Of a DNA stretch of 64,000 nt, positions 1 to 64,000 are shown one piece after another; the first letter of the stretch is position 1, and the number at the start of each line of letters is the position of its first letter. Below the pieces are notes generated by a model. It searched no databases. It saw only the letters and a list, made by a program, of their open reading frames with translations, and had not been told where the DNA came from. A program made the position numbers and the translations under genes. The DNA lies in assembly GCF_021869535.1 (NCBI RefSeq), contig NW_026262679.1:4154001-4218000 (forward strand), in the 5' to 3' direction. This DNA comes from Mytilus californianus. Its lineage: Eukaryota.

Positions 1-479
1 ATTATTTTTTGATTGGTCACAACAATCAGTTATTTTTAGATTAGTCGCGGTTGATTGACTATAACAAAGAATACACATCACCGCAACCGGGCCGAGAAAA
101 AGACGTGTCTTATGAAATATTTAAAACATTTGATGGAAAAACTTTCAAAACATACGTAGTTATTTACGGAAATATTGTTTTTAATAAACTAGTGTTGTTC
201 TATCTTTAATTCAATGGGTCACATAGCGGATTCATTTGCCGTTTTTTACACAAGTGGTCTTTCACTTCGGCAAGATACAATTATGAAGCGTCATTAATAA
301 ATCGGATAGGAATGTATTTAAAAAAAAAGTTAATTGTCATGAAATAAAATGTCAGCTTAGCTTCCAAACAGGTAATTTTCAAATATGTCATCCGTATGTC
401 AGGTATTCTTCATTGACGACTTCTGTAATGAACGCAAATAGACTTTTTTATTGTTTCCTGTAAAATCTTTGTGAAGCAA

Positions 480-1232
480 TGATGACATTCAAAGTTTTAT
501 TTAACAACTTGCTGTTGCTGCTGAAACCATTCTATCAGCAAATTGAGGACACTGTTAGTGAAAGAATGTAAAGACATGACATTTAGGCATTGGAACAAAT
601 ATTCTATACCATTTATTCCGTTAGGAACATTTACTGTAATATTTATTCCAGTGGAAATAATATTCCAGAATATTGTTTCCATTTGGAACTTATATTATGA
701 AGGAACTTCTATTCCGTGACAGTATCCTTGTCTGTCTAAGTATGCAGCAATTGGTCTTGTTTTGCAAGTTTCAACAGCTGATTGTGAAAGGTGTTTTTCA
801 TGTTTAAACAGAGTTAAAACACCTTTGAGAAACAGACTATGCCAAAAAGTGCTGAATTGCTTAATGAATATATCAATTGAAGGACCAAAGGAGGAAGATT
901 TTGATTTTGAAAAATGTGTGGTGACCTTTGGAAAGTTGAAACAGAGGAAGATATCAACAAAATAATGTGTACATGACATTACATTTGTAAATAACTATTG
1001 TAGACTGGATTATTTTTAGTATTGTTTATAAGGTCTCTCATTAATTCCTCTCATCTGTAATAAATACTTTAAAGTTCCATGACTTACCTATAATAAAACA
1101 ATTAGATTGGTATATGGCTATAAACATATAAATTATGTAGTGTAACTAATTCTGAAAAAGAAACATTGTGCGCCCCGTTGCAAATCCACCATGGACCCAC
1201 CATGCATGAAAATTTTTCTAGGGAAGACACTG
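480..1232 (+). mobile_element. hAT-superfamily DNA transposon remnant (3' part, with probable right terminus)
   Basis: Frame 720-965 reads QYPCLSKYAAIGLVLQVSTADCERCFSCLNRVKTPLRNRL..., the hAT C-terminal dimerisation motif (P.L...A...L....STA.CER.FS.L..IKT..RNRL). Upstream frames are broken by stops and frameshifts. ...CTAGGGAAGACACTG at 1218-1232 looks like a CAGTG-type terminal repeat. The left end was not located. Confidence 0.8.
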
Positions 1233-1349
1233 TATTTGTAGCAGTAATTATAAACAGGTGGATAACAGTAGTGACTGATCAACTAGATCATCAATAAATA
1301 TTAATTCTTCACAATTTCATGACTATAGACTTAACACTATAAACCTCAC

Positions 1350-1552
1350 CTTCTTTCCTAAATATGTCTTTGATATCTTGCCACTTCATTTCATATGGAA
1401 TGTTACTGATAATAATTCTTTTTGAGATCAAATTAATTCTTCTGGCTCTGTCACGATGTCTTTCGTCCCGCCTAGGTGATCTAGAATTTGACCTACTTCC
1501 ATTACTTCTGGATCTTCTTACGGGTGACCTTGATCTTGATCTCGACACTGAT
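1350..1552 (-). CDS. MYEF2/HNRNPM: hnRNP M / myelin expression factor 2-like, coding exon 2 (RS-rich segment plus start of RRM1)
   Basis: Acceptor TATTACAG|A at 1553/1552 and donor GAAAGAAG|GTGAGG at 1350/1349. Encodes (R)SVSRSRSRSPVRRSRSNGSRSNSRSPRRDERHRDRARRINLISKRIIISNIPYEMKWQDIKDIFRKE. ISNIPY..KWQD.KD.FR is the RRM1 signature of the hnRNP M/MYEF2/rumpelstiltskin family. The track's 'M' at 1548 is a GTG. Later exons are off-window to the left. Confidence 0.9.
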
Positions 1553-2360
1553 CTGTAATATTCAAGGGTTTGGTTAGACTATGATACAAGGGCATGATTG
1601 TGTTTTGTTACATGTGTATAAAGCATTGTCAATAGCATACTCAGCAAATTAGACTGGTTCAAACATTTGCTTGGGTGGCTTGAATTTATCTTCAGATCAA
1701 TATTTTAGAGGAAGATCCTAATATTTTTATACAGAAATACATGACAACTTCAAAATGCATTTTGATATAATATTCTTAGGTCAAATAAATAGGTGTGTTT
1801 CTTGTGGCATGCCTGAAAACAGTAGGGTCAGGATTGTTTTTTAAATATTTTTTTTTCTTCAATCAATCTCGTCATGAAGTTCTTGGAACCGTTGTTCGAA
1901 TGTTTTGAGTCTTAAACTGTCATAAACGTTTGTATATCAAGTTTATGGTTGCATTTCATCAACTGAACTGCGAGCCCAATAATTTTTAACCTGGCAATTT
2001 GTTTATAATTTTTCAGTCACAAAAACTCTTTTACAAAGAACGCAATTTACACCCAGACGATTTTGGGACATTCCAATGGAAGAGCTTTTTTCCACAGCCA
2101 ATTCGGGGATATGCTGAAAAGACCTTTTTTTCTTCGATCACTACAAAATTTATCAATTTTCAATTAATTTTTTTTATCGAACTAAAAGTTACTGAAATAT
2201 TTAGTCTCTCCAGCTATAGTTAACAGCAATATTTGTTGATCATATCTCTTTGACACCATATATTTAGGTTTACTGGCCACTACAAAATTTTTAATAGTTT
2301 TTTCAGTGATTCTAGATAATAATTTATAAGATTGCCATTAGTTTTGTGGAAGGTACATGT

Positions 2361-2611
2361 AGATTGATTGATTTTTGGTGTTTGGATGCCACTTTCAGCA
2401 TTATTGGCTATTTGTGGCAGACAGTTTTTATTAGTGGAGGAAGTCAGAGTGCAAGGAGCGAACCATGACCTTCAGCAGGAAAACTGTCAATCCTTTTCTA
2501 TTAAGATTGGAGTCAAACACACCTGCCACATGCTCGAACCTCTGAGGCTGTGTTGACAGGTTAATAGTACAGTGGTTGAACTACTTAAACCACTCGGCCA
2601 TAAAAGCCCCC
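2361..2611 (-). mobile_element. tRNA-derived SINE remnant (Nin/Deu-type central domain)
   Basis: Minus strand begins GGGGCTTTTATGGCCGAGTGGTTTAAG (A box) ... GGTTCGAGC (B box). Plus strand shows TTTTATTAGTGGAGGAAGTCAGAGTGCAAGGAGCGAACCATGACC, resembling the GTGGAGGAAACCGGAGTACC core of mollusc SINEs. A related fragment lies at about 46095-46225. Confidence 0.65.
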
Positions 2612-2616
2612 TTTCT

Positions 2617-3270
2617 CAGGTTGGGAACAAACCCTCTATATGGTGTTTATACCTGTATAGAGGGATTACCCTTCTATAAAGGGATAAAATTATCCCTCTA
2701 TAGAGATATATATTTGTTTTATATAGACTGGATTTTAAACAAAACATGGCAATTGCGCATTTGCTACTTATTATGGTTGTAACCTGTAACATTTGATGCA
2801 CCAATTGCTGTACTTAATTTAATATGCACATGTCTAGTTTACTGCTAAACTGACCATCTTTGTATACAACTATTGTTCATCATAAAGCTGTGATGATTAG
2901 GTAAATTCCACTCAGTTATGCCTCAATGAACAGATTTCTATTGTTAGAATTGACATAAAATTTAAAGGTCAAATGTCGCTATTGTTGTTGATCAGGTGTT
3001 CATATAGGTACACAATAGATTGCAAGTTCTGTCACTTTAGCAGAAAACTGAGCATCCCAATTTTAGTAAAGTGCAATAATTGATACATATTCTGCACTAG
3101 ATTACAGTCAATATACATTTAACTAGAAAATGCCATTTTGTCATCTTCCTGCTTTAAATCCAGTCTAAAACAAATATATCCCTCTGTAGAGAGAAAATTT
3201 TATCCCTCTATAGAAGGATAATCCCTCTATACAGGTATAAACACCATATAGAGGGTTTGTTCCCAACCTG
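2617..3270. mobile_element. MITE with about 130-bp TIRs and 5-bp TSD (TTTCT)
   Basis: Left CAGGTTGGGAACAAACCCTCTATATGGTGTTTATACCTGTATAGAGGGATTA is the exact reverse complement of the right end (..GTTTGTTCCCAACCTG, 3270). TTTCT occurs at 2612-2616 and 3271-3275. Confidence 0.88.
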
Positions 3271-3830
3271 TTTCTGGTAGAAAAACCTGTATGTTACGAT
3301 AAAGAATGTAATGTCACCGGCGCTGCATATGTACTTTTTTTGGAATTATTGCCCTTTGTTTTGGAATCCGCTCCATGTCATACATTTACTGAAATCGAAA
3401 TCTTGAGCCAACCATGGCGAAAGTTGAACTCTTTTTATATATCTGACATTCACTTTAGTGTTATACATCAGTACAGAGGATGCGACTTTGGTTTGTTTTC
3501 CTGTTTTTGATCCATATCTTCAAAGAATATGCGCGTTGACCCACAACCCATAAAAACATTTATTAGAACGCTTACTAACTACACGAACAATTGTTTTTCA
3601 TTATAACATACACTAAGGCAATAAATTGTGAACGTCAATTAATATTCATTTTAAATGTTTATTGTGATTTCTACAAGTATCCTCGCTCGTTAAAATTTTA
3701 TGTATGGAAAGGTATTTATGTCATAAAATTGTCTAGCATACATATTTTTCAGAATTGTAAAAGTGATTATCTTTGTATTTTTAGTTTTTTACCATCATCC
3801 TGTAGTCAATGTAGATGTGTTAAAGTTTAA

Positions 3831-4406
3831 GGTTCATGTGGACCCTATGGCTAAAATGGCTGCGTTTTCACCTCAAAATTTACTCTGAGTGCAGACAAAC
3901 CTATGCATCTCAAAAAGTTTTAAGGCATAGTATGTCCTAGATAAATAAAATTCAAGTTATGCATTGTATGTTTTAGAAAATTTAAAACTTAACTGAATTA
4001 TGCAGTGCACTTTTTTTCGTCCCTGCAGGAGGTGATAAAGTTAACGAACAGTTGAATTTCACTTGATATGGTCCACTCAGTTTCAGTTTAAATCACCAAT
4101 TATTGTAAGGTATCTATTGTCCATGTAAATCAATACAGTTCACTTCAATCATTACCTGTGGGGAAGTTCTCAAACCTCTTTCGCAACTTAGTTTATTTTG
4201 GCACATTCTGGAGGAATGAAAAAAAAGTGCACTGCAAAAATTCCTGTTAAAGTTTTTATTTTCTAAAACATTTTATATATTTGAATTTTATTTATCTAGG
4301 GCATGCTATGCCTTAAAACTTTACCAGATACACTGATTTGCCTGTACTCAAGAGTAAATTTTGAGGTGAAAATGCAGCCATTTTAGCCAAAGGGTTCACA
4401 TAAACC
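3831..4406. mobile_element. Kolobok-like non-autonomous element (TTAA TSD, GG...CC termini, about 190-bp imperfect TIRs)
   Basis: TTAA|GGTTCATGTGGACCCTATGGCTAAAATGGCTGC... and ...GCAGCCATTTTAGCCAAAGGGTTCACATAAACC|TTAA. The inverted arms remain alignable for about 190 bp. Confidence 0.85.
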
Positions 4407-4619
4407 TTAAATAATCTACTTGGTTATCTGTTACGCACGAGGTATTTATAGTTTTTCTATGGAAAGGCAAAAACTGAAGGCTTTAGTTGGGAAGATAGGA
4501 ACACTGAGTATTTCAAAGAAAGAATCGGCCTCGCCGCACAAACAATGGCATGATCATACCACGCGATCAAAATATAATCAAATTATACTCTCGAAAACAA
4601 AGAATAGACGAGTGCAAAC

Positions 4620-4699
4620 CTCTGTTCTTGTTCTTGGTCTTGTTCTTGTTGCATATTATCATTTGGCGATTGGGATCCGTCGTTGTCGTTTTCATACAT
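4620..4699 (-). CDS. MYEF2/HNRNPM: hnRNP M / MYEF2-like, first coding exon
   Basis: ATG at 4699 gives MYENDNDGSQSPNDNMQQEQDQEQEQ followed by AG|GTTTGC (phase-2 donor). This joins the phase-2 acceptor at 1552 to make AGA (Arg) and keeps the frame open into the RS/RRM exon. Confidence 0.8.
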
Positions 4700-4757
4700 C
4701 TTGCAGATTTCTTTCTGTTTTGTTGCAGATATTAGCAAACGGGAAATATTTCTTCGA

Positions 4758-4774
4758 ATGGCGTCTGTCACGTG
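4758..4774. promoter_or_regulatory. Putative promoter-proximal motifs of the hnRNP M-like gene (E-box CACGTG; YY1-like ATGGCG)
   Basis: GTCACGTGG at 4767-4775 and ATGGCG at 4758-4763, 60-75 nt upstream of the start codon. Motif match only. Confidence 0.3.
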
Positions 4775-5019
4775 GTTTATAAAATTTTACCAATTGACAA
4801 ACGAAACGAATTTAAAGGAGTAAGACAAATAATATCAATTGACACGGACTGTTGCAATAATTATTGACTATCAAATACCATTATTTTTTTCCGATTTTTC
4901 AAAAAAAAATTAACATCTAAATATAGTATAAAAATTTAAAAAAAACTAAAAAAAATCGGTAGATTTTATGTCATTTCAATCAGGCCGGCCAAACTCATGG
5001 GCTCGTATTGATAATTCTT

Positions 5020-5765
5020 TATCTCTAATGCATTTATCTCGAATTAACAATTCGTTTTCTCAGTTTCCAATCCGTGATCTCAATTCAATAATTCATGATC
5101 ACGAATTGATCGGAATTACTTATCAGTTATCACGGTTTCCGATCCGTTATCCCGGATTAACAATCCGTTAATAACTTATATCGGTTTCCCAATCCGTGAG
5201 CTCGAGTTAACAATCCATTATCTCGAATTAACGATTAGTTTTCTCGGTTTACAAAATTCGTGATCTGAGGCTTCGTTAGATAATCCGTGATTTCGAATTG
5301 CTAATCCGTTATCTAGGTTTCCTCAGTCTTAAGGCCTGTTGGCACAAATCGTCTCAATGTGCAGATTTTCTCTTCGTGCGTTTTGCTCAACGTAGTTTCT
5401 TCTCTGTGCTTTAAAAGGGTATATGCGCTGGTTAAGATTTGGATTGAGAAACAGCAGTATCAAATCTGCCAGTTCTGTCAATGTAATGTGCCACTGTTTG
5501 TATAGTTTGGATTTCGTCTCTTCGATGTTCTTGCCGTCTAGTTTAGTTAACATTTTTTATTCCTAGAGAAGGGCGTTTCCTAACCCGTGAGCTCGGATTA
5601 ATAACCCTTTATCTCGCATTCATTATCCATGATCTTGGATTAATAGACCGATATCCCGGTTTCCCAATCCGTGATCTCGAATTACTAATCACTTATTTCG
5701 TTTTTCAAAATTCGTGATCGCGGATTATTAATTAAGAAAAATTTATCCCTAGAGAAGGGCGTTTT
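5020..5765. repeat. CpG-rich degenerate modular repeat array, unclassified
   Basis: Many imperfect copies of AATCCGTGATCTCGAATTAACAATCCGTTATCTCGGTTTCCC in 5020-5325 and 5580-5730. CCTAGAGAAGGGCGTTT is repeated at about 5561 and 5748. Confidence 0.6.
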
Positions 5766-6074
5766 TTTTAACATATAAATCAATACAAATCATATTAAAA
5801 GGACATACAATATTCAAACATACGTCATATGCAATCCAAATAAATACATACTGATTACAAATAATTAAAAATAATTAAATAGAAATATCAGTGCCATGGG
5901 AGCTGGGTAATGAACAAAACTTTGTTTTTATGCTTTTAAGCAAAACATGTTTTTATCGTAAACTTACTAACTACTAGACAAGACTTTATTTCTCACTTTC
6001 AGATCCCACTTTTAGTCTACACCTACACCACTACAGATATAGAACCGTGATTATGAACTAACACACATTATTTA

Positions 6075-6205
6075 AAAATAAGGCGCGGTGGTTTGATTGC
6101 CAATGAGACAATTCTCCACCAGAGACCAGATGACAGAGAAGTTAACAACTATAGGTCACCGTACTCCCTTCAACAATGAGCAAAACCCATACCGCATAGT
6201 AAGTT
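6075..6205 (+). mobile_element. Abundant Mytilus-type interspersed repeat (…ATTGCCAATGAGACAACTCTCCA… family); other copies at about 10753-11090(-), 30025-30350(-), 40010-40150(-), 50100-50240(+), 54290-54395(+), 57630-57680(-), 63380-63605(-)
   Basis: The shared core GGTATGATTGCCAATGAGACAACTCTCCA...CTTCAACAATGAGCAAAACCCATACCG recurs in both orientations across the window. Confidence 0.7.
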
Positions 6206-6849
6206 ATATTTACTCACTTAGACATTTGTTCACGTGTATCTCTTTTTTCCTGTCTCATCTAGAATATTTATTTAGCTGTATAAAATATTTCTGCTCTTTG
6301 GTCGGATTGTTGTCTCTTTGACACATTCCCTGTTTTCATTCTCAATTTTATCTTCATTTGTCATGATCCAGGTTAAAATATTTTCTACATTAATGTTTCT
6401 TAGGTTTGGAAACTTTTGAAATACGTACGTTTTCTAAGAATTCAAATCTTGGTGAATTATACCGAGAACTCCAGAGCAAAATGTACTTCATTTTATATTA
6501 AATTATATAAACAGTGTTGATGGAGCCTTTCACATCTGGACAGAAGCTCAAGTTTCCCTGAGATTGTATTTAGTTTTCGTTCATGTCTCCCAGTATATTT
6601 TATCAAGCTGTGGTTGGTTACTCAGCCTAAATTTAGTTAAAGTTTGGTAGTTAAACTTCTTCATATTTAAGAGACTTTCATATTATTCAACGTCAAATTT
6701 GATTTTTATATATGTGCGGAGTTTTCCCGTCTTCTGGAGACATTTCTTTAAATACTATTTAAATTTATTTTTACTAATTGTTTTTTATTTTTATTTTGTC
6801 CATGTTTGATTTTTTTTTGTCCGTGATTGTCACACTGGAGTTTCTACTC

Positions 6850-8850
6850 AACATGGCTTTTAAGTACAACGAGAGGGATCAACCTGTTAGTCAAAAAGTC
6901 CAACATGAAGTATAGTGCTTACTGAATCAGAATCAGACGTATGACCAAGATGCCAAGTTGAATGCCATAAGAAAACCATTAAGAGGCGAAGGACTTGTTC
7001 CTATGAGGTTGGAACTTAACGCAACTGTACAGGATATAATCCAGAAATAAGACAGCATTTATGTAATCATTGGAAAGGCAGTAGACAGAGGACTTGTACA
7101 CCGACAAGATGTGGATGGCAAAGTTCATGCAATGATCTAAACAGGATTGAAACCATATTTTAAATCAATATAAACTCATAAGTACGATATCATTGGAGAT
7201 TTTGATGGACTACGGGTAGTGTTAAGACAGATAGAGAGGGGCCATAACACTAAGCGCAACAGATACTAAGACACAGATCAACACAGATATTACAACAAAA
7301 CCTGAGGATCAAGGTCCACAAGAGATCAGGTATATGACTAATCAAATCCATACCAAACTGGATTTGAACGACGAAAGATAGGAACAAGCACCATGGAACC
7401 AGCAGCAACAACCTAGACTTTCACCAAGTCTTACTGATTAACAGTTTGACGAAGGACGTGCACTTTTCCGTTCTTACATGGACATCTTTTCCAAGAAGGA
7501 TGATGATGTGGGTCACACTGACACAGTACAACACGTACAGGATCGACCTTCTAGAAGACAAACCATTTAAGAAGAGATATCGCCATATACCACCAACAGC
7601 AAATGATGAATTCAGTGCTCATTTAAGACAACTACTAGATACAGAAATTATCCGATCATCACATAGTCCTTTTGCCCCTAATGTGGTATCAGCAAGGAAG
7701 AAAGACTTAAGCCTACGCCTGTGTGTTGATTACAGTAAACTTAATCAGACACCGGAAAAAGACAGTCATGCTCTCCCAGAATAGAGAAACATTTGGATTG
7801 TTTGGCAAGATCAACCCATTATTCCGCTGTGGACATGAAGTCAGGGTACCATCATATAAGATCTATGAACCTAATAAAGAACGAACAGCCTTTATAGTCG
7901 GTTCTTCTGGTTTCTTTGAGTACAACCGGATGCCGTTTGGTTAAACCAACAGCCCATTCACTTACCAGACAACGATGGAAGACTGTCTAGCCGACTATAA
8001 TCTGCGGGTATGCTGTGTCTTCATAGATGAGGTTATTGTTTACGAGAAGACAAATGAAGAACAGCTAGAGGACATCAAGTTCGTGATGGAAAAGTTTAGA
8101 CAAGTCAACTAGAAGCTAGCTCTCAAGAAGTGTTCCGCATAATGTCAGAGGCAGGGAAGGAGATTGACCCAGAGATGACAGACAAAGTTACCACTTTGCA
8201 AACACAAACATCGCCAGAAGATATCAGATGCTTTCTTGGGTTTGTAGGATACCACAGAAGGTTTATCAAGAAAAAGACCACCGACTGATTTGGTAGCATC
8301 ATCAACAGACAAGAAAGAAAGAAAAGGTAAGACCAACAAGTGAATCTGTGAGCTACTGCTCACTAATGATACCCCCGCCCCGCTTAAAGTATAAGGTAAA
8401 CAGGAAGCTGTCGAGTGATGAATCTGAAAACGCATCACACGGTATAGCTGACTCATATAAACCCAAATTTCAGAAATCCTTGTAATGTGGTTCCTGAGAA
8501 AGATGCGACGAAAAATATTCACGGGACGGACGGACGGTCTGACGAACGCACCGACGGGTGGATGGACGGACAGACAGACAGAGGACAACAGTATAGCGAG
8601 GGTATAATGAGCAGATACCGTGGAACTGGGGAAAGACAGAGACAGCCTTTTGCCACCTTGCAGCTCTTTCTCGAATCAGCACCTACATTAGGACATGCCG
8701 ATTCAACCCTACCATTTGAGCTGCACACTGATGCTTCGGAAATTGGATGAGGAGCAGTCTTATACCAAAAAAACAACAGGATGAGAAGAATGTGATCAGT
8801 TATGCAAGCAGAGGTCTAACGAACGCAGATAAGTTTTACCCGCCCTATAA
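6850..8850 (+). pseudogene. Decayed Ty3/Gypsy LTR-retrotransposon gag-pol fragment (RT and RNase H), interrupted by a nested element
   Basis: 7446-7784: RIDLLEDKPFKKRYRHIPP...IIRSSHSPFAPNVVSARKKDLSLRLCVDYSKLN. 7860-8100: KERTAFIVGSSGFFEYNRMPFG*TNSPFTYQTTMEDCLADYNLRVCCVFIDEV. 8610-8840: FATLQLFLESAPTLGHADSTLPFELHTDASEIG*...VISYASRGL. A gag-like stretch at about 7080-7240 reads KYDIIGDFDGLRVVLRQIER. Multiple stops and frameshifts; no integrase or LTR found. Confidence 0.9.
8335..8607 (+). mobile_element. Non-autonomous Helentron-like (HINE) element inserted in the Gypsy pol
   Basis: Starts AACAAGTGAATCTGTGAGCTACTGCTCAC..GATACCCCCGCC and carries a (GGAC/GACA)n microsatellite at 8524-8580. Ends ..GCGAGGGTATAAT. 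Gypsy coding sequence resumes directly afterwards (EQIPWNWG). Confidence 0.75.
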
Positions 8851-9329
8851 ACCATACACTCAGCTGTTTTGTCTGTTGTGAAGGATAATACTTACCATGC
8901 AGTCACATCAATATTATTTTATTATATAAGTATTTTGTTAGATCTGGAAATTTGCGCTAGCAAAATTTTTTATCTTCCCTTTCCTCGTCGGATATTTCTA
9001 CGGTTGTAACACAGTACATGATGTATAGTGGCAAGTAGTTGGTATAACCTTCTAAACCCTAGATAAGGTCGACGAAGAAAGACCATTTACATGTTTAAGC
9101 CTATATTAAAATTTATACTATATTAAGAACATACACGTTGTTTAGATTGTCACCGGGTCCGTTTATGCATCATTTTTTCTTCTTTCCTGTCGCTAGCAAT
9201 TGTCTCTTTTGTAAATTAAAAAAGTAAATATTTAATTTGCACATTGACATCATGAGCAGGTTACTCGAGGGTTGAATGTGGTATAGAAAATATATGGTCA
9301 CTTCATCTTCCCTGTTCTGGTAGTAAATT

Positions 9330-9570
9330 CCTTGCTGAAGCTGGGCAACCGTTTAGCTATATGGGATGTATAAATAGTATTAAATACGCAGTCACTCATA
9401 GGATTTATGGGACGTTGAATCCGATGCCTTGTGTTGGGTGAGTGCCACAGTCTATGCTTTTATCCAACACACCCTTTATTTTTGGCAGTTAAAATCCCAC
9501 CCTTCAACCCGACCAAACTATTGTATAAATTGTTAAATTGGCCATGTCCTAAATATGCATGAAATAATTA
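9330..9570 (+). mobile_element. Degenerate SINE-like remnant
   Basis: The 3' tail CCTAAATATGCATGAAATAATTATCACTG matches the better-preserved tail at 31200-31262 (CCTGAATATGCATGAAATATTTGCCAC..AAGCAACCAACAATCAATCAATC). Confidence 0.45.
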
Positions 9571-9880
9571 TCACTGAATGTGTATATATAGTAGAGGCAA
9601 CAGTAGTAACCGATGTTCTAATCTCGTTAATCGATTTTTAAAATACAAACCATGATTAATAGCTGTAACTACAAACGAACTGGACGGTTGTATAGACATG
9701 GTGATCGTCTTCTGCTGCTTTTCGTGCATCATCCAAACTCATTTACAATGTCACAATAAGGAATATGACATGTGTTGTGCTTCGTGTGTTATTTTGATGA
9801 AAATCCGAACAGACTGAACATGATGTTTTTTTTATAAAATCTGCATGGCATGCGATAGCCCCCAAGCATACTATAAAACT

Positions 9881-10176
9881 AAACATAAAGAATAATGTGT
9901 CCATAGTACACGGATGCCCCACTCGCACTATCATTTTCTATGTTCAGTGGACCGTGAAATTGGGGGTCAAAACTCTAATTTGGCATTAAAATTAGAAAGA
10001 TCACATCATAGGGAACATGTGTACTAAGTTTCAAGTTGATTGGACTTAAACTTCATCAAAAACTACCTTCACCAAAAACTTCAACCTGAAGCGGGACAGA
10101 CGGACGGACGAACGGACGAATGGACGAATGGACGCACAGTCCGAAAAACATATTGCCCCTAGGTTGGGCATAAAAA
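9881..10176 (+). mobile_element. HINE-type element, family C (second copy at about 44350-44550)
   Basis: 5' GGATGCCCCAC subterminal motif, (GGAC)n tract at 10096-10136, and 3' hairpin GCCCCT..GGGC followed by ATAAAAA. The body TTGGCATTAAAATTAGAAAGATCA.. is shared with 44352-44550. Confidence 0.75.
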
Positions 10177-11099
10177 TCTTACGTATAAAAATTCGTCAGT
10201 TGCAGTTGCTGTCTTGTATCATTAAATCAAAAAGATTTATAGGGTCTGTTTTTGGGGTTCGAAAAGAGGGGCGAAAGATACCATAGGATGGGTTCGAAAT
10301 TAGCATTTGGAACCATGTTGTCATAATCGATGTTAAATGAATTAAATTGCGTGATGAAATAAATGTTATTAGACTACTAAGTATTCCACATCACTTTGGA
10401 ACAAATTAACATACCCTTGTCACACATGAAACAACGTCCCCATACGTTACAAGCATATTTTTTTTTGGAAAACTGTAAATTTCAATTGACAACATAATTT
10501 TACTTTCAACGTTTGTATTGGGTTTTGGATTTTCAAATATTTTGGCCTCGAGCATCATTGTTCAAGAGACATTAGTTGTCGAAATGTATCTGGTACAGTA
10601 AAATTGGTATCGTTTAGATTATTGTAAGTGAGCGGTGTTACGCAATATGACCTGCATAAGCTCAAACAGGCAGAGATGGGCCAGAATATTGTAAAAACTT
10701 ATGTCAGGGAAGCTCCGCCAAAAAATCCACTTTTTGACCAGAACCTTGCTTAACAAACATGTTTATCCCCGCCACATTCGTAATATGACTGTCCCAAGCC
10801 AGGAGGCTGTAGTTCAGTGGTTGTCGTTGGTTCATGTCTGTCATTTGTGTTTTTCGTAATTTTTTTCTTTATAAATTAGGCCCTTTTTTCTCGTTCGAAT
10901 TGTTTCACATTCTCCATGTAGGGGGCTTTTAAAGCCGACTATACGGTATGTGTTTTTCTTATTGTTGAAGACCACACGGTTGCCTATAATTGATTGCAAT
11001 TACTTCATTTGAACTCTGGTGGATAGTTGTCTCATTGGCAATCATACCATTATATGCAACATGCTTTTTATGGGCCGATAATTGGTTAAATAAAGTATG

Positions 11100-12125
11100 C
11101 ATCCACTCATTGACCAGAACCTTGCTAAACTTAAACCAAAGCAACTCCGCCAAAAAACATCCACTAATTCATCAGAACTTTGCTTAACTTAAACCAAGGC
11201 AACTCCGCCAAAAACATCCACGAATTCATCAGAACCTTGCTAAACTTAAACCAAGGCAACTCCACCAAAACATCCATTAATTCATCAGAACCTTGCTGAA
11301 CTTAAACCAAGGCAACTCCGCCAAAACATCCACTAATTCATCAGAACCTTTCTAAACTTAAACCAAGGCAACTCCGCCAAAAACATCCACTAATTCATCA
11401 GAACCATGCTAAACTTAAACCAAGGCAACACCGCCAAAAACATCCACTAATTCATCAGAACCTTGCTTAACTTAAATCAAGGCAACTCCGCCAAAACATC
11501 CACTAATTCATCAGAATCTTGCTAAACTTAAACCAAGGCAACTCCACCAAAAACATCCACTAATTCATCAGAACCTTGCTAAAACTGAAATCAAGACAGA
11601 TTTCAAAGCAGTTCCGCCTAAATTACCAGAATCTTTCTGAAACATATGGCAAGAACGCTCCGCAAAAAATGTTCACTTATTGACCAGAACCTTTTTAAAC
11701 ATATGTCAAGGCAACTCCGCAAAAATATTCCACTGATTGACCAGAACCTTCCTTAAACAGATGTCAAAGCAGATCCACCAATTGCATCATTTTACTGGCC
11801 AGAACCTGGATAAAACATATGTCAAAATAGAGGCCGTTGATAAAACAGATATTAAGGTAGATCTACCAAAAACTATCACTTATTGACCAGAACCTTGATA
11901 AAACAGATGTCAAGGTAGATCTACCGAAAAACTTTCACTTATTTAAAACAGATGTCAAGGTAGACCTACCGAAAAATGTACACTTATTGACCAGAACCTT
12001 GATAAAACAGTTGTTAAGGTAGATCTACCGAAAAATGTACACTTATTGACCAGAACCTTGATAAAACAGATGTCAAGGTAGATCTACCAAAAACTTTCAC
12101 TTATTGACAGATCCTTGATGAAACA
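11100..12125. repeat. 59-60-bp tandem satellite array with two sub-families
   Basis: About 8 copies of CAGAACCTTGCTAAACTTAAACCAAGGCAACTCCGCCAAAA(A)CATCCACTAATTCAT, then diverged units, then about 5 copies of TTATTGACCAGAACCTTGATAAAACAGATGTCAAGGTAGATCTACCGAAAAA..CAC. Confidence 0.92.
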
Positions 12126-12589
12126 GATTTTGTTATATGACTGTCATCAGTAATAAATCATAAAACAAAATCATAGGCCACTTTACAAATTCTAGTTTGT
12201 GTACATACAAAAGTAGCACAAGTGTTCATCATTTAGTGATTTAAAAAAATTAAACTGTTTTCAAGTGAATGTTCATAGGACACTGTGCCCTGCTCACACT
12301 ATTTCACTTACAAGTTCTGTGAACTGCAAAATCGGAGTCAAATCTCCACTTTGACATGTCTGTTATAAAGTTCTAATCATAATTTCATTGTGTTCTTAGT
12401 TTCAAGTTGATATGACCACAATCTTTATTGTAAAATACCTTTAACCTGATAAGAGACAGACAGACAGATGTAGACCACAAACAGTATGCACTACCCTACT
12501 ATTGCAAGCAGGGTATAAAAAAGATATAAAGGTGTCTGTTCACACCAAGTTCAAAAGAAATTAGTAAAAGACTAAACAGCTATCCTTAT

Positions 12590-13065
12590 AAACTTTTTAC
12601 ACAGAGATATGTCTCACCTATTAGTTATTTTGATAGCATAATGTAAATGTTGATGACAATATGTTAACATGAAAACTATAGAAAAAAAAACAACATTCCA
12701 AGTCAACCACGACTGAATGTGCAGGGATAAATAACCTGTGATAATGAGAAATTTACAACTGCATACCAGAAACCATTGACTTATCATAAGTGGTTTCCTT
12801 AAAACTGACCTTAACACAAACTTGAACATATAAACTATGCAAAAGTTTCAAAGTCAATAAACCATGATGAGGGCTGAAGCCATATAATCTCCATGGAAAT
12901 GAGACATGCAAATGCTAAAAGAACTGCATACAAATTATCACTGACTTACCACAAGTGCTTCCCGAAAAACTGACCTAATCGCATACTTATACATTGTTAA
13001 CACCATCGACACTGGAAACTCCAAGCCTTCATCTTGCTTTTATTACATAGAGGTGAGACAAAAAA
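12590..13065 (+). mobile_element. HINE-type element, family E (second copy 34737-35422)
   Basis: 5' ACACAGAGATATGTCTCACC and 3' GAGGTGAGACAAAAAA form subterminal inverted motifs. The same ends and internal repeats occur at 34737-35422. Confidence 0.7.
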
Positions 13066-16000
13066 AAACACACAGGAACTGAAGATGAAGCAATATGAGC
13101 CCATACAAAAATCAAGGCTTAACTACAGTCCTCAAGAACATAACATCTTTATATTATTTCAATGCCTGTACAATCAAGTTAGCATAATGGACACTAAATG
13201 AGACAACACAAACACATTTTGATTCCTTTATATTTAAATGACTTCTGAAAATTAAGAGGGTAAACTGGCTTAATAACTTATCCTGCAAAACTTGCAAAGC
13301 TCAAAGGGGTTCAAATTTACTGTAGTTTACAATAAAAATAAAATATAGCTCTTATTTAGTAAAATTTGATCAATTACATTTATTGATTATTATTTAATAA
13401 GTGGACATGCCTTGAACTGTTTACAGAACAGATCTAAAAAAGATTCTGTGTAATTTTACTCATAGATATATCTATTGAACATGTGACAAATAAGACAAGA
13501 AATCAAAATGTAAGTACATATTTATTTCCAGTTTAACGAGAAGTCTCGATGCCTGGACAACGGTCATGTGACAAACAGATGACAACAGTGATGAATCCCT
13601 CTTTACAACGGTAATAAGCCGGACTAAAAAAAGATTGGACATACATACAAAAGATGTATTTACATGAAAAGGCTATACTAAATTAGCTACGATTCTGAAA
13701 TATTGTATGGGAAAAGTAAACACTATTATCATCTTCTCAGTACATATTTCATTCGGTTTACCGGTACAAGTAGATTAAGATTAGATTTTTTCAACAGAAA
13801 AATAGATTTTTATACATATACATATCCATAAAAAGACAAATATAATATTATAAATTATCACAAAGTCAATATAGAACAAAAAATAAGTACTTTGAAATAA
13901 AATAGAATCTGTTTGTTCATATGAATACAAGAATCAGAGATATAATCTAATGCAGCCTCAGAACACAGCTACCTGCAATTGAAAGTTTTTTTTTTTAAAA
14001 AATGGGTCTTTTTGACCATCTAGCCAAATTTTGTTTTATTCCCCATTAATTTTTAAAATGTGTACAGAGAATAGGATTGGTTTAACTTATAATTTTGCCA
14101 TGGAATATTTATATAAGGAACACTGAAAAGCAAAATACGAAAAGTTCCTTTAAAAAAACAAAACAACCAAAATAAGTTTTAAGCTAGGTACAGTAAATCT
14201 GACATAGATGGTCTTACTTCATGGCTTTTAACCAATGCTTATATGATTAAATGTCGTGAAAAATTTACAACACTAATTTTGATTTGAATGCTTTCACATC
14301 GAACTTTAATAAATAAAAATTTAAATCTGTGATTAAAGTAATTATACATATTTTGAAATTCTATAGCAACTAGAAGAAAATCTAGAAAAATACTATTGTC
14401 ATAGTCAACATAATCTTACATGAAGAAAACCATAATTTCATAAAATCAAAAAAAGTAAAAAATCTTGTGCTACAGTGTGAATCAGCAGCAACACAAAAAA
14501 TACATTTTTCATGACAGGGTTGGAAGAAAGGCAATCATTTTATCCTTGTTTATCATCATTAAATTAGTTACTAATGGTAAAACCATCAGACTCAAAAAAT
14601 GGTGTGTAAAAAACAATCCAAAACTTTTGGAAAGGAAAAGAAGCATAAACATTGGTAATGTTATCAAAGATGTTTACTATTTTGGATTAAGGAGATCTCA
14701 ATCTACATATTTCCCTTTCGAATATAAAACTACTAAATCTTAATGAATGCATCAATGGAACAGTGAAATATTATATTTTTGTGACTGGTTTTCATGTAGT
14801 TTAATGACATGTGATGATGAAATTAAGTAGCAGTCATGTAATTTTTAATTAAAACAAATTATATATCAAACCATAAGAAGTTTTAAAAAAAAGAATAAAA
14901 AAATTGTTTTGAAGTCTGAAATTGAAATACATTCTTTCAAATAGTCCAAGTGAGATTGTAATAAAAATATGAACAGATTACTTGAATTTTTAAACTTTTT
15001 AATTAAGTTTGTTTATAAGTGTATTTCTGAGGACAGACAATCTCTAATAGTTAAGAAACTAAAACTATATTGTACATGAAAATTGACAGGTCATATTGTC
15101 CTGTTGTTACGGTTTACTTTCTGAAAAAGAATATCAAGTTTGAAACTACCTTTCAGTTCTCCAAAATTAATCACAATATTATTTACTCGTTTCCCTAAAA
15201 ACTGGTAATTAAATGAATCTAATACTGTTGATCCAAATCATTTCCTTTGTTAGAATTTTGATGATTGACCTAACTGTTTAAAGGATACTTCATTGAAAAT
15301 TTTTTCAACCCCTTAAAAGCAAGCAGAATGTATTTTGTTTAAAGTAATTTCATATATTTGCCTTTACCAACCAAGTCTACAAGTTTGTCCCTTATCACAC
15401 CTGTCTCTTAATAACAGGTCATTTTGTCATGGATTGTAATTCATATCATATCATCACAATATGTGTAATTCTATAGCTATTTGTTATCTAATAAACTCTT
15501 ATAAATAACAACAAAAATAAATAGAATTTGTATTATAAATGTAAACTGCAATATGAAACAAAAGTTTTTTTACCGGTATCATTAATAGATTGTTCTTTTA
15601 ACAATTTAACAAAGAAAATACATCAGTGCCATTTAAAACTCATTGTATATGTCATAAAAAGGAATTGTACACACATATAAACATAGGTAATCTATGATTA
15701 CAAAGTTTGTCTCAATATTCATTTTGACTGAATGCTATGTTACTACCCAAGACCAATCTCAATACAAGAATGAATGGTCCTACTTCATAAGGACAATGCA
15801 ATATGAAATTGGATGTAAAACCTAACCAAAGTCTATAAAGTATATACTATAGGTCAGAGTGACCTTTTATTGTCTGAAGGCTGAAAAACTCACAAAGGTG
15901 AATTGCTTAACAATTTGAGATGATCCTCTTACTTATAGGTGTCAAGATATGATGCTGATATACAACTTTACTAAGTCAATGAAGCATGAAAAGTAGGTAA

Positions 16001-17762
16001 CAGAAACCCACTGTCGACTGGATGCTGACTTGAAACTCCAAAATGCATGTTTACACACTTTGAGTAATCTCATTACTTTTAGTTACTGAGATATCAAGAT
16101 GGACATTGAACCATACTAGTCTCATAACCTTCTTTCAATACATTTTGCTTCCTTATATGCAAATTTACAAGATAATCTCCCTTTTAGTTGGCTGTGAAGA
16201 TGCAAGCATACACTGATGTCAAAGGTACTTAAAAAGTTCTCCTTCAGCTTTGTTGAGGTGAATTGAAAATTAAAGAAATATTAATTATAGTATAAATACA
16301 AAAAACAAGTCTTTTAAAAATTGAATAATAAGATAAAATAGACTAAAAGGCAGCTGTGTTCAATAAAGAAATATAAATATAGCTATCGGGATCACATTAA
16401 CAGTCTACAAGGGCACATTTAGAGGGACATCAAATGAAGAAATGATATTCAGCATCACCATTAATGAGCAATATGTAATGAAAATGTAATATCATGATTC
16501 TTAATTTACATTTGTACAAATGAAATTTATGTTATGTTAATTTAGACAAATTACTTATGAAAAAACATTACAATTTACAAATTTTTCAAGTAATAAACAC
16601 GGATCAGTCCTTTAACTGGTAAGATTAACAAAATGGACAATAAATGAAGGCAAAATATTTTCACACATTCTTCATGCCGTAACATGGCATACTGTGAAAG
16701 TAATTGTATGTAAAAATTACTAAGCACTAAAAATTGTTTTAATTTAATCTAACTAAAATTACCAATATATTAGAGGATAAAACAAACGAGACACACAAAA
16801 CCTTGAGTTATCAGATGATTTTGCCTATGAGGAGATCCCATATTATCTGAATTATGTAAATGTTTTATGGCCTGAACTAAAGGAAGAAATGGGTCAGAAA
16901 CTTTCTACCTCTGTCCTTGCAGCCCCCACTTTCTAAACTTTTCACAATGATTAAACAAGCAAATTAGTCAGATTTTTTTCAACTTTATCAAGACTTCTCC
17001 CTGTAACAAAACTACCTTTACCCTTCTATTTCACTCAAGCAAACTTTGTTATTTTGACAGGAGTCTTATCATTTTCATGATGCATCTTTAGTAAAATGGC
17101 CTTATGCTGGCATCTTTATTCATAAAACAAACTTGGTCCTCAAACAATATTGCACTTTCATTTTAACAATTAACAACTGACCACTTTTACTTTACTTCTT
17201 TCCTGTCAGAGAAATATATGATTTCAACTCAAAAATCAAATATTTTAAGATATTTGCAGAAATAAGTTTCCATATTTGCTTTTCAAGACAAATATTATTT
17301 TGAAATGGCCTTATCTACTAAAGTGTTTTGTGTGCTCTGTTAGTATATTAAGTACTGTGACTAGATAATTGAAGTAGACATAAACTATGTACACAGTGCA
17401 GACTACTTATATGTCCATTTATACCATAAAATACCCAACACTCATTATCAACAATACTTAAATCACATTTTTTTTTTACTACAAATGCAATGAATTCCTT
17501 AAAACCAAAATTTACATCCATCTCTAAATTTTTTTTTTTTTAGTAATATTCAAAATCTCATTATATTAAGATGGAGATGTTTCTGAAAAAATATTGTTAA
17601 AATCTTTTATGTCCCATAAATAGTCTTGGATAAAAATAAAATTCAATATTATAGATTTCATTCATTTAATGCATGCTATAATCTAAGGAATGGCACTTAC
17701 AGTTTACTGTACTTCATAGATCTGATCCTACTTACATAAAAGATTATTCAGTGTTACATCTA

Positions 17763-18143
17763 TTTGTTCAACATTAGCTTTTTTCTAAAGGAATCTGACC
17801 AAAACTAACAATCTGATAACTAAATTCACAAGGATGTATGTTAAACATTAGCTTTTTTCTAAAGGAATCTGACCAAAACTAACCATCTGATAACTAAATT
17901 CACAAGGATGTATGTTGAACATTAGCTTTTTTCTAAAGGAATCTGACCAAAACTAACCATCTGATAACTAAATTCACAAGGATGTATGTTAAACATTAGC
18001 TTTTTCTAAAGGAATCTGACCAAAACTAACCATCTGATAACTAAATTCACAAGGATGTATGTTAAACATTAGCTTTTTCTAAAGGAATCTGACCAAAACT
18101 AACCATCTGATAACTAAATTCACAACGATGTATGTTCAACATT
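17763..18143. repeat. 73-74-bp tandem repeat, 5 near-identical copies
   Basis: ACATTAGCTTTTT(T)CTAAAGGAATCTGACCAAAACTAACCATCTGATAACTAAATTCACAAGGATGTATGTT starts at 17771, 17845, 17919, 17993 and 18066. Confidence 0.95.
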
Positions 18144-19716
18144 GTTTCAAAATTTCAAACGTTGCTCATCCTTGATAAACTTCAGCACGGTAAATGACTA
18201 ATTTTTCTATATAATGTATATAGGTTTGAAGTCCCTTGGTCTTCGTAATGTCCTTTAATTATGACAGATACAATTTGACAGAAGCAGACCAACACAATGT
18301 TTGGTATTAACATTTTTTTTCTCCAGATCAAAATACATATATGCTTTACAATTCATTAAGAAGATCCTACCAAAATTTTGTGTTATGATCTATAGTATAA
18401 ATGGACAGTTTTCACACATATAGCACTTGTAAGCTTTACTGGGTATGGCATTCACACTCACAATTTGATTCTGCTTACACAGCAGATTTATATACTGATA
18501 TTTGTATTGCAGAATTTATGATATAAACCTACCAACTTGTACATAGAATAAATATTTACAATTACTAAAACAAAGTTTTTATAGATAAACGCTGCCATTT
18601 AGATCAATGCTTGAATGAAAATTCATTTAAGCCATAATAGAATCTGACCCATGTGAAATAAATAAAGCCGTCAATTCTCTGTAAAGCCTGCAATTCAAAT
18701 TTTCACAAGTAAATACCAATTCAGACTATATCAAATTCAGAATTTCTAGAAACTCAAAAAGAAAAAAAAAAAAAAAAAAATTTTTTTAGTTACTTTTGCC
18801 TTTGTATTTCGAGATAGCAAATTATACTGTGAATCAAAATTTAAATGTATTTTTTTATTCAAAAGTAATCCAAATTGAATTTATTAATGGTATTTCATAT
18901 CTTAAAGCAATGAAAATTCAGTTTTAAACCATACGAAAATGAAAGAACATGTTGTTTTGACAACTTAACTTCATGGTATCACATTATGTAAAGCTATTAC
19001 AATGTGTCAGAAGTAATGACATACAAACTTTTCTACAGCAATTCAACTATCAAAAAAGTACTTTTTGTTATCTAGATTTACAGCAAATATGCATTGTCCC
19101 AAAATATTAAAATCATGTTTACAAAGTCTTGAATAAGAACAAAATATCAGAATTCCCCAAATTACTCTATCCATGTCACACTAAGTACTAAGTATTTAGA
19201 ATTCAAATCATTTACATTGTCAAACACTTCAATGAGTGATCTTATCACCAGTGCTTTTGCCACATTTTCGTCAAAATTGGCTAGGGCTTTAGTAATTTGT
19301 ATCAATTTGCTTCAACAAATAGAAAAGACTCTCTAAAGTGGCTTTTCAGCCTCAATTCATTAAACAAAATTGTCAGTCCTTACTAAAACTTTGATATACA
19401 TGATATTATAGTAATAATAATTTGAATATGAAATTGTGATGTCATAATCCTAGCTTTATAATACTTAGATAATATTCAAAACAATATGTAGTGTTACCAT
19501 GCCATTTCATTAAAGTTAAAAACGCTGCGTCAGATATAGAAAGTACATGTCATATAAGATTTACTGTACTTTTTTATACACAGAAAGGGATTTTTAAAAT
19601 CCCTTTCTCAACCACTAGCTATCTATTGCAAAACAAAAATGACAAATAAACTTTGATCAAACAATTAACGAGAAACATAACAGTAATACTTAACAAACAG
19701 CACAGTATCCAGCACG

Positions 19717-19812
19717 TTCATCAGTCAAGGTCAAATATAAACCAACTTCATCTGTCAAGGTCAAATATAAACCAACTTCATCCGTCAAGGTCAAATATAA
19801 TCCAAGTTCATC
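19717..19812. repeat. 30-bp tandem repeat x3
   Basis: TCATC(T/C)GTCAAGGTCAAATATAAACCAACT repeated three times. It creates the spurious ORF 19653-19895. Confidence 0.85.
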
Positions 19813-20538
19813 ACAATTTAAAATCATTTCTATGGAAACATCTTCTTCCTTTTATAATAAATCAGATACCAATTCATATTTTTTTCACATTCTAAAACTT
19901 CAAAAGCATTATTCAGCTTAAAACCTTGAACATTTTACGTATTTGTTTTTAACTGTTACAAAAGTATTCCTTTTCTACAACAAAATGTTAAGAAATATAT
20001 TTATCACATGATCAAAGATGAAATTAAAATATCACAATAAAACACAAAATTTCAAAGCTCTGTATCTATGATCATGGGCTTAACAGTTTGTTTTAGAAAT
20101 GGAAATTGTGTATCGCTGCTTGGCTTTCTTAAAATAATATCTCAACTTAATTCAATGCCATCAAATAATTATCACTCTTTTTTTTGTTGTAAAAAAGCCT
20201 ATTTGAATATGTTTATTACCCTGAAAGAGAAACATTTCAATGGTATTATTATTTGGACCATTCAACCTTTTTTTACCGAAAAAGTAAATTATCCAAATTT
20301 ACTAGGACATGCAACAGAGACAAAAAGGTAGATATAAATGGTCATCAAACAATAACTCAGTTAATGCCCACGTTAAATGCTTTCTCCATTACAATTTATA
20401 ACAGTAATGACAATATCATTAAAATGAAGTTGGTTTACATTAAATAAGGATGGAATGTCATAAGCTTTCAGATCACCAAAATAAAATATAAAGGTTCTCT
20501 TCTTGGTCATCACACAAGGAAGAATAAGTGATGGCATC

Positions 20539-20756
20539 CTACAATCTATCAAGTTTGAATGATTCTTCAGTAGCTGGATCAGTTAAATTATTTGGATCCG
20601 ATAGCAACTGCAATTCTTGTAAATCTAATGGGTCAAGTCCAGCTTTTAAAGCTTCAACAGAAGGAAAAAGGTCCGTATCAAATCCATCGGGCATTCCAGT
20701 TATAGCATTTCCTAATTCTTTAGCAAAATCTTGTTGTTTCGTATAATCATCAGCAC
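20539..20756 (-). CDS. CRTC: CRTC (CREB-regulated transcription coactivator) terminal coding exon, TORC C-terminal activation domain
   Basis: Acceptor TTTTATGTTTTAG|GT at 20756 (phase 1). Encodes (G)ADDYTKQQDFAKELGNAITGMPDGFDTDLFPSVEALKAGLDPLDLQELQLLSDPNNLTDPATEESFKLDRL*, matching the CRTC C-terminus (..LDPLD...L.ML.DP...DPA.ED.FR.DRL*). Stop TAG at 20541-20539. Confidence 0.95.
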
Positions 20757-21904
20757 CTAAAACATAAATAAGAATTTTAGTCAAGACTTGTAAGAGCCTC
20801 TTCTTAAGTATCTTTCAAAAGTACTGTTTTTAAAATGGCTTTTCAGATCAATAATGTATATTTCAATAGATTCAGTGTTGTAAAAGAACACATGAACTGA
20901 TATAAATCAGGTGTACAAGAAAAACATAAACTGAATTTTAATGTGATAACTTTTTATTCAACCCATGTTTTTGATGTATAAATTTTGTTTTGTTAGTGTA
21001 AATAAATATTTTTTGTTTTGGGAAAAGTAGTACAAATTCTGATCTTGCATACCAGAAATGTTGTGTTGATATGATTTTTAAATTTAAACAAAAGTGTTGT
21101 GTAAGCTCTCTTCAGATATGAGGATGTGGTAATCTTTAAAGAAAAGAGGGTTGGAAAGGGCAGATAAATACCCCTCATATAAGTATGCTGTATTTTGAAT
21201 GGTTGATAGCCAGTGTATTTTTCTTGTACTTTTTTTATTATCAAATGAATATCATTTATATTTCACTCCTGCCAGGGCATATGCACAAGGATATGCTGTT
21301 TTACCCTCTCTGCCATGGTATTTGCTGATACGTATATGACATTTTTACCCTTCACAAATATGCTTGTTCATTAGTGCATTTTATTACATACAACAGCTTT
21401 TGCCTAATAGCAAATAAATAATAGAATTGAATTGGATGCTTAAATTCACCATTCATATTGCTTTTCCGTGGAATTAAACAGATATATCATGCTCTAGCGA
21501 GGTATTTGCGATTATTCCAGTCTTGTGAAGGATATTACTTGTTTAGAAAGCTCAGGAAATTTTACCTTGTCTCGATAAATATTTTGTAAATACCCCATGA
21601 AACATGATATACCAGTTAAAAATTTTACATTGCACAGTCATTAATGAAACCTTCTACAAGTTGTTTGCTGAGAAATTTTATCATGCAAAGGGTGTGGCAT
21701 TCCCATAGCACAGGTACCATTCAGACCAGACGTGTCTGTGTTTTTTATTCAGAAAATTTATTGCAATATAGAATTGATTAAAATACAAAGTCTTGAGTAA
21801 AATGCAATCCTCAATCACATACTAGAACATGCTAGGAAATGTCCTTCATGAGATTTAGACTGGTAATGTAATTATAAGTGAGACTGCAGTGATTGTAAAT
21901 ACTG

Positions 21905-22977
21905 AAAAAATAAATTGCTTTGCTGAGCGCAGCTGGATACGACCGCAGAGGTCAAACCCTGAACAGTTGGGGCAAAAATGGACACAATATTCGCACTTGA
22001 TACAGGTCTGAATTTGAATTGTAATTAAATATTTGACACAGAATAACTGTAGTCAAAGAACTTAGAATTGATTATATGATTTGAATTTATATTCAATTAT
22101 TTGAATTTCAATTGCTTTTGAGCAATACACTTTGCTGATGAGTATTGAACCCCTCCCCCCCCCCCCCCACACACACACTTTTTTTTTGCAAAAAAAAATA
22201 TTTGAAGAATTTTTCTTTTTAATTTCTGAAATCTGAAATGAGAAAAAATTGACCCTTCACAATTCCTTTTACCCCTCACTTTTGCCCCCAAAAAAATTCT
22301 TTCCCTCAAGATATGGTCATAATCTCAATTCAAATTTCCAATGGAGTTTGCAACCATAATTACCCATTTAAATACATCATAAAAGTCTTAAAATAGAAAA
22401 TGACATACATAATCATGGCTAAAATTAATATTCCTTAATAGTAACTTCTAAAAATAAATTGACAGCTAATCATCTCAAGACAATACAACATTTTCTTTAT
22501 ACATCATTTAAAAGCAGTGTAAGGGAGGTAATCAAAACGTTATGTTTGGATTACCTCCCTTACACTGCTTTTAAATTGTCTTAAGTAATTGTCCATTAAC
22601 CAGGAAACCCTTGTTTTTCCCTTAATTCCTAAACGGTTTGAGCCATAACCCCCTCATAGCAAATCCTAACCATCCCTTTGTGGTATGGAAACTTGTGGTA
22701 TGATTTCAGAGAGATCCATACACCGTTCCACAAGTTATTGTCTGGAAACTAGAAAAATGCTTATTTGGGCCCTTATTTGCCCCTAATTCCTAAACTGTTA
22801 GGACCATAACCCCCAAAATCAATCCCAAACTTCTTTTTGTGATTATAAACCTTGTGTTTAAATTTCATACATTTCTATTTAATAATACTAAAGATATTGT
22901 CCAGAAACCAACTGTCTTCGGACGACGACGTCGACGTGATACCAATATACGACCGCATTTTGCGGTCTTATAAAAAT
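21905..22977 (+). mobile_element. HINE-type element, family B (other copies 45134-46017, 48372-49722 as two stacked copies, 55258-57598, 58073-59530)
   Basis: 5' GCAGCTGGATACGACCGCAGAGGTC..CCCTGAACAGTTGGGGC, internal about 160-bp CCCCAAAATCAATCCC.. units, and a (GAC)n tract. 3' hairpin ATACGACCGCA..TGCGGTC(G)TAT followed by an A-run. Confidence 0.85.
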
Positions 22978-25305
22978 GAGATGCTTTGTAATGAATGATT
23001 TGCTAGACTCTCTGTTGAACAAGTGGTTTGTGTAAGATGCCTTATTGTGAATAGTTTTTAGGGTCCCTTTGCTTGGCAAGCAATGTTAGAGATGCCTTGT
23101 TATGCATAATGTTAAGAAGATGTCTCCTTCTGAATGGTTTGCTGTCTTTTTGTTGGGAAAGAAGTTTGTGTATGATGCCCTATTTTATGTATTTTTCTAG
23201 TCTCTTTGTTAGGTAAATGATGTGTGTAAGATGTCTAATTATGAATGTTTTGCTAGTCTAGATATTTGACAAATGGCTTGAGTAAGATGTTATAAAAAGA
23301 AGGGTTTGCCAGTCTGTTTTGGGCAAGTGGTTTTTGTGTAAGATGAAGGGAAGTGCAATCATTTAGGATTTATATTCAATTCACATCACCATGTCCTCGA
23401 CCTGATCATATATGGACATTAAACAACAACCCATCCATCAATCTTTACAAGTCACAATAAGTAATTATCCGACTAAAGCTACGAGTTAACAACTTGACGT
23501 TCAGATCCTTGTTAAGGCATTCAATAGAAATTTCACAAATTAATTAATTCAAGAAAACAAGCAGGCAAGTTGAGTAAAATATGAAGGATGGTTAAAAAAA
23601 AACATGCTTATAGAAAATAGAAAATAACTTAAAGCAGGAATTATTCTAGTAATTAGCAGTTTTCATACTTCAAGCAAATATAATTTGAACTGATGCAAAT
23701 CGGTGAGGTTTTTAAATATACTTAGCTTGATTTTTAATTAAAATTTCTCTGTTGTTGGCAACTGATCTTAATTTATCATACTGTTTCATTATTGAAATAG
23801 TCTTTCTTGAAAATCAATAATGTTCAATTTTTTTAATCAATTTATAATAGAGAAGCAGTTTTTAAATATGCTTTATAATCTAAATTTAAATGAAATAATA
23901 TAGGTTATATTTTACAATTACATAAAGTCTTCAAGTTTTATAAGCATTAGCATTAATAAATCTGCAAAAAAACCTTTGTGGCATTAAAAAAATGTTGATT
24001 TCATGATAGGAAATGCATAGATTATTCTTATATCTTGATTTCGTAAGGGATTTTTTTCTCTTTGTTATAAACATTTGCTGATACAAGGCACACAAAATAA
24101 TGCAAAAATTGACAAACACGCAGACCTGCCTCTCTAATATAAAGCGTAGTGAGAAAAAATTTTGTTCAGTTATACATTAAGCCTATGTAACTGCTCTGTC
24201 TAAGCTATGAATATATTATTATTTAATACCAGTTAGAGGAAATAAAATTGGTAGAGCAAAAAGGTAAAAGGAAAGTTAAGACCATCTTAAACTAACATTT
24301 GAATAGAAAATACATTAGGAAAAAACTCACATTAATCCTATTGATACAACTATATACTTTTAGAAATATTCCCATTGAAATAATAAATAAAACAGAAAAT
24401 CAACATTTTCTATCCTTTTCCACTACAGGTAAAAATAAAACAAGCGTAAAATAACAACATTTGTTTGTTTTGTACCTTGTTTTTGTGACTGTACCCAAAT
24501 GCCTTGTTCCCCGATTATAAATCCACCATCAAACATTGCATTAGTGGATATATCATCTAAACTGACTTCTTCATTGCCAGTTCTGTGGTCTGTTAATTAA
24601 ATACGGTAAACAATGCATTATGTGTGTGGATATAGTTGAGTAATCATGGACCCTAGTGAGAATGGATGTCTGTACAGACATTTACCTGGATATGGATGTC
24701 ATCTTTGTAGTAACAGGTATGTAATATTGATTTTGTTATGTAATGTCTTGACATTGTAATCATTACTTTTTATAACAAATCAAGGTGTAAAATGATATTA
24801 AGACAGTTATTAGAATTATATATTTATAGTTTATCCTTAAATATCTAACTTATTATTAAGTCATAGCCTTGCATATTTTTTTTCTAAAAATCTTCCTTTA
24901 CCCATGGAACGGAGCATACAAAAATACTGTACTAATTATGTTTCCATGCTGTTTGATGCATATTTGGGATGGAAAAAGTATTATGCTGCATCAAAATCGC
25001 AACTTAATATTTAATCAAACCTAGAAAGTAGCTATATAAGAAAATATCTGTTAAAAAAATTATTTTCCAGAGGTCAGTTTCCACCCAGGAAACATGAATG
25101 GAAAACTGAATAAAAACCCTCATTTTTGTGAAAAATACGCATATAATGATGTCATATCTTTGTAAATCTGGTATAATTCATTTATATTTCTTACTTTTAG
25201 GCATTTCCCTATATCTTGAGCAAATTTGAAGTAATTCCCAAAACTCCATCTTCTTTGGCCAAATATGGGCCTAAACTACTCCTGATACAGTTGATATAGA
25301 GTTAA

Positions 25306-25564
25306 TACAAGGAATTATTTGAATCTGGAATAATTTTGAATTCTTGAAAATTGATAAGAAATGTATGATGAAAACTAACCCAATTAAGGAGGCTAAGCCA
25401 TCCATGCATGCATGGCTAAGGGCGTTAGTTCATACTGAAATATCAATGAAAGTTACATGATACTTGTGAACCCATGGCTAGCCCTGCTTTAGTTTGGTTA
25501 GTTTTCATCATACATTTCATTTTCTAGAATTCAAAATTATTCCAGATTCAAATAATTCCTTGTT
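25306..25564. mobile_element. Kolobok-like MITE (TTAA TSD, about 75-bp TIRs)
   Basis: TTAA|TACAAGGAATTATTTGAATCTGGAATAATTTTGAATTC... versus ...GAATTCAAAATTATTCCAGATTCAAATAATTCCTTGTT|TTAA. Confidence 0.8.
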
Positions 25565-26204
25565 TTAAGTTCTTTTCTTGCACTTATTTTATTTTATGTT
25601 CTTTTATGTAACTTGTGTTAGCCTAATGATCTAGTAAACCTTTTTCTTTAGAACAAATCTATATATTTATAGGATAAGAAACTTATTAAATTCATTTGTA
25701 TTTCAATATTTCATTTAGGTTTCAAAGTAATTGTCTGAATTCTTGATTTACAAGCACTAACAGTCAAAAGACTAAAACACTGCTGAATCAGCAATGTCAG
25801 AGATACAATTTAGGTTTGAATAATCAAATGCTTTATTATACTAATGCATTCTCTGTAACTGTACAATGCAATGACTGTGCATTTTAGTTTGTTCATACTG
25901 AAATATCAGTGAAAGTAACGTGAACCTTATTAATGGCTAATTAGTTTTTATTTAAACAGGAGGATCTATTCCATCTTACTATATACTTTTCAATATATAT
26001 CAAAAGTTTTACAACTTTTAAATTTCTAATGAATTTAAATTATCAAGAAAGGATGTTTTAGTTACTACAGAACTATCATTTTACTTCTTTGAAAATAATG
26101 TTATATAAAATTTGATGTTCCATGTGGAAGGAGTTCCCGGACTGCAGAATAAAGTATGTCAACAAATCAAGTATCAGGGTAAGGCACGATGAAAACAATC
26201 AGAA

Positions 26205-26702
26205 CTGCTGTCACAGATGATGCCCCCGCTTGTATAAAACTTTATAAAGGGACATAACTCAAGAACGGTAAAAGCGACGATACCCAAATTTGTATTTGAT
26301 TTGAGTTTTGTGGTAATAAGCATTGTGTATAAGTTTCATTATATTTGGTTGAGGCAAACTAAAGCAAGAGAACGGAAACGAAAAATTCAGCAATTTTTCC
26401 ATTTGTAAAGGGGCATAACTCTACAAACTGTAAAAGTGACGCCACCAAAAATCAAACTTGATCTGTGTTTTGTGGTAATAAGCATTGTGCATAAGTTTCA
26501 TAACATTATGTTGAGGCAAACTAAAGTAGGAGAACTGAAACCATTTGTAAAGGGGCATAACTCTAGAACGGTAAAAGTGATGCCACCAAAATTCAAACTT
26601 GATAAGTTTTTTGTGGTAATAAGCATTGTGCATAAGTTTCATAACATTTGGTTGAGGCAAACTAAAGTTAGAGAATGGAAACCAATTTTGGGATGTACAG
26701 AC
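26205..26702 (+). mobile_element. HINE-type element, family A (other copies 29472-30013, 37826-38236, 40862-41405, 42975-43370, 43752-44295, 58490-59058)
   Basis: 5' CACAGATGATGCCCCCGCTTG and about 160-bp tandem units (AAAGGGGCATAACTCTAGAACGGTAAAAGTGACGCCACCAAAATTCAAACTTGATCTG..). Complete copies end with a (GGAC)n tract and AATGCCCCC..GGGGGCATAAAAA. Confidence 0.85.
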
Positions 26703-27682
26703 ATAATAATTTAACTGTGTGCAATTTCGGACTCTTTCAAATGCTTCAAGGAAATTTTGTTGGTTTATAAGAAATTATTGTTTTGAAAATTTGTTAAATG
26801 TATATATCTCTTTCAATTTTGCCTCTACAATCAATTATAAACTTGATTATTTCTTCAAATGAAACAAAAGAACACCATTCCAATGTCTCCTGCAGATGCA
26901 TATATTTTACCTAGCCAAGGGCAATAACTCTAATGTTTATTTTGTTCTTTTCAACTTTTTAATATATATACCTACAAGAAATGTAGGTGCCATTCAGCTT
27001 ACAAGGCAATTTTTCTTATCATTTCTATTTCAAAGGAACATTACTCTTGCAAAAATAGTTGAATATCATTGATTATCAAAAACCTTATTGATATAAACCT
27101 TGACTTAAATTTCATAAAAATCCAACAAGAAATGTAGTCGTGAGAGTGCTTACAATGCAATTTTCCATATAATTTACATTTAAAAAGGACATAATTCCAG
27201 TAAAAATAGTTAATCAGCACTGATTTTTGGCCTCTTCCAAGGCCTTTCTGATATAAACCTTTAGTATAAATTTCATAAAACTATGACAATTCTTTCCATA
27301 AAATTTACATTTCCAATGAGATATGATTTTTGGACTGGTCCAAGTCAATGATGATATAAACCTTCAGTATCAATTTTATAAAACTCCTAAAAGCAATGTA
27401 GGCTTGAGCGCGCTTACAATGCAATTTTTATGTGGGGAATAATTTCTCTAAAAATAGTTAATGGGCACTGATTTTTGAACTTCTCAGAGACACATCGCTG
27501 ATATAAATTTCATTTAAAATCTGGCAAGAACTGTTTGTGTGAGAGTAATTACAAGACTGAAGGGACAGACATCCAGTATTTCTTTGTCCACAGCACTGTA
27601 TTCATCAGCTAGATGTCTATGTTACAAGTCTGTATTGTGCTGATAGCTGGCACACCTGTAAATAGTAATAATGTAACCTCAC

Positions 27683-27941
27683 CTGTAAATATTATTTCTG
27701 GTATTTTGTCATTATTTTGCTGATGATGATGATGATTATGATGGTTAGTCATATGTTGAGCAGAATTGATTCCTCTCCGTGAGGAGTTAAGATTAATTAA
27801 GTCTATTTGCTGAGGATGGAAATACGAGGGCTGTTGCTGCTGATGTAAGCCCATGGCCTGTGACATTATGATAGAATTCTGCTGTGATATTCCATTCTGA
27901 TGTAATGATGTTTCTATTGTATTGTAATGGTTATCAGGTGA
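27683..27941 (-). CDS. CRTC: CRTC coding exon (Q/H-rich, ends in PEIIFT)
   Basis: TTTCTTTTTCAG|TCA at 27941 (phase 0) and ACAG|GTGAGG at 27683 (phase 1), 259 nt. Encodes SPDNHYNTIETSLHQNGISQQNSIIMSQAMGLHQQQQPSYFHPQQ...NDKIPEIIFTG; compare PNIILT in vertebrate CRTCs. Confidence 0.92.
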
Positions 27942-30696
27942 CTGAAAAAGAAAAAAAAATCAATCAAGTTCAACAAATAACAGTGAAACCTGTCTAAACT
28001 GAACCACTTAAAGTTTGTTATAATTAGACGGGTGGTAAGTATATGCAGGTGAATTTATTAAAGAATAATCACTGTACTCCCAAGATTGATTTCAGACAGA
28101 TATCTGTTTACACAAGTTAGACTGTATATCAAAGCATTCTATTTCTACAATGGAAGGAATTATTTCATTTCTTTGTCACTATTTTGGCATTGCAGTCAAA
28201 AGTAAGATGCTGTATAAGTTTCACAAAGTCTGTCAGGGGGTTCAGGAGCAGTAGCGGATACAAAAGCGGGAAGGAGGGACGAACAGAAAAATGGATGCAC
28301 TTCTTCATCACTATATCCCTCCCACTACAGAAATCAGGGTATAAAACTTTCTTATGACTTGGGTTCTATGCTATATTGATGATGATGGAGATAGTTGTTA
28401 ATGTTACACAGCAATATAAATCACATTATACAATTAACTATGGACATTCTAAAACAATAGTAGAAAAGCGTTAAAATGAATTAAATATAATAAAATGAAA
28501 CATTCCAAGAACAATTCCAACTGTGTGTTATGAGATATGTAATGTATCATAACAGGTACTATTTTCAGGTATATATAAGGAATAAATCTCAATCGTACTC
28601 CAACATTTCAAACTTCCACCTACATTAACATTTATATCAGGTCAGTATTACTTGGTAACCTTTTGTGTGACATTTTATGAACTACAATAATGATTTATCA
28701 TATCATCATAATTTTACTTGAATATATACATATATCACTTTCCAAAAATAGCTTCATTTACATTGTTACTGTTCCATTAAGACAGAACCTATATGTAGTA
28801 ACAAAACAAACACATATGGCTTCAAGGCAATAATTACTTCTAAATAGAGCATTTAATATTGAAACTTAATTGTATCATTTATCTGTTTTGTTTCAGGCTA
28901 AAAAGAATAAATTATCTAGCATTAAGGTATTATTATCAAGATTAATCAAATCTAAGAGATCAAGCGATCACAATGTTCAATCGTCACTTTAGTTGAAGGT
29001 CAGTTACAATATTTTTTTTTTGTCTAGATCATTCTCTGATGAACAGAGGTAATTGATTGAAATGAGATTGACAAATCAAACACACCTACAACATGATTGT
29101 GAATTTGCTTATAATTGACACTAGATTTTAAATCTAGATTGAAAGAATATTTTAAAATTGACTTGTAAAACTGGTTTCACAATGTTTATATACTGTCCCT
29201 ACTTTTGATTGACTCTCTGCTTAACAATTGACTATTAATAAAGCATTAATGAAGGTAGTACCTTAGCTAATAACTATTCCATGGTTCAGCTTAGCTGTGG
29301 AATTGTAGCTCTTAGGTCCTTAGGACCACTTGACAAATTGTCAAAAAATATCATAAGGATGTAACAGCTAGTTCCACAGCTAGGTTCAGCTAGCAAGCAA
29401 GCTAACCAAAGATACTACTTTTACCTACACACTCATCCATGTGTTGTAAAAATCTGTTTCATTTAAATTTCAAATAATAAATGTGGATAGTGTCCACATG
29501 TGGACACAGATGATGCCCCCGCTTGCATATCATATAGTTATAAAGGGACATAACTGAAGAACGGTAAAAGTGACGCTACCCAAATTTGAACTTGATCTGA
29601 CTTTTGTGGTAATAAGCATTGTGTGGAAGTCTCATAACATTTGGTTAAGGCTAACTTAAGTAGAGAACAGAAACTAAAATTCAGCAATTTTCTATTTGTA
29701 AACATGCATAACTCTAGAACGGTTGTGTATAAGTATTAAGACAAACTTAAGCTAGAGAACGGAAACGAAAAATTCAGCAATTTTCATGTTTATAAAGGGA
29801 CATAACTCAAGAATGGTAAAAGTGTTGCCACCAAATTTCGTACTTAATCTGTATTATGTAGTAATAAGCATTGTGTATAAGTTTCATAACATTTGGTTTA
29901 GGCAAACTCAAGTTAGAGAACGGAAACCAATTTTGGGACGTACAGACGGACGTATGTACAGACGGACAAGGGTAAAACTTAATGCCCCCACCGCTATGGT
30001 GGGGGCATAAAAATGTGTTGTTACAACACTGTAATAAGTAAAGGAGGGTTGAGGGCTCACAAAATAGGTTAACCCCGCCATATTCTTCATGACCAACGTT
30101 TAGTAAAGACGAGTATGCATAATCTAGTGGTTGCCGTTGGTTGCTGTGTTCCATATTTATTTTTTTGTTTGTAGTATATTAAAGCAAGCCATTGGTTTTC
30201 TTTTTTCAATTGTTTCAGATTTAATCATATTATTTATATAGCTTTTTTAAGCTTACTATTTAGTATGGGATTTGCTCATTGTTCAAGGCCGTAGTGACCT
30301 GCAATTTTTCTGTCCTTTGGTTTTATGGTTAGTTAATTAGTAATCATAACACTTCTCGTTGTTTTGTTTAACCTCAAAATTTAGCCACATTTTCCACATT
30401 TATACACCATCTCCTTTGTAAAATCTATTTCTTCTTTTCTATTTTAATAACATATGAATTAATAATCATGAAGATTGCATCATGATGTATTCTTGAATTG
30501 TGAAACCATATAAGTGTATAGAGGTTAATCTTTTTTTCACAATGAACTCATTAACATTTCATAAATTGGTTTCTGAGTCAAAAGGAATACATTTTAAACA
30601 ATTATTAAATAGAATATGTGCTTGATAATATACAGGTAAACTTTAACACCCTTATATTGCACAAAATTGAAAGACTCTTACGGTATTGTTACTTAC

Positions 30697-30906
30697 CATG
30701 TTAAATTGTTCAAACTGATGTTGTAACGCATTTGTTTGATGTTGTTGCTGCTGAAGCTGAAAATTATCTACAAACGGTGAATTACTATTCCATGACGGCG
30801 TAAGACCAGGTGACTGTGAAGGAGAATATGATGTTTGAGACCGTGGTGATGTGGGCGATTGGCAGTTGGAATCAGAAACACTGTTTCTATAGTGGGATAA
30901 TGATGG
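30697..30906 (-). CDS. CRTC: CRTC coding exon (not in ORF track)
   Basis: TTTTTTTTTAG|CCA at 30906 and ATG|GTAAGT at 30697, 210 nt, phase 0-0. Encodes PSLSHYRNSVSDSNCQSPTSPRSQTSYSPSQSPGLTPSWNSNSPFVDNFQLQQQQHQTNALQHQFEQFNM. The AL.HQ.EQFNM motif is a CRTC hallmark. Confidence 0.93.
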
Positions 30907-32389
30907 CTAAAAAAAAAGTAAAGAAATTTAAAATTCTATAAAAACAAAAGCTATGGTCTTGTTAAATACATTTTGACCATATTAAAATTTATAATGCATG
31001 TAATATAGAATCTTAGCATGGAATAACCAGACCTGTGAAATAACATTTGTTATTTTGACCACTTGCAGGTGAAGCATTATGATTGAAACAATGCCAAATT
31101 GTTTAATGTTTATGTTTTATAAGAAGTTAGCCCATGAGGACCATTAGTATTTCATGAAAGCTTTTTTGTAACTGCATTGCCTTTCATAGATGGATTTCGT
31201 CCTGAATATGCATGAAATATTTGCCACAGTATGTTAAGCAACCAACAATCAATCAATCATTCATAGATGGATTAGTTGTTGATGGTCAGAGGGCCTGTTT
31301 CGGTGTTAGAAACTTTTGACCATTACTAATATTCTGTTTAACTTTTAACTCGTTGCTCATTGTAGAAAGATCAATGGTGTTATTTCTAGTATTCATTTTT
31401 TGGATACAGTTCATTCTTTTATAAGTATAACCCATTTTTCTTGCTCTATTTTTTTGTGGATTTTTATCCATTGGCCTGAGATGTCACCATTATGAATATG
31501 CCATTGCCACTAAGTTGCATCATAAAATATAATGGTCTGCCTAAACTAATGAAGACTGTTTCTAATAAGTAGCTGTATCCTTATTAAGAATTTATAAACC
31601 TATCTAAGATAAAAAAAAAATCTGTTTTAATATAATCTGAACAAAATCTTCATTTCAAAGGTGTTAAAATGGTGACAGTTACGGTAATGAGAAATAGAAT
31701 ACACAGAAGTGATAAAGTTTGTTACTAGGATTCCTGAATATGTAAAAGTGTAAGATATGCAACTTTAGGGAATTTTCTATCTGACAGTAGTATTCATAAA
31801 AATTTCGTTAACACAACTCTTATATATATTGTTTTTTTATGTATGACACTGATGTAAGCAACAACACTTATTAATAGATCATGAGAACCCTCGTACCTAA
31901 TATTTTGTGTGAACAATAAACACTTCTGAACAACATATTTTTAAATCTGAAATATCTACAAGTAAAATAACAAAAATAAAGCATGCTTCAAAGAAACAAA
32001 TATATATATACAACATAAATAAGTGTTCCAGATAAAGATTGCATGATTTAAAGTCTGATCCACATACAAGAAATGTTTGACTTCAGCTGTCATGAACTAT
32101 TGAAATGATTACATTGAATCAGGATTCTGGTCATTGTTGTATATTTATTTCTGTAAAACTGTTCAGTAATGTCCTTAAAAAAATTCCATAAAACTGATGT
32201 TAACTAAAATCAGAACATTACATCTGGAGAAGACATTATTAAGTTGTAAAACTTGTGTCTCATCCATTTGTTTAGTTTCTGAACAATAAAATATGTTTAA
32301 ACTAAAAAAACGTGTACTATTTTTTCCAAATAATTCATAAAATCAATGAAGGGAGGCAGAGATTATCTGGAACACTATGAGTTACTAAC

Positions 32390-32605
32390 CTCGGTATCAT
32401 TTTGGTCACATGCAGTTACACAAACTTGTGGCACCCTAGACCCCTGCTGTATATGATTGGATGAAGGAGATGGGTGTGACTGAGATACTTGGGGGTTGGG
32501 GTGTTGGGAGGCTCCATGCCTCTGCTGCTGCTGAAGGTGGTACAATAATTGCTGCTGCCTAATGCGGGGATCCAGCGGCAGTTGTGTAGGGTCAGGGTTC
32601 ACAAC
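32390..32605 (-). CDS. CRTC: CRTC coding exon (Q/P-rich)
   Basis: TTGACCTTTAG|GTT at 32605 and GAG|GTTAGT at 32390, 216 nt, phase 0-0. Encodes VVNPDPTQLPLDPRIRQQQLLYHLQQQQRHG...RVPQVCVTACDQNDTE. Confidence 0.9.
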
Positions 32606-32687
32606 CTAAAGGTCAAACAAAACACACACAAAATACTACAACGAATACTACAACAAGGATGGATACAGGTTTGATATTATATGAATA

Positions 32688-32855
32688 CTGTGGATTCATT
32701 CACCCTTGCGGATACCAATTTCCTCTGATTGAGGATTGTTAACTTTCGTCAATATTTCAATTTGTAGTTTTGCCAAATTCTACATGCAAGTCTGTATGTA
32801 AACAATATATACTTTGTGGAAAATTGGTACCCCATGAATAATTATGGATCCACAA
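32688..32855. mobile_element. Tc1/mariner-type MITE with TA TSD (related copies 35143-35349, 39359-39575, 44660-44860)
   Basis: TA|CTGTGGATTCATT...ATGGATCCACAA|TA here. The copies at 35143 and 44660 read TA|CTGTAAATTCA(G/A)AAATTATTG...CAATAATTTCT(G/T)AAT..ACA(G/C)|TA. The 35143 copy is nested inside the family E element. Confidence 0.65.
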
Positions 32856-35800
32856 TACAAGTTTTAATTTTTCAGCAAAGAAGACTGTTCAAAATGAAAA
32901 ATATTTCACAACCAAAGTTAGCTTAGAAAAATATATATCAGCATGCATCCATCTTTGCAAACTTAAAATAATCAGTGCAAACATAATACACAATAAAAGG
33001 CTATTATTTATTTTCCATATAAAAGCACCCAATTCATTCTCATATAATTAAGAAATGCTGTAATAAACTGCTAAAATATTAGTGAATTGATATTAAATGA
33101 TTTTATTGAGACTTTGTAGAATGAAACAAAAATAACCAATTTAGGAATTTAAATTTCAAATGATACATCACTCTGTCCTTAATTTTTAACTATATATATT
33201 CAAAAAAATAAGGTTTATCCTTCTGAATTTAAATTTCCAATGTTTTTATTACATAGAGTTTTAAAATATTTATGTGCATTTCAGTAATTGAAACCTGCAC
33301 TAAAAGCTAGGTTTTAGTTTTCATTTTCATTGTACCAGCAAACAAAACTAATCAATTTTAACATGTCATACATTATGGTAAGAGTGAAGAATTTATGAAC
33401 ATTATTAGTTTCAAAATACAAGCTCAAAAGGTCGTAAATTTCTGATAATCGATGAGATAAAAAGACTACCAATGTGTAGTTATTTATCAAAGGAATCTTT
33501 TTATACATAATGTATCCATATAGGGCATGGATTTAACACAGCCTCAGTTACACCTGACTTAGTGGACAGCTTGTTTTGTTTTCATCTGAAGGAATACTTT
33601 CAAAAAAGATTCCTTGTAATATAAAGAGTTGACTAACAAGCCTTTGACCAATGGTAGCCTGTTAATCATCATGCAGTGGATTTCAATCATAAAACAAATT
33701 AGGGATGAATTTAACTGACAACATTCACTAACATACGATTACAACAAAACAGGTTGGCTGGTATAAATATAATTAATCATTCATGGAAGAATATGACTAA
33801 ATAGAATTATAGGCCATACAAGCTTGTTTATTTGTTTCTCAGATTTATATAACTAAAGGAAATATAGGCCAACAATGCCTGGTTATCTCGTTCTCAGAAA
33901 AAAATAACTGTAAGGAAATAAAGGCCTTATAAGCTTGCTTATCTGATTCTCAGAACAATATATCTATAAGAAAATAAAGGCCATACAAGCTTGCTTATCT
34001 GTTTCTCAGACCAATATTACTATGAGAAAATGAAGTCCAATCTCTTTCTCAGACATATTTTAACATCAAATGGAAAATCACTTTTAGTGAACTTGTTTCT
34101 GCATATCAGTAATAAAAAGGGATCATCTTTAGTTTGGAGTAATTTCCTTTACAAATTAATTTTGTTGTTTGATTTTTGTCCACTGTCAGTAAATTAAGAA
34201 TTTATACTCATTCATTGTAAATAATTTTGAAAATATTTTGCAACTCTTAGGCATCTTTTTAAGTATTTTCAATAAATCTCAATAATTCTATTCATAATAT
34301 TTCTGAAAATACATGTCAAATGCAAATATTTTATAGCTATTAATATTCCTTTTAACCATTTAAATATAAATATCATATTTAAAGCATAAAACTCAGGCGA
34401 TTAATTATCACACCAAAAACCTTGATTTCAAATTATGCAAAAATATTTTTTCAAAAACAGGAAAATAATGACATATAACTTTGTCATAGAAACTATATCC
34501 ATATATATGCAGATATGACTTCCCTTATCAACGTTTCAAATTTTTTTGAATATGAATCTTTTTATATTTCAAACAATGTGTACACTAGGTTTACAACAAT
34601 AAGCATGTAACTTAATGAAATGATATCTTTAACAGTATTAATCTAACTATGGTCATATATTTTGACAACAGCAATATCTAACTTCATAGAAAACCAAACA
34701 TACAAATAATTCAATACTTTTATTTCAAGCATTAATAAACTATTGACACAGAGATATGTCTCGCTTATATGTAAATTTTTAGTATAATGCAAATATTAAA
34801 ATTAAAATGGCAATACTTTAACATGGAAACCATGCAAAACATTCAAGTAAATGAATAATGACTGAAGGTGGAGGACCAAATAATCTCTGTGGCAATGAGA
34901 AATGACAATGCTAATACAACTGCATACAAAATATCGTTGACTAATTATAAGTTGTTCCATTCAAGCTGACCTAAACTCTTAAACTTTTACTTGTAAACTA
35001 AGCAAAAGTTGCAAAGTCAATAGACCATGACTGAAGGGCAGAGCCAAATAACATCCATGGAAATGCTATAAATATAACTGCATATTAAGTATGATTGACC
35101 TTTGAATAGTGTTTACCTATTAACTGACCTAATCACAAACTACTGTAAATTCAAAAATTATTGCATGCATTTATTATTGCGATTTTGTCATTTAAGACTA
35201 AAATGCGATTCTAATTTTTGCGATATTGAGAAAAATCCTGTTTAAATTCATATAAAATATTTCAAAATGCGAGTTTAAATTATTGCGTTTATAACCCTGT
35301 CGCATTTTTCGCAATAATAAAAACATCACAATAATTTCTGAATTTACACTAATACATTGTGATGCTGCAGAAACAACACACATAAGTATCTTTTTCTTAA
35401 TTTTGTTGAGGTGAGACAAAAAGTTCTGTGAATTCATTAATATTGTCCGAATACTTATTTGTGTGGATTTCAAAGATACAAGAAAATCAAAACAACAAAT
35501 TTAAGAACTTGATAAAATACAAATCACAAGTCTTTTAATTAGAGAAAATTGTACCCACCTACAATAAAAGAATCCAGAGTATAATTGTGGCTACAGCAAA
35601 CAGCAATATTGAATCTGACTTGATATACAAGAGACACCCACTGAATTATTACTATTAAGTGTGGTATATGGGATAAGTAAAACTGACACTTTTCTGATGC
35701 TACATCTGCCACTGACCAACAATAATGTCTCTGATAAATAAAACCATGACAATATTATTTCTACACTGAATAAAACCATGACAATATTGTTACATACACT

Positions 35801-35865
35801 GAATATAAAACCATGACAATATTGTTACTTACACTGAATAAAACCATGACAATATTGTTACTTAC

Positions 35866-36193
35866 ACTGCCTGGTGGAGAGTGTGGCATTCTCATTTGAG
35901 GAGACTGAGGTCCACCACTCAACACAAGTGGACTAGGATGGCCACCTGGCCTTCGCCTTTGGTTGGGGCTCTGTTGTGTAGGACTACCAGGCTGAGGGCA
36001 CATACCCTGCATGTGAGCACTTGTGGGAGAAAGATTTCCCTGAGAACAGCCATAAGCTTCTTCAGCATCAATTGGTGTTGTAAGAGGTGACTGGAAATGG
36101 ACTACAGTTAAATCTGGCAATGAACCAGTATTACTGGTGATTGGAAGGTGAGTCATTTGTCCTATATGATTTTCTTCTTCTGTTGGATAAATG
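35866..36193 (-). CDS. CRTC: CRTC coding exon containing the GSLPDL regulatory motif
   Basis: CTGCTTTTAG|CATT at 36193 (phase 2) and AGT|GTAAGT at 35866, 328 nt. Encodes (N)IYPTEEENHIGQMTHLPITSNTGSLPDLTVVHFQSPLTTPIDAEE...PHSPPGS, matching vertebrate IFPS...NTGGSLPDLTN.HFP.PL.TP.D.EE. Confidence 0.95.
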
Positions 36194-36984
36194 CTAAAAG
36201 CAGAATAAAATTTTAAGGAAATTATCTACTTTTCACCAGAAAAAATAAATTTACAATTCATTAAAATCATGGCTTTACAAAATATTTTAAGTATAAATAT
36301 TGCTCTTCATGATCAAGTCATGAGAAAAAAACACACACAAAAAAGATACAACAATGTAAAAATATATTGTGTATGCACACCAGGAAATACATGTATCTTG
36401 TGGTCACCGGTCTCTCTTATTTCCTCGTCTGGCAAGTTCTAAATGTATTTGTTTGCTTATTTTTTCTTAGCCTCTGTGACATATTTACAAATGTTAAGAT
36501 CCTAACATTTTCAAACTGTTTACATATTATAATAAAATATAATATTACACAATTCTTTTCAATTTTCACCATCTTTTGTTGATTAGAGGTGATCTGCACT
36601 CGTGATTCATGTACTGTATGTACGTATGTATGCCCTCTGGCATTAAAAACTCTTAATTGCGTAAACATCAATCTTAAATCCTTCCAATGAGGAAACACAG
36701 TAATATTTATATCATATAAATTGTGGTCTTTGAAAGTTAATTCCAAATCCAAGGAGTGCATCTGTCTAAAAACTTCCACAATAGATTAACATTAAATCAT
36801 CCTCTACTTTGTAGGTAATAACATTACATTCCTTAGAGGATGATGACAAATTTACAGGCAAAAACACAATTTATGATCAAAGTTGTGTAAGAAGTAATAT
36901 TTCCTAGTTTTATCATTAATATTAACCAAATCAGATATAAAACATCTATAAGCACCAATCATAAACCACATTCTATTTTTAGAT

Positions 36985-37325
36985 GATGATGATGGATGGC
37001 TGTTTAATGTCCAGTGGCAAATTAAACGCATATTCAGGATAACAACATGTAAAATTTGATATGAATATGATCCAAAAACACAGAGCTAGATTTTCAACAT
37101 GCTAGTCCTCAATGTAACAGTACACAAGAAGACATGTCCCCTAGGCACATCATTGGACTCTCAGCCAACCAGTCTTTGGTCTTTCCTATATGCTACATAT
37201 TTAGCTTATCAAAGCAGCAGTAAATACCAATTTTCAAGTCTTTGGTTTGACCTGACTGGTAATCTCAACCCCAAATTTCCTTAAATTGAGACCAGCATGC
37301 TACCACAAGACCATTGAGGCAGTTA
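36985..37325 (-). mobile_element. Degenerate tRNA-derived SINE
   Basis: Plus strand reads GATGATGGATGGCTGTTTAATGTCCAGTGGCAAAT..., then AAATACCAATTTTCAAGTCTTTGGTTTGACCTGAC...GCATGCTACCACAAGACCATTGAGGCAG, the reverse complement of a mollusc SINE tail/core/head layout. Heavily diverged. Confidence 0.5.
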
Positions 37326-37600
37326 AACGTTATTCATATTCAAAAGTATCAATGTATGAAAATGGCAAATCTGTGGTATTAACAGCTCCTCATAGGAAAC
37401 ATTTTTTTAAATTAAATTTTTTAAATTATAACACAAATAAATAAAAAATCAATAAAAATTGAAACTAATAGTTTTGTCAACACTTTTATCTTTATAAAGA
37501 AAAATTACTTCTTTCACTGTATCATATGAAATTATAAATTATTAAGCAAATTGTAATTGCTCTTCATTGCCAAACACAAACATTTTAAGTTAAAACTTAC

Positions 37601-37641
37601 TTAATGTTAGGTACTTCACATGATTTGGGTCTGGACTGTAA
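37601..37641 (-). CDS. CRTC: CRTC short coding exon (RPKSCEVP)
   Basis: TCATTTCAG|TTA at 37641 and AA|GTAAGT at 37601, 41 nt, phase 0-2. Encodes LQSRPKSCEVPNI(N), matching vertebrate SRPKSCEVPGIN. Confidence 0.93.
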
Positions 37642-38283
37642 CTGAAATGATCCATATAATAACATAAAATTATGATATATATCTCTGTTTTGCTCTGCTA
37701 TTTCAAATTTGTGTTTTTTTCTGGAATTTTCTGGCAATATGAATTTCTATGTATTAGCAAATACCTGATAGAACTGATAGACCATTAAAGTTTCCTAGTA
37801 CCAGGCATCTAGATAATTTTAGCAATTAAAGGGCAAACAACAATTTACTGTTGAACATGGATTTTTCCATTTGTAAAAGGCATAACTCTTGAAAGGTAAA
37901 CGCCACCCAAGTTCAAACTTGATGTGTGTTTTGTGGTTATAAGCTTTGTGTTTAAGTTTCATAACATTTGGTTGAGACAAACTTAAGTTAAAGAATGGAA
38001 ACAAAAAATTCAGCACCTTTTCCATTTGTAAAGGGCATAACTCTAGAACGGTAAAAGTGATGCCACCCAAATTCAAATTTGATCTGTGTTTTGTGGTTAT
38101 AAGTGTTGTGTATAAGTTTCATAACATTTGGTTGAGGCAAACTAAATTTAGAGAACGAACTAATTTCTGGACGAATGTACTGACGGATAAGGGTAAAACT
38201 AAATGCCCCCTCCACTATGGCGGCGGCATAAAAAAAGCTTTAAACAAATAGTTTACGCCTTCACCGCCGCCAGATTGTAATAC

Positions 38284-38530
38284 CTGTGGGTACATGTATA
38301 CAAACAGAATCACTGCGGGTACATGTATACAAACAGAATCACTGCGGGTACATGTATGCAAACAGAATCACTGCGGGTACATGTATGCAAACAGAATCAC
38401 TGCGGGTACATGTATACAAACAGAATCACTGCGGGTACATGTATACAAACAGAATCACTGCGGGTACATGTATGCAAACAGAATCACTTCTGGTACATGT
38501 ATACAAACAGAATCACTGCAGGTACATGTA
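38284..38530. repeat. 29-bp tandem repeat, about 8 copies
   Basis: CTGCGGGTACATGTAT(A/G)CAAACAGAATCA repeated. It generates three overlapping spurious ORFs (38286, 38294, 38323). Confidence 0.95.
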
Positions 38531-40193
38531 CATATATTATACAAACAATCTGTTTGATGCATATTTTCAGTTGCTTTTCCCAAGTGTAGTATGGGTTACC
38601 ATTAAACATAAACAAGTTTTGGGCAAAAAAATAACCTTAATTTAATTCATACTGTTCTTTCATATTTTACATTGACTACACAATAAATATCATTATTCAT
38701 GAGAATCATGACAAAAACAATGTGCACTGAGACATGTGAACTTTACTTGTGATGTTTAAACACACTTATCACCTGTTAATGGTATAACCACAGGAGTACA
38801 CTTGTAAACTAACTTCATATTTATTTTGACAACAAAAGAGACCTAAAGTTTAAAATTCTATGACTTCCAATGATAAAAGATGATTTAATAGTTATCAATG
38901 GTAAATCATGTCCCGTTATTGATTTTCTGGTGATAATTTAAATGCTATTAAGTTGTACTTTTCTTGCACGTTTTGAACTAAGTGACCTTGTTAGTAGAAT
39001 TGTATTGAAGATTTGATTTAATAAGAGATCAAGGATATTGTTTACTATCCATGGGATATGAAATATAAAAATCGGAAAAACAGTTCACCGCATACATATA
39101 TGCATTAGCATAGATAATCAACAAGCAATATTTTTTACTCTGTTTGGTACAAACTTGTCATATGTACTATTGATTTCAATGGAATGCGTAAAATTTTATT
39201 TATAAGATATTTAATAGATTCGAAGTAAAAAAACATGTGATAATATCAATCTTTTCATTATCCCAGTCTGTTATTGATTTACAGTACTGTTAAGTAACAT
39301 GTATCTATCATACAGATGTCACACAAATAATGAGGAGAAAGATGTTACAGATAGTGTACTGTTAATTCATTATTATTCGTGGGGTACCAATTTTTATGGA
39401 TTTCGTGGGTAAAGTGAACCACGAATTTCAATGTTTGACAAAGGATAAATTTTCTATATGCTAGTTTATACATGTATATGCAGACTTTGCAAAGCCACAA
39501 AATAAATATCCACAAAAATACAATTTTTCCTCAATTCAGGAAAATTGGTAACCACAAAAATAAATGAATCCAAAGTACATGAATTAAAACCAAAATGATT
39601 CAGACCGCCAAAAAAATTCATTCACATTTTTCACCATTATTGAGAAATAAAAATTTTGTTAGCTGCAATAAGAAAACTTTATATAATAGATTACAGTTTT
39701 CTCCCTCAGTGTTTTTAAATAGCACGACAGGATTTAAAATAGCACTGTTTCCATCAAACAACATCTATAAACTAGATTCCATTATAAAATCTATTCATAT
39801 AGCACCATAGTGCAACCTGCTATAGGGCCTTGGGAGAAACCTGAATAGAAGTTTACTCATCTGATCAGGTCTTACTAAAATGTATATATGTATAAAATTA
39901 TAGTCTTATAACAGAAAAGGAAAATTGGGCCACTTTTTCTTTTAAAAGAGGCATGTTACCAGTGACATAAACATTTAAAAGCATTCTTAGTACATTTGTT
40001 CCAATGTATCGATACTATTATAGCTTACGATACAGTATGGGTTTTACTCATTGATGAAGGCTGTTTGGTGACATATAATTGCTTATATCCATGTCATTTG
40101 AATTTTGGTGGTTAGTTAGTCTAATTAGCAGTCATACAACAACTCCTTATTTTTGCTGTATACTCTATACGGGTATAAATTATACATATTTAC

Positions 40194-40261
40194 CTTTTTA
40201 GCATCCCAGTAATTTTTCATTGGATCACCATGTACATTGTCTCCTCCAACCACTTCAAGAA
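40194..40261 (-). CDS. CRTC: CRTC coding exon (ends WDAKK)
   Basis: CATCTTTTACAG|TT at 40261 and AAG|GTAAAT at 40194, 68 nt, phase 1-0. Encodes LEVVGGDNVHGDPMKNYWDAKK; compare vertebrate ..WDTKK/WDAKK. Confidence 0.9.
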
Positions 40262-43200
40262 CTGTAAAAGATGATTTTAACCATTCATTTAAGTACATTA
40301 ATGCTTCATTATATTTAACACTTGCATCTTAATTTGAGGGAGGAGTGCTTTGGGGAAAACTTCACTTCTATAGAACCAACAGGAGGTTCTACTACAAAAT
40401 TCAGAGTCTTTACATTTCTCACTTCATGTGTTGCTTAGTTTCAAAATCTTCAATTCAGGGTTACAAAATGTATTATGATGAACTCAAAAACTGATATCTA
40501 CATGTATGAAGCCCATTCAGGACCTCCAAAAAATATATTTTTGAATTTGATGTTACGAATTTAAAAAGTTGTGATCCCATATAAAAATTGTTATCATAAA
40601 TTCTATAATTACAAATCAAGGAGAAAATTAGTGATAACAAATCTGTAACATTTTAAAGTTATATAAAATTTTTGTAGTTCATGATCAAAGAATTTTTCTA
40701 TAATTCATTTAAGTACATTAATGCTTCATTATATTTAACACTTGCATCTTAATTTGAGGGAGGAGTGTAGTGGGGAAAACTTCACTTCTATAGAACCATA
40801 GTTTCTATAGAAACTGCTCATGATAACAGATTCAATTTGAGATAAAATGTAAAATTGTCATAAAATAAAAGAAGAATGTGTCTGAGGACATGAATGACCC
40901 CACTCAAGCTGTTCAATTTTTCAAATTAAAAAGGGGCGTAACTCTAGTACAGTAAATGACTCACTGCCCAAATTCAAATCTATCTGTGTGTTGGACAAGA
41001 CAAACTTAAGTTAGAGTGCGGAAATGAAAAAATTTGCATTTTCCAAGTTATAAAGGGTCATAACTCTAGAACCATTAATGACAAACTGCCAAAATTTATA
41101 CTGTCTGTCTTAGTATTAGGTATGATTTTTTCAAAATTTGGATGAGACAAAGTTTGAGTGCGAAAAAGAAAAAAAATTTGCAATTTTCCAAGTTATCAAG
41201 GGGTATATCTCTATGATGGTGAGTGACTCACTGCCCAAATTCGAACTCTCTCTGCAAGTTTTGGTTTATAGCAATGTGTATGAGTTTCATTAAATTAAGA
41301 TGAAGAAAACTTAAGTTAGAGTGCAGAAACTAAAATGGGACAGATGGAAGGACGGTAAAGGGTAACACTTGATGTCCCCGTTGCCTGGGGGGGGGGGATA
41401 AAAAATGGGACAGACGGGAGGAAGGTCAAGCGTAGGACTTAATGCATAAAAATGTTTATAGTTTGTTAAAACAAACTATTCAATTTTATGATTATGATTT
41501 TAATCATTGATCACATTTTTCCAATTTGAGAAAACAAATTTAATCTGTTATTTAAATTTTAAATAATATTTTTTGGAAGTCCTAAATGGGCTTCCATAGA
41601 TAAAACAAATTTCTTTATTTACAGAATTATTATTACAATGTAGAAAAGTTTAAAAGATATGCTTAGTCATTTGATTTTATACATAAAGAGAAATAATTAG
41701 TGATTGAGAATTTCCTGTTTTACAGTTTATTTGGCTCAGATAGAAAACTTGACATCAGTTTGAACAAAGAATAAGAATCGAAATCCTACAATTAGCTCTA
41801 ACTTTTTATGCTTAGGCATAAGAGAACATTGAAAATTACATGAACATTGATATACATTTAGATGTAGTTTGGAAGCAATCTTACAAGGGATTGTGGGATT
41901 GATTGTGTACTGAATGAGAAGTTTTATAGATCTTCAGTAACAGGGTTATTCAGTACAAATGAAAATACCAATATGTGATTTGTATGTTATAACAGGCATT
42001 GTTCTAGTGTGTGTCATTTGTTAACAATCACTTCCTGCTTTCAATAATATCGGTTAATATACAGAGAATCAAATCCAAAACAATTTTATGTCAATGAAAC
42101 TGATGAAATCTTAAAACTCAGATGTCAGCATCCACAGGAACACATTTCATACGATTTCCTTATTAATTACATTTGTCATGCAAGGACCAGCAGGCAATAA
42201 CAGATATAACACAAGAATTGTATTTATAAGATATCATTTAGACTTGTTACATTGATAATTGCGGTTCTTCTTTCTGACACTAAAGAATTCCATCACAATT
42301 ACCACTTGATGATTTCTTTCCAGACTAAATGTGAATGAATGTTATTCCCACTTTCATCCTAACAATAATCTACAATTATAATCTCTCATGTGAAGTTGAG
42401 TGCTGGTCTTCGATTCTCTACTAACTTGGTCTACAAATTGTCTAGACTCAGGACTATACAAATGGTATATATATTGAAGGCTCAATGTTTTAATGGTTTG
42501 TGTTGATTAGTTGCTGTCTCCCTAATGTCTGTCCACACATATGTACATGTATCCGTTGCTTCAAACATTAAAGTCAACAAACAATAATTTCCAAGGTCTT
42601 TCCAAAATAAAACTGTCAATTCAGATCAGTGGAAAATTTACATTAACAGATTTCAGTCGAGTAGAAAATTACATGGTAATATTAGATTATCTGTGTTTAA
42701 GTTTGTTTAGGATCACAAATCACAAATCAGTTTTCAATGAAATTCTTTAGAATTGGTTCAAATGAAACATAAATATTATGATAATTTATCCAGCCAATAA
42801 AAACCATGCATAAATACAAACTACATGTACTGTTACCGTTATACCAATACTGCTGTACATTTGTATTTGACACAAAAACCCTTTCTTTCTGGTAAAAACA
42901 TATGCTTTTCAATATTAGGAGGGCAAGAAAACTTTCTCAGTTCAAAAATAATATCAAAATCTGGGGTTTGCTTGAAGAAATAAATGGGGAATGTGTACAT
43001 AGGACACAGATGATGCCCCCACTTGCATATCATATAAAGTTATAAAGAGAAAAACTGAAGAATGGTAAAAGTGACGCTACCCAAATTTGTACTTGATCTG
43101 AGTTTTGTGGTAATAAGTATTGTGTATAAGTTTCATAACATTTGGTTGAGGCAAACTTAAGTTAGAGAACAGAAATGAAAAATTCAGCAATTTTTCCATT

Positions 43201-43709
43201 TGTAAAGGGCATAACTCTAGAACGGTAAAAGTGACACCACCCAAATTCAAACTTGATCTGTGTTTTGTGGTAATAAGCATTGTGTATAAGTTTCATAACA
43301 TTTGGTTGGGGCAAACTAAAGTTAAAGAACAGAAACCAACTTTGGAACGTATGGACGGACAGACATAAAATTTGTCGTAACATATAATTATTAAAAACAT
43401 ATTGTCACAATCATTTTTTTGGAAATTCTGTGCAAGTTAAAGGTTTTTTTCTTTTTGGGTTAGAACATTTTTTGTATTTTTGTCAGAGATTTTTATTTAA
43501 TAGCATCATGGTCAAAAACATGTTAAGATAATGAATACCCTTGATTAAATATTAAAGTTATAAAGACTGAATAGGAAAGAATTAGAATTCAAAAACCTCA
43601 TCTTGTATAAAAGAATACTCATAATAAAACTAAATAATTGTATAAGTATCAATTTTCACACATTTACTAACTCATCAATTTTGTAAAATGAAAAAAAAAA
43701 CAGACTTAC

Positions 43710-43721
43710 CTTTCATATCCA
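43710..43721 (-). CDS. CRTC: Candidate 12-nt CRTC microexon
   Basis: TTTACTTTTTACTGAATTTGTTATGCAG|TGGATATGAAAG|GTAAGTCTG. Phase 1-1, frame-preserving (adds MDMK-V between ..HRR and LEVV). Confidence 0.6.
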
Positions 43722-46481
43722 CTGCATAACAAATTCAGTAAAAAGTAAACTTGAAATAAATGGGGAATGTGTCCCCGCTTGCATATAAAGTTATAAAGGG
43801 ACATACCTGAAGAATGTAAAAGTGATGCTACCCAAATTTGGACTTGATCTTAGTTTTGTTGTAAGAATCATTGTGTGTAAGTTTCATAGCATTTGATTGA
43901 ACAGAAACGAAAAATATATAAAGGTCACAACTCTAGAACAGTTAAAGTGACACCACCAAAATTCAAACTTGATCTGTATTTTGTGGTAATAAGCATTGTG
44001 TATAAGTTTTACAACATTTGGTTGAGGCAAAATTAAGTTAGAGAACAGAAACAAAAAAATTCAGCAATTTTTCCATTTGTAAATGGGCATAACTCTAGAA
44101 CCATAAAAGTGACACCACCAAATTCAAACTTGATCTGTGTTTTGTGGTAATAAGCATTGTGTATAAGTTTCATAACATTTAGTTGAGGCAAACTTAAAGT
44201 TAGAGAACGGGAACCAACTTCGGGACATACAGGTGGACGTACAGACAGACAAGGGTAAAACTTAATGCCCCCTCAGCTACTGGGAGGCATAAAAACTTAG
44301 CAAAGCTCTCAAATTCATACCCCCAACTCAACAAATTGTAAAGAAATTATTTGGCATTAAAATTAGAAAGATCATATCATAGGGAACATGTGTACTACAT
44401 TTTAAGTTGATTGGACTTCAACTTCATCAAAAACTACCTTGACCAAAAACTTGAACCTTAAGCAGGACAGATGGACGAACGGACAAAAGAATGGAAGCAC
44501 AAACCGAAAAACATAATGCCCCTCTTCTATCGTAGGTGGTGCATAAAAACAAAGTCCATGTTTTGTTGGTGAAAATTCCCAAAATTATTCAAATTAAAAG
44601 ATAGGATAGGAGATGCAGAATGTCATTATGTAAGCATTATCATAACAATGATCACATTACTGTAAATTCAGAAATTATTGTGAGGTTTTTTCATTAATGC
44701 AAATAATGTGGCTTGGTGTTCATCGCAATAGTAAGAACTCGCATTCTGATACATATATCTGTATGTAGATTTTTCTGAAAGAGCAACAATTAATCTTGCA
44801 TTTTGTCTTTTCTTCAAAAATCGCATTAATAATTGCATGCAATAATTTCTTAATAAACAGTATTCAGTTGCTTCAGTAAAGTTGAGTAACCCTGGGTTAA
44901 ATGACCATTGATTGTACATGTAAGGATTATCACTGAAGTATAGGAATTTCAATCATAACGTATCTAAACTCTTACAAGATGAATGTCAATCTCAAAACAA
45001 ATCACAACCAATATTTTAGTCAATAAAGCAGTAATCATTTGGAATGTCAATTAAATGTTTAAATCTAAGTATTAAATAAATTTAAATCATAAACAAATTT
45101 GTTCAACTAAGTCCTTCACCCTAAAAATATATAGAAATAAACTGCTTCACGGAGCACAGCTGGATATGACCGCAGAGGTCCAACCCTGAACAGTTGGGGC
45201 AAAAATGGACACAATATTCAAGCTTGATACAGGTCTGAATTTGGATTGTAATTAAATATTTGACACATTATAGGTTTCTGACACAGAATAAATGTAGTCA
45301 AAGAACTTGAAATTGGTTATATGATTTGAGTTTATATTCAATTGAAGATTTCTTGCTGTTGTGCAATACACTGTGCTGTTGCGCAATACTTAGTAAATCT
45401 GTTTTCAGACTATATACAAAGAATTAGCAAAAAAATTGTGACCCAAAATTTTTTCTTTGGAAAATTGACAATTTCTTAAATCTTGAGGAAAAAAAAATTG
45501 ACCCCCAAAAAAATTGTTTTTACCCCCTCCCCCCCCTTTAATAACATTTGAAGAAATTTTCTTTTTGTAAAATGTGGTACAATTTAAGAGACATCCATAC
45601 ACTTAAACACAAGTAATTGTCTGAAAATTAGAAAAATGCTTGTTTTGGCCCCTAATTCCTGAACGGTTTGGGCAATTTCCCCCAAAATGAATCCTAACCT
45701 TCTACTCGTGGTATTGAACATTGTGGTACAATTTCAGAGCAATCAAAATACTTATACACAAGTTATTGTCCTGAAACTAGAAAAATGCTTGTTTTGGGCC
45801 CCTTTTTGGCCCCTAATTCCTAAACGGTTGGGACCATCACCCCTAAAAACATTCCCAATCTTCCTTTTGTGGTACTGAACCTTTTGCTTAAATTTCATAG
45901 AGATCCATACACTTAAACTAAAGTTATTGTCCAGAAACCAACTGTCTTTGGACCAAGCCGACGACGTGATAGCAATATACGACCCCAAAATTTTTTTGCG
46001 GTCGTATAAAAAAAACAATTATGAAGGGCGTTATTTTCAATCAGTCTTGATTAAAATGACCGATTGTTGGTAATTAACACCATTTTACTCTAGGCTATAT
46101 TGTGGTGGTCAGTTGTTATTGATGGAAGCCCGAGTACCTGGAAAGAAGCACCAACCTTCCGCAGGAAAACTAGACAATCCTCATCAATTAAATTAGTTGA
46201 ATGTACCTGCCACTAGCTATAGGGGGGTTTGAACTCACAACCTTTTAATTTATTGTCAATAATATTGTGTAAAAATTTGGATAAGCAGTACATTTATAAA
46301 AGTGTGACAGAAGATTGATATGAATATTTAAATGATATGGTATGTCAACAAGTGAGTAGGAGGTTAGTTTGTTTGGTTGTTGTGGCTAGAGGTAACAAAA
46401 CGCACCACCTCGATTACAATAATTCCAACTTTTAATGATCTAGGAATACTAGCTAGAAGCCTAATATTATAATTTACATAC

Positions 46482-46576
46482 TTCTTCTATGAGCTGGAGG
46501 TGTTGTAGGGCTGCCCATATGGTCCAAGTCTGAAGGCCCCATTGTACTGGTATGTATGGCAGAATCGGAATTTGTT
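46482..46576 (-). CDS. CRTC: CRTC coding exon with the RTNSDSA 14-3-3/SIK phosphosite
   Basis: TGTTTGTTTTGTAG|A at 46576 (phase 2) and A|GTATGT at 46482 (phase 1), 95 nt. Encodes (R)TNSDSAIHTSTMGPSDLDHMGSPTTPPAHRR, matching RTNSDSALH(Q/T)S of CRTC1/3. Confidence 0.95.
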
Positions 46577-49500
46577 CTACAAAACAAACAAGCATTATGA
46601 TTATCTTTGCAAGTACCTATGAAGATTTTTTCATTGACTCCATTTATATTCTTTCATATATAATTATCCATACAAATTCTAATTAACAATAAAAATGCTA
46701 AAATCTATTTTTTCTGACATTGATTCACATGTCTTAACTTAACACATCTATTCATATTTCTTCACTTCACACTTAGAGGACTGGGTGTTAAACATCTTAT
46801 AATCTATGAATTCACACTGGATAATCAACATTTTTAATCAATAAGTTATTGGTCCTTTTATTGCAGTGATAGCCTGAGCTACAGAAAGTGTCTTCTTTGC
46901 TACATGTACTTTATTTCATTCTATCAAGCAAAGGGCTTTTGAGAAAATATTACACTTGGCATTTGCAGTCATTTTGGCCTATGTAGGAAGTCATTGCGGT
47001 ATATTTAATGCCATGTTCTGTTCGAATTTATTGTCAGACTTTACTACAAATACTGACATTCAATAACTAGGTATAAGAAAGATGTATGGTATAGGCTGAC
47101 AGATGTGTTTCTGTAGGATAACATGCTAGTGAGACTGTGATCTGCTGTACAATTTAAGCATGCATTCAAAGTATCTATCAAAGGTTTTCATAATATCCCT
47201 TTCAATGCAGTCATTAGACATAAGCAGTGATATTATGGTATATACTGGGCTATACACTACCAGTTTTCAGATATATTTGATTGATTAAGTTTTGAACTTC
47301 CACATGTTGTAGGACTATCTTTGATCACCACTGAGCATAACACTACAGTGAATATAGCACATTACTGATTTTATAACTGGAAAAAACTTGTTTAGGTGAT
47401 CATCTGACATATATAGATACAAACCAGGATTCAACCAAGGTCAATTAAGAATGAAATTACTTCAAAAGATACATCTTTAAACAAAATTAAGCAATCCAAC
47501 TGCTTGTATTATTGATACCAACTCAGTATAGCTAAGTATGAAATATAGGTCACAGTGACTTTTTTTACCTCACTGATGCTAAACTACTCCCAAAATAATA
47601 GGAACAAACATTTTGATGATCCTACTAGTACTACTAACTAAACATGAATTCCAACATACAAATAAATCAAACTTGAATGAAGTCTATATTATGGTTAATG
47701 ATTGCCCAGTTGGTATCATCTCCCTCATTCTTTGTATGAAGCCTATAATTTACAACACAGCAACCTACTTTTGCCTGCATGTTGACCTACTCCCAAAATA
47801 AATAGTTACACACAATAAGATTGTCCTATTACTTAAAGGAAATTACAGCAACATGGATGCCAAGGGTACTCTAACAGTTCTTCAACACTTTGTTGAGACA
47901 AACTTATAAAAGGAATGCAGGTAATTTCAATTCGTTAATTATATATTTATAAATATGTTGAGTGAAAACCAGAAAGCTACATAAAATGTAAACAGGAATG
48001 TTTAATTAATTGTTGAGTTTTTAACTCCTACAGGGAATTATATTTTTCACACATATTCAAGACCAGAAGAATATATTCTATATAAGAATCTGAAAATTGG
48101 GTTGATTTTTGGGGAGATAGAGAGCAAGTATTTTAGAATTTTAAAGGAGCACAAGACCTAATTGGGTGGTTTAAAAATTAGCATTACAAGAAGACAGGTT
48201 GGATTTTTTAAGGAGTTGTTGCTAAGAGCTGTTAAGTGCATACAGCTGGGTTGAAGACTGCAAATGTGCTTTTAATTGAATACCCTCAATCAGAACAATA
48301 CAATACATTATATTTCCAAATTAAGCCCACCGAGGAAATATACATGTAACAGCTATGATCTTTCACAACAAAAAAAAAATAAATTGCTTCCAAGAGCGCA
48401 GCTTGATACGACCGCAGAGGTCCAACCCTGAACAGTTAGGGCAAAAATGGACACAATATTCAAGCTTCATACAGGTCTGAATTTGGATTGTAATTAAATA
48501 TTTGACACATAATAGGTTTCTGACACAGAATAACTGTAATCAAAGAACTTAGAATTGGTTACATGATTTCAATTTATATTCAATCTTTTGCTTTCGTGCA
48601 ATACACTTTGCTGTTGCTGACCCCCCCCCCCCCCCTTTTTTTCAAAAAAAAAATAAATTTGAAGGATTTTCTTTTGGATTCCTGAAATCTTGAGGAGAAA
48701 AAATTGTTCCCCCCACCCCCACCACCATTATTTTTTTTACCCCCCCCCCCTTTTTTCCAAAAAAAAATTCTTTCCCTCAGTCATGGTCATAATTTCAATT
48801 CAAATTTCCAATGGAGTTTGCAACCATAATAACCCATTTAAAGACACCATAAAAGTCTTAAAATAGAAAATGACATACATAATCATAGCTAAAATTGATT
48901 CACCTTATTCAGCATTTTTAAAATCATAAAAATGGTAACTTCTAATAAAATGCTCCGCTGGGCGCCGCTTGATTTGACCGCAGAGATAGAACCCTGAACA
49001 GTTGGGGCAAGTATGGACACAACATTCAAGCTTGATAAGTTGATACAGCTCTGAATTTGGATTGTGATTAAATATTTGATACAGCATAGGTTTCTGACAC
49101 AGAATGAATGTGGTCTAAGAACTTAAAAATTTTTAATTTACCTATTCAAACCATATCATTATTATTTGCTTTTATATATAAATCAGAAATAACCAACTTA
49201 AAATGGAAAATTTTAAAGAAAAAAAAAATCCCCCCCCCCCCCCAATTTTTTGAACCCCCTTATGATTCATCACCCCCAAACTCAATCCCAGCCTTCCCTT
49301 TGTGGTATGGTACCTTGCAGTACAATTTCAGAGAGATCCATACACTTGAACACAAGTTATTGTCATGAAACTATAAAAATAAAATTGAGAATGGAAATGG
49401 GGAATGTGTCAAAGAGACAACAACCCAACCATAGAACAGACAACAGCAGAAGGTCACCAACAGGTCTTCAATGCAGCGAGAAATTTCCGCACCCGGAGGC

Positions 49501-52500
49501 GTCCTTATTTGGGCCCCTTTTTGGCTCCTAATTCCTAAACTGTTGGGACCATAACCCCCAAAATCAATCCCCACCTTCCTTTTGTGGTTATAAACCTTAT
49601 GTTTAAATTTCATAGATTTCTATTTATTAATACTAAAGTTATAGTCTGGAAACCAAATGTCTTCGGACGACGACAACATGATAACAATATACGACTGCAA
49701 AATTTTTGCCGACATATAAAAATTGTACTTCACAAATCTTTCATATAACAATAAGAAGAATGTATGAGTATGAAAGATAAATGATAAAGAAATGTCTTTA
49801 TTATGTCTGCATTACAATTATTGCTTACAAAATATTTTGAACCAACAGTCAAATTACAGTTACCAGAATACCAGAGCATGGATTTTAAGCTGTATATATA
49901 TATCACTCAACAATAATTAGAAAATGGGTACAAGGTACAAGAACAGAATTTAGAAACTTATATAAGGGCCTGAATAAACATATTTGAATGTGAATCAATT
50001 GATTCCTGTCAAACTATTATGACATATATATGATCCAAATATAGATGACCTAATATTTGATAATTATGAAATAAATCTTCCGTGTCATGTTCTATATAAA
50101 TAAAGAGATGTATTATGATTGCAAATGAGACATTTTTTGCTAGAGACCAAAGGAAGAGGTTGTATTAGGGCACTGTACAGTCTTCAACAATGAGCAAAAC
50201 CCTACCTTATAGTAAGCTATAAAAGGCCCTGGCATGACATAATTCATGTTTATTCTCTGTTCATTCTGAAATGGGTAGGCATATTTGTCGATACCTTTAT
50301 TAGAAGCATAAAATACATTTTTTGGGGGTGAGGATAATCTTTGGTTTGACCTGGCCAAGGATTTGTATAGAAAGAATCTTACTTTACAAATCCTTGACCT
50401 GGCTGACCAACAGCGTCTCGCACTTGAGTTCATTATCCTACCAACAAACCAGTATCGTCTTTCAGAAAATATCAGACAAATACAGGATATATTGTCAGAA
50501 AACTTTCAAAATTTGTTTGATTAAAAGAGAAAATACTGCACTAAAGGTTTTGAACATCTTTGAGACAGCTAGCTGATCTTATAAAAGTTTAACAATTGTG
50601 TCTCGCATGCTTTATATAACTAGATACCATCATGACCGCAATGGGACTCTTCTTATTCATTAAACAGGGGATACAAAGGTTCATTGTGTTTTGCAATAAA
50701 ACCTGTAATTCATAAAAATCTTAATTATTTCATGTCGTAGGTCATTGACCAAGATTTATCACGGTAACAGATGCATTACGATAATCAATGTACTTTTATC
50801 AACCAGTGTACAATTTCATTGATTTTTTTTCAATTTATAAACAGCTAAGCCTAATTTTATGACAGACTGTCCCCAAAAATATATTAAAGTTGCCAGAAAT
50901 TACATCAAAATATGTCACATGCCTAGATCACACATAACTGATTTGAACACTGAAAGGATGAAGATATTAGAAGGAATGTAATAATCGGTTGACTTGGTGG
51001 TTTTATAGAATATTGATCTGTCACCGCACAGTGTGGGTGTAAATTGTCCTAATGACATGGTAAAAAATTCACTGATTATAAACATAAAAAACACATGTCA
51101 AGGAGATTTATGAATGAAATACGCCTCAATAAAAAAAAAAGGTTTAACTTCATCTTAATGGTATAATTCAACTAGAAAGTGATAATTAGAATATCAAGGA
51201 GGTTGCACTGATTTTAACCGACTTTTCACATTGCACTGTTTATATTCTGTGAGTCCAAAGTGATTCGTTTTATATTATGAAAAGGAAACCTTTTATACAT
51301 TTATTCCAAGCAGAAACCAGAAGGTGAAGACCTCTGAAACCAGACCTATACCAATGGCTTAAATTGAAGGGAAGCTTTATTTTGAATTATTCTATCAACA
51401 AAACGAAAATGTAAATGTACTGCTCGGTTTTTAAGCAGATGGCTCTATCAATAGATAACCTTATCAAAGAATGTTATGGTTGAATAAAATCTTTAAAATC
51501 TTTAAATTTCTTCTTTTCACCACCCATTAATACATATTACACCACTGATCAAAACTGTAGATATACACACAGTTCTAGTAAAATGATAAACTGACTTCAG
51601 GAGGTATCAAAATACAGAACATTTAAACAATTATGCAAATAAATTAAATGTGCAAAATCATTGATGTTCTGGTGTATAAATTGGATTGCACTTCATTTCT
51701 AACAATATAAATAATTTATATTAACTCACTACAAATCTGTTGGTGTATCAATTATGCAGTGTTTATACAAAATATAGAAACACTGGAAATGCAGATATAG
51801 ATGTACATGTATTTTCACTGTTGCTATCCAAGATGGAAGAGCTTCAAAGCTTAAGGACCAGAAATTTATTTGACAACCATATGATTATCATACTAGTCAC
51901 CAATAAATTTTAAAATATATTTACCTAGTGTACAAAATGTATGTCAAAGGACAAGGTTTATGGAACAAGGACAATATGTAACAAGGCACCTATTTATAGA
52001 CCAAATGTATATGTCCTAAAGCTAGATATAACAAGCTTTTAAGTAACCTGCATAACTTCCACCTCTGAGAACTTTAGGAAGATTTATTTAATATTAGAAA
52101 GAGCAGAATGTGCACATAATGAGCAGATGATCAAAACTGTCATGCTGCAAGTGCAATAGCCATTTCTTTTGTCTATACTTTGTATTCTTTTGGCTTAGGC
52201 CAGACATGTAGGTAATAACTAAAAGCTTGCACACTCGTAGTGAGTAATTCAAAGAAAAGTCATTCACTTATATAAGAAATCTCGACCTTTACTAGCAAAA
52301 CAAGTTCCAGCTTGGTCATATTCGAAAATTCAGCTATGTTAAGGGTTTAGTGGGCGACTTTGCAACCTTTGAAAATGTTGAATACCTTACTTAAATTTGC
52401 TTAAAAATTACCTGTTGACCTAAGGAATAAAAAGTAAAATCACAAAAATACTGAACTCCGAGGAAAGTCCCTAATCAAATGGCAAAAATCAAATGATAAA

Positions 52501-55469
52501 ACACATTGAACGAATGGACAACAACTGTTATATTCCTGTCTTAGTACAAGCATTTTCAAATGTAGAAAATGGTGGATTTAACCTGGTTTTATAGCGCTAA
52601 ACCTCTCACCTGTATGACAGTGGCATCAAATTCCATTATATTTACAACGATGCGTGAACAAAACAAACATAATAGGTAACATTGTCAAAATATGGGTACA
52701 GCAGTCATCACTGTGTCACAATCTCAAAACAAACAAACATTTAACAAAGAAGCACAAAAAGCATCTATCAAATTTAACAACCATATTCATTTCTTACTTA
52801 TAAATGTATTATAAACCAACCCATAAAGGATTGAAATATTTATAGTCCTGTGACTGCATTCACATCTACTTTTACTAGTTTTAGTGTAGAGTTGCATATT
52901 TGACGCCAGAAAATGTAAACGTCACACAGGAAGAAATATAAAATAATTTTGTCGTTCAAAGTATTTTCAAAATTATAATTTCACATGGGGAATGGTGGTA
53001 TACAGGGTTGAAAAATCAACAGCTTTTGTTAGGACTAATTTCAGAAAAAGACCGAGATTTAAAATTATCTAGAAGTTCTTTAGAATTTTTAAGAATCCAC
53101 ATATGGTTAATACCACTACAGGAGTAAAATAATTTTGTCATTCAAAGTATTTTCAAAATTTTAATAGAACAATAACATAATGGTATAAGTTAACAGGGTT
53201 TCACCTTTACAATGAATGTCTTACATTAACAGTTGATGTGATTTTTCTTCAGACAGATGTTTATCTACACCTTTTGATAAACTAGGTCTTTAGTTTATCA
53301 AAATTTCATGAGGTTGAAGCTTGGTGTGGTGGAACTGTTCTAATTTAATAGCGACCTTTCAAAATGTACTTAAATTTACTTAAAAGTGACATGTCAATAC
53401 AGAGTGAGTCATGCGTTTTAATTTCTGATGACATGAGAAACAACAAGAAAACAAAAGGTCAATGAGAACAATTCTGCAAAGGCATTAAACAAGTTTTTCA
53501 AATATTTTTCTTTATTTGAATAAGCGTTGCTGTATAATACAATGCACGTTGACTTCTTTTGTGATGGCTTCCCCATCTACTTCTGTCCTTGCTTTTACAT
53601 ACAAGAATGCATGTGTTTTCATGCTAAGCATACCCCTATTGTAATAAAATGTATTAGAAAACAGCCAGTAGGTGCCTGAATGATGAAAAAATGTTTTCAC
53701 ACATTTCAACTCATCACTGTCCTGCTGCTGATCAAATATGCAATCCTTCTGTTCAATTTGTACTGTGGAAATGTGTGATGAAAAATTCATCAAAAATTCA
53801 AAGTACCAGCAAATAAGGAATGAGTGTCGGACATCTTCAAAAAGTGCTAACACTTTACAACTTATCACTGTCAACCTGCTGACCAAATATGAAGTCATTC
53901 TGTTCTGTAGTACCTTAGAAATGTGTGACAGAAACATTTGTTAGAGAAACAGACAGAAATTGTGAAGGCAGTATATCCTTAATTTCTAGAATTACGGTAT
54001 AATAATAATAATAATATAATAATAATTCTCTTATTCTGTATTCATTAATTTGGCTTTGATAAATCACATGTTGATTATATTTCTCTTGTGTTATTTCCCA
54101 GGATATGAATTTGGAACATTGCAACAAAAGTATATCATTAAAGAAATAGATTCTACAAACTATAAAAATATTCCTCACTTTACAATTAATTTTTCATGAT
54201 TGGTTGACCGTTAACCTTGCACATTCTTTACAAAATTTAACTATCTTGTGTGGATAAATACTGTCATCAACAGGGCTGTGCGGTTAATAGATATAAGATG
54301 TGGTATGAGTGCGAATGAGACAACTCTCCATCCAAGTCAAAATTATAAAAGTAAACCATTATAGGTCAAAGTACGGTCTTCAACACGGAGCCTTAACTGA
54401 AATAGCTTAACTCAATCAAAGGACCTATTAACACCAGTGAACAAACACTGAACAAATAAATTTGACCTATGATACAATGTAAATACAAAATAAATAAAAA
54501 TGTTAAATCTATATTTCTCTAATTCTTTGTCGATTTATACTTCTAATGATTAATTAGAAAAAATAAAACTGTGGTTCTCTTGATCTCTCTTCTTCATATG
54601 GTCAGACTTCTATTATGAAGTTAAATATTCCAATTTTTTGCTGATTCACTATTGTGACCTCACTTATAAACAGCTGCGCCATGAGCGCATGATACCCCCG
54701 TCGTCTTGTGTGTGTGAATTTTTATGCAATAAGCATAAATAGTTTCTGACATACGGCGTGACATGCGAAAACCCCCCCTTTTTTTTACAAAAATTCAACA
54801 CACAAAAACAATATCTCTAAAATAATATTTTGAATCAAAACCAAAAAGTATACAGATCTTTAGATTAATATAACTAAGAAGTGTGTAAAATTTTAAGCAA
54901 TAATCATAAATCGTTTTTGAGATATGGCGCGACATGTGAAAACCCCCCTTTAAAAAAAAAAAATCAATATCTCAAAAATAAAATTTTGAATCAAAACCAA
55001 AAAGTATACAGATCTTTAGATTAATATTACTAAGAAGTGTGTAAAATTTTAAGCAATAATCATAAATCTTTTTGAGATACGGCGCGACATGTGAAAAACC
55101 CCTCCCCCTTTTTTTACAAAATACTCAATAACTCAAAAATAAAATTTTGAATCATCACCAAAAAGTATACAGATCTTAAGATTAATATAACTAAGAAGTG
55201 TGTAAAGTTTAAAGCAATAATCATAAATTGTTTTTGAGATAAGGCGCGACATGTGAAATAAAATGCTCCACAGGGAGCAGCTTGATACGACCGCAGAGGT
55301 CGAACCCTGAACAGTTGGGGGAAGTATGGACACAACATTCAAGCTTGATACAGCTTTGGATTTGGATTGTGATTAAATATTTGACACAGCATAGGTTTCT
55401 AACACAGATTGAATGTGGTCTAAGAACTTAAAAATTTTAAATTGGACATTCACCTATTATGGTCCAATA

Positions 55470-56450
55470 TCCAAAATCTAAATACATGGTTAGATTCAGC
55501 ATATCAAAGAACCCCAAGAATTCAATTTTTGATGAAATCAAACAAAGTTTAATTTTGGACCCTTTTGACCTCAATGTGGACAAAGTTGATAACGGGGCCC
55601 AAAAATCAAAAATCTAAATACATGGTTAGATTCAGCATATCAAAGAACCCCATATATTCATTTTTTGTTGAAATCAAACAAAGTTTAATTTTGGACCCCG
55701 ATTTGGACCAACTTGAAAACTGGGCCCATAATCAAAAATCTAAATACATGTTTAGATTCAGCATATCAAAGAACCCTAAGAATTCAATTCTTGTTAAAAT
55801 CAAACTAAGTTTAATTTTGGACCCTTTGGACCTTAATGTAGACCAATTTGAAAACGGAACCAAAAATTAAGAATCTAAATACACGGTTAAATTCGGCATA
55901 TCAAAGAACCCCAATAATTCAATTTTTGATGAAATCAAACAAAGTTTAATTTTGGACCCTTTTGACCTCAATGTGGACAAAGTTGATAACGGGGCCCAAA
56001 AATAAAAAATCTAAATACATGGTTAGATTCAGCATATCAAAGAACCCCATATATTCAATTTTTGTTGAAATCAAACAAAGTTTAATTTTGGACCCCGATT
56101 TGGACCAACTTGAAAACTGGGCCCATAATCAAAAATCTAAATACATGTTTAGATTCAGCATATCAAAGAACCCTATGAATTCAATTTTTGTTAAAATCAA
56201 ACTAAGTTTAATTTTGGACCCTTTGGACCTTAATGTAGACCAATTTTGAAAACGGAACCAAAATTTAAGAATCTAAATACAGTTAGATTCGGCATATCAA
56301 AGAACCCCAATAATTCAATTTTTAATGAAATCAAACAAAGTTTAATTTTGGACCCTTTGGACCTCAATGTGGACCAATTTAAAAACGGGGCCCAAAATCC
56401 AAAAACTAAATACACGGTTAGATTCAGCATATTAAAGAACCCCATGAAAT
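55470..56450. repeat. 126-136-bp satellite array with about 397-bp higher-order repeat inside HINE B copy
   Basis: Unit starts (TCTAAATAC) at 55477, 55613, 55739, 55874, 56010, 56136, 56272 and about 56405. Periods are 136/126/135/136/126/136. Confidence 0.9.
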
Positions 56451-56534
56451 CAAGAATAAAACCCCATTGAAATTGGTCAAGAAATAAGCAATTTATAGGA
56501 AGTATCTTCTTTTGCACAATCCTGTGCTATTAAA

Positions 56535-56735
56535 TATTTCTTGCTATTGCGCAATACTGTACAATTGACAATTTCTTGCTATTGCGCAATATTGTGCTAT
56601 TGGATATTTCTTGCTATTGCGCAATACTGTGCAATTGAAGATTTCTTGCTATTGCGCAATACTGTGCAATTGAAGATTTCTTGCTATTGTGCAATACTGT
56701 GCAATTGAAAATTTCTTGCTATTGCACAATACTTA
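56535..56735. repeat. About 35-bp tandem repeat x6 inside HINE B copy
   Basis: ATTTCTTGCTATTGCGCAATACTGTGCAATTGAAG repeated. Confidence 0.9.
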
Positions 56736-59700
56736 TTATATAATAATTTACACATCCTGTTTGGTGTGTATCTCCTACCATATCATTATTATTTGATTTT
56801 AAATATAAATCAGAAATAACCAACTTAAAATGGAAAATTTTAAAAGAAACAAAAAAGGAAAAAAAGAAAAAAAAGGAAAAAAAAAATAAATCCCCCCCAA
56901 AATTTTTTGAACCCCCATTATGATTCATCACCCCCAAACTCAATCCCAGCCTTCCCTTTGTGGTATGGTACCTTGCAGTACAATTTCAGAGAGATCCATA
57001 CACTTGAACACAAGTTATTGTCTGGAAACTAGAAAAAAATGTGTTTTTTGGCCCTTTTTTGGCCCCAAATTCCTAAACGTTTAGGGCAATTACCCCCAAA
57101 CTCAAACCCAGCTTTCCCTTTGTGATATGGAACCTTGTAATACAATTTCAGAAAGATCCATACACTTACACACAAGTTATTGTCATGAAACTAGAAAAAT
57201 GCTTGTTTTTTGCCCCTTTTTTGGCCCCTAATTCCTAAAATTTGGAGGCAATTACCCCCAAAATCAATCCCAGCATTCCTTTAGTGATATGGAACCTTGT
57301 GGTACAATGTCAGAGAGATCCATACACTAACACACAAGTTATGTCTGGAAGTTACAAAAATGCTTATTTTTGGCCCCTTTTTGGCCCCTAATTCCTTTAC
57401 TGTTATTACCATAACCCCCAAAATCAATCCCAACCTTCCTTTTGTGGTATTGAACCTTGTGGTAAAATTTCATAAAGATCCATTCACTTAAACTAAAGTT
57501 AGAGTGCGAAAACCAATGTGTCTTCGGACGACGACGACGACGCCAACGTCATACCAATATACGACCACAAAAATTTTTTTGCGGTCGTATAAAAAAAACA
57601 CACAATGGTTTACTTTTATAAATTTTTACTTGGATGGAGAGTTGTCTCATTGGCACTCATACCACATCTTCTTATATCTATACACACCGGTTTTAGTTAC
57701 TAAGTCCCGTAACTCAAAAAGTTTTAATCTTATTTTCACCAAAAAGTATACAGATCGTTTGACCATCATAAGAAACAACTATGTTAAGTTTCATGAAATT
57801 TGGATATGTCATTCTCAAGTTACGGTGCGACATGTTTACGCCGGACAGACAGATGTACAGACAGACACCGGACATTTGTATACCATAATACGTCCCGTCA
57901 AAAATTGACGGGCGTATAAAAATTTAAGTTCATCTTCATATCTCCAAAAATTGTCAACGAAAAACATTCTACCACCTTATCTCTGTATCTCATATGATAC
58001 AATATTTCTTCACTTTCAACCATTAAATTTAAATATTAAAAAGGATCAGTAAGCTTTGCTTTGAATTTGTATATTCAACTGCTTCGCTGAGCGCAGCTGG
58101 ATACGACCGCAGAGGTACAACCCTTAACAGTTGTGGCAAAAATGGACACAATATTTAAGCTTGCTACAGGTCTGAATTTGGATTGTAATTAAATATTTGA
58201 CACATTATAGGTTTCTGACACAGAATAAATGTAGTCAAAGAACTTGAAATTGGATATATGATTTGAGATTATATTCAATTGAAGATTTCTTGCTGTTGTG
58301 CAATACACTGTGCTGTTGCGCAATACTTAAGTAAATCTGTTTTCAGACTAAATACAAAGAATTAGCAAAATAAATGATGACCCCCAATTTTTTTTTTTTT
58401 TAAATAGATAAATTCTTAAAATTGATAATTTCTTAAATCTTAACCAGTCCCCCCCCCCCCCCCCCCCCCACCTTCCTTTCCAAAATAAAGTTAGAAAACG
58501 GAAACAAAAAATTTGTACTCAATCTTAGTTATAAGGTAATGAATATTGTGTATAGGTTTCATAATGTTTGGTTGGGGCAAACTTAAGTTACAGAATGGAA
58601 ACTAAAAATTTTACAATCTTTCAATTTATAAAGGGGCATAACTCAATAATGGTTAAAGTGACACTACCCAAATTCAACTTGATCTGTGTTTTATCAGTGG
58701 AAGTCAAAATTAAACATTGCATTATATAAAGCATTGATTGTAGTTGATTCAAAATAATTTTTGGACAAAGGAAGATAACTCAAATTTTAAAAATTACTTG
58801 ATATTTAGAAGAAAATAAAAATTTTGCAATTTTTCCATTTATAAAGGGGCATAACTCTAGAACGGTTAAAGTGACGCCACCAAAATTCAAACTTGATCTG
58901 TGTTTTGTGGTAATAAGCATTGTGTACAAGTTTTATAACATTTGGTTGAGGCAAACTCAAGTTAGAGAACGGAAACCAATTTTGGGACGTTTGTACGTAC
59001 GCAGACGGACAAGGTAAAACTTAATGCCCCCAGCGCTACTACGGGGACATAAAAAAAAATATTTGAAGAAATTTTCTTTTTGTAAAATGTGGTACAATTT
59101 AAGAGACATCCATACACTTGAACACAAGTTAGTGTCTGAAAACTAGAAAATTGCTTATTTTGACCCCCTTTTCCTAAACGGTTTGGGCAACTACACCCTA
59201 AATGAATCCCAACCTTTTACTTGTGGTATTGAACAATGGGGTACAATTTCAGAGCAATCAAATTACTTATACACAAGTAATTGTCCTGAAACTAGAAAAA
59301 TGCTTGTTTTGGGCCCCTTTTTGGCCCCTAATTCCAAAACAATTGGGACCATCACCCCTAAAAACATTCCCAACCTTCCTTTTGTGGTATTGAACCTTTT
59401 TTTAAATTTCATAGAGATGATTAGAGATCCATACACTTAAACTTAAGTTATTGTCCAGAACCAAATGTCTACTGATGACGACGCCGACGTGATAGCATTA
59501 TACGAACACAAATTTTTTCGCGGTCAAAAATATGGTATCAAATTTGATGCAGTGGTGGAATCTATTTATAATATACATATCAATCTAGCTAGCACATGTA
59601 TAAAAAGGTAAATGTAAAATCCAATTTCAGGAGACCATTTAAACCAAGTTGACCCATCACAGAGTTATCGGACCACATCATGCAAGGGAGATAACTAACA

Positions 59701-60317
59701 TTTTACATGCTACACCTGTAGTCTACCAATACCTTTAATCAACATGCTTTACTATTAGCTCTGTTATTTATATTAATAATCTACCCATTACTCCAATATA
59801 CATAGTCATTCTAACCTACTGTATCAACATAGAAGCATGAATACACAGCCTGTCACATGATCGCTTCTGATTTCCATATATTTAATACACAGCCTGTCAC
59901 ATGATCGCTTCTGATCTACATATATTGAAATATATGTATCAGGTAAATATTACTTCACACTTACAAAGTTTACAGGGTTTCAGCTTTATAATGAATGTGT
60001 TACATTAACAGTTGATGTGATTTTTCTTCAGACAGATGTTTATCTACACCTTTTGATAAACTAGGTCTTTAGTTTATCATACCTTCATCAGGTAGAAGCT
60101 TGGTGTGGTGGAACTGTGCTAATTTAATGTGAAATGATTGTTGGTAATTACAGGGTGACAAGTTCTTGCTTTATCAGGACAAGTTAATTTAAACTAGAAC
60201 AAGTTCATGTAGCAGTGAAGCATATCTGTTATACTACTATGGGTTTATGAGTAGTCTGCTGAGTTGAATGTTGTGAAATACCAGTTTTCTTATTAAAGAT
60301 TTAGCTATTAACCAATC

Positions 60318-60500
60318 CTTCAAGGCGTGTAATGTAGGTCATACAGACAAAATAATAACAGAAATGTAATATACCAAATGTATTCAAGGCATGGAATGTA
60401 GATCATACTGACCAAATAATAACACAAGTGTAATCTACCAAAGTTTTCAAGGCATGTAATGTAGGTCACACTGACAAAATAATAACAGAAGTATAATCTA
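60318..60500. repeat. About 63-bp degenerate tandem repeat x3
   Basis: TTCAAGGC(G/A)TG(T/G)AATGTAG(G/A)TCA(T/C)AC(A/T)GAC(A/C)AAATAATAACA(G/C)AA repeated three times. Confidence 0.75.
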
Positions 60501-62410
60501 CTGTATTAGGAATATATCAAAGGAAAAATCAATGATATATCATCATGGAATCTTCAGAAAAAGTAAAATAAAGACACAATAAATATTTAACTTAATCAAG
60601 ACAAGAAGTGCACCATTTTGCCTGTTACACAGCAACAGTGATGAATTTAAAAAAGGACCTTCCATCCATTGCTTCTACCATGGTTTGGTCCAATTTGCCC
60701 CATTAATTTAACAGATATGATGAAAATGAGAAAGGTCAATGATGCACAGATGGAACACTGGTGCAATTAGCTATGGCAAAATTACAATCCAAACCATTGG
60801 ATTATCTTAATCTGTATCAATTTTGATGTAAATCATCATGTTTTAATATATTTTACATCAGAAAACCAGAATGTATTGTAAATATATAACATACAACTAT
60901 TTCAATAACATCATCTTCACTATTTCAAACTAGATCAAACTTAATATTTGTAGAGCCTGAAGGGACATGTATATCAATATGTACAGTGAGAAAAAATAAC
61001 AATGGATGACTAAAGTTAACCTGCACTGAATACAGTATAGAAACTGTTAACATGAAAGTTAACCATCCAATACATCATGTACATGTGGAGGGTTGTATCA
61101 GGTCTATTTACTTTACACATTCTATTGTCCAGTCTTAAAGATACCAGAAATTGATACTTAAAATTAGCGTTTTAATATATGAACATGTATGAAATGTATC
61201 TTAGTTTATTAAAACAGACGTACAAATACATGACAGTTACATGTTCATGTGACTTATTTTACAAAGGTAAATTTAAATATAAATTTGTACAAAGATTCAT
61301 GATTAAGGGCAATGCATTTTCAGTAAAATAGTACTGTATTCCAACAAACCAACAAAAAGCATGTACATTTTGATAAGTCTGGAATCTGAATTTGAATCAA
61401 ACAAATTTATAGGCACTGTCATTTTTTTCTGATCATGAAGAAAAACAATCTTCTGTCGTGATGACCATTCTTTCAAATACAAAGCTACCATTGGATTCTA
61501 TACATGAATAGAGGTACACACTAAGTGATTCAGGTCTTATTGGTGTGGAGTGAATCATAGTCAGTCAGGGTAATTGCTGGTGATTACAGGTGATAACACT
61601 CTGATTTAACACCTGGCAATGGTATACAGAGACTCAGAGAGATATATTAGCGTGAATCACCTGCTATCCCCAGCATTCACAACACAACTGATTTTTACTG
61701 AATCCCATGGTGTGAATTGTGTATAAAGAGTAACTCAATTTTCAACAGTTAACATTTATAAGTTAATATTTTAATATGATCAAGCATTTCTCACAAATCA
61801 ACATATATAGCACTGAAGCTGAAGCTTTGGATGACTTGATCATGATACAGTAAACATTAGTACCAGCACGAGCGCTCTAATCTGATACATCCCTGCAGGT
61901 ACTTTTAAGCTGCATATAAACATCATTCCTACATGTATATGTACAAATTGCAGTATAATCACACAGAAAGGACTATTACATGGTATGAGGTATGAACTCC
62001 TTTGAACTTCAGAGTTGCTGCTTTTCTATAAACTCCTGTCATTAAGGCAGATTACTACATACCCTTATGTTCTTTCACAAAATTCATCAATGATAAATTT
62101 CAAAGTGAAGGTTCATTGGAAGATGCATATAGTTTAACATCAATTTTGGGGTGTTATTTAATTTGCTTACTTTTCAAAACAAGTTTAAGTTAAGTTATAA
62201 TCTATATCATTCTTGAATATACAAACAAGCAACCATACAATTTGTACTAAAAAGAATGTATAAAGTGAAAGTACATATCAAGAAGCAATAATTATCACTG
62301 AAAAATGGAAAGATGTTCATACCTCATGTTTTGTTAGTATGATGTTAGGATTATTTTGTAAGTAGTTTGAGTCAGGATAGCTTGAAAATGAAGCGAAACT
62401 TCAAACTCAC

Positions 62411-62446
62411 CGTGGAAGATTTGCACCATTTAGGTGTCTGAATAAT
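62411..62446 (-). CDS. CRTC: CRTC 36-nt coding exon immediately upstream of the RTNSDS exon
   Basis: CCTGCCATCCCCTTTTCAG|ATTATTCAGACACCTAAATGGTGCAAATCTTCCACG|GTGAGT. The phase 2-2 frame is open: (R)LFRHLNGANLP(R)TNSDS, similar to CRTC2 QLFRLPSALNRTSSDS and CRTC3 GFRLTSALNRTNSDS (recalled sequences). Confidence 0.75.
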
Positions 62447-64000
62447 CTGAAAAGGGGATGGCAGGTTTAAGGTCAAGGACAGAAGACTATTATGTTTCCC
62501 AGACAAAAATGGAAGATTACAGAAAAAAACTTTTAAATAAAAACCTCAATCATGTAGTGCAAAGATCTCTACTTTTTTTCCATTTTATAATATTCGAACT
62601 ATTTCTTTTTCACTGGTTTTGTATGTATATACATGTATATGCTTAATGCATACATTTCTTTTCTTTAATAGTAAACAATTTCAGTCAAAAAACCTGGTTT
62701 ATGTAATTAAAATGATTCATTGTTGACTGTTTTGATTTCTGTATCAAGACAAAAGGATGTTTAACAACATAAAAAGCTATGTTTACATTAACACTACATG
62801 TACTTGAGGACTAAAGAACTAAAATATTTGAACTAAAATTAAATAATAACTATACTATAACTGTTTGTTAAAAGCATGGACTATCTATGGATAAAAAAGG
62901 AGTGAAAAGACAAAAGATAAAATTAGCAAAATAAACAACATTAATTAAAATCATGAGTGACCACACAGCCAATTTTAAACTTTCAAAGGGAGATAATCTT
63001 CAAATGACAATGTACATGTTCTTCACAGTAACACATGATTACAGGTACTGGCTATCATTAAAATAAATTTTGTAAGTTACAGATACATGAATACCCAGGG
63101 CTTCACATTTTTCTATTGGTTGAAGGGTTCCAGATTGTCAATTTATCATTCTCATAAGTCTACCTTCCTTTGTTAAAATTCAATTTACATTTATGATGTC
63201 AATAAACTTTGTTTAGAAATTATGTAAAATATATGCACTAATAATAATTAGTCTATATGTAGTAGGATAGACACCCCATCCATTTATAATAATTTTACAT
63301 ACATTTTTACTAGACATCTACTAGACATCTTTATATCTGAATTAATAACAGTATCTGGACAATAAATAACCCTTGTTCTTTGTAAATTGTTTTGTTATAA
63401 ATTAGGCCGCAAGTCAAAATGCAAGTTTTCTCAATTGAATTGTTTCATATTTTTCATGTCGGGCCTTTTATAGCCGCCTATACCGTATGGGTTTTTCTCA
63501 TTGTTGAAGGCTGTACAATTGCCTATATAATTGCTTACATCCACTTCATTTGAACTTTGGTGGATAGTTGTCTAATTGGAAATTATACCACATCTCCTTA
63601 TTTTTGTCTTGAATAAAGGTAGGATTTTATTTTTTATAAGGCAAAGAAAACTCACATATCTGCAAGAAGAAAATTAAGTTCAGGTAAACAAAAAACATAA
63701 TAAAGGGGATATTTATATATGTCAATGTAAAAGATAATCTGTTGTAAAATAAATTGCCTAACAAAAGTGCACTTTTTCTAAGACTGTTCCCCTCGATCTC
63801 TGTCCTCAGTTTCTAGCTAGAAAACTGTTGAACCTTGACTAACTTTTACCAAAATCAAAATGTTTTGTTCATATCCAAGGCCAATTATCTTCCAAAGATT
63901 GCTAAAGATCTTAATTATAGCTCACAAGATAATAAGTTGTCCTGAATTAATTTTTCCCAAAATGCAGTTTACTGTGCACTATGACCTTGATCTTTGATAC

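Follow-up and report, generated by a model that had tools for sequence, protein, structure and literature searches.

In the CREB-regulated transcription coactivators (CRTC), site II is a target of SIK, MARK and AMPK and acts as the gatekeeper of binding to 14-3-3 (Sonntag et al. 2017, PMC5325614; PMC8057676), and the residues that precede its serine differ between the mammalian paralogues, which read SWRRTN-S151 in CRTC1, ALNRTS-S171 in CRTC2 and ALNRTN-S162 in CRTC3 (PMC8057676). This N-terminal flank helps to explain why the response to cAMP is weak for CRTC1 and strong for CRTC2/3 in mammals. The locus described here lies in a window of 64,000 nucleotides of genomic DNA from the mussel Mytilus californianus (contig NW_026262679.1, positions 4,154,001 to 4,218,000 of the forward strand) and raises the question of whether one invertebrate CRTC gene can choose between such contexts by splicing. 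A single gene that makes both of them by way of a small conserved exon would be a natural example, open to test, in which splicing sets how sensitive the cAMP/LKB1-SIK transcriptional switch is, and the presence of this cassette in molluscs and amphioxus suggests a route to the divergence of the vertebrate CRTC paralogues.

Identity of the gene

The Pfam profiles TORC_N, TORC_M and TORC_C (PF12884, PF12885 and PF12886) each have one match above the Pfam cut-off in the genome, and all three fall on the minus strand of the same contig, with the CREB-binding TORC_N 4.7 kb past the end of the window, TORC_M at window 36028-36195 and TORC_C at window 20542-20739. The annotated proteins XP_052098076.1 and XP_052098078.1 each carry all three domains and show the hallmarks of the CRTC/TORC family, that is, the domain order TORC_N-TORC_M-TORC_C and the site II motif R-T-N-S-D-S-A-(L/I)-H. 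Exons 1-4 were read from the flanking DNA (L003, in which a position equals the window position minus 62000). Mollusc CRTC proteins were found by a search with exon 1 followed by one with oyster CRTC, and full-length comparisons were made on public proteins; a sequence search of the PDB with the site region gave no match.

The cassette exon and its two products

The exon in question is an alternative cassette of 36 nt at window 62411..62446 on the minus strand, where the sequence from 62446 to 62411 reads ...ccatccccttttcag|ATTATTCAGACACCTAAATGGTGCAAATCTTCCACG|gtgagttt. Its 3' splice site (62447..62466, minus strand) is a pyrimidine-rich tract that ends in ...ccatccccttttcag and has 83% pyrimidines across the 18 nt preceding the AG, and its 5' splice site is GTGAGT (62405..62410, minus strand). 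The exon is entered and left in phase 2 and encodes, with its junction codons, R-LFRHLNGANLP-R. Downstream, across an intron of 15,834 nt, follows the constitutive exon at 46482..46576 (minus strand), which encodes TNSDSAIHTSTMGPSDLDHMGSPTTPPAHRR with the site II serine, the counterpart of S151 in CRTC1 and of S171 in CRTC2. It begins at 46576 (ttttgtag|AACAAATTCCGATTCT...), from where RTNSDSAIH is encoded, and Pfam TORC_M of XP_052098076.1 and XP_052098078.1 starts at the same Arg of RTNSDS. The upstream neighbour, exon 4, lies 4.6 kb away and past the end of the window (window-equivalent 67059-67120, G000:C99:4221059-4221120, minus strand), encodes TNCSPYGSAYLSPPPDTSWR and ends in phase 2 with ...TGG AGG AG|gtaagc.

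Because exon 4 ends in AG and both possible next exons begin with A, an Arg codon is completed at either junction and both products stay in frame; the last bases of the cassette, CG, likewise form an Arg codon with the A at 46576. Inclusion therefore gives SWRRLFRHLNGANLPRTNSDS (SWR-R-LFRHLNGANLP-R-TNSDS), and skipping gives SWRRTNSDS (SWR-R-TNSDS). With consensus splice sites and a frame that is kept when it is included and when it is skipped, the segment has the features of an alternative cassette. An earlier note made from the letters of the window had described a 36-nt phase 2-2 exon with consensus splice sites 15.8 kb from the RTNSDS exon and had read its inclusion junction as LFRHLNGANLP-R-TNSDSAIH, and the minus-strand sequence, with its strong acceptor and GTGAGT donor, agrees in each respect. 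It had also predicted that the upstream exon outside the window would end WR|R in phase 2, so that skipping would yield W-R-R-T-N-S and inclusion would place Leu at -5; the flanking DNA indeed contains such an exon end, and the included form reads L-P-R-T-N-S.

Any long intron offers open frames with splice-like edges, and the 20,482-nt interval between exon 4 and the RTNSDS exon holds 668 AG..GT segments of 9-150 nt that are open in phase 2-2, a number that gives the idea of a chance frame its only, prior, appeal. A filter that asked for a pyrimidine content of 75% or more ahead of the AG and for agreement with the donor consensus at 7 or more of 8 positions was passed only by the cassette and by a 27-nt version nested in it that uses the same donor. 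Across the 20.5 kb that separate the flanking CRTC exons, the cassette is the sole well-spliced candidate to preserve the frame. Given this uniqueness, the 100% match to annotated proteins and the orthologous exons that oyster, Pomacea and amphioxus carry in the same intron with the same phase, we assign no probability to a chance frame and treat the segment as an exon. The nested acceptor (ttattcag|ACACC), which would yield the 27-nt version encoding RHLNGANLPR (window 62411-62437, minus strand), is used by no annotated isoform.

The cassette is within the length range of microexons (up to 51 nt) and has a TGC at -17 to -15 in Mytilus, and we considered whether it might be a neural microexon of the SRRM4/eMIC type. 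The acceptors of the oyster and Pomacea cassettes have no TGC over their final ~22 nt, and with a UGC motif confined to Mytilus and not conserved, we set this idea aside.

Public annotation of the two forms

Both forms of the mussel protein are represented in RefSeq. Isoform X4 (XP_052098078.1) contains the cassette, with its residues 140-152 mapping at 100% identity to window 62448-62410, while isoform X2 (XP_052098076.1) skips it and reads SWRRTNSDS. These models contain the same exon and the same skipping event as described here. Equivalents exist in other Mytilus species: M. edulis, M. trossulus, M. coruscus and M. galloprovincialis each have the two forms in their annotation, and for the last of these they are found in RefSeq as well as in a second, independent annotation (VDI748xx). 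The exon is thus no new discovery, since the cassette and its alternative use are already public, and its practical value is modest for the same reason. Cassettes of this kind, short frame-preserving exons that rewrite the flank of a phosphorylation and 14-3-3 site, are known as well. The RefSeq models of M. californianus CRTC are automatic predictions that are silent on the site context, and full-text literature searches returned no published description of the cassette event or of a link between it and the difference of CRTC1 vs CRTC2/3. We therefore regard the cassette as annotated but uncharacterised, and its functional reading as the new element.

Conservation across molluscs and amphioxus

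Inclusion and skipping are both annotated in 14 genera, with examples among scallops, oysters, Dreissena, Mya, abalone (Haliotis), Pomacea, Patella, Physella, Octopus and amphioxus (Branchiostoma). In annotated proteins, the insert is RLFRHLNGPNLS in scallops, RMYRYLNGVSLS in Haliotis and Pomacea, RNYPYLNGATLS in Patella, RTQMIRNHDLP in oysters, ...YLYSGLSLS in heterobranch snails, RLYPHLNGVSLP in Octopus and SHLHPVLPGSAML in Branchiostoma, and it is longer and ends in HLS or HLA in Dreissena and Mya. Lottia has a Patella-like insert (RNYAYLNGTTLS), with the inclusion form only among the proteins returned, and among heterobranch snails both forms within one species were seen for Physella only. 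At the genomic level, the cassettes of oyster (33 nt), Pomacea (36 nt) and amphioxus (39 nt) lie in the same intron and share phase 2-2, their upstream exons end in TGG-(A/C)(G/A)(G/A)-AG|gt, and the exon end CG|gtgagt of the mussel cassette is shared by those of oyster and Pomacea. When the cassettes of Mytilus, oyster, Pomacea and amphioxus were aligned together with flanks of 100 nt, no intronic conservation was seen past the splice sites.

What is most uniform in these inserts is their C-terminal end. In all mollusc inclusion forms checked (16/16), position -5 relative to the site II serine is Leu, -4 is one of the small non-basic residues Pro, Ser and Ala, and -3 is Arg; the amphioxus inclusion form has Met at -5 and Leu at -4. 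Besides these three site-flank positions, mollusc cassettes add 8-18 further residues, with Y/H-L-N-G at -10 to -7 in most of them. The skipped forms all read W-(R/K)-R, as do all listed CRTC proteins of arthropods, a brachiopod, annelids and a hemichordate and vertebrate CRTC1.

The CRTC proteins of arthropods (ticks, scorpions, spiders and a termite), a brachiopod, annelids and a hemichordate share the domain order and the WRRTNSDS site with the mussel protein but, unlike in the mussel, only the WRR form is present among those listed. Lingula and Owenia have the WR|R phase-2 intron of the mussel, yet a scan for splice candidates that recovered the known cassettes of oyster, Pomacea and amphioxus as a control detected no cassette-like candidate in the orthologous introns of these two animals (1.9 kb and 0.5 kb, respectively). 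Sought beyond mussels, as the earlier note had proposed, the exon and its skipping are found in the annotation of molluscs and amphioxus; the listed annelid proteins carry WRR only, and the Owenia intron holds no cassette-like candidate. We note that the exons flanking the WR|R intron of Lingula anatina are present twice as near-identical copies ca. 4.1 kb apart (L013:23929-25928 and 28037-30036), which the annotation assigns to two separate gene models; the duplication probably arose from the assembly or from haplotypes.

RNA evidence for inclusion and skipping

In oysters, both forms are present as intron-free, full-length open reading frames on contigs assembled from separate sequencing runs, with the expected junction sequences: contigs of ERR12311782 and SRR23703147 represent the skipped form, and a contig of SRR15204614 represents the included form. 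For M. californianus, we used read and contig depths over L003:380-6379 in 200-nt bins. Among the rows listed, 4 raw reads span the junction of exon 3 and exon 4, as do contigs in two runs. In run X21, the bin of the cassette has a depth of 0.58 in the orientation of the CRTC exons vs 0.05 in the opposite one, which would correspond to ca. 3 reads over the 36 nt of the cassette vs ca. 5 over exon 4 as estimated from depths rather than counts. In run X1, a contig over exons 3-4 stops 1 nt beyond exon 4, precisely where the two continuations diverge after their shared first A, and the extra depth on exon 4 and that of the cassette bin would both fit a contig with a depth of ca. 4.2 of 10.2. Conversely, a contig of run X6 extends 40 nt past exon 4 with an empty cassette bin, as would be expected from skipping, judging by depths and lengths. 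Taken as arithmetic on bin depths and not as a count, these values suggest an inclusion level of roughly 40-60% in M. californianus, and the depths per bin and the ends of the contigs agree with both forms being made.

These data bear on the idea that the cassette is effectively constitutive or effectively unused and that the respective other annotated form is mere splicing noise, which would be conceivable insofar as RefSeq XP models are computed predictions. Recurrence of both forms in 14 genera, in Mytilus from more than one annotation source, and as full-length assembled oyster transcripts from separate runs makes it very improbable, as do the contig of X6 that bypasses the cassette and the same-strand depth in the cassette bin of X1 and X21. 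The proposal that a single gene toggles by splicing between a CRTC1-like and a CRTC2/3-like context is, by contrast, supported by the annotation of M. californianus, other molluscs and amphioxus and by the oyster transcripts.

The intron upstream of the cassette also contains stretches with very deep RNA contigs on both strands (L003:1380-1780, 2780-3180 and 3580-4780, within window-equivalent 63380-66780 and partly inside the window at 63380-63780). Their summed depth reaches ca. 248,000 in one run, and they have many fixed differences and loose ends; this pattern is one of abundant dispersed repeats and not of CRTC transcription.

Site II context, kinases and 14-3-3 binding

Building on the observed exon, its phase, its two products and their conservation, we consider it highly probable that the conserved cassette of a single CRTC gene switches the context of site II, and on this reading splicing would set CRTC sensitivity. 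The cassette lies in a phase-2 intron whose position divides the Arg codon directly before R-T-N-S-D-S. Skipping it leaves S-W-R-R-T-N-S, a context identical to that of vertebrate CRTC1 S151, and inclusion adds 12 residues and creates N-L-P-R-T-N-S-D-S-A-I, a context of the CRTC2/3 type (A-L-N-R-T-S/N-S). How these two contexts might differ in function can be judged from the kinase side and from the side of 14-3-3 binding.

The AMPK family (AMPK/SIK/MARK) has the consensus LxB(S/T)xSxxxL (PMC8057676), and the included mussel site L-P-R-T-N-S-D-S-A-I matches it with Leu at -5, Arg at -3, Thr at -2 and Ile at +4; the skipped site has Trp at -5 and Arg at both -4 and -3. The suggestion that inclusion builds an optimal kinase site consequently holds at the level of sequence. 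As the main effect of the cassette it fares less well, because the published mutants point to 14-3-3 binding and cAMP sensitivity (PMC5325614) and Leu at -5 was dispensable where it was studied: its replacement by Ala at S273 of mouse CRTC3 had no effect on phosphorylation by SIK or MARK, and the AMPK-type motifs of CRTC proteins tolerate the loss of consensus residues (PMC6890249). Furthermore, the kinase side of the cassette effect may be small since the WRR context of CRTC1 is itself a good SIK site.

A predicted 14-3-3 site has Arg at -3 and/or -4, and both mussel forms would qualify, the skipped one with Arg at -4 and -3 and the included one with Arg at -3 only. Mutation of site II Arg to Ala lowers 14-3-3 binding, and Sonntag et al. 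infer that two Arg at -4/-3 raise the 14-3-3 affinity of CRTC1, which they regard as the likely reason why its induction by cAMP is weak (PMC5325614). In their exchange of W146RR of mouse CRTC1 and L157NR of CRTC3, the activity of CRTC3 dropped by more than 50% and that of CRTC1 rose modestly (PMC5325614). The residues swapped in this experiment (-5 to -3) are the same three positions that are exchanged by the mussel cassette. By analogy to the mouse proteins, 14-3-3 would hold the skipped WRR form more tightly, and cAMP or SIK inhibition would release it less readily, and the included LPR form would combine a consensus kinase site with weaker 14-3-3 retention as a more inducible coactivator. 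Splicing would thereby set 14-3-3 retention and the sensitivity to cAMP and SIK, with an effect on kinase efficiency possible but secondary. Our analysis suggests that 14-3-3 and cAMP sensitivity are a likelier effect of the cassette than kinase optimality alone.

The cassette could also be truly alternative but conserved for a reason unrelated to SIK and 14-3-3 tuning, such as a docking motif R-x-[FY]-[RP]-[HY]-L-N-G, spacing near the nuclear-localisation region or a CaMK/PKD-type LxRxxS site. Such a role would account for the conserved part of the insert extending well past -5, in most molluscs as far as the Y/H-L-N-G at -10 to -7, and would sit well with the tolerance of CRTC AMPK motifs to changes at -5 (PMC6890249). 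The most constant feature is nevertheless L-(P/S/A)-R, which oysters retain even though their insert (RTQMIRNHDLP) has diverged and which coincides with the three residues that matter in mammals (PMC5325614), so that we regard an unrelated role as unlikely, though deserving some weight, and continue with a switch of site II context as the preferred explanation.

Relation to the vertebrate CRTC paralogues

From -6 to +3 (SWRRTNSDSA), skipping gives the mussel a site II identical to that of mammalian CRTC1, and the included form resembles CRTC2/3 in that Leu occupies -5, the residue at -4 is non-basic and the single Arg stands at -3. Mammals encode the two contexts on separate paralogous genes, whereas the mussel makes both from one gene by splicing. 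The residue at -4 differs, being Asn in CRTC2/3 but Pro in the mussel and Pro, Ser or Ala in mollusc cassettes, and judging by the sequences the likeness of the cassette to vertebrate CRTC2/3 appears confined to the site context; their pattern FR....LNRT in the earlier note was compared over the -6 to +6 windows given in PMC8057676, and a protein search with residues 120-190 of amphioxus CRTC returned amphioxus proteins only.

These parallels touch on a question of gene history as well as of function. In isoform-to-paralogue subfunctionalisation, ancestral splice isoforms are partitioned among gene duplicates, and a single-copy CRTC gene of an invertebrate or a cephalochordate likewise makes two forms that resemble the two sets of vertebrate paralogues. 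It is conceivable, though we hold it only tentatively and lean against it, that the cassette is older than the divergence between molluscs and chordates, that the ancestral CRTC switched between WRR and L-x-R, and that CRTC1 fixed the skipped and CRTC2/3 the included state after the vertebrate genome duplications. The WRR form of such an ancestor would have been tightly held and weakly inducible by cAMP, and its L-x-R form readily released. If true, the specialisation of the vertebrate paralogues would preserve, in fixed form, a splicing switch still at work in molluscs and amphioxus. Since the cassette is missing from the two other lophotrochozoan genomes inspected, those of Lingula and Owenia, an independent origin in molluscs and chordates is possible.

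Other alternative splicing in CRTC

Several further observations concern alternative splicing elsewhere in the gene. Exon 3 starts with AGTGCATTTCAG|CAT (window-equivalent 68361-68372, L003:6361-6372, minus strand, outside the window) and thus has a second acceptor 12 nt downstream. Two M. coruscus proteins of 667 vs 663 aa differ by SAFQ, the four residues at the start of this exon, and the second acceptor looks like an annotated alternative 3' splice site. A candidate microexon of 12 nt with good splice-like edges lies in frame at window 43710-43721 (minus strand; ttatgcag|TGGATATGAAAG|gtaagt), but is absent from all 22 of the 22 Mytilus CRTC isoforms retrieved, which read PPAHRR-ILEVVGG throughout.

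Oyster CRTC isoforms of equal length (P0165 vs P0091 and P0323 vs P0324) differ in the site exon itself, with RTNSDSAIHTSTMGPA vs RSSSDSALHTSVLGTA, which suggests that it exists there as two mutually exclusive copies; the Mytilus window has one copy only, and no second one was found in it. Finally, a Gln/Pro-rich exon of 76 residues (window 32378-32605, minus strand) is part of isoform X2 (655 aa) but not of isoform X4 (595 aa) and is a second alternative exon of mussel CRTC.
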